DNA of 50,568 bases, taken from assembly GCA_037129495.1 (NCBI GenBank), contig JBAXUW010000004.1:1-50568 (forward strand). The letters run 5' to 3'. Position 1 is the stretch's first letter. Every line of letters begins with the position of its first letter. This DNA is from Planctomycetota bacterium (GTDB taxonomy: Bacteria; Planctomycetota; Planctomycetia; Pirellulales; UBA1268). Both the position numbers and the translations under genes were made by a program. The notes under the pieces were generated by a model. That model ran no database searches. It was not told the origin of the DNA and was given only the letters and a program-made list of their open reading frames with translations. Shown here one piece after another: positions 1-50,568 of this stretch.

Positions 1-2
1 AG

Positions 3-76
<74 letters not shown>

Positions 77-236
77 ACATTTTTGTGAGTTACAGGCTCC
101 TAAACGGACGATTTCGAGAACAGACTGTCCGTTTCGGGATGTTTCTCCAACCGATCTCTCAGTGATAATACACCGGCAGGCTCAGGAAATGAAGCCCGGC
201 CCCAAATAAACCGACGTCGACGATATTTTTTCTCGC

Positions 237-1892
237 ATGAAACAGCAGGATTCGCAGCCTCCGTCGCCGAATTGGACCCAGGTCACTGCCGGTCCACCAA
301 CTTCCAAAGCCGTTGTCGGTGGCCTGCCGTGGGCAAACGAGCGGATCCCGCCGGCCCAATCGATCGAATCGGAACCATTTGCTGGCCTCCCGCTCGATGG
401 CCTCCCGCGGGCTCGAGACGCTGCCCGGCCTGACCTCAGGGTACCGCCAGATTCTTCAGTCGTAGCCTGGCTCGGCGAACAGCTTGCCAGATTGGTCCAC
501 GACAGCCCGGCCTTCTCGATCAGCCTCTCCGTCCATTGCCTCTTGCTCCTGCTGCTCGCCATCTGGGTCGTACGGGAACGGCCCATCAAAAAACTGCGGC
601 TCACGCTCGCGTTTGGCCCGGCTGCTGTCGTCGCGCGGGAAACCGGCATCGACGTCGGGCCACCCGCCAAGGAACCAGTCGTCGAGCCAGCGCAAAAGAC
701 CGAGATCGCGGAAACCGAACTGCGGCCGGTTGAGAAGCCGATGGCCGCACCGGCAGTCACTTTAGTTGCCGAGGTGGGGCGGGCTCCAATCGCTGCGCCA
801 CTGGTAGCGCCGGCGGTCGGCATGCTGCTTACAGGCCGCGATGCCGGTCGCAAGCGGGTGCTCCTCGGGGCGGCGGGTGGCAGCAGCGAGACTGAGGCGG
901 CGGTGGCGCTGGCGCTCAACTGGCTCAAGCGGCAGCAAAGCCCACGGGACGGCCTCTGGAGCCTGACCGGCGAATATACGGATGGTGGCTCACAGGAAAA
1001 CCGACTGGCGGCATCAGCCATGGCGCTGATGGCGTTTCAAGGCGCGGGCAACACGCTCTCCGCAGGGCCACACAGTGGCGTGGTGGCCCGCGGGTGGAAC
1101 GGCCTGCTCAAGACGCAGCAGAAAGATGGATCGTTTGACGTGGGCTCTCTGCCAGGGCAGCACAAGCTCTATTCCCATGCCCAGACGACGATGGCGCTCT
1201 GCGAAATCTATGGCATGACCCACGATCCGAAGCTGGCTGAGCCGGCCGCCCGAGCGATTGAGTATTGCGTCGCCGCGCAGGGCCCCAACGGCGGCTGGCG
1301 GTATGAGCCGGGCCAGCCCGGCGATATGTCGGTGACCGGTTGGTTCATGATGGCGGTGAAGACCGCCGAGATGGCTGATCTGGAAGTGCCCAGGCAGACG
1401 CTGGAAAACATCGGCCAGTTCCTCGAGAGCGTGGCCAACGAAAAGGGCACTCGCTACGGCTACTTAAAAAATAGCGCGCTCAAACCGGCCAGCCCCATGA
1501 CGGCGGCCGTGACGGCCGAAGGCCTTCTCTGCCGACAGTATCTCGGCTGGCCGCAACGCGATCCCAGGCTCGTGGAGGGGCTTGAACTGCTGATGGCCGA
1601 CAACCTGTTTGACTTCGAAAACAACAAGGATGTCTATGCGTGGTATTACATCACACAGGTGGCCCACCACATGGAGGGCGAGCCGTGGCAACGATGGAAC
1701 GATCGGCTTCGCGATGTGCTGCCTCGCGAGCAGGTGGCCAAGGGACGGGAAACGGGCAGCTGGGATCCGTCGCTCGACCACTGGGGCCACATTGGTGGTC
1801 GGCTATTCGTGACGTGCTTTTGTACCTACATGCTTGAGGTCTACTACCGCCACCTACCGCTCTACTCGGGGCTACCAGCGGCGGAGGAGTGA
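237..1892 (+). CDS. membrane-anchored prenyltransferase/squalene oxidase repeat protein
   Basis: Hydrophobic anchor (VHCLLLLLLAIW), Pro-rich linker, QW-like repeats (QQSPRDGLW, QQKDGSF, QGPNGGWRY, QVAKGRETGSW). Confidence 0.8.
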   Translation: MKQQDSQPPSPNWTQVTAGPPTSKAVVGGLPWANERIPPAQSIESEPFAGLPLDGLPRARDAARPDLRVPPDSSVVAWLGEQLARLVHDSPAFSISLSVHCLLLLLLAIWVVRERPIKKLRLTLAFGPAAVVARETGIDVGPPAKEPVVEPAQKTEIAETELRPVEKPMAAPAVTLVAEVGRAPIAAPLVAPAVGMLLTGRDAGRKRVLLGAAGGSSETEAAVALALNWLKRQQSPRDGLWSLTGEYTDGGSQENRLAASAMALMAFQGAGNTLSAGPHSGVVARGWNGLLKTQQKDGSFDVGSLPGQHKLYSHAQTTMALCEIYGMTHDPKLAEPAARAIEYCVAAQGPNGGWRYEPGQPGDMSVTGWFMMAVKTAEMADLEVPRQTLENIGQFLESVANEKGTRYGYLKNSALKPASPMTAAVTAEGLLCRQYLGWPQRDPRLVEGLELLMADNLFDFENNKDVYAWYYITQVAHHMEGEPWQRWNDRLRDVLPREQVAKGRETGSWDPSLDHWGHIGGRLFVTCFCTYMLEVYYRHLPLYSGLPAAEE

Positions 1893-1899
1893 GGCGGCG

Positions 1900-2379
1900 T
1901 CAGACCACTCCGCCCCATTGCCGGACCGCTTCGTAGGCGACGATCGCCGCGGAGTTGGAGAGGTTTAAACTCCGCACCTGCGGCCGAGAGGGAATCGTGA
2001 GCAGACGGTCGGCATGGGTGGCCTGAAGCTCCTTGGGAAGGCCGCTCGTCTCACTCCCAAAGACGAGCACGTCGCCGCGGCGGTAGCCGACATCCGTATA
2101 AAACCGTGTGGCCCGCGCGGAAAAAAGCCAGTTGGGCTGGCGGCCCACAGCGGCCAGGGCGGCCAGCAAGTGGTCCCAGGAATCGACCACCTCCCATTCG
2201 AGTTCCTCCCAATAGTCGAGGCCCGCACGACGGAGGTAGTAGTCGTCGAGTTTAAAGCCCAGCGGCCGCACAAGCCACATCTTCGCGCCAATGGCGACGC
2301 AGGTTCGCCCCACGTTGCCGGCATTGGGTGGAATCTGGGGCTCGTGGAGGACGATATGCAGGGCGGGATCGTAGCGCAT
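1900..2379 (-). CDS. trmL: tRNA (cytidine(34)-2'-O)-methyltransferase
   Basis: [49 protein letters not shown] motifs; start trimmed to ATG at 2379. Confidence 0.93.
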
Positions 2380-2459
2380 GGTGGCCCAGGAAGGGTTCGC
2401 CCGCAGGCGGGCGTCTGCTATTGTTGGAGCATGGAACGAGTCTCTCCGGAGTGCAAGAC

Positions 2460-3599
2460 GTGGTCGAGTTGAAGCGGAATCCAACGCGGGCAGTGCGGAT
2501 CGGAAGCATTACGATCGGGGCTGGTCACCCCATCGCGGCCCAGAGCATGACCGCGACCCACACGCAAAACATCGCCGCGACGCTCGAGCAGGCCAACGCC
2601 CTCCATGCAGCCGGCGCGGGCGTCGTGCGGATCGCCGTCGATAGTAAGTCAGACGCCGCGGCCCTGCCTGCCATCCGGGCCGGCACGCCGGCCAATCTTG
2701 CCATCGATCTCCAGGAAAACTACCGGCTGGCCGTCGATGTCGCCCCGCATGTCGACAAACTCCGCTACAACCCCGGCCACCTCTACCACCACGAGCCGAC
2801 GAAGCCGTGGCAGGAGAAGGTGAAGTTTATTGCAGACGTTGCCGCCAGGCACGACTGCGCTCTCCGCGTGGGCGTCAACTGCGGCAGTGTGGATCCTGCC
2901 AAGAAGGAAAAGTTTGCGGAAGACGACTCGCTCGGGCCGATGCTCGCAAGCGCGCTAGAACACTGCGAACTCCTCGACTCGATCGGTTTCACCCGCTACG
3001 CAGTTTCGCTGAAAGACTCCGATCCGAAGAAGGTGATCGAGGTCAATCGGCGGTTTGCCGAGGTTCGGCCCGACGTGCCGCTGCATCTCGGTGTGACCGA
3101 GGCGGGCATGCCGCCCGACGGCATCATCAAGACGCGGATCGCGTTTGAGCAGTTGATCAGCCGCGGCATCGGTGACACAGTCCGCGTGTCGCTGACCGTG
3201 CCGAATGTGGATAAGCCGCAGGAGATCGCCGCCGCCCAAGCCATCCTCACCGACATCGCGGCGGGCCGGGTACGGTCCGTTGTCGACTACGGCCTCTCGT
3301 CGCTCAACATCATCAGTTGCCCGAGCTGCTCGCGGGTCGAAAACGAGTCCTTCATCGAACTTGCCAAGCAGGTCAAGGAGATGACCTCCTATGCCAAAGA
3401 CCATGCGATCACAATCGCGGTGATGGGCTGCCGCGTGAATGGCCCTGGCGAGACCGACGATGCCGACCTCGGCCTCTGGTGTGGGCCGACCCATGTAAAC
3501 CTCAAGCGGCGGTCGGCGGAGCTGGGAGCCTTTTCCTACGACGCGATTCTGCCGAAGCTCCGCGAGGAGCTCGACAAGCTGATCGGTGGGCGGGCCTGA
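2460..3599 (+). CDS. ispG: 4-hydroxy-3-methylbut-2-en-1-yl diphosphate synthase
   Basis: [54 protein letters not shown]; start estimated. Confidence 0.95.
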
Positions 3600-3600
3600 C

Positions 3601-5076
3601 ATGCCACACGCTGGATCCCTATCCCTGCCGATCGTCACCGAAGCAGCCGCGGGCGACGCCTGCGGAAGCGGACCGTCTCTGCTTGTCGCACCGCAGCCGG
3701 TCGACCCCGCTACCTGCCGCGGCACGTTTGCGATGGTCAGCCTTGGCTGCCCTAAAAACCTTGTCGACAGTGAGCGGATGCTCGGCCTCCTGCGGCAGGA
3801 TGGCTGGCAGCTCGTGGGCGAGCCGCGGGGCTCCGACATCGTCGTCATCAATACCTGCGCTTTCATCGAAGCCTCGCGGCAGGAGTCGTATGCGGCGATC
3901 CACGAGATGCTTGAACTGAAGCGGACCGGCGGCACGCGGGGCGTGATCGTCTCGGGATGCCTCGCCGAGCGGCAGAAGGAAAAACTGCTCGATGAACTGC
4001 CAGAAGTGGATGCCGTGATCGGCGTGTTCTCACGGGATGAGATCAGTCGGGCGGCCGAACGGCTGATCGGTGGCCTCAGCGATCAGCGGAGCATCTTTCG
4101 GCCCGCGCCCGCCCGCGCTCTCGACGACTCCGGCCGGATGCGGGTCACGCCGCGGCACATGGCCTACCTCAAAATCTCCGAGGGTTGCGACCGGACATGC
4201 ACGTTTTGCGCGATCCCAAAGATGCGGGGCAAGCATGCCACCAAGCCGATCGAGGAGGTGATTCGCGAGGCGAAGGAACTGGCGGCTGACGGTGTGAAGG
4301 AGTTGGTCATCGTCGCTCAAGACACGACCTACTACGGGATGGATCTCTACGGCGAGCCCCGACTCGTGGAGCTGCTCGACGAACTCGAGAAGGTCGACGG
4401 CATCGTGTGGATCCGACTGATGTATCTCTACCCGATCCACTTCAGCGACCGACTGATCGACAAGATCGCCGGGAGCCCAAAAATTATTCCCTACCTCGAC
4501 ATGCCGTTGCAGCATGCCAGCGACCCGGTGCTCAAACGGATGCAGCGGCGCGTGGCACGGGGGCCGACGGAGGAGCTGCTCCAGAAGCTTCGCAGCCGGA
4601 TTCCTGGCCTCGTGCTGCGGACGACGTTTATCACCGGCTTCCCAGGCGAGACCCGTGAACAGTTCGAGGAACTGGTCGATTTTGTCAAGCGTTGGAAGTT
4701 TGAGCGAGTGGGCGTCTTCACCTATTCACTCGAGCCCGACACGCCGGCGGCCCGCCTCGACGGCCACCTGCCCGAGGAGGAGAAGGAGGCCAGGCGCGGC
4801 GAGCTTATGCAAGCGCAGCAACAGATTGCCCATGCCCACACGCGGCGGCAGGTGGGCCGCACGCTCGACGTGATCATCGACCGACAGAGCGGAGAACGGG
4901 AAGATGTCTGGGTCGGCCGCACGCAGGCCGACGCCCCGGACATCGACTGTGTGGTCTACGTCACCGCGCCGGGAACTTCAGCGACGCGGCCGCTGACGGG
5001 CAAAATCATGAAAGTAGAGATCGTGGCCTCAAGTGGCTACGACCTCGCGGGCGTGCCGGTTGAAGAAAAAACATGA
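3601..5076 (+). CDS. rimO: ribosomal protein S12 methylthiotransferase
   Basis: SLGCPKNLVDSE, NTCAFIE, YLKISEGCDRTCTFCAIP radical SAM motif, C-terminal TRAM (DAPDID). Confidence 0.93.
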   Translation: MPHAGSLSLPIVTEAAAGDACGSGPSLLVAPQPVDPATCRGTFAMVSLGCPKNLVDSERMLGLLRQDGWQLVGEPRGSDIVVINTCAFIEASRQESYAAIHEMLELKRTGGTRGVIVSGCLAERQKEKLLDELPEVDAVIGVFSRDEISRAAERLIGGLSDQRSIFRPAPARALDDSGRMRVTPRHMAYLKISEGCDRTCTFCAIPKMRGKHATKPIEEVIREAKELAADGVKELVIVAQDTTYYGMDLYGEPRLVELLDELEKVDGIVWIRLMYLYPIHFSDRLIDKIAGSPKIIPYLDMPLQHASDPVLKRMQRRVARGPTEELLQKLRSRIPGLVLRTTFITGFPGETREQFEELVDFVKRWKFERVGVFTYSLEPDTPAARLDGHLPEEEKEARRGELMQAQQQIAHAHTRRQVGRTLDVIIDRQSGEREDVWVGRTQADAPDIDCVVYVTAPGTSATRPLTGKIMKVEIVASSGYDLAGVPVEEKT

Positions 5077-5092
5077 ACATCCTGTTTTGCTC

Positions 5093-5692
5093 ATGACCAA
5101 CCCCTCGTCGATCGACCGTGTCTGGACTGTGCCCAACATGATCTCGGCGGCCCGGTTTGGCCTCGCAATTTCACTGTTTGTGCTGATCGAGCAGGAGTGG
5201 CAGGCCGCTGCTACGGCTGTGTTTCTCGTCGCCGCCTCGACCGATTGGGTGGACGGCTGGTGGGCGCGACGGTTTGGACAGATGAGCCGGCTCGGCCGGA
5301 TCTTTGATCCCCTGGTCGACAAGGTGCTCGTCTGCGGGGCATTTATTCTGCTGGCTGCTCGCGATGGACAGTCGGCAATCCTGCCGTGGATGGCGGTGGT
5401 GGTCGTGGTCCGCGAGCTGATGGTGACTGCCATTCGGGCGGAGATAGAACGCACAGGGCAGGACTTCTCCGCGGCATTTTCCGGCAAGCTGAAGATGGTT
5501 TTGCAGTGCGCGGCAATCGGTCTGGAATTATTTTCCCGCGCGGCCCCTGATCAGTCGATCGGTGGCGTCGGCATGCGGACGCTCGCTCTGGTGGCGGCCT
5601 GGGCCGCGGTTGCGGCCACGCTCTGGTCGGGCCTGGAATATCTGGTGGCGGCCCGCGGGCTGCTCCGGGGGAAGTCGGGCAATGGAGATTGA
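5093..5692 (+). CDS. pgsA: CDP-diacylglycerol--glycerol-3-phosphate 3-phosphatidyltransferase
   Basis: TVPNMIS, TDWVDGWWARRFGQMSRLGRIFDPLVDK CDP-alcohol motif; follows rimO. Confidence 0.9.
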   Translation: MTNPSSIDRVWTVPNMISAARFGLAISLFVLIEQEWQAAATAVFLVAASTDWVDGWWARRFGQMSRLGRIFDPLVDKVLVCGAFILLAARDGQSAILPWMAVVVVVRELMVTAIRAEIERTGQDFSAAFSGKLKMVLQCAAIGLELFSRAAPDQSIGGVGMRTLALVAAWAAVAATLWSGLEYLVAARGLLRGKSGNGD

Positions 5693-6551
5693 GATTCCTG
5701 ATCTTGCTCCGCCAGCAGCGGCCGGCGAACTGGCGGCTGCCTGGGCGCTGGCTGCCTGCGGGTTTGCGGCCAGTCTGGCCGTGCTCTGGCTGATCGCGCG
5801 ACGAAGGAGCCGTGGGCTGCCCGCAGTGACCGAGCGGCCGCATGCGGCGGTGCCGTGGAATGGCGCCGAAGTCATGGCTGTCGTGCTTTCGTTCCTCGGC
5901 TTTCAGGTGCTGGCCGGTAGTAGCCTACCGGTGGATGCATCGATGCAAGCGAAGCTGGCGGCCGGTAGCGGTGCCATGCTGGCCGCCACCGGCGTCTCGA
6001 TGCTGCAGCTCCTGCTGCGGGGGGCATCGTGGGCGTCGCTGGGATGTGGCCTCGGTCGACTGCGTGAAGACACGAGCCTGGCGGTGGCAGGGCTGCTTCT
6101 GCTCCTTGCGCCGCTGCTGGGCCTCGCGGCCGTGCTCGATTGGATCGTGCCCTACCACCACGATATCGTCGATTTTCTTGTGCAACATCGCGATCCGATC
6201 TCGATTGGCCTGGTCGCCTTCTCGGCCGTAGTGGCCGCGCCGATCGCTGAGGAATTTCTATTTCGGCGGGTGCTTCAGGGCTGGCTCGAGGGCCGTCTCG
6301 ATGCCAAAACAACGGGGGAGCCGCCAGGCTGGGGCGAGACCGGGCCGATCCTGCTTTCATCCTTGGCATTTGCGGTGGCCCACGTGGGGCAGGGGCTGGC
6401 CTGGGTGCCGCTCTTCTTTTTCGGTCTCGTCGTCGGCTACCTCGCCCGGCAGACCGGCTCGATTCTGCCTGGAATCATCCTCCACGGGCTGTTTAATGCC
6501 GTGAGTGTGGTCCTGGTTCTCCTCCAGCTTGGCCCTGATGGGGTGGGGTAA
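5682..6551 (+). CDS. CPBP (Abi/CAAX) intramembrane glutamic endopeptidase
   Basis: APIAEEFLFR, FAVAH and HGLFN motifs; multiple TM segments. Confidence 0.88.
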   Translation: MEIEIPDLAPPAAAGELAAAWALAACGFAASLAVLWLIARRRSRGLPAVTERPHAAVPWNGAEVMAVVLSFLGFQVLAGSSLPVDASMQAKLAAGSGAMLAATGVSMLQLLLRGASWASLGCGLGRLREDTSLAVAGLLLLLAPLLGLAAVLDWIVPYHHDIVDFLVQHRDPISIGLVAFSAVVAAPIAEEFLFRRVLQGWLEGRLDAKTTGEPPGWGETGPILLSSLAFAVAHVGQGLAWVPLFFFGLVVGYLARQTGSILPGIILHGLFNAVSVVLVLLQLGPDGVG

Positions 6552-6727
6552 AGGGGAAAGTCTGCCAAAAACGTAGCCCAAAAGGTCTACCCAGAGTGAC
6601 GGCCGGTGATTCCGGACAGGGCCAGGAACCGATCTGGTTCAACAGCCCAAGGTTGGCAAGAATGAGAGTGCGAGTGGATGGATTCGCTTTGCGCCGCCAC
6701 CAGGGCCCGAGTCAGGGACGAGAGTTG

Positions 6728-7660
6728 ATGCCGCGTTTATCTCTCAAGCCGATCAGCGATGTTCTCACCTACGTGGCCGTCCGCGTGGCTATCTGCGTGG
6801 TGCAGTCGCTGCCGCGGAGCACCTGCGAGCGGACTGCGCGGGCGTTGTCTGATCTGCTTGCCAACCGGCTGAAGATTCGCCGCAGTGTGGTCCGCGACAA
6901 TCTCGCGCAGGCCTTTCCCGAGTGGACAGTAGAAGAGAGCCGTGAGGCGGCCCGCGGCATGTGGGAACACCTCCTCCTGATGGTGATTGAGATCGCCCAT
7001 TCCGACAGGGTGATCCGCAAGACCACCTGGCGGAAACATATGCGGATCCATGGCATTGAGGAGATGGTGCGAGAACTCTGGACCGACCGGCCGAAGGTGA
7101 TCCTCTCCGGCCACTATGGCAATTTCGAGATGTCGGCCTTTATTTTCGGGCTCTTCGGCTTTCGCATCTATTCGGTGGCACGCGAGCTCGACAATCCATA
7201 TCTCGACCGGTTCGTGACCAGGTTTCGCGAGGCCCGCGGCCAGATCATCCTCCCCAAGAAGGGGAGCGCGCCCGACGTGGCAGTGGTGCTTGAAAAAAAT
7301 GGCGTCATCGGCCTGCTCGGCGATCAGGCGGCGGGGCCGAAGGGCTGCTGGGTCGAGTTCTTTGGCCGGCCGGCCAGCGTTCACAAGGCGATCGGCGTGT
7401 TTGCGCTCTCCTCGGCGGCCCCGATGCTCGTCTTGTCGGCCACGCGGCGACGGCGGCTCTTCGACTACGACCTGCGGCTGGAGGGCATCGCCGATCCGGC
7501 GCAGGGGGGGCGAGAATGCGCTGATCTCAAAGCAATTTCCCAGTGGTATACGGCGCTCCTTGAGCGGGCGATCCGCCGCGACCCCACGCAATATTGGTGG
7601 GTCCACAGGCGATGGCGGGGATCGCCGCCAAAGGCTAAAGTGAAGCGGGCAGCCGCCTGA
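6728..7660 (+). CDS. lipid A lauroyl/lysophospholipid acyltransferase (LpxL/HtrB family)
   Basis: SGHYGNFE, LLGDQ, VEFFG, PTQYWWVHRRW. Confidence 0.88.
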   Translation: MPRLSLKPISDVLTYVAVRVAICVVQSLPRSTCERTARALSDLLANRLKIRRSVVRDNLAQAFPEWTVEESREAARGMWEHLLLMVIEIAHSDRVIRKTTWRKHMRIHGIEEMVRELWTDRPKVILSGHYGNFEMSAFIFGLFGFRIYSVARELDNPYLDRFVTRFREARGQIILPKKGSAPDVAVVLEKNGVIGLLGDQAAGPKGCWVEFFGRPASVHKAIGVFALSSAAPMLVLSATRRRRLFDYDLRLEGIADPAQGGRECADLKAISQWYTALLERAIRRDPTQYWWVHRRWRGSPPKAKVKRAAA

Positions 7661-7743
7661 TGCAGAGACGCTTTGTGCGTCCTGATCCCAAGCCTCGGCC
7701 GTCCGCCCGCCTCTTCTATCGGTCTGACCTCTTGGCCTTGGAC

Positions 7744-8085
7744 ATGAACGACTGGATCGCCATCGCCGATGTTTCCGAGTGCCCTTCTGGCATGAGCATT
7801 GAGCGACTGGCTGGCGGCCGTATGGTGGCCATTGCGAATGTCGAGGGGACGTTCCATGCGATCGACGGGCTCTGCCCGCATCAGGGCGGTCCGCTGGGCA
7901 CGGGGCCGCTCTGCGGCACGGTGCTGACCTGTCCTTGGCATGGCTGGCAGTTCGACGTGACCACCGGCCGGCACCGGCTCAGTGCTACGGTGCGGCAGCA
8001 CGTCTATGAGGTCAGGGTCGAGCATGGCCGGGTCCTTCTCAGACTCGCCGACAACCCATCCCCGAGAGTGGAGTCGCAGGCGTGA
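7744..8085 (+). CDS. Rieske [2Fe-2S] ferredoxin
   Basis: CPHQGGPL...CPWHGWQFD. Confidence 0.92.
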   Translation: MNDWIAIADVSECPSGMSIERLAGGRMVAIANVEGTFHAIDGLCPHQGGPLGTGPLCGTVLTCPWHGWQFDVTTGRHRLSATVRQHVYEVRVEHGRVLLRLADNPSPRVESQA

Positions 8086-9050
8086 TCGAGTTTCGCTGCT
8101 TTCGCAACGACGATCCGCCGCGGCTGGCCGACGCCTGGAGGTCGGCCGACCTGGGACCGTCGGCGATGCAGCCGATGACATCTGCCCTGCTTGAGGCAGC
8201 CGTGTTTTCGAAGCCCTATTTCGATAGAGAAGGCCTCATCGTCGCGGTCGAAGACGATCGTACAATCGGCTTCGCCCATGCCGCATTTGGACCCAATGCC
8301 GATCAGTCGGGGATCGACTGGAGTCTGGGTACGACTCTGCTGGCGGTGATCGTGCCGCATGCGGAACACGAAAGAATCGGCGCCGGCCTACTGGCCCGCT
8401 GTGAGGATTACCTGCGGGGCCGCGGGGCGACGACGCTCTTGGGCGGCGGATCGGCCGAGATGCGGAGCTTCTACATGGGGCTCTACGGCGGGGCCGATCT
8501 GCCGGGGATTCTCGATTCGTCGCCGGCGATGCAGCAGGTCTTTCGCAGTGCGGGATATGTCGAGGCGGCCCGCGTCGCCGTGCTGCGGCGGTCGCTCTCC
8601 GGTTTTCGACCGCCGGTCAACCGGCTGCAGCTAGCGATCCGGCGGAAGACAACGCTCCGGGCGATCGACGAGCCGTCGCGGCGCACTTGGTGGGAGGCCG
8701 CCACCACAACAGGCATGGCACTGCGACGCTATGAATTGCATGGGTCCGGCGATGACCTCCTCGGCGCCGCGTTGTTCTGGGACATGCAGCCGCTGGCCGC
8801 GGCTTGGGGGGTATCGGCCGCGGGGCTGATGCATATCGGCATCGAGGGGGGGCGGCGGCGGCAGGGGCTAGCGCACTACCTCGTCGCAGAGGCGTTGCAC
8901 GACCTGGCGGAGGAGGGGGTTTCACTTGCGGAGACACATGTCTCGGAGTCGAACGAGCCAGCGCTGCAGCTCTTCCAAAAGTTAGGGTTTGTCGCGGCCG
9001 AACATGGCACGCGCTTTCGGAAGGATGTGATGCGTGGAGGCGAGTTTTGA
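8082..9050 (+). CDS. tandem GNAT N-acetyltransferase
   Basis: RRRQGLA and NEPALQLFQKLGF motifs plus an N-terminal GNAT-like half; GTGA overlap with the Rieske gene. Confidence 0.8.
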   Translation: MIEFRCFRNDDPPRLADAWRSADLGPSAMQPMTSALLEAAVFSKPYFDREGLIVAVEDDRTIGFAHAAFGPNADQSGIDWSLGTTLLAVIVPHAEHERIGAGLLARCEDYLRGRGATTLLGGGSAEMRSFYMGLYGGADLPGILDSSPAMQQVFRSAGYVEAARVAVLRRSLSGFRPPVNRLQLAIRRKTTLRAIDEPSRRTWWEAATTTGMALRRYELHGSGDDLLGAALFWDMQPLAAAWGVSAAGLMHIGIEGGRRRQGLAHYLVAEALHDLAEEGVSLAETHVSESNEPALQLFQKLGFVAAEHGTRFRKDVMRGGEF

Positions 9051-9089
9051 AAACTTGCTGAAGAGCATAAGTTGGAAAACTTATCCCAC
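9034..9089. repeat. REP-like paired repeat (B + inverted A)
   Basis: GTGGAGGCGAGTTTTGAAAACTTGCTG followed by ATAAGTTGGAAAACTTATCCCAC. Confidence 0.7.
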
Positions 9090-9158
9090 AAGTGACAGGA
9101 TGACTCTGCTGACTTGAGCAGGGTCCGCTTTCGCCTCCCGTAAAAGTCGCCCCGCTTC

Positions 9159-10220
9159 ATGATGTTTCATCACCAGATCAGACTGCCACCGTTTCAGCCG
9201 CACCCCTGCCTGCGGGATGGGCATCTCCAGACGCTGGCCACTGCGGTCTGGCCACAGCAGGATGTCGAGCATCAGGCGGTGCCCCGGGAGGTTGACCTGG
9301 GCGACGGCGACGCGGTCGTCGTCCATGACGACTTGCCGCCCGGGTGGACCGTGGAAGACCCGGTGGCGATCCTCTCGCATGGTCTCTGTGAAAGCCACCG
9401 TGGTCCGCTGATCTCCCGGCTCGCCGCCCGGCTGGTGGCCCGGGGTGTGCGGGTTTTCCGCTGGGACATGCGGGGCTGCGGCGCTGGAATGGCGTTGGCC
9501 CGGCGGCCCTACCATGCAGGTTGCTCCGACGACCTGCAACGCGTCGTTGAAGCGGTGGTGGACTGGTGTGGTGTGGATGCTCGGGGCAGGCCGTCACCGA
9601 TCGCTCTGTTTGGCGTGTCGCTCTCGGGCAACGTATTGCTCAAATACCTGGGTGAGAATGGTGGCGACCAGCCCGAGCGGATTCCCGCGGCGGTGCGGCT
9701 GGCGATTGCAGTCAATCCACCGATCGACCTTTTAATGGGTGTCGAGAGTCTGGCCTCAGGCGGCATCCGTCGGGTGTACGACCGGTATTTTGTCCGCCGC
9801 CTCCTGCGGCACCTCGACGCCTGGCGACGTGTGCGGCCCGATGCGCCGCCACTACGGCCGGGGCCGCGGCCGCGGTCGCTGTGGGAATTTGACGACCGGT
9901 TTACCGCCCCGGCCCTGGGCTTTCCCGATGCCGAAGCCTACTACCGCGCGAGTAGCGCTTGCCCAGTGATCGGCGACATCCGAGTGCCCACTGTGATCAT
10001 CACGTCGCAGGATGATCCGCTTGTGCCCGCTGCCATGTTCGCCGCTGATTGTGTGAAGCTGCCGGAGGCAGTGCGGCTCGTGATGACTCGCCACGGTGGC
10101 CACGTTGGTTATATCGGTCGGCGTGGCACCGATCCCGATAGACGTTGGCTCGACTGGCGGGTGGTCGATCTTGTGACAGCGATCCGGCCCTCGCGGCAGC
10201 CTAGCGATCCTGCGGCGTAA
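9159..10220 (+). CDS. YheT-family alpha/beta hydrolase
   Basis: GHLQT, HGLCES, RGCG, YHAG, GVSLSG nucleophile elbow, DDPLV, GGHVG. Confidence 0.88.
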   Translation: MMFHHQIRLPPFQPHPCLRDGHLQTLATAVWPQQDVEHQAVPREVDLGDGDAVVVHDDLPPGWTVEDPVAILSHGLCESHRGPLISRLAARLVARGVRVFRWDMRGCGAGMALARRPYHAGCSDDLQRVVEAVVDWCGVDARGRPSPIALFGVSLSGNVLLKYLGENGGDQPERIPAAVRLAIAVNPPIDLLMGVESLASGGIRRVYDRYFVRRLLRHLDAWRRVRPDAPPLRPGPRPRSLWEFDDRFTAPALGFPDAEAYYRASSACPVIGDIRVPTVIITSQDDPLVPAAMFAADCVKLPEAVRLVMTRHGGHVGYIGRRGTDPDRRWLDWRVVDLVTAIRPSRQPSDPAA

Positions 10221-11079
10221 GCGATTCAAGATGCGACCGCAGGGTGGCGGTCAGGTCGGTGGCCGAGCCTTCGGCATACCGCAGCCGCGCGGAGAGGGGC
10301 GCCGTCTGGCCGTCGCGGCGGAGGTCGGCAAGATAATCCTGGAGCACGCGACGCCGCTCTTTTGTCGTGTTGAGGAGCCAGTGCGTCCAGCACCACGCCT
10401 CGGCATAGTGGTCTTGCGAGAGTTCTCCGGCAGATGCCAGCGCCTCCATCCGGTCGAGGTCGGGCCGCCACGTGCCTTCGAGCAATCGACCGGCGAGCTG
10501 CGCTACGTGCGCTGCGTGGATGCCCTGTTCGCTCCGTGGCAGTTCGAAAAACTCTGCCACTCCTTCGTCGAGCCAGAGCGGGATCGCAGGCACCACCGCA
10601 TGCACGTAGCCGTGCGTTGTCTCATGCCGGAGGTCTTCGGCAATCCGATCCTGCCAGACGGCGAAGACGGAAAGCGTGGTATCGGTTTCGACAAAAAAGG
10701 CCCGTCGCGCGGGAAAGCCGGGAAACTGGCGGGCTGCAAAGGCGTCGTAGCGGTCCTTACTTTCGAAGAGATAGAGGTGGACCGGCTCATCGGAGATCGG
10801 CAGGCCGAGCTGCTGGCTCACGTCTGACCGGAGGCTTTCGAGTTCGCGAACAATGCGGTGTTGTTCTGCCAGCGGGAAGTCGGCGTGGATGACCAGCTGG
10901 CCGGCGATAATTTCCGACCGTGAGGGCAGGCCCTTTCCAGCAACCGCATTCCAGTCTGGTCGAGCCGCCAGATGGGCGCAGCCGACCACCGCAGACAGCG
11001 CCGTTACGCTCGCAATCGCCAGATAAAAGAGGCGTGGTTTCAAGCCGCGGAGGGTAGCGAGCTGCTCCCCCCCGGCCAA
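10201..11079 (-). CDS. DUF1570-like zincin metallopeptidase, probable lipoprotein
   Basis: HETTH...PLWLDEGVAEFFE gluzincin-type motif; AVVGC lipobox-like segment. Confidence 0.75.
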   Translation of the reverse strand: MAGGEQLATLRGLKPRLFYLAIASVTALSAVVGCAHLAARPDWNAVAGKGLPSRSEIIAGQLVIHADFPLAEQHRIVRELESLRSDVSQQLGLPISDEPVHLYLFESKDRYDAFAARQFPGFPARRAFFVETDTTLSVFAVWQDRIAEDLRHETTHGYVHAVVPAIPLWLDEGVAEFFELPRSEQGIHAAHVAQLAGRLLEGTWRPDLDRMEALASAGELSQDHYAEAWCWTHWLLNTTKERRRVLQDYLADLRRDGQTAPLSARLRYAEGSATDLTATLRSHLESLTPQDR

Positions 11080-11141
11080 TAGAAAAAGAAAAACGTGCCA
11101 GCCACAAGGCTGGGCAATTTGGGTAACGCCTCTTCATGGTT

Positions 11142-11170
11142 CCCCGTGGGATACGTTGTCTAACTTGTCC
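11142..11170 (+). repeat. REP-like repeat, type A
   Basis: CCCCGTGGGATACGTTGTCTAACTTGTCC. Confidence 0.7.
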
Positions 11171-11372
11171 ACTACGTCTTGCTACCGTCTGTGGCAACGC
11201 GCCGCCGAGCCGACCGCGACCATGGAAGCTCCCGACTCACCCACCCCAAGAGTTAGAGGCAGACCGCCTCGAAAATGCCGAGAGAACTCGCTGATGACAA
11301 CGCCTGTGTCGCGATCACAGCATGCAGTACTGATCAATACACAGTTCACGCTTACCCGCCTTATCACGCTGC

Positions 11373-11433
11373 GGTTGGTCATGGTTGGTCATGGTTGGTC
11401 ATGGTTGGTCATGGTTGGTCATGGTTGGTCATG
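11373..11433. repeat. 10-bp tandem repeat (GGTTGGTCAT) x6
   Basis: Six perfect consecutive copies read directly. Confidence 0.97.
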
Positions 11434-11475
11434 CAAACTCCAACGTCGGATCGGAACCGAACGCGCAACTCAACC

Positions 11476-12396
11476 TCAATCCCGAAAAGAGGACAAGTTG
11501 GAAAACGTATCCCACGGGGGCAGCAACCGCTGTGCCGAACAGGATTGGTGCCAGGCACCGTTTTGGAGGGTGCCGGCAAGGGCTTCGAGTGAGATAGGGC
11601 GGCCGAGAACGGCGGCGCCGGCCCGCAGGGCGGCGAGGACGGTGTCGCCCCGCGGAAAGCTGTCGAGAACTACGATGAAGAGGCTCGGCCGGTTGGCCGC
11701 CAAGAGCCGCAGCCACTCAAGCTCGGGTGGCACCAGGTCGCCAACATCCCAGACGAGCGTTGTGGCGGTCTCATCCAGCCGGGGGCGGCCGAGTTGCCTG
11801 TGCACGACTTTGTGTCCGGCAACCTGGAGCAGGTCGCAGAGTCCCTCAAGATCGTCGGCCCGCGCCGCGGCCACAGACACCTCACTTGCAACTGGCCGTC
11901 CACCACTCCGGATGCCGCCGAGAGGCTCGAGCAGTCGATCCTCACGCCGCGAGGTGGCCGGCAGGCCGAGGCCAGTGGGCCGGCCCTCATCGAGCGCTGT
12001 CAGCCACCAGCTACAACGACCGGGCAGGTCGTGCCAGGGGATCTCCTCAATGCCAGGCAGTTGCGGACCGCTCCGCCGCCGGCCGTCGACCAGGCTCGAT
12101 GCCACCGAGACGATCGGCATCAGCGGCCAGGCCCGCGATAAAAGCAGGGCGTCGGCGACTGTAAACCGGCCCGGCCGATCGGCGGCCAGCACCGCGAATG
12201 TGGGCGTCGGCCCGCCGACTGCAAGAGCGGCCTGTGGGCTCTCGGCATCGATGACCGGCACCTGGGCCGCAACGGCGGTGCGGGCCACGGCCAACTCTAG
12301 GCTGCTGGCACCCCCAATCCATAACACCCGCCGCCGGCCGCCTGTGGCCGGAAAACCGTCGATTTTTAGCGGAGACGTGCTTGAGTTCGCGGGCAT
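11476..12396 (-). CDS. hypothetical protein with degenerate receiver-like domains
   Basis: 306-aa ORF; LVWDV...VVLDSFPR...ALRAGAAVLGRPISL resembles a CheY-like fold. Confidence 0.6.
   Translation of the reverse strand: MPANSSTSPLKIDGFPATGGRRRVLWIGGASSLELAVARTAVAAQVPVIDAESPQAALAVGGPTPTFAVLAADRPGRFTVADALLLSRAWPLMPIVSVASSLVDGRRRSGPQLPGIEEIPWHDLPGRCSWWLTALDEGRPTGLGLPATSRREDRLLEPLGGIRSGGRPVASEVSVAAARADDLEGLCDLLQVAGHKVVHRQLGRPRLDETATTLVWDVGDLVPPELEWLRLLAANRPSLFIVVLDSFPRGDTVLAALRAGAAVLGRPISLEALAGTLQNGAWHQSCSAQRLLPPWDTFSNLSSFRD
11491..11520 (-). repeat. REP-like repeat, type A (inverted)
   Basis: GGACAAGTTGGAAAACGTATCCCACGGGGG. Confidence 0.75.
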
Positions 12397-12409
12397 TCCT
12401 CGATTGTCT

Positions 12410-12874
12410 CATGCCGGCCGCCGTGCCGGCAAATTGGGACTGCGGGACGCCGTTGTCGCTCGACGTTTTCTTCACTCCGGTCGAGAGCGTGACCGATCTC
12501 GTGTCGATCAGCGCCGGTTCCGTTTACACCGGCGAGGCAGCGTCTCTCACGATCCAGGCGATCGCTTCTGATGATGCGATCTACGGCCTGTTTCCTTCCA
12601 CGTTTTTGCGCGACTTTTTTCAGACGAAGACGCTCGCCTCGATCACGAACAACACGTTTACAGATTTTGCATCCCCTCACGACATCAAAGGGCTGCGATT
12701 TACGTTGGTCGACTTCTCTGGGGTCCGGCCCTCGCTTACGCTCCCCACGAGACGGAGTTTGTGTTTGCCGTGGTGCCCGAACCCGGTGCGGGAATATTGC
12801 TGGCCTGCGGCCTGGCCGCGGTCTTGATCGGCCGCCGGTTTACGAAGTGTGGGTCTGCCCGGCCAACGCGCTGA
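12410..12874 (+). pseudogene. frameshifted PEP-CTERM protein remnant
   Basis: VVPEPGAGILLACGLAAVLIGRR (PEP + TM + basic tail, stop 12872-12874) lies in a different frame from the upstream Ser/Thr-rich ORF; shift near 12720; no signal peptide. Confidence 0.7.
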
Positions 12875-12899
12875 ACAAACTGCGGCTGCCGTACCGTGG

Positions 12900-14170
12900 C
12901 TGAATCGTGGCTGATTGGTGAGGGCAGCGAAAAGAGCCGTTGAAAACCGGCACATTTTCCGTTCGGCCCGCGAACGATCTCGGTGACGTAGTCGAGGCTC
13001 ACCTGCAGGCCGCCGCCCAACGCCTCGGTCGCCTTCATGATCACGTGCTGCTCCTCTGACTGACTCAGCGGACGGGCCACGACCAGCCGAAAACAGATTC
13101 GATGAGGGGCGGTCTGAACGACCTGATGCTGGAGAATGGCCCGGACTTCCATCACGGCCCGGTGGCCGTAGTAGGGCGGGCGAAGATCGCCCGCTGGCAG
13201 CATGAGCAGGTCGCGGGCCCGACCGGGAATGGCGTCTCACACAGGCAGCATGCGGCCGCAGCGACAGGGGCCGCTGCCCACCGTGGCCAGATCGCCGATT
13301 TCATACCGCAGAAGCGGCATGGCGAAATTGTGCAGTGGCGTGAGAACGACATCTCCAGTCTCACCGGCAGCGCACGGCCGGCCCGCGGCGTCGAGCACTT
13401 CGACGATCAATTTCTCCGACTGGATGTGCCAGCGGCCCTCTTCCAGGCACTGATACGCGATAGCGCCGGCCTCGCCGGCGGTGTAGGTGCTCGAGAGCGG
13501 GGCGTTCCAGACCTCGCGGCAGAGGGTGGAGAGTTCTGGCGGACTCGCTTCACCGACCACGACTGCCTCCTTGAGCGGTGGGAGCGAGATCTGGTCCTGC
13601 CGGGCACGTCGGAGGATTTCGAAGAGCAACGAGGGAAACGTGCAGACGTAGTCGGGCGCGATGTCGCAGAGTGCTTTGATGAAGGCGGCGATCGTCGCGC
13701 GATAGTCGAGCAGATAGCTCGGGCCTGTAGGCCAGACCGTGGCAACCGGCGCTCCCCAGTCGTTATTTCGCTGCAGGTGGATGGTGTCGTCGAGAACGGA
13801 TCGCTGTTCATTACGGAGCATCGACAGAAAACTCCCCGACAGGTCGCGGCCCCGCCAGATATGCTCGCGGAGTTGGAAGGCCTGCCAGTAGAACGAGTCG
13901 AGCGTGCTGCGGATGATCCGCACCGGTCGCCCCGAGGATCCGGAGGTCACGCTCTCGCCAACGCCCCCGTGGCCGGCGGGTAGCTGACGGGCGTGGAGCG
14001 CACTTCCTAGCAACTGAACATCGGCCCGCTTTAGGATCGGCAGCGACGCCCAGCGTTTGTTCCACTCGGCGGTATCGAGCCCGGCCAGCTGCCGCGACTC
14101 CAGATCGAGGCCGGCGAAGTCCGCCGGAACACGCGGGGTGTGGTGTGGGGAGATGCATGGGCGAGACGCT
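12900..14170 (-). pseudogene. phenylacetate-CoA ligase (PaaK/CapK-like) family pseudogene
   Basis: LPILKRADVQ, TSGSSGRP, YTAGEAG, MPLLRYEIGD, CRCGR; in-frame TGA at 13237-13239 followed by DAIPGRARD...; N-terminus missing; boundaries approximate. Confidence 0.75.
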
Positions 14171-14171
14171 T

Positions 14172-15308
14172 CTATCGGCTGGGGGCCGCCGCGATGGCCG
14201 GGGCGAGCTCTGCGAGGGGCACGCGTTCGGCATGGACGGTAGTGCCTGCGACGTCACGGATGGCGAGCGTTAGGCTAGCGCCGGCAGGCCCCGCGGCCTC
14301 GCCACCGGTCCAATCGATTTCGATCGTGCCGAAGTTGACGCCCCGCTGGTGCGGGCCGAGCCGCAGGGGGTTTGCGTCGCGGCCCATGACGGCCGGCTTC
14401 GGCTGATTGAGGCTGCTGGCCGTGAGATCGTAGAGCGGATAGCCAGCGGCATCGGGGCTGGCGGGAATCCGACTGATCTCCGCGGCATGCCGGTCGCCGC
14501 TGACAAAGATCACGCCGCAGGCTGCGGAGTCGCGGATGAGTTTGAAGAGCCGGGCCCGCTCGGCGGGGAAGTTGCCCCAGTGCTCCCAGTGGTGGTCTGT
14601 GCAGGCGACCTGAATGCTTGACAGCACGATCCGCACCTCGGCGGGCTCTTGCAACGAATGTTCGAGCCAGGCCCACTGCTCATCGCCGAGCACGGTGGCC
14701 GCCGGGTCGTCGGTAGGGCGATAAAGCCCGTCTCCTGGCCTCCGATCGACGGCGGGCAGCGTCGCCAGCGGCGACCGGTGATACCGCGTGTCGAGGCAGA
14801 TGAATTGCACGCGACGGCCAGGGGGGCCCGCGGTCACCGCCTGGTAGATGCCCTCCTGCCTGCGGAGCGGCGCGGCGGCCGGCACGCCAAAGAAATCGAG
14901 AAACACCTTCTGCGACTCGCGGCGCATGGGGTATTCGCGGCCGGCGTCATTGCTGCCAAAATCGTGATCATCCCAGACCGCGATGATCGGCACGCTGCGT
15001 CTGAACGCGGCGAAGCCCTCGTTGGCCGCGAGCAGGGCGTACTTCTGCCGGAGGACGGTCATGTCTTCGGTGTCGCCGTAGATATTGTCGCCGAGCATGA
15101 GAAACACATCGGGCTGAGAGCGGGCCACCGCCGCCCAGATCGGCTGCGGCTTGTCTTGCCGGACGCAGGAACCCACCGCAATCCGCGTGATCGGCTGCAG
15201 CAGGTCGAGATCGGCAGCAGCTGCCGAGTCCCAGGCCGCGACTGCGATCACGATCACGGAGCCGATCCTGAAGATTGGCAGCGGAGATTTGATTGAGGTC
15301 GTATTCAT
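14172..15308 (-). CDS. phoD: alkaline phosphatase D family protein
   Basis: VGSC, GDNIYGD, WDDHD, LDTRY, LGDEQWAWL, SGDRH. Confidence 0.9.
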   Translation of the reverse strand: MNTTSIKSPLPIFRIGSVIVIAVAAWDSAAAADLDLLQPITRIAVGSCVRQDKPQPIWAAVARSQPDVFLMLGDNIYGDTEDMTVLRQKYALLAANEGFAAFRRSVPIIAVWDDHDFGSNDAGREYPMRRESQKVFLDFFGVPAAAPLRRQEGIYQAVTAGPPGRRVQFICLDTRYHRSPLATLPAVDRRPGDGLYRPTDDPAATVLGDEQWAWLEHSLQEPAEVRIVLSSIQVACTDHHWEHWGNFPAERARLFKLIRDSAACGVIFVSGDRHAAEISRIPASPDAAGYPLYDLTASSLNQPKPAVMGRDANPLRLGPHQRGVNFGTIEIDWTGGEAAGPAGASLTLAIRDVAGTTVHAERVPLAELAPAIAAAPSR

Positions 15309-15545
15309 CTTCTCTATCGTCCCACGGCGGCTGCTGAGGCGGCAAGCTGGGCGGGTTGCGGGGGCGATTTTGGAGTGTTGAAAGCCGGCCTTGACCGGTT
15401 TTAAGGTCGGCGGACAATTTGCCCTCGGTCGCGTTCAAGGATGAACGTGACATCGCTGCCCGTGGCATCGATCTCAAGTGGTTGTGCGATCGCGCTGTGG
15501 CACGGTTGTGGCGACCAGCGACAAAAAATAAGGCAGGAGGCCGGT

Positions 15546-17204
15546 ATGCGTGACGATCTGCGCGGTGATTCAAGCGGTCAGGACCAGGGCAACGCCAGAG
15601 GCCGCCACCCGCGGCAGGCTGGCGGCGAGAAGGCTGGCGGCGAGAAGGCTGGCGGCGAGAAGGCTGGAAAGGCCCCTGTGTCCGCGGCCAAGACCGATGA
15701 CCGTGTCATCAGCGTCGCTGAGATCCTGCCCGACGCCACGTTCTTCGCTGGCGACGACATCCTCGCCAGTGGCTGCACGGACGATCCCGACCGCTGCGGT
15801 CCGGGTGATATCTTTGTCGCCCGACTGACGGCCGATGGTGACGGCCACGATGAGGTCGATCGCGCGTTAGCCCGCGGGGTGGCAGGCGTCGTTGCCGAAC
15901 GGATGATCCCCACCTTTGGCACACCGCTGTGCATCGTGCCCGATAGCAGCTGGGCGCTGGCCCGGCTCACTCATGCTTTGGCGGGTGAACCGGTTCGCCG
16001 GCTCAAGGTGATCGCCATCACCGGCACCAGTGGTAAGACGACCACCGCCTGGCTCGCCGCCTCCGTGCTCGCCGAGGCAGGGCTCCGCGTCGGCGTGGTG
16101 TCGGATCTGGGCTGCCTCTCGGCCGACGAGCTTGAGCCGGTAGCCGCCGATTTCAGTCGCCCTGAGGTGCTCGCCTACTGGCTGCGGCGGTTCGAAGCGG
16201 ATGGCTGCACACATGCCGTCATCGAGGTCTCAAGCGCGATGCTCGCGACGCATTGCCTCGCGGGGATTCTCTGCGACACGGTCGTGGTCACGAATCTCGG
16301 CGCGGCTCATCTTGATCAGCACGGCACAGCCGCCGCCTATCGCGAGGTGAAGGCGCGGATCCTCGACTCACTGAGCCCTCAGGGCTGTCTGATCGCCACC
16401 TCAGATGATCCCCGGGTTGCTCAGCTGATCGACCGATGGCTGGCGGTCGATGGCCACGGTCGCGTCATCACGACCGGCCTCAAGGGCCCCGCCGATGTCA
16501 CCGCCTCACCCGTTGAACGAACCCTGCTGGGCCAGACGGTTCTCCTCCGCGCTGGTGGCCATGCAATGCCGGTGGCAGTCTCCACGCCAGTGCCGTCGTT
16601 CATTCGCGATCTGCTGTTAGCTGCCGCCATTGGCCTGCGCTATCAGGTGCCACTCGAGCGAATTGTGCGGGGCATCGAGGCGGCCGGCAGCGTGTCGGGA
16701 CGCATGGAGCCGATCGACCGTGGGCAGGACCACGCGGCCTTCATCGATCATCCCACCAGCGGCCACGCGCTGGCGGCCACGCTTGGCGGGCTCCGCCGGC
16801 TAACCCGCGGCCGGTTTGTCGTGCTGGCGGAGGCAGCCTGTGCCGCCCGGCTTATGAGCGAAGGCTGTGGTTCAGATGCGCAGCTGAGTGATGACGAATA
16901 TCAGGAGGCCGGCGCATTTCGCAGGCGGATCATGCGGTGGGCCGACGACTGCTTGGTTGTCCCCAACACGCTCATGGACGATGCCGGCAATACCGCGGAC
17001 CTGCTGGCCTACGCCCGCATCGATAGGCTCCTGTCGTCACTCGGCGGCGACGACTGCCTGATTATCCTCGGCGATGTCAGCGGCCGCAGCCTGGGTCCGA
17101 CGGAGCCTGACGGCGATCCGCTCTCGTTAGCGGCCATCGTGGACGGCTGGCTGCAACTGGCCCATGTGCCTGAGCCATTTGTATCGGGCCGTTACGCAGC
17201 GTAA
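15546..17204 (+). CDS. murE: divergent Mur ligase (MurE-like)
   Basis: GDIFVA...DGHD, ITGTSGKTTT, EVSS, TNL...HLDQHG, GRME; lacks DYAH and DNPR. Confidence 0.7.
   Translation: MRDDLRGDSSGQDQGNARGRHPRQAGGEKAGGEKAGGEKAGKAPVSAAKTDDRVISVAEILPDATFFAGDDILASGCTDDPDRCGPGDIFVARLTADGDGHDEVDRALARGVAGVVAERMIPTFGTPLCIVPDSSWALARLTHALAGEPVRRLKVIAITGTSGKTTTAWLAASVLAEAGLRVGVVSDLGCLSADELEPVAADFSRPEVLAYWLRRFEADGCTHAVIEVSSAMLATHCLAGILCDTVVVTNLGAAHLDQHGTAAAYREVKARILDSLSPQGCLIATSDDPRVAQLIDRWLAVDGHGRVITTGLKGPADVTASPVERTLLGQTVLLRAGGHAMPVAVSTPVPSFIRDLLLAAAIGLRYQVPLERIVRGIEAAGSVSGRMEPIDRGQDHAAFIDHPTSGHALAATLGGLRRLTRGRFVVLAEAACAARLMSEGCGSDAQLSDDEYQEAGAFRRRIMRWADDCLVVPNTLMDDAGNTADLLAYARIDRLLSSLGGDDCLIILGDVSGRSLGPTEPDGDPLSLAAIVDGWLQLAHVPEPFVSGRYAA
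15616..15667. repeat. 15-bp in-frame tandem repeat (AGGCTGGCGGCGAGA) x3.5
   Basis: Encodes AGGEK repeats in the MurE N-terminus. Confidence 0.95.
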
Positions 17205-17318
17205 CACCGCCCTGGTGGTCCCGATTGGACGCCGGCCCGCTGGCTGAGGCAGAATACTGGTCATGGGTCCGATCTGGGACAAGAATGAAAACGATCGACA
17301 TGACATTAGGTGCTATCG

Positions 17319-18269
17319 ATGAAGTCGCGTCAGAATGGGAAGGCCGTGGATACTCAGCCGACGGATGCTCTCCTCGGTGGCGCAGTCGCCGACGGCTTGT
17401 TTGACGATCTGGGACTGGCGGTCGCCTGCCGCGAACCGCTCTCCCACCACACATGGCTTGGAATCGGCGGTGAGTCGGCCTATTTCTGTGAGCCGGTGGA
17501 TGTCGATGCGCTCTCGCGACTGGTCGTCCGCTGCCACGAACGGAGTCTCCCGCTCCACGTGATTGGCGGCGGCTCCAATATTCTCGTTCCCTCGACCGGT
17601 TTTCCGGGCATGGTCGTGCGACTGTCAGCGCCCGCCTTCTGCGGCATCGATGTCGAGCGGCCGATGCTCCGCGTCGGGGCCGGTGCGAAACTCGTGCACG
17701 TCGTCTCTGCGGCGGTGCAGGCGGGCCTCTCCGGCCTCGAGACGCTCGTAGGCATTCCGGGCACGGTCGGTGGCGCTTTGGTCGGTAATGCCGGTGGCCA
17801 CGGTGGCGACATCGGCGAATGCGTGCGCGAGGTCACTGTGATGTTGCCCGACGGCAAGACCGAAACCCGCACTGGCGGCCAACTGGCCTTCGAATCACGC
17901 TGGAGTAACCTCGACGACTGCATCATCATCGGCTGCCGGCTCGAACTCGACGCAGAGGATCCCGAGCGGCTCACCAAGCGGATGCAAAAGCAGTGGATCG
18001 TGGAGCGGGCCGCCCAGCCCTCTGGCAAGCGGACCGTCGCGATGATGTTTAAGGATCCTCACGGCACCACTGCCGAGTCGCTGGTCGTACAGGCCGGCGG
18101 CCGTGAACTGCGGGTCGGCGAGGCAGCGGTTCATACGCCCCATGCCAACTATGTTGTGGCGTCACCCAATTGCCCGAGCGACGACGTGCGGGCGCTGATT
18201 GAATTGGTGCGGGCGAAAGTCCGTGAGCGGTTGGGAGTAGAGCTTGCGCCGCTGATTGAAGTCTGGTGA
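17319..18269 (+). CDS. murB: UDP-N-acetylmuramate dehydrogenase-like protein
   Basis: HTWLGIGG, IGGGSNILV, GLETLVGIPGTVGGALVGNAG, HANY; start estimated. Confidence 0.85.
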   Translation: MKSRQNGKAVDTQPTDALLGGAVADGLFDDLGLAVACREPLSHHTWLGIGGESAYFCEPVDVDALSRLVVRCHERSLPLHVIGGGSNILVPSTGFPGMVVRLSAPAFCGIDVERPMLRVGAGAKLVHVVSAAVQAGLSGLETLVGIPGTVGGALVGNAGGHGGDIGECVREVTVMLPDGKTETRTGGQLAFESRWSNLDDCIIIGCRLELDAEDPERLTKRMQKQWIVERAAQPSGKRTVAMMFKDPHGTTAESLVVQAGGRELRVGEAAVHTPHANYVVASPNCPSDDVRALIELVRAKVRERLGVELAPLIEVW

Positions 18270-18286
18270 AAGGAACCCGGTAAAAC

Positions 18287-19207
18287 ATGGGTGCCCCGCC
18301 CCGCCGTGGTCGACCGCTGCCTATTGAAGTGCCGAATGAGGGCGGCATTGCCCCGTTTTTCGCCGAGCATCGGGCGGGGATCGGGTCGGTCGCTATCCTC
18401 GTTGCGGCCGCCGTTGCCGGCTGGTCTCTCTGGTCGCGAGTGGCCGATTCAGCCCGGAACCATCCCGACGCGGTGCTGACCCAAGAAGCGGTGACTCTGC
18501 GGGGCTTGGCCCCCTGGGTGCGATGCGACCTCAAGGCGGAGGCGCTCCGCAACGCGAGCCTCGATGGCGGCCTGCCGCTGGATGATCCGGAACTGCCCCG
18601 CCGGCTGGCCCGGGCCTTCGACATGCACCCCTGGGTGAAGCAGGTCGTGGATGTCAGCCTGGTGCATCCCGCCGCTGCCACGGTCGAGATCCTCTGCCGC
18701 GAACCGGTGGCCATGGTGGGTGTGAAGGGTGGCCTCCTGGCGGTCGATGCCGACGGCGTGGTACTGCCGAGCGCCGATTTCACCGCCGATTCCGCCGCCC
18801 TTTATCCGCGCATCTCTGGCGTAGACTCAAGCCCGCAGGGACCCGAGGGCTCGCCGTGGGGCGATGGAATCGTGGAGGAAGGGGCGGCGCTTGCCCTGGC
18901 GATCGGCCCCGAATGGAAGCCGCTGGGGCTGACCGAATGTCGGCCACAGGGAAAGTTTGGGCTGCGTCGCTGGGAGCTGGTTGGGTCACCTTTGGGAACG
19001 ATCCTCTTTGGATCGGCGCCGGGCCGGGAGACGCCGGGAGAGCCGTCAGCGGCGGCAAAGATTGCCAGGCTGCGGTCGCTGAAAGCAGACCCTGATGAGC
19101 CCGCTGCCACTGATGGCGGAATCGATCTGACAGTCGCGGCGGAGGAAGCCGAACGAGCTGAACCACGCCCTGTCGCGCAGCCGCGACAGTCGATTCCGTT
19201 ACCGTGA
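18287..19207 (+). CDS. ftsQ: FtsQ/DivIB-like cell division protein
   Basis: Single N-terminal TM, HPWVKQV...REPVAMV...VDADGVVL pattern; directly after murB. Confidence 0.6.
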   Translation: MGAPPRRGRPLPIEVPNEGGIAPFFAEHRAGIGSVAILVAAAVAGWSLWSRVADSARNHPDAVLTQEAVTLRGLAPWVRCDLKAEALRNASLDGGLPLDDPELPRRLARAFDMHPWVKQVVDVSLVHPAAATVEILCREPVAMVGVKGGLLAVDADGVVLPSADFTADSAALYPRISGVDSSPQGPEGSPWGDGIVEEGAALALAIGPEWKPLGLTECRPQGKFGLRRWELVGSPLGTILFGSAPGRETPGEPSAAAKIARLRSLKADPDEPAATDGGIDLTVAAEEAERAEPRPVAQPRQSIPLP

Positions 19208-19771
19208 GACGGCGGGCGTCTTGAAAGCGGCGATTGGGGTAAGCACGAGTTTGCGGACGGCTTGAAACTGTGGATGCTCGGCGGTGCGGCACCATTCGAA
19301 GATCACAGCCTCAGTGGTCGTGAGAATCGCCCCCGAGGACTCCAACCGCCGCAGCGCGATCTCGTGGTCGAGACCGTGCCTCGCGGTCACCGCATCGACG
19401 GCGATCATGACGACAAGTCCGCGGGCCAGCAGATCGAGCGCTGTCTGCGCGATGCAGACATGGGTCTCGACGCCGCAGAGCACGACCGATTCGATGTCGG
19501 CCGGCAGGGCCTGCGTAAAGGTTTCACTGCCGCAGCAACTGAAGGCCAGCTTTGAGATCGCTGGTGGTAACTTTGCGGCAAGGGCCGGCGGCGTGGAGCC
19601 GAGCCCCTGCGGATACTGCTCCGTGAGCACGGCCCTCACGCCTAGTAGCCCGGCCGCAGCGGCGAGGCGGTCGGTGCTGGCGACTATCCGATCGCCGTCA
19701 GCCATCGCAGCGAGTAGGCGTTCCTGAAGGTCGACGACGCAGAGCAGGGAGGTGGGGACGAAGAGTCGCAC
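19199..19771 (-). CDS. isochorismatase family hydrolase
   Basis: VDLQERL, TEQYPQGLG, KLAFSC, GVETHVCIAQT. Confidence 0.9.
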   Translation of the reverse strand: MRLFVPTSLLCVVDLQERLLAAMADGDRIVASTDRLAAAAGLLGVRAVLTEQYPQGLGSTPPALAAKLPPAISKLAFSCCGSETFTQALPADIESVVLCGVETHVCIAQTALDLLARGLVVMIAVDAVTARHGLDHEIALRRLESSGAILTTTEAVIFEWCRTAEHPQFQAVRKLVLTPIAAFKTPAVSR

Positions 19772-19857
19772 GGTAGGCTCCTGGGTGGATTACGGATCAT
19801 ACGTTTTTCGTCTTCCCGTGTGAAACAAGCCGACCTTTGTTCGGCGAATCCGCGCTG

Positions 19858-20352
19858 TTACAAGTTGGAAATCCTGAAGCCTCCGCGCGGCGTGAACGTA
19901 AACGTGCGGCTGGTTTCAGAATCGATCGTGATCGTGATCTCGAGCCGATCAGCGGGGAGCGCTGGGGTGATCCGCTGCGGCCACTCGACGAAGACCCAAG
20001 CCGCTCCTGCGGTGGCGTCGTCCCAGCCGATCTCGGCAAGGTCGCCTGCACCCCAGAGCCGATAGAGATCGGCATGCACCAGTCGCTCCGGCCCGCCAGC
20101 CCGTGGCGGTATGTCGTGCACATGGATCAGGCCAAAGGTTGGGCTCACCACCTCGACTGGGTCGATACCTATCGCAGCGGCCACCGCCTTCACGAACGTT
20201 GTCTTACCCGCACCGAGGTCACCCTCCAGCGTCACAAACCCGCTGGAGGGTAGGGCTTCCACGAGCCGCCGCGCAAGTGGTGTGAGGGCCATTTCGTCGG
20301 GCAGCACGACAGTTACGGCCGGCGAACGGTCGTCCTCAGCAGTCGAAGGCAT
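19858..20352 (-). CDS. tsaE: tRNA threonylcarbamoyladenosine biosynthesis ATPase
   Basis: LEGDLGAGKTT, VSPTF, HADLYRL, VEWP. Confidence 0.93.
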   Translation of the reverse strand: MPSTAEDDRSPAVTVVLPDEMALTPLARRLVEALPSSGFVTLEGDLGAGKTTFVKAVAAAIGIDPVEVVSPTFGLIHVHDIPPRAGGPERLVHADLYRLWGAGDLAEIGWDDATAGAAWVFVEWPQRITPALPADRLEITITIDSETSRTFTFTPRGGFRISNL

Positions 20353-21277
20353 GAACGTATCCTTGTGGCGCAAGCGGCTGCCGCGTGCCGTCGGCAGCGA
20401 TCGCCACGAGGCCCTGCTTGGCGGTCAATTCGCCAATGATCGTCATTGGCAGGTCGAGCGGTGGCTGGCCTGCCGCCGCGACGAGGGCTTGGGCCGCGTC
20501 TGGCGGCATCACCAGCACCAGTTCAAAATCCTCGCCATCGCAGAGGGCATGGTCGAGCGGAGTGCGACCGTCGCCCGGCAACTGGCTCATGCGGACCGCG
20601 TCGGCATGGATTGGCACGGCATCGAGTCGCACGACCGCGCCCGTGCCGCTGGCCTCCAGCAGCCGCGAGAGGTCGAGCGAGAGACCGTCGCTGACATCAA
20701 TCGCGGCATGCACTTCAAACCGCTCGGCAATGAAAATCGCCTCGCGGCAGCGGGGCTGCACGGCAAGGTGCCGGCCCAGCAGGCTGCCGCCATAGCTCCC
20801 GGTGACGACGACGAGATCCCCGGGGCGGCCGCCGTCCCGCCGCCAGGCCTGCCCGGGAGGCACGCTGCCGATGGCCGTCACGCTCACGACCAGCGGACCG
20901 TCCCAAGAATTGGTATCGCCGCCGGCGAGTGTGCAGTTGTGCTCGGCCGTGATCGCCTGAATGCCTTCAAGCAGTCCGTGGGCAATCGCATCGCCACCCG
21001 CGCGGGGCAGACAGACCGCCACGAAGATCGCCTCAGGCCGAGAGCCCATCGCTGCGAGATCGCTCAGGCTGACAGCCACCGCCTTGTGGCCAACCATCCA
21101 TGGCAGGCAGTGGGGCCCGAGGATGAAATCAACGCCCTCGGTGAGCATGTCGACCGTGACAACGGTCCGCCGCCTGGCCGGCGGCCGTAGCACGGCAGCA
21201 TCATCGCCAGGGGGCACCTCCAGCCGCGGATCGGCAGGAATGCGGTCGAGCAGCCAGTGAACGAAGTCGGTTTCCAC
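20336..21277 (-). CDS. thiL: thiamine-monophosphate kinase
   Basis: PGDDAA, SDLAAMG, GGDT, IDVSDGL, GEDFEL, GYVH; GTG start estimated. Confidence 0.92.
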   Translation of the reverse strand: METDFVHWLLDRIPADPRLEVPPGDDAAVLRPPARRRTVVTVDMLTEGVDFILGPHCLPWMVGHKAVAVSLSDLAAMGSRPEAIFVAVCLPRAGGDAIAHGLLEGIQAITAEHNCTLAGGDTNSWDGPLVVSVTAIGSVPPGQAWRRDGGRPGDLVVVTGSYGGSLLGRHLAVQPRCREAIFIAERFEVHAAIDVSDGLSLDLSRLLEASGTGAVVRLDAVPIHADAVRMSQLPGDGRTPLDHALCDGEDFELVLVMPPDAAQALVAAAGQPPLDLPMTIIGELTAKQGLVAIAADGTRQPLAPQGYVHAFDC

Positions 21278-21322
21278 ACCCAGATTGTAACTGTTTTGGA
21301 AATCGGGGGTCTTCTGTCTTTC

Positions 21323-21392
21323 CTGGGATACGTCTTCCAACTTGTCCGCTTTTCGTTCTTCGGCAAGCTTTAAAAACTCGCCTCCACGGGGG
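21323..21392. repeat. REP-like paired repeat (A + inverted B)
   Basis: CTGGGATACGTCTTCCAACTTGTCC...GGCAAGCTTTAAAAACTCGCCTCCACGGGGG. Confidence 0.75.
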
Positions 21393-21431
21393 AGCCGAAG
21401 ACGCGAGAGCAGCCCGATCCTCTGAGATCAA

Positions 21432-22748
21432 CTACCGGCGAATCGTCTCAGAGACGAGATGGCCAAAGAGCGTTTCCCGGCCGCGAAGCACGTAAAACTT
21501 GATCGGGTTTAAGTGCTCATCCTCCGCCTTATCGAGGATGTAGGCGATGTTGTCGGGAAGAATCGTCTCCCAGACATGCAGGCCCACGAGGATGTCGCCC
21601 GCCCGAATTCCCTGTTCGGTTGCGGATCCTCCTTGACGGACCTCGCTGACGAGCAGGCCGCCGCGATACCGCGACTGGAGCCGCTGCACCTTCGCTGCAG
21701 GCATCGCTTCGAGTCGTAAGCCAAGCTCCCGCCAGCAGCGTTCATCCACAGAGAGCACGTCGCGGCGGAGGGCCGCCAACGATAGGTCGATCTTCTCTTC
21801 ACCGTCGCCCCGCATCACCGTCAACGACACGCTCTCTCCCGCCCGGTGGCCGAGCAGTCCCCGCTCGATGTCGAGTGGCCGGGCCACTGGGAGTCCACCG
21901 ATCCGGGTGATCACGTCGCCCGCCCTCACGCCCACGCTTTCGGCAGGGCTCTGGCGATGCACTGCCTCGACGATCACGCCTCGCGGGCCGTCGATCCGTG
22001 TCACAATCCCATGCCACGTGTGATCCACGCGTTCGACTGAGAGTAGTTCGGCCACTACTTCAAGGACACGGTCGACTGGAATGGCGAAGCCGATCCCCTG
22101 AGCCCCCGCCCGCACCGCCACGTTAATGCCGATCATCTCGCCGTCGACGTTGAGGAGCGGGCCGCCGGAGTTGCCCGGGTTAATACTGGCGTCGGTCTGG
22201 ATGAGATCGTCGTAACGCTGCGTACGGCTGACCTCCACATCGCGGTGGAGAGCCGAGATAATGCCGCGGGTCACGGTGTGTTCGTAGCCGAAGGCATTGC
22301 CAAGTGCCAGCACCGTTTCACCGATCATGAGATCGGAAGAGGTGCCGATCGTGATCACGGGGAGCGGTGCGTCGTTCTCGATCTTGATGACGGCGAGGTC
22401 AGTCCGAGGATCGTGAGAGACAAGCGTGGCTGAGGTTGTCTTGCCCGAGGCGAGCGTGACCTCAATCCGCCGCACGCCCTCGACGACGTGGTAGTTGGTG
22501 ATGACATAGCCGCGGGCATCCACAACGACACCGGTCCCCATGCCGTTGACTCGCTTCAGTTCGGCGGTCGTCTCGTCGTCTGGATTCGGCACGAGCTTTT
22601 GCCCGTGGATATTGACGACGCTGTCACGCTGCGATTCGATCGCCCGCACGATGGCGGTGCGGCGGCCTTCGGCTGCTTGGCTTGGCCGCGGGCTTGCGGT
22701 TGCTCCCAGCAATGCCACGACCGAAAAAACAGCCCACTGACAGCGCAT
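21432..22748 (-). CDS. HtrA/DegP-family serine protease with two PDZ domains
   Basis: Signal peptide; TNYHVV, DLAV, QTDASINPGNSGGP. Confidence 0.92.
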   Translation of the reverse strand: MRCQWAVFSVVALLGATASPRPSQAAEGRRTAIVRAIESQRDSVVNIHGQKLVPNPDDETTAELKRVNGMGTGVVVDARGYVITNYHVVEGVRRIEVTLASGKTTSATLVSHDPRTDLAVIKIENDAPLPVITIGTSSDLMIGETVLALGNAFGYEHTVTRGIISALHRDVEVSRTQRYDDLIQTDASINPGNSGGPLLNVDGEMIGINVAVRAGAQGIGFAIPVDRVLEVVAELLSVERVDHTWHGIVTRIDGPRGVIVEAVHRQSPAESVGVRAGDVITRIGGLPVARPLDIERGLLGHRAGESVSLTVMRGDGEEKIDLSLAALRRDVLSVDERCWRELGLRLEAMPAAKVQRLQSRYRGGLLVSEVRQGGSATEQGIRAGDILVGLHVWETILPDNIAYILDKAEDEHLNPIKFYVLRGRETLFGHLVSETIRR

Positions 22749-22945
22749 GAACAATCAGCTCCCCAGACTCCCCACTTCTGTGCGGTCCGCGAACGGAGCG
22801 ACACAGCCTGCAATATGCAGATTGCATCGACCACCCGCGCCCCGCGCTCTACCACCCTCGACGCGGGCCGGCACAGCTTTCCCAGATGGTGGCGGGTGGC
22901 GGGTGGCCGCCGTTTCGCCGCCCTAGAGTAACGGCCTGGTAAAAA

Positions 22946-24163
22946 TTATTCACGCCGCGGCCGGTCACCGTCGGCCTCTTCGGAGGGGCCGGTTTTCACG
23001 GTGCCAATCAGCAGCGGCAGGACCTGCATGAGCAGAAAAAGTCCCATCACCAAGAGCACGACCTGGGGCCAGATGCCGGCGATCCGTTCCCCCCATTCCC
23101 AGCGGGCTGCGCGGGCGATGCCGCCGACGAGCGTCGCTAGTACGAGGAGCATCAGCGCCGCCAGGACGAGTCCGCAGCCGAGCGAGGCCATGGTGCCGCG
23201 GAATGTACTGAGTTCGGAAAACTCCTCCTGATGGAGGTCGATGGCCCGGCCTTTCGCCAGACTGCGTGGCACGGTCTCGGCCAGTTCGATGGCCCGGGCC
23301 GCGTCAGACCAGGTGGCGGCGGGCACGCCATCGGCCTGCGGCACGCCATGCAGCAGGTCGAGCATGATGGCACCACGGTCAAAGCTGGCTGTTTCGGTAT
23401 GGTCGCCCGACCAGGTCCACGGGATTCCCGGCCCATCCGGAATATCAACGGCGGTGAAGCCTTCCGCATGAACGAGTTTGATGGAAAGCCCAGCCTGATC
23501 GCCACGGACCACCTGCCAGCGTAAGGGCACCTGTGCCGGCCCGCTCAAGCCCACCGAAAGCGTAGCCCAAGCCGAGTCGGCGTCGGCAGCGCCGAGTGTG
23601 GAGAGTCGGGACGGGTCGCCCGCCAGCACCCGCACGAGGTCGGCATCGACCGCGAGGGCCCGCAGCACCGCATCCTTCGAGCGGTCAACCAGCCGCCGTT
23701 CCATTGTGATCGTCTCGACGGGGCCCGGCGGGCCAACGCGGGCGAGGCCCATCTCAATACTCTCTTGCAGGCGGCGGATAAAAGGGTGCAGCCGATCGGG
23801 AAGAAAGGGGATCAGCCGGGCCCCGGAATCACCGCGGATCATGTCGAGCTCGTATGCCCAGAGCATCGAGAGCACCAGCGGATGGGAAAGCAGGAGCGGT
23901 CGGCCGGCCTGCACGAGCGCCCGCACGCCGCTGGCCCGGGCGTCGGTCCAGCCATCGCCGCCAACGAGCACGGCATCGCAGACCCGAGAGTCGAGGAGGT
24001 TTTCCCAGGAGGTTTCTCGGGGCACGTCAACGCTGACGGCCGCGGCAAGTGCCTCGCTGGCGGGTAGATCGCAGGCGATTACGATCGAGTCGCCGCGCGG
24101 GCCGGCAGCCGCAACGGCCTGCGCGATCCAAGAGTCGATGCCAAGGAGTCCGAGTTTCATCAT
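22946..24163 (-). CDS. conserved hypothetical protein, Gfo/Idh/MocA-like N-terminus with two C-terminal TM helices
   Basis: MKLGLLG Rossmann-like start, WENLL...DAVLVG, LVQAGRPLLLSHP; hydrophobic C-terminus; the upstream part of the tracked 686-aa ORF is a cinA shadow. Confidence 0.6.
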   Translation of the reverse strand: MMKLGLLGIDSWIAQAVAAAGPRGDSIVIACDLPASEALAAAVSVDVPRETSWENLLDSRVCDAVLVGGDGWTDARASGVRALVQAGRPLLLSHPLVLSMLWAYELDMIRGDSGARLIPFLPDRLHPFIRRLQESIEMGLARVGPPGPVETITMERRLVDRSKDAVLRALAVDADLVRVLAGDPSRLSTLGAADADSAWATLSVGLSGPAQVPLRWQVVRGDQAGLSIKLVHAEGFTAVDIPDGPGIPWTWSGDHTETASFDRGAIMLDLLHGVPQADGVPAATWSDAARAIELAETVPRSLAKGRAIDLHQEEFSELSTFRGTMASLGCGLVLAALMLLVLATLVGGIARAARWEWGERIAGIWPQVVLLVMGLFLLMQVLPLLIGTVKTGPSEEADGDRPRRE

Positions 24164-24239
24164 GCCATTGTTTGCCGGAGGCCCGCATTCGGCCAGCCCG
24201 GGCTGGTCGGGCGGGGGTGAAGCGGGGTAAAAACAGGGT

Positions 24240-25463
24240 ATGCACGCAGAAGTAATTGCGATTGGTGACGAACTCACCACCGGGCAGCGGCTCGACACCA
24301 ACAGCCAGTGGCTCGCCACGGAGCTTGGGCTGATGGGCATTCCGGTCCATTTCCATACCACCGTCTGCGATACGTTTGCAGACGGGATTGAGGCCTTTCG
24401 CATTGCCGCCGCCCGGGCTGATATTGTCGTAGCCACCGGCGGACTCGGGCCTACGGCCGACGATCTCACGCGGGACGTCTTGGCGGCGGTCGCCGGCGTA
24501 CCGCTAAAACTCTCTGCCGCGGCCCTCCACGTGGTCGAGTCGCGGTTTTCGCGGCGGGGCGTGACGATGCCGGCGAGCAATCGACGGCAGGCGGAGTTTC
24601 CCGAGGGCAGCCGGATGATTCCGAATCCCGACGGTACCGCTCCCGGGATCGATCTCGATCTCAAGCGGCCCGACGGGGGCAGAAGCCGGGTCTTCACGCT
24701 GCCGGGCGTGCCTGGCGAAATGAAGACGATGTGGAAGGCCACGGTGGCTGGCGACCTGCTCGCCATGCTGCCGGAGGCGGGTGTCTTTGTGTATCGCCGG
24801 ATCAAATGTTTTGGGGCGGGTGAGAGCGCCGTTGAGGGCATGCTGCCCGACTTGATTCGCCGCGGCCGTGACCCGCTCGTCGGCATCACGGCGCACGAGG
24901 CGACGATCACGCTGCGAATCGTCGCCCGTGGTCGCGACGAAGCAGAGTGCCTGGCGAAGATCGCCCCGACGGAGCAGACGATTCGGGAGTGCCTCGGAGC
25001 CATCATCTATGGCACAGACGACGACGAAGTGGAGGATGCCGCAGTGCGGGCTCTGGCTCACGCCGGGCAGACGCTCGGCACGGTTGAGATCGGCACTGAG
25101 GGCCGCGTGGCAGCGCTCCTTGCGCAGGCGGAGTCGCGGCGACAGGCAGAAAATGCAGCGGAAAACCTGTTTCGCGGGGGTACAGTGCTGACTCGTAACA
25201 CCGCGGCCATCGCGGCCGAAATCGACGCCTTGGCCGAACGGGCCCGGACCGATTTCGGGGCCATGATCGGCCTCGCGATCGGAGCGGCCCGCCTCGGGCC
25301 CGAGGGCCGCAGCGTGGTCGATATTGCTCTGGCCGACGGGCAGCACATCCAGCGGATCGAGCACATGCTGGGAGGTGGCCCCCTGCTCGCCCTGTCGCGG
25401 GCGGCAAAGACCGCCATGGAACTGGTGCGGCAGCGGCTCGAACCCCGGACGCTTTCACCATGA
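24240..25463 (+). CDS. cinA: competence/damage-inducible protein A
   Basis: AEVIAIGDEL..G...DTNSQWL, TGGLGPTADDLT, GTAPG, LPGVPGEM, GAGES. Confidence 0.9.
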   Translation: MHAEVIAIGDELTTGQRLDTNSQWLATELGLMGIPVHFHTTVCDTFADGIEAFRIAAARADIVVATGGLGPTADDLTRDVLAAVAGVPLKLSAAALHVVESRFSRRGVTMPASNRRQAEFPEGSRMIPNPDGTAPGIDLDLKRPDGGRSRVFTLPGVPGEMKTMWKATVAGDLLAMLPEAGVFVYRRIKCFGAGESAVEGMLPDLIRRGRDPLVGITAHEATITLRIVARGRDEAECLAKIAPTEQTIRECLGAIIYGTDDDEVEDAAVRALAHAGQTLGTVEIGTEGRVAALLAQAESRRQAENAAENLFRGGTVLTRNTAAIAAEIDALAERARTDFGAMIGLAIGAARLGPEGRSVVDIALADGQHIQRIEHMLGGGPLLALSRAAKTAMELVRQRLEPRTLSP

Positions 25464-26590
25464 GTTTTATTGTCGAGCCAGCCGCGGCGGGGCAGGGGTC
25501 TGGCCGCCGCACGCTTGTTTTGTTTGCGGGGCTCGTGACACTTGTCGGACTGATCGTCTGGCCGTCACTTGCCGGCCGCATCCAGTATGCCAAGACGCGG
25601 GCCGAACTGGCGGCGATCCGCGATGCGGCGGCCGGCGCTGAGTTGAGGTCGGTTGGCAAACTCTTCACGACCCTGGCGCGGGTCATTGGGCCGGCGGTTG
25701 TGAACGTGACGTCGAAGAAGCGGCTGCAGTCGCTCGCCGATGAGATCGGGGCGCTCCGTGGCGAGACGCCGACTGGAATCACCGACGAATCGGTCGGCTC
25801 GGGCGTGATCGTCGAAGCCGACGGCGTGATCATCACCAACTATCACGTCGTCGCGCAGAGTGACGAGATCGATGTGCTCTTATCAGACGGCCGCCGCTTC
25901 CAGGCCGATCTCGTGGGAGCCGACGCCGCCACTGATCTGGCTGTTCTGCGGATCAAAGCCCAAAATCTCCCGAAGGCCGAGTGGGCCAACAGCGACGAAG
26001 TCGAAGTGGGCGAGATGGCATGGGCGATTGGCAATCCCTTCGGGCTCGACCGCACGATCACCTACGGCATCGTCAGCGCCGTGGGCCGGCGGGGCGTAGT
26101 GGGCAACCCGTTTCAGGAGTTTCTGCAGACCGACGCCTCGATCAATCCGGGCAATTCTGGTGGGCCGCTGGTCGATGTGCACGGCCATGTGATGGGGATC
26201 ACGACGGCGATTATCGGCAAGGGCTTTCGCGGGATCGGCTTTGCGATTCCGAGCAACACGGCCCGGCGGGTCTGCGAGGAGATTTGTACGACGGGGCATG
26301 TTGAACGCGGCTACCTCGGCATGGCGCTTCGGGAACTGCCAGTGGGTTTCGCGGGCCGGCCGGGCGCCGCCGTGGCGGCGGTTGAGCCAAAATCGCCTGC
26401 CGCAGAGGCTGGCGTCAAGGCTGGCGACATCGTGCTCAGGTTTGACGGGGAAGATATCACCGAACCAACAACGCTCGTATTGCTACTCACGCGGTCTCCG
26501 ATTGGTGCCGAGCTACCGCTTGAGATCCTTCGCGACGGTGAGCCCACGACGATCACTGTGAAAGTCGGCCGCCGGCCCCACGACCGGTAG
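25460..26590 (+). CDS. HtrA/DegS-like serine protease, N-terminal TM and one PDZ
   Basis: TNYHVV, DLAV, QTDASINPGNSGGP; ATGA overlap with cinA. Confidence 0.92.
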   Translation: MSFIVEPAAAGQGSGRRTLVLFAGLVTLVGLIVWPSLAGRIQYAKTRAELAAIRDAAAGAELRSVGKLFTTLARVIGPAVVNVTSKKRLQSLADEIGALRGETPTGITDESVGSGVIVEADGVIITNYHVVAQSDEIDVLLSDGRRFQADLVGADAATDLAVLRIKAQNLPKAEWANSDEVEVGEMAWAIGNPFGLDRTITYGIVSAVGRRGVVGNPFQEFLQTDASINPGNSGGPLVDVHGHVMGITTAIIGKGFRGIGFAIPSNTARRVCEEICTTGHVERGYLGMALRELPVGFAGRPGAAVAAVEPKSPAAEAGVKAGDIVLRFDGEDITEPTTLVLLLTRSPIGAELPLEILRDGEPTTITVKVGRRPHDR

Positions 26591-26595
26591 GAATT

Positions 26596-26625
26596 GGCAA
26601 GCTTTAAAAGCTCACCTCCAGGGGG
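26596..26625 (-). repeat. REP-like repeat, type B (inverted)
   Basis: GGCAAGCTTTAAAAGCTCACCTCCAGGGGG. Confidence 0.65.
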
Positions 26626-26668
26626 AACCCCTGCACCCTCTCCCAGGTGGACAGCGAATGGGACTCGA

Positions 26669-29600
26669 CTATGGCTGCGGATCGGCCGGAGGTGCGTCCT
26701 CGGCGGACGGCTCGTCGAGAAGCTTAGCGAAGTTGAAGTCGTCGTCGCCAAAGCCTCCTTTCAACGCAAAACCGAAGTTGTCGCCAGCCCCGCCCACAGT
26801 CGGCTGGACCGCGGCCGCCGTGGGCCGGTCTGACGGCGTGCCCTGTGGCCGTGCCCTCATCGTGGCCGACACGCTCGCGAGCCACTCAGCCGTTGGGAAG
26901 GCATACGGTCGAAACTTTTCCAGCGTGCCGGTCTCCTCGTGGATGAAGAGCGCTCGCTGCGGGCCGAGCTTCACGGCGGCGGGGCTATCGACCAATTGGC
27001 TTGAGTCAGAGCCGCTCATCTGGAAGAGCACCCGCAGTTCAAACTCCTTGAGCGTGCCACGTTCAAACGTCCGCTGCAGATTCGTGAGCGAGTCGCACCA
27101 AATCAGCAGGTGGACGCCGACTGGCGGTCCATCCTTGAGAAGCGTGCCTAGGTTTTGCGCGGGCGTAGCCTTCTGCTCGCCGCCCGGCGACGAATAGCCA
27201 AAGTCGTTTTCGTTGCGCCGCAGTTCGCGGAAGCGGGCCAGATCACGGATGATCACGTAGACCGCTTCGCCGTCGAGCACCTGCTCATCGATTCGCCGCC
27301 GGACCTCGTCGGCTAGCCGCTGCATCGCGTCGCCCACGGCGAGCCGGCCCACCATCTCGATCTCATGCGGGAAAGACGGCACGAGTTTTGAGAGCAGGAG
27401 GTCGGGCTTCTCCTCGGCGATCGCCGGCTCGAAGACGACGAGCCGGGCCGCTCGCCCGAGTGCACCGCCATGAAAGGGATCGTGCGAGGCGGCGAGGCTG
27501 ACCATCGACATCGCCAGCAGACTCACGGCCAGATCCTCGCGCTGGCCGACGATGAGGAGGTTTGCACCGCCCTGACGGCGGAAGATCGCGGCGGTCGGAT
27601 CCTTGATGGCGATCGCGTCACCCAGCCACGCCAGGGGTGGTGTCTGTGACTTTCCGCCCACGGTGCCGGCCCGAAGCAGTTCGGCCAGCAGCGGATTCCC
27701 CGCCGGATCAGCCGCCTCGTTGCCGTCGAACACCATCCGGGGCAGGGTGGGGATATCGGTCCGCCGGTCGGCCAGCCTGCGGAGTGCGCCGAGGTAGCGC
27801 TCCCGCCGCTCGTCGTTTAAAAACACGACCTGAAACGGATTGTTGCCCGCGACCATGCCGTTGGCGTCATTGTAAATGGCCTCGCCGGGCCGCGTCAGTA
27901 GGCGGGCGGCGGTGTTGTCTTCGCTGAGGATGAGGCTGGAGTCGGCCTCGTTGCACTGCAGCGCCACGCGGACCGCCATCTGCCCCATCGTGGCGCGGGG
28001 CAGGCTATACGAGCCGCCGAGCGTCTGGGAGCCGAGAATGACATGCATGCCAAAGGCTCGGCCCTGGCGGACGAGCCGGTCGAGAATCAAGGTCGCATCC
28101 TGGGCGATCTTGTCGTCCTCGACAAAGATCTCCTGAAACTCGTCGATGATCAGCAGGATGCGGGGCATCGGCTCCGACTTGCTGGCATTGCGGAACCCGG
28201 CCACATCCTGAACCGCAAATTCACGAAACACGTCGCCACGTCGCTTCAGTTCGCGGTCGAGCTGCTCGAGCACCGACAGACCAAACTCTCGTTCGCTCTC
28301 GATGGCGATCACGCGGGCATGCGGCAGTTTGTAGTGATCGTAGAGCTTGAATTCCACCCCCTTTTTAAAGTCAATGAGATAAAACTGGATCTCGTTGGGG
28401 CTGTAGTTGAGGGCGAGGCTCGTGATCAGCGCGTGCATGAGCGTAGATTTTCCAGAGCCCGTTTTGCCGGCGATGAGCGCGTGTTGGCTCGTGCCCTTGC
28501 CGAGCTTCATATACTGCGTCTTCTTAGCCCCGGCGGGGCCTAGCGGCGCAAGCACCTCGCTCGCCGTGCTGCCCGTCCACCAGTCTTCTTCCTTAGGCGC
28601 CACGCGATCGAACGGCACTTCCACTCGCTTGGCCGCCTTGGCCGCCTTGCCGACCCGCTGGATGATCTGCGTAAACAGCTCATCCGATGGCGCCTGTTCC
28701 ACCGTCAGCGGCCATTTGCCAAACTCAGGGTCGTTCCAGGTATAGACGCCATCCTTGAGCGTGAGCGCCGTGGCATACTTCTCGATGTCGTTTGCGCTAA
28801 AATTCGACGGCATGTGCTGCGACGTGTCGATCGAGACGATCGTGTAGACGCCGCAGCGGGCACCTGAGGCGGCAATGCTCGCCAGCCGACGGGCGCTGGT
28901 CTCAGTGAAGTTGGCGGGGAAATTCGCCACCACGACAAAGCGATACGGCTCTGGCACCTCGGCGATGGCGTTGTAGTCGCCGATTGAGTGGTATTCGTTC
29001 CGCAGGTATTTCTGGATCACGAGTTCGATCTGCTCGGTGATGTCTGCCAAGCACTGCTCAATCTGCGGTGGCTCCGTCCAGATCCGGCTCGTGACGAGCA
29101 GTTCGTCGTAATCGGCCAGATGCATGAAGCCGGCAAACTGCTTGCCGAGACCGAGCGGGTCGATGATCGTGAAGCGGCTCTGACCCGCCGGAATGCCAGT
29201 GGCGATCCGCAGCATGAGCGCCTGCATCATGTCGGAGGCAGTCTCCTTCTGATCGCCAGTCGTCTTAATAAGCAGTGACGCTCCCACGGGGAAGGGCATC
29301 AACGCGGGCTGTGTCCAGGCAGTCGGGCCGAAGGCGTTGAGCGCCGGTCGCGATGACACACCTCCTGGCATTTTCTCCAGGCTGAGACTGAGCTGCCCAA
29401 ACCGCAGCCCCGGCGGCGACGCGGTCGGCAGTGGCACTTCGTCGCGAGCCAATTCATTCCAAGGGAGGAAGGCCGCGGCGTCGATCAGGTTGGCTTCGTC
29501 GTAGCTGGCGGCGGTCTCCGTGCGGGCGGTCTGCCAGGCCTCTGTCATTTCCCGCCAACGGTCGTCACGGTTGCGTTCGGCGCTGACTAGCCTTTCGTCA

Positions 29601-30808
29601 CGGGTCCGCGTGAGCTGTTCCAGGTGTTCGGTGCGATCGGCGGCCAACTTCTCCAGCCGCGCAGGGTATTTCTGTGCGGCCGCCTCGAGTGTGGTGGCTT
29701 TCTTTTTCTCGATCTTCGCGACGGCGTCGTTGTATTTTGTTTCGAGATCCGCGTTTTGCTGATCGCGTTTTCCAACGCCCGCAGTGATGTCTGCCGCGTC
29801 CTTGCTTTTGCGTTGCTGCGTCTCCTCGACAAACGTGGCGTCGAGCTTCACGAGTTGGGCGTCGTGCCGCTTTTTCACATAAACAGTGGTGGCGGCAAGG
29901 CACTGCCGCGTCTGGTCGATCGAGCGTGCGAGTTCGGTCCGCAGAGCCGTGGCCTGTTCACGGGCGGCCCGTCGCAACCGGCCGATCTGCCAAAGCCCAA
30001 GCCCCATGCCGATTCCCGCGATCGTGACCAGCCCCGCGCCGGCGGCTACCGCCTTGGTGGACAGAGCCTCAGGGAGCGTGCCTGGCGTGAAGAAGAAGGC
30101 CGCCGCCGCGGCGATGAGCCCCAGCAAGAGTGGCAGCAGAATCGCAGCGGCCCGGGTGCTGCTGGAGAATGCTCTGGCCACTGTCTTGAGGCCGACGAGC
30201 GCGGCGAGTTTTTCAGCCACGGCCTTCCGGAGCTGTTCGAGCGTCGTGAGCAGCGCCGACCCCGTAGGCAGTGGCTCGGCGGCGGTCGCGGGCTCTATGG
30301 ACGGGGCTGACTTGATGCCGCAGGCGGTCAAAACACTCAGGCTGCGGGCATCAGCCTCGTCGAGCTGGTTGCCCGTGTCGGCGAGTTCTTTTTCAGCCCG
30401 CCGGAGAATCTTTGCCGGTTCCTTCCGCTTCTCCTTGAAGACCTCTTTCGACGAATTCTCTTCATACTGGGCATCTTCCTTGAGCTGCTGGGCCTGTTTC
30501 TCCCAGGCGCGGGCGATCGTCGCGGCCAGACCCTTCCGCTGGGTGCTGAGCTTAACGAGATCGGCGGCCGCCTCGCTGGTGGCCTTGTCGATCACCGCGG
30601 CCTGTTCACGGCGGGTCGCATCACTCTCCCGGACGTACTTCTCCTCCACCGACGTTATAGAGGCAGCGGCCTGCGCTTGCGCGGCTGCGGTCTCCGTCTC
30701 GTGTTCCAAGGTGATGTCGCGCTCAAGTTGGCTGCGGACGGAGGCGGCTTGGCGGAGGCGGTTTACCTGCTCACGAAGCAGTTGGAGGTCGTAGGCGTTG
30801 TGGCTCAC
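26669..30808 (-). CDS. membrane-anchored FtsK/SpoIIIE-domain ATPase (EccC/EssC-like)
   Basis: HALIAGKTGSGKST Walker A, YLIDFKKGVEF, LLIIDEFQE Walker B, QGRAFGMHVILGSQ; two TM helices between coiled coils; GTG start estimated. Confidence 0.88.
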   Translation of the reverse strand: MSHNAYDLQLLREQVNRLRQAASVRSQLERDITLEHETETAAAQAQAAASITSVEEKYVRESDATRREQAAVIDKATSEAAADLVKLSTQRKGLAATIARAWEKQAQQLKEDAQYEENSSKEVFKEKRKEPAKILRRAEKELADTGNQLDEADARSLSVLTACGIKSAPSIEPATAAEPLPTGSALLTTLEQLRKAVAEKLAALVGLKTVARAFSSSTRAAAILLPLLLGLIAAAAAFFFTPGTLPEALSTKAVAAGAGLVTIAGIGMGLGLWQIGRLRRAAREQATALRTELARSIDQTRQCLAATTVYVKKRHDAQLVKLDATFVEETQQRKSKDAADITAGVGKRDQQNADLETKYNDAVAKIEKKKATTLEAAAQKYPARLEKLAADRTEHLEQLTRTRDERLVSAERNRDDRWREMTEAWQTARTETAASYDEANLIDAAAFLPWNELARDEVPLPTASPPGLRFGQLSLSLEKMPGGVSSRPALNAFGPTAWTQPALMPFPVGASLLIKTTGDQKETASDMMQALMLRIATGIPAGQSRFTIIDPLGLGKQFAGFMHLADYDELLVTSRIWTEPPQIEQCLADITEQIELVIQKYLRNEYHSIGDYNAIAEVPEPYRFVVVANFPANFTETSARRLASIAASGARCGVYTIVSIDTSQHMPSNFSANDIEKYATALTLKDGVYTWNDPEFGKWPLTVEQAPSDELFTQIIQRVGKAAKAAKRVEVPFDRVAPKEEDWWTGSTASEVLAPLGPAGAKKTQYMKLGKGTSQHALIAGKTGSGKSTLMHALITSLALNYSPNEIQFYLIDFKKGVEFKLYDHYKLPHARVIAIESEREFGLSVLEQLDRELKRRGDVFREFAVQDVAGFRNASKSEPMPRILLIIDEFQEIFVEDDKIAQDATLILDRLVRQGRAFGMHVILGSQTLGGSYSLPRATMGQMAVRVALQCNEADSSLILSEDNTAARLLTRPGEAIYNDANGMVAGNNPFQVVFLNDERRERYLGALRRLADRRTDIPTLPRMVFDGNEAADPAGNPLLAELLRAGTVGGKSQTPPLAWLGDAIAIKDPTAAIFRRQGGANLLIVGQREDLAVSLLAMSMVSLAASHDPFHGGALGRAARLVVFEPAIAEEKPDLLLSKLVPSFPHEIEMVGRLAVGDAMQRLADEVRRRIDEQVLDGEAVYVIIRDLARFRELRRNENDFGYSSPGGEQKATPAQNLGTLLKDGPPVGVHLLIWCDSLTNLQRTFERGTLKEFELRVLFQMSGSDSSQLVDSPAAVKLGPQRALFIHEETGTLEKFRPYAFPTAEWLASVSATMRARPQGTPSDRPTAAAVQPTVGGAGDNFGFALKGGFGDDDFNFAKLLDEPSAEDAPPADPQP

Positions 30809-30907
30809 AGCGGCGGATCCAAAGGGACTAAGGAACGGGAGGGATGGAAATATCTGCTTCGGAGGTGACTGCCCAGGGCATCCTTGCGACGCAGTCTGCC
30901 GTCTTTC

Positions 30908-30981
30908 GTGGGATAAGTTTCCAACTTGTCCGCTTCGTCTTCGTCTTTTTCGGCACGTTGGGAAACTCGTCTCCACGGGGG
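30908..30981. repeat. REP-like paired repeat (A + inverted B)
   Basis: GTGGGATAAGTTTCCAACTTGTCC...GGCACGTTGGGAAACTCGTCTCCACGGGGG. Confidence 0.75.
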
Positions 30982-31027
30982 TCTGCTGAACGGTGGCGTC
31001 AGCAGGGCGGGAAAATCGATCGGGGTG

Positions 31028-31258
31028 TCAATCATCGACGTCGTTAACATCTCGGCTGGCTCGGGCGAGCACCTCGGCCAGCCGCCCGATTGCCTCAAGC
31101 GTTTCCTTGACCCGCGGAGTCAGGGGCTCGATGTGCTCCTTGTGAAAGGCCCTGCTGGTGGAATCGTCCCAAGTGTCACGGGCCGCCTCCCACTTCAAGT
31201 GGAGTGTCTTCAGGGCGAGTGCCAGTTTCGCCGCACCGCCGGAGAGATCGCCCCTCAT
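31028..31258 (-). CDS. small WXG100-like helical hairpin protein
   Basis: 76 aa; amphipathic helices around W..ARDTWDD..SRAF; ATGA overlap with the upstream gene. Confidence 0.7.
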   Translation of the reverse strand: MRGDLSGGAAKLALALKTLHLKWEAARDTWDDSTSRAFHKEHIEPLTPRVKETLEAIGRLAEVLARASRDVNDVDD

Positions 31259-31884
31259 GCCCGGCCTCTGGCTCGATCGGCCGGTGGGGCTTGCGGCGCG
31301 GCAGCAGGCAACGCGTGGCCACCCACAATCTCATCCACAGGTCGGGCGACCGACGCTTCCGTGCCGCTTCCAGCACCGGTGCCGGCACCGCCAGCCGGCG
31401 ACGCTGTATGAGTGTAATGGTCGAGCGCGCGAAGCATTCGCTCTAGACGTGCTAGCGCCTTGGGGCAGTCGATGTCGATCACCTCGCGAAAGCGGGTGAG
31501 CCGCACGCCTGTTTCCTGCGTCTGCTGTCGTACGACCGGCGTCCACTTCCGCACCGCCTCTTCCTTCCGCTCGGCGCGGGCCAGCCGGTGCTTGGCCTTT
31601 TCCAAAACCTTCTTTTCCTCGTTGCAGGCCGGCGTAGTGTCGCCCACCTTCTTATAGGTGCGGCAGTGCTGCAGGTCTTTCATCGCCTGATTGACTGCCT
31701 CAGCCGCCCGCCGGACCTCCGTCTTCCAGTAGGCGGCCTGATCGATGCAGATCCAGTCGGATATTCGCTGCGACTGCATCTCGACCTCGCCGAGAGCCTG
31801 GCCGCTCTCATGGGCAAACGCAGCGAGCGCCGCCTTGACAAAGGCGAGCGTATCGATCGATTTGACTTCAGCCTGCGTTGACAT
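31255..31884 (-). CDS. helical hypothetical protein of the WXG100/FtsK locus
   Basis: About 209 aa coiled-coil-like sequence, CRTY...PAC, low-complexity tail; sits between the two WXG100-like genes. Confidence 0.7.
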   Translation of the reverse strand: MSTQAEVKSIDTLAFVKAALAAFAHESGQALGEVEMQSQRISDWICIDQAAYWKTEVRRAAEAVNQAMKDLQHCRTYKKVGDTTPACNEEKKVLEKAKHRLARAERKEEAVRKWTPVVRQQTQETGVRLTRFREVIDIDCPKALARLERMLRALDHYTHTASPAGGAGTGAGSGTEASVARPVDEIVGGHALPAAAPQAPPADRARGRA

Positions 31885-31910
31885 GAAATAAATTCCTGGA
31901 TTTGCTGGCG

Positions 31911-32183
31911 TCAACGCTGCTGTTGGTATTCTTCGACCCGCTCTGCCTTGCGGATGAGGTAGGGAACATAATCTTCGGTGGCTTCGACGAAGCGAGCGAA
32001 GGTACTGAGTTGCTGCTCAAACTCCTCCGTAAACTTCTGCTGTTCTTGGTCGCGCCAGGTGGAGCTCAGGGCCGCCAGTTGCCGCTGCACACCCTGCATC
32101 TGGGCCATGACTTCGGTGCTGAAAAAACGCAGTCGCGACGCAAACCGCCGTAGCTCCTGCGGATCGACGATGACCTGTCCCAT
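31911..32183 (-). CDS. WXG100 family (ESAT-6-like) protein
   Basis: 90 aa; MGQVIVDPQELRRFA...LSSTWRDQEQQKF...LIRKAERVEEY, classic VdPeeL start and central W-x-(G/D) turn. Confidence 0.88.
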   Translation of the reverse strand: MGQVIVDPQELRRFASRLRFFSTEVMAQMQGVQRQLAALSSTWRDQEQQKFTEEFEQQLSTFARFVEATEDYVPYLIRKAERVEEYQQQR

Positions 32184-32435
32184 GTTGTGGATCCTCTCTT
32201 CGGGGCGGCCGCTCCCGCCGCGATTGAACGTGTTGGTCTGAATCCGCCGGGGGGGAACCGTTTCACACCCTCCCTTCATCGTATCGATTTCAAGCCAAAA
32301 ACGCACCGGCGGTAGCTGGGGTTTTGGCCGACGCTGTGGGCTGCTGTGCGATTCGCGGGCCGGGGCGTAGACTCACGGTGTGAACGGATCGGAAAACCGA
32401 ACAGGTTTTCCATATTTCAGGGAGCCCCCGCGACG

Positions 32436-33338
32436 ATGCAACCCACCGCCCCGCCAAGTTCCATCGCCCCGGCAGCCGGCCGCCCCGGCCAACACGCCAG
32501 CCCGCAGACCAGCAGCGAGGTCTCGACGTCGCCGACCACCGGTTGGCACGTGAGCCATCTCTTTTACAGGTTTGACCGGGCGAAGCTGGCCGCGCTCTCG
32601 CCGCAGCAACGGGCGGAGGGAATCCGGCTCTTTCACGAGGCGCTCGATCCGGCCGGTCCGTTGGCTCCCACCCGCCTGCAGACCTGGCTGGTTCCCGGCC
32701 ACAAGGCTGACTTCGGCGTGATGGCGATGGATCCCGCGCCGCTGAAAGTCGACGGCGTGCATCAGCGGCTCCTGGCCGGCCCGCTTGGGCAGGTGATCGA
32801 GCCGACCTATTCATTCGTGGGCCTGACTGAGGTCAGCGAATACGTGCCGACCGTCGAACAGTTCGGTGAGCGGCTGATTGTGGAAGGGGAGACCCGCGAC
32901 AGCCCCACCTGGAACGCCAAGGTGCAGGGCTACGCCGGTCGTGAAGACCACATGCGGAAGGCGCGGCTCGAGCCGGAGCTACCGCCGTGGCCCAACGCCT
33001 GTTTCTATCCGATGAATAAGAAGCGAAAGGTCGGTGAGAACTGGTTTGCACTGCCCATGGCCGAACGCAGCCGACTGATGCAAGAGCATGGCCGAACGGG
33101 CATGACGTTTGGCGGCCGTGTCACACAGCTGATCACCGTAAGTGTGGGCCTCGACGACTGGGAGTGGGGCGTGACACTCTGGGCCCGCCGGCCTGAGTTT
33201 CTCAAAGAGATCGTGTATACGATGCGGTTTGACGAGGCGAGCGCGCGGTATGCCGAGTTTGGACCGTTCTACACGGGCTATGTCAGCACGCCTGCCGAGA
33301 TTCTTGCCCACTGCCACGTGGCCTCAAGCGAGAGATAG
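32436..33338 (+). CDS. chdC: coproheme decarboxylase / chlorite dismutase family (ChdC/HemQ)
   Basis: GHKADF, FYPMNKKR, NWFALP...ERSRLMQEHG, GLDDWEWGVTL, MRFDEASARYAEFGPF. Confidence 0.85.
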   Translation: MQPTAPPSSIAPAAGRPGQHASPQTSSEVSTSPTTGWHVSHLFYRFDRAKLAALSPQQRAEGIRLFHEALDPAGPLAPTRLQTWLVPGHKADFGVMAMDPAPLKVDGVHQRLLAGPLGQVIEPTYSFVGLTEVSEYVPTVEQFGERLIVEGETRDSPTWNAKVQGYAGREDHMRKARLEPELPPWPNACFYPMNKKRKVGENWFALPMAERSRLMQEHGRTGMTFGGRVTQLITVSVGLDDWEWGVTLWARRPEFLKEIVYTMRFDEASARYAEFGPFYTGYVSTPAEILAHCHVASSER

Positions 33339-33413
33339 GGTCTGTCGGATGAGGTGTCTGCCTCGGGCCAACGGAGGTTGGCAACTGATTCCTTAGCCGG
33401 GTAGACTTTCGGC

Positions 33414-34082
33414 ATGTCGTCCAGCCCCACAGAACGTGTTTCCGTCGCAGCCGAAGCCGTCGCCGAAGGGTCTGACAAGGCACTGTTGACTGCTGGGATC
33501 GTAACGTTTGGCTTCGACGTGCTCGATCGAGTGGAACAGGCGGTGGCCATGGTCAAGGAACGACTGAAACGGGCGGTGGCGGCCTTGGAGGCTGCAGGCA
33601 TCCCTTACGCCGTTGTGGGCGGGCATGCCGTGGCTGCCTGGGTCTCGCGGATCGATCCGGCGGCTGTGCGAACCACAGTCGATGTCGATATCCTCCTCGA
33701 CCGGCCTGATCTCGAGAGGGCGAAGACGGCCCTGGAGAAGGTTGGCTTCGTTCACTCCTTCACATTTGGAATCGATAGTTTTGTCGATGGGCCGCAGGGC
33801 AAGGCCCGCGAGGCGGTGCACATCCTCTATGCCGGCGAACGGGTGAAGCCGATTGATGCGGTGCCCGCCCCCGATCTGGCTTCGGCCGAGCAGTTTGAGG
33901 GTTATCGGATCATGGGGCTCGATCGACTGATCGGCATGAAGCTTACTGCATTTCGGCTCAAGGATCGTGTCCATCTGCTGGACATGATTGAGGTCGGCCT
34001 GATCGACACGGCAACGCTCGACCGCCTCCCGTTGCCCCTGCGGCCGCGGCTCGAGCAAGTGCTCAACGATCCGCAAGGCTGA
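33414..34082 (+). CDS. predicted nucleotidyltransferase (Pol-beta/AbiEii-like)
   Basis: YAVVGGHAV...RTTVDVDILL, MKLTAFRLKDRVH. Confidence 0.7.
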   Translation: MSSSPTERVSVAAEAVAEGSDKALLTAGIVTFGFDVLDRVEQAVAMVKERLKRAVAALEAAGIPYAVVGGHAVAAWVSRIDPAAVRTTVDVDILLDRPDLERAKTALEKVGFVHSFTFGIDSFVDGPQGKAREAVHILYAGERVKPIDAVPAPDLASAEQFEGYRIMGLDRLIGMKLTAFRLKDRVHLLDMIEVGLIDTATLDRLPLPLRPRLEQVLNDPQG

Positions 34083-34095
34083 TTGGATTTTCCGG

Positions 34096-34124
34096 CCCCC
34101 GTGGGATACGTTTTCCAACTTGCC
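34096..34124 (+). repeat. REP-like repeat, type A
   Basis: CCCCCGTGGGATACGTTTTCCAACTTGCC between convergent genes. Confidence 0.75.
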
Positions 34125-34160
34125 AAAGGAAGATTCAATCGTCCCGCTCGCGAGGAACGT

Positions 34161-34898
34161 CTATTTTCCAGCCTCGAGGATCATGTCGACTTCCGTGCCG
34201 CGGGCCGGTACGCGGCCTTCAAAGGCCTCGAAGAGCAACGCCTCGTTCGATTGCGAACTCTCGATCGGCAGGTCGAGCATCGCCGTGGGAAAGTTCGACA
34301 GGCAGACGAGATCGCCGCCGTCGGCCTGGTAGTAGTCTTTACCGTCCGACGGATCGGTCCAGAATACGCTGCCGGCAAACACCCAGTCTTCTCGCATCGG
34401 CTTGCCTGTGCGGGTGTCGCGGATCCACTGCTGGGCGGGGAGATCCTGCGTCTTGCCCTGCTCATCTTTCCACCGCATGGTGATGCGAACCACCGGCCCG
34501 GTGGCCGCCACATAGTCTGGGTCAAACGACACCGGCTTGCCCGGCACAAGGCCGACGGCGAGGAGAGCCGCGTGCACGAGTTGGGCGGTCGACCGCGTGC
34601 CCACAATCGACTCATGCTCCTTCGTGCCGTGCGGGCAGGCGAAATACTCGATTGGCCCTTTTTCAACCGCGATTTCTCCCCCCACGATCACCCGCTTGCC
34701 GGCCGCATCAATCCAGACCTCTTCTTTGGGGGAGAGTTGCTTGAGTTCTGGGTGGCGATTGACGCGGGCCGGTGCCGCGGGCTCTGGCGTCGGCGGCTCT
34801 GCCCCGTTCGCCGGCAGCGCCAGCAAGAGAAAGGCTCCGACGGTCCCCAGAAAGTTTGAAATCAGAGAGTGTGAAATCCGAAAGAGTGTCGTGTCCAT
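34161..34898 (-). CDS. YdjY domain-containing exported protein
   Basis: EYFAC..GTKEHES, VHAALLAVG..PG.P, WVFAGS, CLSNF; signal-like N-terminus. Confidence 0.75.
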   Translation of the reverse strand: MDTTLFRISHSLISNFLGTVGAFLLLALPANGAEPPTPEPAAPARVNRHPELKQLSPKEEVWIDAAGKRVIVGGEIAVEKGPIEYFACPHGTKEHESIVGTRSTAQLVHAALLAVGLVPGKPVSFDPDYVAATGPVVRITMRWKDEQGKTQDLPAQQWIRDTRTGKPMREDWVFAGSVFWTDPSDGKDYYQADGGDLVCLSNFPTAMLDLPIESSQSNEALLFEAFEGRVPARGTEVDMILEAGK

Positions 34899-35023
34899 AA
34901 GCGAGGAAGGCCGGGGTCGTGGATGCCGAGGCTCGAGTGAGGTACCATACTCGACCTTCACGGCCGGTGCGAATCCGGGCCCGCCGCAGACTCTTTCCCA
35001 GGCACGGACGGAAGCACGAAATC

Positions 35024-36925
35024 ATGGTCTCAACGAACATCAGCCAGATGCAAAACGGGAAGCCTAGCAAGGCCAACAAAAAGAGCGGCAAGCGGGGCAA
35101 GGCTCCAGCCGAGCAGCTTTCGCTGGATGAAATCGTGGAAGCTGCCCAACGGGGGGCCGAGGCTACGCCGCCGGCAGGCCCGCCCAGCACTGTCGCCCGC
35201 ACGCCGGTGAAGGTGAGCGCTGCCCGAGCCGCCGCCCGGATTTGTGGACTGGCCGACGTGAGTGAGTCGCTTGATGTTCGTCGCCAGCTACGGCGGCTGG
35301 CGCGGCAGATCGAGAAGGGTTCGTACAACGCGCAGCACATGGCGTTTCTTGAGACTGCGATCAGCGACTGTCTCGAGGACGCCAGTGCAACGGCTGGAGA
35401 CCGCCAGCGCTGGCTCCTCTGCGAGGCGGCCACGTGGGGCCTCGCCTGGATGGCACGCACTCGCCGCGCGGGCGGCTCGGCGGGCGGGCTGCTGGAGCGG
35501 CTCGTGAAGGCCGCGCGATCGGCGCAACCTTCGCTCGCCGAGGGCGACACGCTCGCGGCCCGGTCTGTGCTGACGCTGGCCCGTCTCTTCTGCGATATCG
35601 AAGCCTGCCGCTGCCTAGAGCGTGATGCCGCGACGGCCCTCACTACCGAGATTGACCGACTCGTATCGGCCGAGGGGGTGGTGAACCTGCGGGGATCAGC
35701 GGCGGTGGTTGAGCGGGTGGCGCGGTGGTGCTCGGTGCGGGATGTCGCGCAGGCGACCGGCTCCGTGGCCTGGGACGCAGTCACTGAAAAACTTCTGGTG
35801 AAGTCGGTGGCGACAACTCTGCGACTGCTCGGCGGCCAGGGCCGCCTCCTTGTGGGCGCGGGCCGGATGCCGGCGGCGTTTTCCGATCCGGTGCTCGCGG
35901 TAGCTGCGGATGGAGGCCATAAGCGGGTGCGGCAGACAGCTGAAGCGATGCAAAAGTCGTCGCGGCTCAGCAAGTCGGTCCGGCTGAAAAAGCATGAGAA
36001 TAATCGCGATGATACGCCTGACGATAACCCCGACAAACTGCTACCGCGGGATCTGCACGATGCCACTGCGGCCGTGGCGATCATTCGCTCGGGCTGGAAG
36101 CGGAATGAAATTCGCGTGATGCTTGCATACCGCGACGCCGTGCCCTACCTAGAAATCGCCGTCGGTGATCGGCTGCTCGTCGAGGGTCCGTGGCAGTGGC
36201 GGGCCTCCAAGGGTGGACAGCCGCTTGAGGCGGAGGGCCCGTGGACGCTCTCCTGCTGGGAGTCGGATCAGAAGGCGACCTATCTTGAGATCATCGCACC
36301 GCTGGCCGGCGGCCTGCAACTCGATCGACAGATTGTCCTCTTGCCGCAGGATCGAATCGTGCTCTTGGCCGACGCAATCACGCAGCGCAGCGACGACCGT
36401 ACCGGCGACGCTCTGCCGGAGCCGCTCCGGTCGCATGCCAACAGCGGGCTGCGGATTCAGTCGTTGTTGCCACTCGCGGCGTCGCTCGAACGCGAGCCGG
36501 CCGATGAGACACGCGAGATCCTTATTTACGACACGAAGCCGAGGCTGATGGTGCTGCCGCTGTCGCTGCCGGAGTGGAAGTCCGCCGGCCGCGGGAGCTT
36601 TACAGCCACGCCAGAGGGCCTGGCGATCGACCATCAGACGGCCGGTAGCCGGTGTTATGCACCGCTCTGGCTCGACTTCGATCCAGAGCGTCAGGGACGG
36701 CCACTCACGTGGCGGCAGCTGACCGTGGCCGACACACGGCAGAACCTGCCGCCGCAGCAGGCCGTGGGCTTCCGTGTGCAGGTGGGGCTCGACCAGTGGC
36801 TGGTCTACCGCACGCTCGACGAGGCCCGCAACCGCACCGTTCTCGGCTGCAATATCTCGTGTGGCTTTGTGGCGGGCCGGATCGACAAGACAGGCGTCGT
36901 GGACCGCGCGATCGAGATCGACTGA
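35024..36925 (+). CDS. conserved hypothetical protein (possibly heparinase II/III-like fold)
   Basis: Long ORF; helical N-half then AIIRSGW and a beta-rich C-half; upstream of yggS. Confidence 0.55.
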   Translation: MVSTNISQMQNGKPSKANKKSGKRGKAPAEQLSLDEIVEAAQRGAEATPPAGPPSTVARTPVKVSAARAAARICGLADVSESLDVRRQLRRLARQIEKGSYNAQHMAFLETAISDCLEDASATAGDRQRWLLCEAATWGLAWMARTRRAGGSAGGLLERLVKAARSAQPSLAEGDTLAARSVLTLARLFCDIEACRCLERDAATALTTEIDRLVSAEGVVNLRGSAAVVERVARWCSVRDVAQATGSVAWDAVTEKLLVKSVATTLRLLGGQGRLLVGAGRMPAAFSDPVLAVAADGGHKRVRQTAEAMQKSSRLSKSVRLKKHENNRDDTPDDNPDKLLPRDLHDATAAVAIIRSGWKRNEIRVMLAYRDAVPYLEIAVGDRLLVEGPWQWRASKGGQPLEAEGPWTLSCWESDQKATYLEIIAPLAGGLQLDRQIVLLPQDRIVLLADAITQRSDDRTGDALPEPLRSHANSGLRIQSLLPLAASLEREPADETREILIYDTKPRLMVLPLSLPEWKSAGRGSFTATPEGLAIDHQTAGSRCYAPLWLDFDPERQGRPLTWRQLTVADTRQNLPPQQAVGFRVQVGLDQWLVYRTLDEARNRTVLGCNISCGFVAGRIDKTGVVDRAIEID

Positions 36926-36953
36926 CCGATCGACGAAACAAGGAGCGAGGTGA

Positions 36954-37685
36954 GTGATGGCCGCTGAAGACGATATCGTCGCGCGGTGCAGGCGCAACCT
37001 CGCGGCGGTGCAGGATCGGATCGCCGCGGCCTGTCGGCAGGCCGGCCGAGATCCCGCCGAAGTGCGGCTGGTTGGCGTCACAAAATATGTCTCCACCGAC
37101 CTGACGCGGATTTTACTTGATGCCGACTGCAGCGATCTAGGCGAGAGTCGGCCGCAGTCGCTCTGGGAGAAGGGGGCGGCGCTCGCCGGTCATGAGCCCC
37201 GGCCGCACTGGCACCTGATTGGCCATCTGCAGCGGAATAAAATCCGTCGTACGCTGCCGCTGCTGACGCTTCTGCACTCGCTTGATAGCGTGCGGCTGGC
37301 TGAGGCGATCGAGGCCGAGGCAGCTCCGGCGGGAATTATCTGCGACACACTTGTGGAAGTGAATCTCACGGGCAATCCGGCCCGGACTGGCGTCATGGAG
37401 GCCGACGTGCCGACGGTCCTTGAGGTGGCGAGCCGCATGGCACATGTGCGGGTCGTGGGTCTGATGGGGATGGCCTCGGAGCCCACTGGGGATGAGCGCG
37501 GGGCCGCGGCCCAGCGGCAGTTTGCCCGGTTACGTGAGCTGCGCGACGAACTCATCGCCCGCATACCAACGCCGACGGGCCTCAGCGAACTCTCGATGGG
37601 GATGAGCGGCGACTTCGAATCAGCGATCCTGGAAGGATCCACGCTCGTGCGAGTCGGCTCGACGCTTTGGGAAGGGATTTCCTGA
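36954..37685 (+). CDS. yggS: PLP homeostasis protein
   Basis: LVGVTKY, LGESRPQ, WHLIGHLQRNK, LSMGMSGDFE.AI.EGST.VRVGS. Confidence 0.95.
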   Translation: MMAAEDDIVARCRRNLAAVQDRIAAACRQAGRDPAEVRLVGVTKYVSTDLTRILLDADCSDLGESRPQSLWEKGAALAGHEPRPHWHLIGHLQRNKIRRTLPLLTLLHSLDSVRLAEAIEAEAAPAGIICDTLVEVNLTGNPARTGVMEADVPTVLEVASRMAHVRVVGLMGMASEPTGDERGAAAQRQFARLRELRDELIARIPTPTGLSELSMGMSGDFESAILEGSTLVRVGSTLWEGIS

Positions 37686-37714
37686 CTGCGGCATTCTTTT
37701 CCACCCATGCGTGA

Positions 37715-39322
37715 TTACGAACTACACGAGAGCATGGAGCAGCCGGCGCGGTGGCGGGCCCACTCGGGCCGCTTGCCCGCAAACTGTTCGCGACCGGGTT
37801 GCTCGGTATAGGGCTGCCGAAAGACATCAAGCAGTTCTCTCACCAGGGAATAATCACCGGTCTCTGCCTTGTCGATCGCCAGCTGTGCAAGATAGTTGCG
37901 GGGCACGTAGAGCGGATTGACCGCCTGCATGCGTGTCTGCCGAACGCTGTCTGGCCTGGCCTCCTGGCTGATGCGGGTCTGGTAGCGACCCAGCCACTCG
38001 CCAAGCAACGCCCGGCTGGCCGTCGCTGCCGCATCGGCTTCGTAGAAACTCTCAGCGATGGCGGCCAGCAGGATTGCGGGGTCTGCGGCTCCATCAGCTC
38101 TGCCTGGGATCATCGCCAGACCCCGGAAGAAGAGCGTCATATCGATCTCGGCTGCGGCCAAGAGCGGCCAGAGGTCTGCGACGAGCGGATCATCGACGCC
38201 GGCTGCCTGCAGGCTGAGCCCGAGTTTATCGGCCATCATCTGCCGGTAGCCTGTTTGAAAGTGGTCGGCATAGGTGTCGAGGGCCGCCTCCAGCAGGTTC
38301 TTTTCGCCCACCAGCGGCACGAGGGCGTTTGCCAGTTGCAGCAGATTCCAGTGGGCGATCTGCGGCTGAGCGATGAAGCGGTAGCGGCGTCCCTGGGCAT
38401 CGGTCGTATTGGGTGTCCAGTCGGGGTCAACGTTTTCCAGCCAGCCATAGGGTCCGTAGTCGATGGTCAGCCCGAGGATCGACATATTATCGGTGTTCAT
38501 CACTCCATGCACGAACCCGACTCGCATCCAGTGGACGATCATCACGGCGGTGCGGCGACAGACCTCGGCGAACATTTCAGCATAGTGCTCGGGCGTGGCT
38601 GGGCCCGCAGTTGGAGCCAAGGCAGGAAAATCGGTCTGCAGCGTGAAGTCGGCGAGCTGCCGCAGCTGGACGAGCTCTTGGCGGGCTGTGAAGATCTGAA
38701 AGTTACCGAACCGAGTAAAGGACGGCGCGACGCGGCAGACAACCGCGCCCGGTTCGGCCCGCGGATGGCCGTCATAGAACATGTCGCGCATCACAGACTC
38801 GCCGGTGGCAACCAGTGACAAAGCCCGCGTGGTCGGCACGCCGAGGTGATGCATCGCCTCACTGCAGAGAAACTCGCGGACACTCGACCGCATGACGGCC
38901 AGACCGTCGGCGGTGCGGGAGTAGGGGGTGGGGCCGGCGCCCTTCAGCTGCAGCGTCCAGTGTGTGCCGCGGCTGGTTACGATCTCTCCGAGATTGATGG
39001 CCCGTCCGTCGCCGAGCTGGCCGGCCCAGTTGCCAAACTGATGGCCGCCGTAGCACATTGCAAACGGGTCCATGCCGGGCAGCAGTCGGTTGCCGCCGAA
39101 GACGTCGGCGAAGGCCTGCTCGTTGTCAGGCCTGACCTCAAGGTCGAGCAGCGCGGCCACTTCCCGGGCATGCGCCACGAGTCGGGGGGCGGCGACGGGC
39201 GTGGGAGTGACCCGCGACCAGCAGGCCTGCCGCACCTGTCGGCGGCTGTTATGCAAGTCCGAATCACCGGGCAAACCCTGAGTGAAACGGTTGGTGAAGC
39301 GGAGGGATTCGAGATGGTCCAT
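37715..39322 (-). CDS. selO: protein adenylyltransferase SelO/YdiU
   Basis: YGGHQFG...QLGDGRA, QLKGAGPTPYSR.ADG, HGVMNTDN, IDYGPYG, C-terminal SCSS. Confidence 0.95.
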   Translation of the reverse strand: MDHLESLRFTNRFTQGLPGDSDLHNSRRQVRQACWSRVTPTPVAAPRLVAHAREVAALLDLEVRPDNEQAFADVFGGNRLLPGMDPFAMCYGGHQFGNWAGQLGDGRAINLGEIVTSRGTHWTLQLKGAGPTPYSRTADGLAVMRSSVREFLCSEAMHHLGVPTTRALSLVATGESVMRDMFYDGHPRAEPGAVVCRVAPSFTRFGNFQIFTARQELVQLRQLADFTLQTDFPALAPTAGPATPEHYAEMFAEVCRRTAVMIVHWMRVGFVHGVMNTDNMSILGLTIDYGPYGWLENVDPDWTPNTTDAQGRRYRFIAQPQIAHWNLLQLANALVPLVGEKNLLEAALDTYADHFQTGYRQMMADKLGLSLQAAGVDDPLVADLWPLLAAAEIDMTLFFRGLAMIPGRADGAADPAILLAAIAESFYEADAAATASRALLGEWLGRYQTRISQEARPDSVRQTRMQAVNPLYVPRNYLAQLAIDKAETGDYSLVRELLDVFRQPYTEQPGREQFAGKRPEWARHRAGCSMLSCSS

Positions 39323-39334
39323 CGGGTTAGAAAA

Positions 39335-39817
39335 CTAGTCGTCGAAGCGGACTGCGCGGATCTCAAATTTCATCGTTCCGGCTGGGACGTCGATTGAGAC
39401 CTTCTCGCCTACTTTGCGGCCTAGCAGCCCCTGCGCGAGCGGGCTGGCAACGTTGATTCGACCGGTGTCGTAGTCTTCCTCACCGGCTCCCACGAGGACA
39501 AACACTTCTTCGTCGCCAAACTTGAGGTCCTTGACAACCACCGTCGCCCCAAACACCACTTCGTCACCCGCCTCCTTTGCCCGTTCGACGATCACCGCTC
39601 GGGCGAGCTTGTCACGGAGCACGTTGATCTTTGCCTGCGTCATTCCCTGGCTCTCACGGGCCCCGTGATACTCGGCATTTTCGCTGAGGTCTCCCTCGCT
39701 GCGGGCGGCCGCCACCCGCAGAGCGAGCTTTGGCATCTCCACATTATCAAGCTGGTCGGCCTCTGCCTTCAGCTTGTCGTAGCCAACGCGGGTCATAGGA
39801 ATGCGGTCGGAGGACAT
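39335..39817 (-). CDS. greA: transcription elongation factor GreA
   Basis: GDLSENAEYH, VVFGATV, SPLAQGLLG; GGAG RBS upstream of the ATG. Confidence 0.95.
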   Translation of the reverse strand: MSSDRIPMTRVGYDKLKAEADQLDNVEMPKLALRVAAARSEGDLSENAEYHGARESQGMTQAKINVLRDKLARAVIVERAKEAGDEVVFGATVVVKDLKFGDEEVFVLVGAGEEDYDTGRINVASPLAQGLLGRKVGEKVSIDVPAGTMKFEIRAVRFDD

Positions 39818-39947
39818 GGTGTGCTCCAAAAAAAGAAAGAGGGAAATTGAAAGTGAGAAACATGAGGCGGAAAAATACGGGAAACGATTCCGGAGATGGC
39901 GGCACTGAGCGAACCGTGCCGAGGATCAGAATGAGCGGTAAACTGCG

Positions 39948-40667
39948 TCAGCCCGACACCCGTTCGGGAAGATAGAGCAGTCGGCCGCAGCTCCGGCACA
40001 TCACCACCTTGCCCGTGAGGAGTTCGGAATACATATTCCCGGTGATCTGGCGGAAGCAACCCCCGCAGCTCTCGCCCTCAAGCGGCGCCATGCCTTCGGC
40101 GCCCTTCTGCTTGACCGCTCGATCGTAGAGGCTGCGAACGTCGTCGGGCAGTTCCCTCTCAGTGACTGCGAGCTCGACGCCAAGCCGCCGCACCTCGCTG
40201 TCGAGCTGCGTGGCCTCGGTAGCTACGCGGGCCTTGATCTCGGCGAGTGTCTGGCGGGCAGCCGCCACGGCGGCCTCAGCCGAGGGAAGCGTCTTCTTGA
40301 CCGTGTCGATCCGTTCGAGCCCCTCAAGGATCTCGTCTTCGAGCACTTTTGTGGCCATCTTGTCGGCCGCGATCTGCTCGGTGAGGAGCTGGTATTCGCG
40401 GTTCGTCTTGCAAGCGTTGAGCTTTGCACCCAAATCGTTGATTTTTGACTCGGCTGATTTCAGCTGCAGTTGCTTCTGGTCAGCTGCCATCTTGGCCTTC
40501 TTAATCTCTTCTAACACGCCGGTTTTGCCTGCCTCGACCGTCTCGACCTGTGCGGTGTGGGCCGCGATCTGCCGTGGACCGGCACTGATCCGCCCCTGTA
40601 GATCGGAGAGCTGCGTATGGATGCGGTGAAGCGTCCGCATAATCTCAATGTTGACGGCAGTGGACAT
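39948..40667 (-). CDS. coiled-coil C4 zinc-ribbon protein (DUF164/CT398-like)
   Basis: Long coiled coil, KTNREY, CGGC...CRSCGRLLY; typical position downstream of rpoD. Confidence 0.85.
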   Translation of the reverse strand: MSTAVNIEIMRTLHRIHTQLSDLQGRISAGPRQIAAHTAQVETVEAGKTGVLEEIKKAKMAADQKQLQLKSAESKINDLGAKLNACKTNREYQLLTEQIAADKMATKVLEDEILEGLERIDTVKKTLPSAEAAVAAARQTLAEIKARVATEATQLDSEVRRLGVELAVTERELPDDVRSLYDRAVKQKGAEGMAPLEGESCGGCFRQITGNMYSELLTGKVVMCRSCGRLLYLPERVSG

Positions 40668-40731
40668 GAAATAGCTTTCGGCGCTGTTCTTAGGAGTCTT
40701 CCCGCCCGCAGAGTTTACCACAACTAAGGCC

Positions 40732-40770
40732 AAAAATCAGCGGGCCAGACGCTCTTGCGCCCGGCCCGCT
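40732..40770 (-). terminator. probable intrinsic terminator downstream of rpoD
   Basis: Minus strand AGCGGGCCGGGCGC-AAGA-GCGTCTGGCCCGCT followed by GATTTTT. Confidence 0.6.
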
Positions 40771-40878
40771 CCAGATTCATCTGGCTAGAACTGTCGTACC
40801 GCGGTGACTGAACTGCCGCCAAAGTACGTCCGCCCAGCAAAAATGCTTAACAAACACGACCGCCGATCGTGTTGGCGG

Positions 40879-42651
40879 CTAGCCTGGTAACGCTTCCATA
40901 AACGTCTCCAACTGCTTGGAGCGGACCGGGTGCTGGAGTTTCTTGACAGCCTTGGCCTCGATCTGGCGAACGCGTTCCCGCGTCACGCGGAAGATCCTGC
41001 CAACCTCCTCCAGCGTGTAGGTGTAGCCGTCGGTAAGGCCATACCGCAGCCTGATGATCTCCCGTTCACGGTAGGTAAGGGTCTTGAGCAGCGACTCGAT
41101 CCGATCCTTGAGCAGGCCCTGCGTGGCCGAATGCGTGGGGCTCGTCGTGCCGATGTCCTCAACGAATTCGCAGAAGCTTGCATCCTCACTCTCACCCACG
41201 GGCCGATCCAGGCTCATCGGCTGCCGTCCCATGTCGATCACCCTGCGAGCTTCTTCAAACGGCACGCTAGCGGCCAGCGCGATCTCCTCCGTGCTTGGCT
41301 CACGGCCAAGTTCATGGAGGAGTTTCTTGGCCGTGTTCCGGAGCTTCGAAAGCACGTCGATCATATGCACAGGAATCCGGATTGTGCGGGCCTGATCGGC
41401 AATTGCCCGCGTAATCGCTTGCCGGATCCACCAGGTTGCGTAGGTTGAAAACTTAAACCCTCGGCGGTATTCGTACTTATCGACCGCCCGCATCAGACCA
41501 GTGTTTCCCTCCTGGATCAGGTCGAGGAAGCTCAGCCCGCGATTGCGGTATTTCTTTGCGATCGACACGACGAGTCGGAGATTCGCCGCGGAGAGATTCC
41601 GCTTGGCCGTTTCATACTCAGCCTTGAGACGGGCGAACATATCGACCCGACGGTGGAGCGACCGCGGACTCTCAAGTGTTGTCAGCATCAGGTCGCGAAG
41701 TTCTTTCCGCATGTCGGCCCGGTCGTCGCGGGACATCTCCCCCGCGTCCATCAGCCGCAGGTTCCGCTGGATGCTGTCCATGCGGCTCGACATACCAAGG
41801 AGCAGTTTCACCAGCGGTTGCACCCGCCGCGTTCGCAGGCTCAACTCCTCGACGAGCGTCAGCGACTTACCACGGCTGCGGCGAAACTGCAGGCGGGCGG
41901 CCCGGGCCTCTGCAGCCGTCGTCTTCTTGCTGATCAAAATCCGGAAGTTCGCCTTGTCTTGTTCGATCAAGGTTTCGAGCGTCTTGAGGTTGTGTGGCAT
42001 CCGCGCGAGGATCTGCTCTTTTGTGAGCCGCTCCGTGAGCGACACCTTGATCGTGCGGTCAAACGGCAGCTTGCCCTCGTGCACGCGGCGGAGCGTTTCT
42101 ACCGTGGCCTGCATGGAGTACGAACAGCCGAGGATCGCGCGGCGGAACCGCTTCCTGGTGACCTCGATCCGCTTCGCAAGCGAAATTTCCTCGGCCCGAG
42201 TGAGCAGCGGTATCTCCGCCATCTGCGCCAAATACATCCGGATTGGGTCGTTACCAGCATTGGACGGTGCTGTTGTGATCGCCTCATCGCGGCGGGGCTG
42301 GCCAGGCCGCGACTTGGCAGCAGGCGTTGCGGTAGGCTCGGCCTCGTCTGGCTCCGGCGGCGTGTCGACGAGTTCAATTCCCTGCTCATCAAGTGCCACC
42401 AGCAGACTGTCGATCTTTTCCGGATGGATGGCCTCGTCGGGGAGGTAATCGTTGACCTGGTCAAACGTGAGATACCCTTGCGACTTGCCCAGTGAGATCA
42501 AGGTCGACAGGTCGGCGTCGGCGTGGGCGGACGAGCCGGTCAGCGGCGCGGCTGCGGTGGCGTCGGCAGCCGGATCATGCGGGCTGTTGGCTGGAGTTTG
42601 AGTCTGGGATTGAGATTGAGTCATGGACAGAGTGCTTACGGAACGACGCAT
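40879..42651 (-). CDS. rpoD: primary RNA polymerase sigma factor
   Basis: Region 1.1 ([14 protein letters not shown]), [52 protein letters not shown]. Confidence 0.96.
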
Positions 42652-42756
42652 CAGTAGGTTCTCCTTCACCATAATACCGTCACCTCGCGCACCGCCCCCC
42701 GACCTGGCAGAAATAGCTTCTTGCCCAGGCCGATTGCAGCGACGAGACGGGCAACT

Positions 42757-44652
42757 TCACCCATCCTTGGGTTTGGTCATGCCCACATCGAAATCAGTCA
42801 TGCCTTGCACAGCCCGCCGTTCGGTGACAAGCTGTTCAAGAAGAGCCGCCTCCGAGCTGGGATCCAGCTGAGAGGTTTTCAAGGTTCGTGCGCTTCGATG
42901 CGCCTGCCGCTGGGCCGAGCGGCGTCGCAGAGCGTCTTCGAGATGATTGATGCGTTCTTGGGGATCGTGAGACGCCCGCGCGGCGGTTGTCTCATCGACT
43001 TCCACCATCAGGCTCTGTACGACGGGGTCGTGGATCTCAAGCAAAAGCTGCGCAAGCGCCACCTGCCGGCCGTCAGCATGCAGGCGGCGGGCAGCCTCCA
43101 GCACAGCCCGAACTTCTACAGTCTCGAGTTCCGCTGATTGCACCTCGCGAACGATGAGACCGGCGCCTTCGGGCACGCCAACGAGCACCTCAATCACTTC
43201 ACGATCCCACGCCGGGAGCTTGCGAATGATCCCCGAGGTTTGCCTGGCATCGGCTGTGTGGCCAGGATCGAAAGACGCGGCCGCTCGGCTCGCGTGCCGC
43301 GGCGTGGTGCTGCGCAGAGCGAGCATTCGCGTCCGGAGCACCTCGCGGGAGAGGCCAAACCGCCGCGACAGCCGGCCAACCACCTGATCTTCGCGGAGCC
43401 TGATCTGCGACGGGGAAAGCGCCGACTTCGGCGACACATTCGCAAGCGCCCTCAGCACACTCTCCACGGCGGTTAGGCACGCGTCGTCGCCCGCGTCGGG
43501 GGCGAGTTTGGCAACCGCCTCATCGAGTCGGTATTCGAGCGGATCACCGGCCGACTCAATCAGCGCTTCAAAGGCATCAGGGCCACGCTCGAGCACAAAC
43601 TCACACGGGTCTACGCCAGAGGGCAGCCGGGCGATCCGCACGTCGATCGGCTCGGCGAGAAGCACATCGAGAATTTCATCGGCACGGCGGCGGCCCGCGT
43701 CGTCACCGTCGAGAACGAGCACGATTCGGTCCGCGTAACGCCGGAGCAGTTTGGCATGCCGCTCACCGAGGGCTGTGCCGAGCACCGCCACGACGTCGTC
43801 GATACCGGCTTGCCTCGCGGCGAGACAATCAGTGTAGCCTTCGACGACGATCGCCCGCCGGGATGTGCTCATCGCCTCGCGGGCCGTATCGAGGCCGTAA
43901 AGCATCGAGCTTTTCGAGAAGAGCGGCGTCTCGGGGGAATTGATGTATTTCGCAGAGTCGGGCGGCGCTCCCGGCAAAACGCGGCCACCAAAGGCGACGG
44001 GCCGCGAGGAGACGTCGAGAATCGGAAACATCGCCCGGTCGCGGAAACGGTCGTAATGGCCAGACCGATCCTGCCGCTCGACCACGAGGCCCGCCTTTGC
44101 AAGATGGTCGCTGGCGATGCCAGCCGCCGAGGCCTGCCGCAGGAGCCAGTCCCACACCGGCGGCGCGTAGCCGAGTCGGAAGCGGTCGACGGTCTGCTGC
44201 GTGAGGCCCCGGGAGGTGAGATACTCGCGGGCGGCCTGCGCTTCAGGTGCAGAGCGGAGGCAGTCGCGGTAACGGTCGGCTGCCCAGGCCACTGCGGAGA
44301 GGATCGCTGCCTTTTCATCGGTCGGTAGGCCGCCGCGGCCCCGGGGCAGGTCAATGCCCGCCCGCTGGGCAAGTTGTTCGAGAGCCTCACGAAACTCGAG
44401 CCGTTCCATTCTCATTAAAAACGTAAACACGTCGCCGCCGAGGTTGCAGACCCAGCAGCGGAAGGTCTGGCGATCTGGGTTGACGTGGAAGCTGGGGCGA
44501 GAATCTTCATGCCAGGGGCAGAGGCCCACCATGGCCTTGCCCGCCCGCCGCAGGGAAAGGTAGGTCCCGATCAGGTCGACGATGTCAATCGCATCGCGCA
44601 CGCGTTCCTTAAGATCGTCATGCGAGCTTTGAGGTGCGGAGGAAGGCGTCAC
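42757..44652 (-). CDS. dnaG: DNA primase
   Basis: CPWHED..PSF, CWVC, KYINSPET, VVEGYTD, LDGDDAG TOPRIM; start estimated. Confidence 0.95.
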   Translation of the reverse strand: MTPSSAPQSSHDDLKERVRDAIDIVDLIGTYLSLRRAGKAMVGLCPWHEDSRPSFHVNPDRQTFRCWVCNLGGDVFTFLMRMERLEFREALEQLAQRAGIDLPRGRGGLPTDEKAAILSAVAWAADRYRDCLRSAPEAQAAREYLTSRGLTQQTVDRFRLGYAPPVWDWLLRQASAAGIASDHLAKAGLVVERQDRSGHYDRFRDRAMFPILDVSSRPVAFGGRVLPGAPPDSAKYINSPETPLFSKSSMLYGLDTAREAMSTSRRAIVVEGYTDCLAARQAGIDDVVAVLGTALGERHAKLLRRYADRIVLVLDGDDAGRRRADEILDVLLAEPIDVRIARLPSGVDPCEFVLERGPDAFEALIESAGDPLEYRLDEAVAKLAPDAGDDACLTAVESVLRALANVSPKSALSPSQIRLREDQVVGRLSRRFGLSREVLRTRMLALRSTTPRHASRAAASFDPGHTADARQTSGIIRKLPAWDREVIEVLVGVPEGAGLIVREVQSAELETVEVRAVLEAARRLHADGRQVALAQLLLEIHDPVVQSLMVEVDETTAARASHDPQERINHLEDALRRRSAQRQAHRSARTLKTSQLDPSSEAALLEQLVTERRAVQGMTDFDVGMTKPKDG

Positions 44653-44858
44653 GGGCGACCTAAAACCGATTACGAGACGATCGTGCCGAAAAGCAGCTCT
44701 CAATAGAAACTGCCGCCGGAATGTAGGCTTCACCAGAATACAGGTCAATCTCAGGAATTGCCTGCGTATTCACCCTGATTTGCCGTTGGCGAGCTAGGCT
44801 GTCTGCGGCCTTTTTTGAATGCAGAAGTGGGCTCCCGGGCTGATCCCGCTCGAAGCAA

Positions 44859-45335
44859 TCACTCAGAGAGGAGCCGGTCGATGCTCTGCAGAAGACGGTC
44901 CATGGCGAAAGGCTTGCGGATGTAGTCGTCAACGCCAAGCATCTCAGCGTAGGCCTTATGCCGGCTGCCTTCGTTGGCCGTGATCATGATCACTTTCATC
45001 GGCACCGGCCGGCTGCGACGCAGCTTTTCAAGCACCAAGAAGCCGCTTCGCTTCGGCATCATCATGTCGAGCACGACGAGGTCAGGATTCTCTTTTTCTG
45101 CCATCATCAGGCCTTGATTGCCGTCTCGGGCGATCAAGATCTCATAGCCCCGCGATACGAGCACTGTTCGCATCGACTCCACAATCTCGTTGTCGTCATC
45201 GACAATCAGTACCCTTTTACCGCCACTTTTTGCCGGCTGGGCCGCAGTCACGGTCGCAGGAGCAACCGCCGAAGCGGCAGTGTCTTCGGCCCCAGTGCTG
45301 GCGGCTGTCTTGCGGACCTTCTTCGGAACTGGCAT
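44859..45335 (-). CDS. single-domain response regulator
   Basis: VLIVDDD, LDMMMP, MITA, DYIRKPF. Confidence 0.9.
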   Translation of the reverse strand: MPVPKKVRKTAASTGAEDTAASAVAPATVTAAQPAKSGGKRVLIVDDDNEIVESMRTVLVSRGYEILIARDGNQGLMMAEKENPDLVVLDMMMPKRSGFLVLEKLRRSRPVPMKVIMITANEGSRHKAYAEMLGVDDYIRKPFAMDRLLQSIDRLLSE

Positions 45336-45494
45336 CGGAAACCTCGGGCCACGTGCTGGCGAGCGGAAGGGAAACAAACGAAAGGAAACTGTTCCGTAGG
45401 CCCAGGATAATAGCACGAAGCGGCCGCAGACTCCATGTTCACGCAGGAATCGCAAGAATTTTAAAGTCTTTGCCGGTGACAAAGACCAAACCAC

Positions 45495-46226
45495 TCAGCG
45501 GACAGGCTGCGGGACATCGGCTCCGTGAAGCGGTGTTTCGGGCTCTCGCGAGCCGAGGATCAATGCCGCGCCGACGAGGCCGAGCGCTGCGCCGAAGAAC
45601 ACGTCGCTGGGGTAGTGAGCGGAGCTCGCGACCCGCTGCGCACTTGCACTCACGGCGAGCAGCGCAAAGAGCCATCTGCCGCGGGGATACTTCCAAGAGA
45701 GCGCCACAGCGAGGCCGGCGGCGGTGGCGGCATGGCCAGAAGGAAAACTGTTGCGATCGCTGTGGCTGGCGATGGTCGCGGCGAGCGATTCGCCAAATGT
45801 CGACACCGCTGTCAACGCGGCCGTAAGATCAGTCGCCCGTGGCCGCACCCTGTCGAGGGGCGTGACCTTGATAATGTTTGCCATGATGCCGCCAGCAAAG
45901 GCTGTCGCGACCATCCGCACAAAGTCACGGCTCACCGGGAGAATGCCAAACCTGGGCCGGGCCAGCGACGGGTCGAGAACGGCTGCCGTCAGGAGGAGCG
46001 TGGCCACGCCAATCCCATGGCCAAACACCTCCGAGAAGTTGAAAAACCGCATCAATTCCTTCGGAGTGTGGCCCGCCTTGCACCACCGGGCGACATCGAC
46101 ATCGACAATAAGCATGAGACCGCCCAAGCAGGCCAGCGCCAGTGCGGCCGCGATGAGCCGCCGCGGCCGGCTGCTGATAAAAAGGCTAGCGGTGGTGCTG
46201 CGGCGGGACGACGCGGTGGGGATCAT
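45495..46226 (-). CDS. PAP2-family membrane phosphatase
   Basis: K...RVRP, SFPSGH, QRVASSAHYPSDV. Confidence 0.9.
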   Translation of the reverse strand: MIPTASSRRSTTASLFISSRPRRLIAAALALACLGGLMLIVDVDVARWCKAGHTPKELMRFFNFSEVFGHGIGVATLLLTAAVLDPSLARPRFGILPVSRDFVRMVATAFAGGIMANIIKVTPLDRVRPRATDLTAALTAVSTFGESLAATIASHSDRNSFPSGHAATAAGLAVALSWKYPRGRWLFALLAVSASAQRVASSAHYPSDVFFGAALGLVGAALILGSREPETPLHGADVPQPVR

Positions 46227-46270
46227 AATGAAATTGTCGCAGAAGCCTTTCGACGCTGTCTACTGATGTG

Positions 46271-47809
46271 TCAGGTCCAGAGACCGCGGTCAAGAACACG
46301 GTAATTAATCGCTTCGCTGATGTGGCCGCAGCCGATCTTCTCAGCGGCATCGAGATCGGCGATCGTGCGGGCCACGCGGAGCACCTTGTCGTGGGCGCGG
46401 GCCGAAAGCCCCAGATTGTTCACGGCCGCTCGCACGAGTTCCACGGCGGCCGGTTCGAGCGGGCAGAGCTCGCGAATAAGCCGGCTACTCATGCGCGCGT
46501 TGCAGCGAATCGGCAGGCCGGCAAACCGCTCCGCCTGCCGCAGTCGGGCGGCCATTACGGCCTCCCGCATCTGGCTGCTCGACGTGCCGGCCCGGCTGCC
46601 CGAGAGATCGCGAAATGGCACGGATGGCACTTCCAGATGGATGTCGATCCGGTCGAGAAGCGGCCCGGAAATCTTCCCCATGTATTTTTCAACCTGAGGC
46701 GATGTGCACTGGCACTCCCGCCTTGGATCGCCGCGGTAGCCGCACGGACAGGGATTGAATGCCGCCACCAGCATGAAGTCGGCCGGAAACCGGCTACTCC
46801 CCTTCACCCGGCTGATCGCCACGTAGCCGTCTTCTAGTGGCTGCCGCAAAACCTCCAGCGTTCGCCGGTTAAATTCTGGTAATTCATCAAGAAAAAGGAC
46901 TCCGTTGTGGGCGAGTGAAATCTCCCCTGGCATCGGAATGGAGCGGCCGCCGATCAGACCGGCCTCAGAGATCGTGTGGTGCGGGGCGCGGAAGGGCCGG
47001 GTAGCTAGCAGCGGCTGGCCTGCCGAGAGCAGCCCCAGGGCGCTGTAGATCTGCGTTGTCTCAATCGATTCGGGGGCCGAGAGCGGCGGTAGGATCGTGG
47101 GAATTCGCTTGGCGAGCATTGTCTTGCCGCCCCCCGGTGGGCCGACCATCGCGACATTGTGACCCCCGGCCGCGGCGACACAGATGGCGCGCTTGGCCGC
47201 TTCTTGGCCGCGGACATCGGCGAAGTCGACGTCATAAGCCGCGAAGCGTTCAAACCATTCCATGACGCGGGGCGGACACCGCGGGATATCAAGGTCGCCG
47301 GAGAAAAACTGAACGGCCTCAATCAGCGACGCGACCGGAATGACTTCGATGCCCTCCACCACCGCCGCCTCAGAAGCGCTTGCCGACGGCACGACAATGC
47401 CCCGCAACTTTTTCTGCCGCGCGGCAGCGATCGCCACAGAGAGGGCGCCCCGCGCCGGGCGAGTCGAGCCTTCCAGCGACAGCTCGCCGACGACCGCATA
47501 CTCCTCGAATCGCTGGGCGGAAAACTGCCCGCTCCCCGCGAGGATGCCGAGCGTGATCGGCAGGTCAAACGTTGCCGCCTGCTTGGGCATCTCGGCCGGG
47601 GCGAGGTTGATCACGATCCGATCGTTGGGCCGGTTGAAACCGGAGTTGACCATCGCCCGGGCCACGCGATGCGTGCTCTCGCGGATTGCCGCATCGGGGA
47701 GGCCGACGAGCACGGTCGAGGGCAGGGCACCGGTGGAGACATCTACCTCCACGTCCACTGGCAAAGCCTCGATCCCAAAGAGCGAAAAGGTCTGAATACG
47801 GGCAAGCAT
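46271..47809 (-). CDS. comM: YifB/ComM Mg-chelatase-like AAA+ ATPase
   Basis: VGLPDAAIRES, NLAPA, GPPGGGKTML, PFRAPHH, LAHNGVLFLDELPEF, SGPLLDRID. Confidence 0.93.
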   Translation of the reverse strand: MLARIQTFSLFGIEALPVDVEVDVSTGALPSTVLVGLPDAAIRESTHRVARAMVNSGFNRPNDRIVINLAPAEMPKQAATFDLPITLGILAGSGQFSAQRFEEYAVVGELSLEGSTRPARGALSVAIAAARQKKLRGIVVPSASASEAAVVEGIEVIPVASLIEAVQFFSGDLDIPRCPPRVMEWFERFAAYDVDFADVRGQEAAKRAICVAAAGGHNVAMVGPPGGGKTMLAKRIPTILPPLSAPESIETTQIYSALGLLSAGQPLLATRPFRAPHHTISEAGLIGGRSIPMPGEISLAHNGVLFLDELPEFNRRTLEVLRQPLEDGYVAISRVKGSSRFPADFMLVAAFNPCPCGYRGDPRRECQCTSPQVEKYMGKISGPLLDRIDIHLEVPSVPFRDLSGSRAGTSSSQMREAVMAARLRQAERFAGLPIRCNARMSSRLIRELCPLEPAAVELVRAAVNNLGLSARAHDKVLRVARTIADLDAAEKIGCGHISEAINYRVLDRGLWT

Positions 47810-47908
47810 GGTGACACTCCGGCAGGACGTGAAAGCTCAGTCCGGTAGGCCACGCCCGCCGAGGCTAGAAATAGTATACGCAAGTACACCTCCGCATGCA
47901 AGGCCGTG

Positions 47909-47974
47909 CCCCCGTGAAGGCGAGTTTTCCAAATTGCCGAATGCAAAGCGTACAAATTGAAAATCTTATCCCAC
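47909..47974. repeat. REP-like paired repeat (B + inverted A), diverged
   Basis: CCCCCGTGAAGGCGAGTTTTCCAAATTGCC...TACAAATTGAAAATCTTATCCCAC. Confidence 0.65.
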
Positions 47975-48091
47975 GAGAATCAAGACTGACTCTCATGCTG
48001 GGCTGAGCGAGCGGCCAGAAAAAAGGTACAACGATAACTCGTCATCACTAGGAGCAAATGCATGGCTGCCACGCAGGTCGACTGCCGTCAA

Positions 48092-50568
48092 ATGAAAAAC
48101 GTGTTGTGTTGCTTGCTGGGAGTCGTGGCTGCCGCTACGGCCGTTCATGCCGACGAGGGGATGTGGCTCTTCAGCCACCCGCCGCTTGAGCGACTGGGGC
48201 GGGACCATGCCGCTGCTCTCAAGGGTAAAAATCTCTCGCCCGAGTGGCTGACCCACCTGCAGCAGTCGTCGGTCAGGTTTAATTCAGGCGGCTCGGGGTC
48301 GTTTGTCTCAGCCGACGGCCTCGTGCTCACCAACCACCACGTCGGCGCTGATAGCCTGCAGAAGTTTGGCGACGCGACGCACAACTATTACCGGGATGGG
48401 TTTGCTGCGGCCACGCGGGCCGACGAACTCAAGTGCCACGATCTTGAGCTCAACGTTTTAATCTCGATCGAAGACGTCACCGCCCGCGTGCAGGCGGCGG
48501 TCGCGGCCGGCATGAGCCCCACCGACGCGTTTGCGGCCCGGCGGAAAGTGATGGCGGAGATCGAAAAAGAGTCGCTGGCCGCAACCGGTCTGCGGAGCGA
48601 CGTGGTCACGCTCCATCAGGGCGGCCTCTACCATCTCTATCGAGCCAAGAAATATACCGATGTGCGGCTCGTCTTCGCGCCGGAACAGCAGATCGCATTT
48701 TTTGGTGGCGATGCTGACAACTTCGAGTTTCCGCGGTTTAACCTCGACTGCTGCTTCTTCCGGGCATATGAGAATGGCCAGCCAGCGCGGGTGCCGCACC
48801 ATCTGGTCTGGAGTCGGCAGCCGGTCGTCGCCGGTGAGTTGGTCTTTGTCTCCGGCCATCCGGGCCACACCGACCGCGCCAGCACCGTCCGTGAACTGCT
48901 CGCGATGCGGGACCGGCAGCTGCCATTTTCACTTGCTATGCTGAACCGTCTGGAGACGATGCTGAGCGCCTACAGTGAACAGGGCCCCGAAGAGAAGCGG
49001 CAGGCGCTGGGCGATCTCTTTGGCGTGCAAAATAGCCGAAAGGCTCGGGAAGGCATTCTGGCGGGGCTGCTCGACCCAAAGTTTATCGGGAGGAAACAAC
49101 TGGCGGAGGAGAAGCTGCGGGTCTTGACCGACAAGCCAGCCGTGACGGCAGCAGCGGCCGCGCGGTCGTCGCCATTTGAAAGGATCGAAAAGGCCGAGGA
49201 TGAGATCGCCCGGGTCGCTCTGCGACACAACCTTCTGGAGGCCGCGATCGGCTTCAACAGCCAGTATTTCGGCAACGCCCGCACGATCCTCCGGGCCACC
49301 GCCGAGGCAGCCAAGCCCAGCGGCGAGCGGCTCCGCGAATACCGCGACTCAAACCGTGCGTCGCTGGAGCTATCTCTCTTCTCCGACGAGCCAATCTACG
49401 ACGCCTTTGAGATCGTGAAGCTGGCTGACTCCCTCACTTTTCTGGCGACGGCGCTGGGGCCGAGTGATCCGCTCGTGCAACGGGTGCTGGCAGAAGAATC
49501 ACCCCGCGAGCGGGCAGCAGAATTAGTCCGCGGCACCGGGCTCGGAAAGCGGGGCGGGCCGAACACAGCCACCACGCCCGCCGACACGCGACGGGCCCTC
49601 TATGACGGTGGCCAGGCGGCGGTTGCGGCGTCTCGCGATCCGATGCTCGCGCTTGCACGGATTGTGGATGAAGAATCGCAGAGTCTGCGGAAGGTCGTCG
49701 AGGCGGCCGCGGAGAGCAAGCGGCAGGCGCATGCCGAGATCACGCAGGCCGTCTTTCAAAGCGCAGGCGAGGGTGTCTATCCTGATGCCACATTCACGCT
49801 CCGACTCGCCTACGGCACGGTGAAGGGCTACGAAGAAGAAGGGCAGTTCATCGCCCCGATCACGACCTATGCCGGTCTCTTCGAGCGGTCGACAACCAAA
49901 CAAAACGCGCCGCCGTTTGACCTGCCGCTCCGGTGGCAGAAGCTTCGACCAGAGCTCGAACGTGATGCGGCTTTTTTGAAGACGCCGTTTAACTTCGTCT
50001 CGACGGCCGACATCATCGGCGGCAACTCAGGGAGCCCGGTTGTGAATCCAGCCGGCGAACTGGTGGGCCTGATCTTCGACGGCAATATTCAGTCGCTCGT
50101 GCTCGACATCACCTACGACGCGACGCAGGCCCGCGCCGTGTCGGTCGATGCTGCGGGCATCCTGGCGGCGCTCAAAAAGGTCTACCGGGCCGACGGCTTG
50201 GTGGCAGAACTCTCCGTGGCGCCAGAACGCTCGGGCCCCGCAGGCGACGCCAAGGCAGCCGCTGCGGGCGATGCGGTCTGGGAATCGCTCTTCGATGGGC
50301 TGACGCTCGGCGAATGGAAGCCGACGAAGTTTGGCGGCGAGGGGGAGGTGGTGGTCGAAAAGGAGGCGATTCGGATCGGGATGGGAGCCGACATGAGTGG
50401 CATCACGTGGTCGGCTGCTGCGCCACGGCAGAGCTATGAAATCGCGTTGGATGCCCAGCGGGCCGATGGAAACGATTTTTTCTGTGGCCTGACGTTTCCG
50501 GTGGGAGACGATCCTTGCAGTCTCATCGTGGGCGGCTGGGGGGGTGGGGTTGTTGGGCTGTCAAATAT
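48092..50568 (+). CDS. S46 dipeptidyl peptidase (DPP7-type) fused to a C-terminal DUF1080 domain; truncated by window end
   Basis: Not in the ORF track (no stop in window). Signal peptide then DEGMW, GGSGSFVS..GLVLTNHHV, YPDATFTLRL, DIIGGNSGSP, GLIFDGN; in-frame continuation WESLFDG...FGGEGEV...DFFCGLTFPV. Confidence 0.9.
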   Translation, partial: MKNVLCCLLGVVAAATAVHADEGMWLFSHPPLERLGRDHAAALKGKNLSPEWLTHLQQSSVRFNSGGSGSFVSADGLVLTNHHVGADSLQKFGDATHNYYRDGFAAATRADELKCHDLELNVLISIEDVTARVQAAVAAGMSPTDAFAARRKVMAEIEKESLAATGLRSDVVTLHQGGLYHLYRAKKYTDVRLVFAPEQQIAFFGGDADNFEFPRFNLDCCFFRAYENGQPARVPHHLVWSRQPVVAGELVFVSGHPGHTDRASTVRELLAMRDRQLPFSLAMLNRLETMLSAYSEQGPEEKRQALGDLFGVQNSRKAREGILAGLLDPKFIGRKQLAEEKLRVLTDKPAVTAAAAARSSPFERIEKAEDEIARVALRHNLLEAAIGFNSQYFGNARTILRATAEAAKPSGERLREYRDSNRASLELSLFSDEPIYDAFEIVKLADSLTFLATALGPSDPLVQRVLAEESPRERAAELVRGTGLGKRGGPNTATTPADTRRALYDGGQAAVAASRDPMLALARIVDEESQSLRKVVEAAAESKRQAHAEITQAVFQSAGEGVYPDATFTLRLAYGTVKGYEEEGQFIAPITTYAGLFERSTTKQNAPPFDLPLRWQKLRPELERDAAFLKTPFNFVSTADIIGGNSGSPVVNPAGELVGLIFDGNIQSLVLDITYDATQARAVSVDAAGILAALKKVYRADGLVAELSVAPERSGPAGDAKAAAAGDAVWESLFDGLTLGEWKPTKFGGEGEVVVEKEAIRIGMGADMSGITWSAAAPRQSYEIALDAQRADGNDFFCGLTFPVGDDPCSLIVGGWGGGVVGLSN

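Follow-up and report, generated by a model that had tools for sequence, protein, structure and literature searches.

The closest relatives of the locus analysed here have been described in earlier papers. Zhang et al. (2012, Biol Direct 7:18, Table 1, footnote 6) reported solo WXG proteins together with a distinct YueA-like ATPase in Gram-negative lineages. In Helicobacter pylori, HP0062 is a helical hairpin whose dimer forms a four-helix bundle and whose gene clusters with an FtsK/SpoIIIE gene (HP0066), the pair being termed a minimal type VII set. Finally, Bell et al. (2024, eLife) described an EssC-like module attached to Type III-A CoCoNuT defence operons, which is near-identical to the present cassette when the two are likened by description and not by sequence. 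According to a review, no member of this solo-WXG or minimal class has demonstrated secretion. The original prediction of an undescribed system is therefore not supported, since the class had been named in these papers.

The locus belongs to the chromosome of a freshwater Pirellulales planctomycete and lies at positions 26669-32183 of the window, i.e. the whole stretch of 50,568 nucleotides that was analysed. It consists, as had been proposed, of four co-oriented genes on the minus strand, encoding W1, H209, W2 and a membrane ATPase (Table 1). The housekeeping flanks announced by the original prediction are borne out by the neighbouring genes on both sides, and the LpxL-like gene is real (window positions 6596-7660; Lip_A_acyltrans, 131.8 bits). 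Neither defence genes nor relaxase or mobile-element genes occur near the cassette in the window, and a search for plasmid matches of W1 and H209 gave none for either.

Table 1. Features of the four-gene cassette, in window positions.
Feature	Position	Strand	Description
W1	31911..32183	-	90-aa WXG100 protein of HP0062 type, W-R-D at the hairpin bend
H209	31255..31884	-	209 aa from ATG; long helical hairpin and disordered tail; unnamed family
W2	31028..31258	-	76-aa divergent WXG100-like protein, invariant W-x6-W-x-D
ATPase, EccC/EssC-type, membrane	26669..30808	-	1379 aa from the GTG at 30808
ATPase N-terminal cytoplasmic region (predicted), ~210 aa	30176..30808	-	no Pfam family
ATPase membrane hairpin (predicted)	29981..30151	-	two hydrophobic helices, 12-residue loop; from hydropathy
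Degenerate P-loop-fold domain, EccC/YukB 'DUF'-like	28634..29464	-	from VIA-align; no Pfam match
Intact ATPase domain, the sole one	27734..28567	-	Walker A and Walker B
Degenerate C-terminal P-loop-fold domain	26852..27730	-	resembles EccC/EssC D2/D3; no Walker A lysine
Disordered ATPase C-terminal tail	26672..26812	-	pLDDT <50, model residues 885-931

The four genes follow one another in this order at 19 of the 24 loci compared within the Pirellulales, four of the five remaining loci running into a locus or contig edge, and at 12 of 15 loci from other families of Planctomycetota, so that the expected conservation of the linkage is confirmed. Because the gene order is conserved across the phylum, the cassette is far beyond chance. 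Among 401 sampled genomes, H209 is present in 49 and the ATPase in 51, both being found in 48, H209 alone in one and the ATPase alone in three. The two genes accompany each other even when separated: in one family (f20) they occur in the same 13 of 20 genomes and are not adjacent in 12 of these 13, lying 0.45-2.4 Mb apart on one contig in five cases and on different contigs in seven. W1, H209, W2 and the ATPase are thus shown to behave as one inherited unit. This unit is self-contained: no other neighbour is conserved in the 29 neighbourhoods compared, none of the other recurrent families being present in more than five of them.

W1 is the WXG100 protein that had been recognised, with a Pfam WXG100 score of 40.4 bits (cut-off 27.3) covering residues 4-85. 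Its profile finds H. pylori HP0062 as the best solved structure (3FX7/2GTS, E 4e-9), followed by EsxB. The alignment of 13 orthologues contains 28 invariant columns, and the T-W-R-D-Q-E bend is invariant in all 13. By eye, W1 has no N-terminal signal peptide; H209 and W2 lack one as well. The YxxxD/E signal is absent from both W1 and W2, in agreement with the original prediction, and W1 terminates instead in an invariant Y-x-x-Q-[RK]. The replacement of W-x-G by W-x-D likewise stands in both proteins, W-x6-W-x-D being invariant across the W2 orthologues. For W2, the coupling is verified, its ATG overlapping the TGA of H209 as ATGA when read directly from the sequence, but the WXG100 likeness is weak: the Pfam score (18.2 bits) is below the cut-off, only 5 of 13 orthologues match the family (E<=0.01), none matching any other. 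When aligned to one another, the profiles of W1 and W2 show no match (hhalign probability 1.5%).

H209, which sits between W1 and W2 at the loci compared inside and outside the Pirellulales, is the helical protein of about 209 residues that had been foreseen. A longer frame opens at a TTG (219 aa), yet conservation begins at MSTQ. In the AF2 model, made for H209 among the small proteins (mean pLDDT 80.6), a single long hairpin is predicted, with helices at residues 9-77 and 88-160, and residues 165-209 are a disordered tail rich in Pro, Ala, Ser and Thr. H209 has no match in Pfam or among PDB sequences, and no specific fold match to solved proteins. Searched against 1.84 billion representatives, its profile nevertheless gathers 2,920 clusters at E<=1e-3. 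The longest homologues terminate in an Imm33-like domain, present in 13/13 of those of 338-380 aa (12 above the Pfam cut-off and one below) and in 0/7 of those of 255-297 aa. This large unnamed family and the Imm33-like ends of its longest members are new here. A Cys pair at the hairpin tip, had it held, would hint at an oxidising compartment, but no more than 68 of the 151 family members keep it (C87 alone, 129). In the module of Bell et al. (2024), the separate coiled-coil protein is fused to a nuclease-like domain, whereas H209 itself ends in its disordered tail.

The fourth gene encodes, as anticipated, a membrane ATPase of about 1380 residues with an FtsK_SpoIIIE domain (Pfam, E 1.5e-30). 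Its reading frame is open over 26669-30976 (1435 aa), while conservation starts at the GTG at 30808, from which the database protein P0151 also extends. The first ~210 residues, charged and repetitive, are taken as a probable coiled coil and occupy the place of the FHA domains in EssC. Hydropathy segments above 1.6 (19-residue window) are found at the hairpin position in 25 of the 25 orthologues scanned, as a clear pair in 24 and as a single run in one, the sequence itself being divergent. They show a predicted inner-membrane protein with a two-helix hairpin, whose two large ends would both be cytoplasmic. A charged stretch without family lies between the hairpin and the DUF-like domain, which VIA-align superposes on the DUF of EccC5 (8rin_B, Z 14.9, rmsd 4.2, 220 aligned), on YukB (9qks_H, Z 14.4) and on EccC3 (6umm, Z 14.4), each alignment spanning model residues 1-277. 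In the intact domain, the translated Walker A (GKTGSGKST, 28442-28468) and Walker B (DEFQE, 28130-28144) are both invariant in 17/17 aligned orthologues, and among solved proteins its sequence is best matched by the first ATPase domains of EccC, EccC5 and YukB. The degenerate C-terminal domain matches neither Pfam nor PDB sequences; VIA-align places it on D2 of EccCb1 (9jv8, Z 22.9, rmsd 2.6, 236 aligned) and on D3 of EssC (6tv1, Z 17.8). An F-N-F-x-K-x-L-D motif of the tail is present in the consensus of 17 orthologues.

This ATPase is of the EccC/EssC kind and not an FtsK, a grouping which scores, fold and tree all support. The NCBIfam models EssC, EccCa and EccCb reach 6e-32 to 5e-29 against 4e-6 for FtsK, their equivalog cut-offs being far missed (110 bits versus 778 and 509), and phmmer against the PDB gives EccC 1.7e-32, EccC5 1e-27, YukB 5e-23 and FtsK 6e-10. 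Foldseek with a 931-aa model (pLDDT 80.5) retrieves EccC 4nh0 at E 5e-31 over 971 columns and FtsK at about 1e-10 (319-442 columns). In a domain tree of 17 rows, a split with 97/92 support places 8/8 planctomycete domains, a Rhodococcus plasmid homologue and EccC D1 and D2 on one side, and the host's own FtsK, TcpA/B and three FtsK-like plasmid proteins on the other. It is hence very improbable, and the reading is already disfavoured, that the enzyme is an FtsK/SpoIIIE or conjugative-coupling DNA translocase lying by chance beside small helical proteins. The public names of the orthologues (FtsK, DNA translocase, DNA segregation ATPase) do favour it, and FtsK and TcpA are good fold matches for the single domain too (Z 23-24). 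However, a true FtsK is encoded on another contig of the host genome (213 bits), the scores prefer EccC/EssC by more than 20 orders of magnitude, the DUF-like domain is of EccC type, the ATPase strictly co-occurs with WXG100-type genes, and the surroundings are free of relaxase and mobile-element genes.

The model we propose, to which we give a probability of about 0.55, is that the cassette is a stand-alone member of the class 'solo WXG plus three-domain YueA/EssC-like ATPase', a minimal system related to type VII secretion that exports to the periplasm. By analogy with EccC and EssC, the ATPase would be hexameric; W1 and W2 would assemble with the H209 hairpin into helical bundles, which the degenerate last domain would recognise, and the single live domain, by hydrolysing ATP, would move these bundles through the cytoplasmic membrane to the periplasm. 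The C-terminal end of H209 varies from one lineage to another, so that a role as carrier or cargo subunit is the most likely one for this protein. Periplasmic export is plausible; neither an outer-membrane step nor a toxin cargo is evident.

Against export stands the membrane part, to which each ATPase subunit would contribute only two helices and a loop no longer than 12 residues. Known T7SS channels need partner membrane proteins. In the 92%-complete host genome, EccB, EccD, EssA and YukC/EssB were not found, which upholds the idea of a stripped-down WXG100 and EccC/EssC-type module; MycP and EsaA were not found either, and EccE gave no match, its search control being likewise silent. The missing YxxxD/E of W1 and W2, the sub-threshold WXG100 score of W2, the lack of a match between the W1 and W2 profiles and the poorly kept Cys pair of H209 also weigh against export. 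The lack of channel partners in genome and neighbourhoods would suit a membrane-tethered conflict or stress module, in which the ATPase remodels or gates W1, H209 and W2 at the inner membrane face for defence or envelope-stress signalling, and nothing is exported. We consider this unlikely, yet it has several points in its favour. In the Rhodococcus plasmid homologue, whose live domain is 41.8% identical, a TerD domain stands at the N-terminus and TerD genes lie next to the gene; the WxG/FtsK pair is linked to TerY-P triads in H. pylori and other genomes; and PADLOC returns matches to SspH, mads_8 and HerA, at the P-loop level only. Furthermore, the CoCoNuT ATPases are devoid of membrane helices, for which Bell et al. 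(2024) consider a different mechanism likely, and together with the Rhodococcus homologue they indicate that the module can work in settings that are not necessarily secretory. On the other hand, the hairpin is kept in every planctomycete orthologue scanned, and the locus is set among housekeeping genes, without defence genes in its vicinity or conserved neighbours. To our knowledge, every relative of WXG100 and EccC/EssC that has been characterised works in export.

Could the cassette be the core machine of a toxin-delivery type VII system, whose cargo would be polymorphic toxins encoded at unlinked sites and equipped with a WXG- or H209-like leader domain? Many toxin domains of planctomycetes are listed by Zhang et al. 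(2012) under a T7SS (WXG) export route, an HNH/EndoVII nuclease belongs to the H. pylori 'WXG100 secretion system' island, and the C-terminal domain of the H209 homologues is swappable. We nevertheless hold it to be improbable: a six-frame scan of the host genome with the W1, H209 and W2 profiles retrieves the cassette genes only (next best E 0.1 to 1.5), no WXG100 match exceeds the Pfam cut-off outside the cassette, no toxin-immunity pair recurs beside it in the 29 neighbourhoods, and the Imm33-like domain has no match in the genome, although its search control is also silent. The WXG domains of the class are, moreover, 'solo' according to Zhang et al. (2012).

Compared with the classical systems, the ATPase shares with EccC (T7SSa) and EssC/YukB (T7SSb) a two-helix membrane anchor, a DUF domain and then FtsK-type domains, its live domain being most like their first ATPase domain and the WXG100 genes adjoining the ATPase gene. 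It differs in having two P-loop domains after the DUF-like domain instead of three, and putative coiled coils, read from the sequence, where EccC/EssC have FHA domains or a short N-terminus. W1 and W2 carry a WxD bend where EsxA/EsxB have WxG, and lack their YxxxD/E. In T7SSb, an LXG toxin and its small helical Lap partners form a pre-secretion complex. The succession of a small hairpin, a long hairpin with a variable C-terminal end and a small hairpin recalls this complex by analogy only, as H209 matches no solved protein in sequence or in a specific fold and no toxin domain is present here.

Among the minimal systems, W1 and HP0062 share the W-R-D bend followed by K-F, though HP0062/HP0066 comes from another phylum and is likened on the W1 and ATPase genes alone. 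The CoCoNuT module, as described by Bell et al. (2024), has three ATPase-fold domains with only the centre live, an N-terminal coiled coil of at least 200 aa, two WXG100 proteins, of which only one has the motif, and a separate coiled-coil protein; it resides in defence operons, whereas the present locus is stand-alone and its hairpin conserved. The systems in the footnote of Zhang et al. (2012) are called mobile T7SS versions, in contrast with the housekeeping context found here, and that footnote makes no mention of H209, a second WXG-like gene or a membrane hairpin. It does name planctomycetes, solo WXG proteins and an ATPase of three HerA/FtsK-fold domains of which the middle alone is intact, exactly as here.

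The four genes of the minus-strand cassette, which encode a WXG100 protein (W1), a helical protein (H209), a WXG100-like protein (W2) and an EccC/EssC-like membrane ATPase, behave as one unit. The cassette is a new example of a known, uncharacterised class and not an undescribed system, as the original prediction had it, the class having already been published (Zhang et al. 2012; the H. pylori protein HP0062; Bell et al. 2024). The homology reading of the locus as T7SS-like was nevertheless correct, the ATPase being EccC/EssC-like and W1 a WXG100 protein.

All four co-oriented genes that had been predicted are real and are arranged head to tail. The stop codon of W1 is separated by 26 nt from the ATG of H209, and the TGA of H209 and the ATG of W2 share the tetranucleotide ATGA, so that the coupling proposed for these two genes is an overlap read directly from the sequence. 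Upstream, the ATPase frame extends without a stop codon to 30976; the stretch above 30808 is not conserved in relatives, the orthologue alignment being conserved only from VSHNAYD onward, and the identical public protein also begins at VSHNAYD. Since conservation and this public protein start at the same point, the start was placed at the GTG at 30808, which gives a protein of 1379 aa, as long as the public one and close to the 1380 aa first estimated, and leaves a gap after W2.

Coordinates of the cassette genes and of other features of the window
Feature	Coordinates	Strand	Remarks
W1	31911-32183	-	90 aa
H209	31255-31884	-	209 aa
W2	31028-31258	-	76 aa
Gap between W2 and conserved ATPase start	30809-31027		untranslated, about 219 nt
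ATPase	26669-30808	-	1379 aa; GTG start at 30808
F-N-F-x-K-x-L-D motif region	26672-26812	-	disordered ATPase tail
HtrA-like Trypsin_2/PDZ protease	25460-26590	+	convergent with ATPase gene
HtrA-like Trypsin_2/PDZ protease	21432-22754	-	
LpxL-type acyltransferase	6596-7660		flank gene
CT398-like protein	39948-40733	-	coiled-coil hairpin and C4 zinc ribbon; beside rpoD and dnaG

The window is a chromosomal stretch with a G+C content of 63-65%, from a 3.8 Mb genome in 496 contigs that is 92% complete. Its flanks are housekeeping, as stated at the outset, and include two HtrA-like proteases, CinA, a chlorite-dismutase-family protein, SelO, RpoD, DnaG, MurB, a Mur ligase and IspG, together with the expected LpxL-like gene. 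The convergent protease adjoins the ATPase gene in at least seven same-genus loci, in L027 and in L021, a locus of another family, and not beyond. The CT398-like protein is another long-hairpin protein with no relation to the cassette. A promoter and terminator scan, which gave a single promoter-like site within the ATPase gene and terminator-like sites scattered inside genes, was uninformative.

The ATPase combines a membrane anchor, a single live motor domain and homology to EccC/EssC. Sequence searches detect one FtsK/SpoIIIE domain only (PF01580, E 1.5e-30). In NCBIfam the protein prefers EssC, EccCa and EccCb (6e-32 to 5e-29) over FtsK (4e-6), with equivalog cut-offs missed (TIGR03928, 110 vs 778 bits; TIGR03924, 110 vs 509; TIGR03925, 101 vs 347), and among solved structures its ATPase domain is closer to the first ATPase domain of EccC, EccC5 and YukB than to FtsK or TcpA. 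The Walker A (GKTGSGKST) and Walker B (DEFQE) motifs are invariant in 17/17 orthologues, in the middle domain only. The AF2 model of the C-terminal 931 residues (17 sequences, pLDDT 80.5) shows three alpha/beta domains and a disordered tail, and its best Foldseek match is the three-domain cytoplasmic region of EccC (4nh0, E 5e-31, 971 columns), against about 1e-10 over 319-442 columns for FtsK. In this model, itself built from 17 sequences, the first domain (model residues 1-277) is matched by the DUF domains of EccC5, EccC3 and YukB from B. subtilis (Z 14-15), and the last by EccCb1 D2 (Z 22.9), EccC D3 entries and EssC D3 (Z 17.8). Taken singly, all the P-loop-fold domains reach similar Z with FtsK and TcpA too; the EccC-type reading is therefore founded on the DUF match and the tandem layout and not on Z alone. 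Pfam and PDB sequence searches with the N-terminus, the DUF-like region and the last domain gave no match. From the N-terminus, the protein would begin with a putative coiled coil of about 210 residues, read from its sequence, followed by two hydrophobic helices with a 12-residue loop and by a charged stretch; the hydrophobic pair, called as membrane helices from hydropathy, is present in 25/25 orthologues though its sequence is not conserved. The disordered tail carries an F-N-F-x-K-x-L-D motif, found in the consensus of 17 orthologues, which could be a docking or autoinhibitory peptide.

The alternative that this ATPase translocates DNA would accord with the public annotation, which misnames its orthologues as FtsK, DNA translocase or EcfA2, and with the single-domain alignments to FtsK and TcpA. 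It is very unlikely. The phylogeny that the original prediction had called for groups the protein with EccC, apart from FtsK and the conjugative ATPases, in agreement with the NCBIfam and PDB scores: a domain tree of 17 rows, with long branches and EssC not included, places with 97/92 support eight planctomycete domains, a Rhodococcus homologue and EccC D1 and D2 on one side, and the genome's own FtsK, TcpA/TcpB and three FtsK-like plasmid proteins on the other. The true FtsK of the genome lies on another contig (213 bits).

W1 is clearly a WXG100 protein: it passes the Pfam WXG100 profile (PF06013) with 40.4 bits against a cut-off of 27.3 and spans 2-83 of the 86 profile positions. W2, at 18.2 bits, falls below the cut-off. 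Among 13 W1 orthologues, with identity down to 51%, 28 columns are invariant, including T/S-W-R-D-Q-E at the bend and P-x-L-x-R-K-A-E-R near the C-terminus. The replacement of W-x-G by W-x-D noticed earlier is borne out, W-R-D being invariant at the W1 bend in 13/13 orthologues, and so is the absence of the EsxB/CFP-10-type YxxxD/E export signal, the W1 C-terminus being an invariant Y-x-x-Q-[RK]. Against solved structures, the best relative of the W1 profile is H. pylori HP0062 (E 4e-9), then Bacillus EsxB, and the printed alignment pairs SWRDARRDKF of HP0062 with TWRDQEQQKF of W1. According to a review of structural work on H. pylori, two HP0062 hairpins pair into a four-helix bundle; the protein has WRD for WXG, and its gene lies in a cluster with an FtsK/SpoIIIE gene. 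The full-length profile match to this hairpin structure suggests that W1 would fold as a helix-turn-helix hairpin.

W2 is weakly WXG100-like. Five of 13 orthologues match WXG100 at E<=0.01 (best 6.4e-5), other families being unmatched; the nearest named cluster in the Atlas is WXG100 (0.85, a lead only), and the W1 profile cross-matches two W2 ORFs at 2-3e-4, while hhalign of W1 vs W2 lends no support (probability 1.5%). Its invariant residues are W23, W30 and D32. Distant W2 orthologues (L020, L021, L023, L025, L026, L032) have a cysteine as their last residue, the C-terminal sequence being [RQH]-[DE]-C, where the window's own family has R-D-V. No paralogue of W1, H209 or W2 was found elsewhere in the 92%-complete genome. 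The complex prediction of W1, W2 and H209(1-165), which scored 0.78 with H209 as partner and 0.84 in a control with W1 replaced, counts as evidence neither way.

For H209, profile search found no sequence relative in Pfam or the PDB. Its AF2 model (15 sequences, pLDDT 80.6) predicts one long hairpin, whose helices span residues 9-77 and 88-160, and a disordered tail after it; fold searches returned generic long hairpins only (Foldseek best PDB E 0.044), and a wide VIA search reached Z 10.5 (SteB-RipA, YscO, colicin and others), below the meaningful level for long helices. Among 1.84 billion cluster representatives, a profile search gave 2,920 relatives at E<=1e-3 and 906 at E<=1e-30. Thirteen of the 150 relatives listed are 338-380 aa long, and all 13 match a C-terminal Imm33-like domain (PF24719), 12 above the Pfam cut-off and one at 19.1 bits (P0011, P0023, P0041, P0056, P0072, P0078, P0087, P0110, P0119, P0125, P0126, P0134, P0146); none of the seven homologues of 255-297 aa matches any domain. 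An Imm33-like search of the genome itself gave no match, but with a silent control it is uninformative. The case for a Cys74/Cys87 disulfide, which held in the 15-sequence alignment, weakened in the wider family, where only 68/151 members have both cysteines. A candidate fusion in G043 (frame 367 aa) was rejected, since its extra ORF length lies upstream, not downstream.

The predicted conservation of the four-gene linkage holds across the phylum. Orthologue-level ATPase matches occur in 18/19 same-genus genomes, in 5/5 other genera of the family and in 8/16 other families of the order, the remaining matches, at about 1e-9, being FtsK. The cassette is complete and in order in 19/24 loci of the order; four of the other five are cut by a locus or contig edge, and L022 has no small genes despite upstream room. 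In L022 (G038:C141) the ATPase orthologue is 51% identical over its aligned part, residues 370-1383, and no W1, H209 or W2 match was found in the approximately 7.7 kb upstream. The full order is kept in 12/15 loci from the rest of the phylum, all three exceptions belonging to family f20. Among 401 evenly drawn Planctomycetota genomes (ATPase threshold E<=1e-60), H209 was found in 49 and the ATPase in 51, with both in 48, H209 alone in one (87% complete, gene at a contig end) and the ATPase alone in three; these counts are not independent trials, because the sampled genomes are related. In family f20, 13/20 genomes have both and 7/20 neither, and in 12 of these 13 the two genes are non-adjacent, five pairs lying 0.45-2.4 Mb apart on one contig and seven on different contigs. 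That the genes occur together even where they are unlinked is the strongest argument here for a common function of the parts.

Two 9.3-9.5 Mb genomes of family f27 (G048, G216) have ATPase-like matches (E 1e-240 to 1e-249; frames of 961-1008 aa) and no H209 match, and may hold a shorter or differently partnered variant. A scan of genome contigs yielded, among the 80 loci kept, close relatives of the Pirellulales type only, and is not informative on other phyla. Several records titled Candidatus Kuenenia or Chitinophagaceae (L034, L040, L047, L048, L087, L089 and others) have W1 at 77-96% identity and are probably mislabelled or mis-binned assemblies. W1 and H209 had no tblastn match in 72,556 plasmids.

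The model we favour, with a probability of a little over one half, is that the cassette is an export system. The degenerate last domain of a hexameric ATPase would take up a helical bundle of W1, W2 and H209, which the ATPase would then drive across the inner membrane into the periplasm, H209 acting as a carrier whose C-terminal end varies by lineage. Against export stand the lack of channel partners, of a known export signal and of experimental precedent. Our literature search found nothing experimental on type VII or WXG100 in planctomycetes. The original prediction that these partners are missing was upheld for EccB (PF05108), EccD (TIGR03920), YukC/EssB (PF10140) and EssA (PF10661), which had no match in the 92%-complete genome while their controls rang; the EccE search, with a silent control, is uninformative. 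Cargo could instead be toxins encoded in unlinked positions, which we consider unlikely. Beyond the cassette itself, every gene family is confined to five or fewer of the 29 neighbourhoods that were compared.

Related modules also occur in defence and Ter-stress contexts, which counts against export as well, and a membrane-tethered, non-secretory role is a serious minority alternative, more probable than unlinked toxins. Bell et al. (2024) report that Type III-A CoCoNuT operons hold an EssC homologue with three ATPase domains, only the central one live, and an N-terminal coiled coil of at least 200 residues. Alongside it are a pair of WXG100 proteins, of which one has the motif and the other does not, and a coiled-coil protein with a fused nuclease-like domain. 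These CoCoNuT-linked ATPases are reported there to be without membrane helices, in contrast to the hairpin conserved in the planctomycete ATPase. The closest plasmid homologue of the live domain (L128, Rhodococcus sp. plasmid NZ_CP126457.1, 6709-10677; 41.8% identity, E 2e-69) is a protein of 1322 aa that starts with a TerD domain and lies among TerD-family genes; genes of 314, 73 and 87 aa follow it, the 87-aa product being weakly WXG100-like (17.5 bits).

A bolder form of the export model, which we hold only tentatively, would make the cassette a self-sufficient type VII-like exporter of diderms with one membrane component, the hairpins of the ATPase hexamer serving as the only channel, H209 as a carrier with swappable C-terminal modules, and the two WXG-like hairpins as escorts into the periplasm. 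The modules would then be none here, Imm33-like in other planctomycetes and nuclease-like in the CoCoNuT-linked forms. If true, this would mean signal-peptide-independent export in Gram-negative-type cells and the smallest working form of type VII secretion.

Our observations add a conserved four-gene grammar across Planctomycetota, the co-occurrence of its parts when unlinked, and an EccC-type DUF-like domain and a conserved membrane hairpin in the ATPase. They also show that H209 represents a large family without a name, whose C-terminal module varies. Do type VII-like machines work in outer-membrane bacteria? The question is raised in a review of the field, and the cassette, being single-copy, of four genes, chromosomal, phylum-wide and found in single-contig genomes, suits its testing. 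Export of W1, H209 and W2 by the cassette in the absence of EccB/D/E or EssA/B would define the smallest functional core of type VII secretion. Without such export, pairs of WXG100 and EssC-like proteins would have a second, non-secretory role, which would bear on the defence-island versions.

Complete T7SSa (ESX) and T7SSb (Ess) systems have partner membrane components, EccB/EccD/EccE or EssA/EssB(YukC), of which EccB, EccD, EssA and EssB(YukC) were not found in the 92%-complete genome, and whereas EccC and EssC carry D1-D3 after the DUF domain, the 931-aa model has only two P-loop-fold domains after its DUF-like domain instead of the set of three. The cassette ATPase nevertheless resembles EccC/EssC in its two predicted membrane helices N-terminal to the ATPase domains, its DUF-like domain and its intact Walker A and B motifs. 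The class outlined by Zhang et al. [quoted passage not shown]
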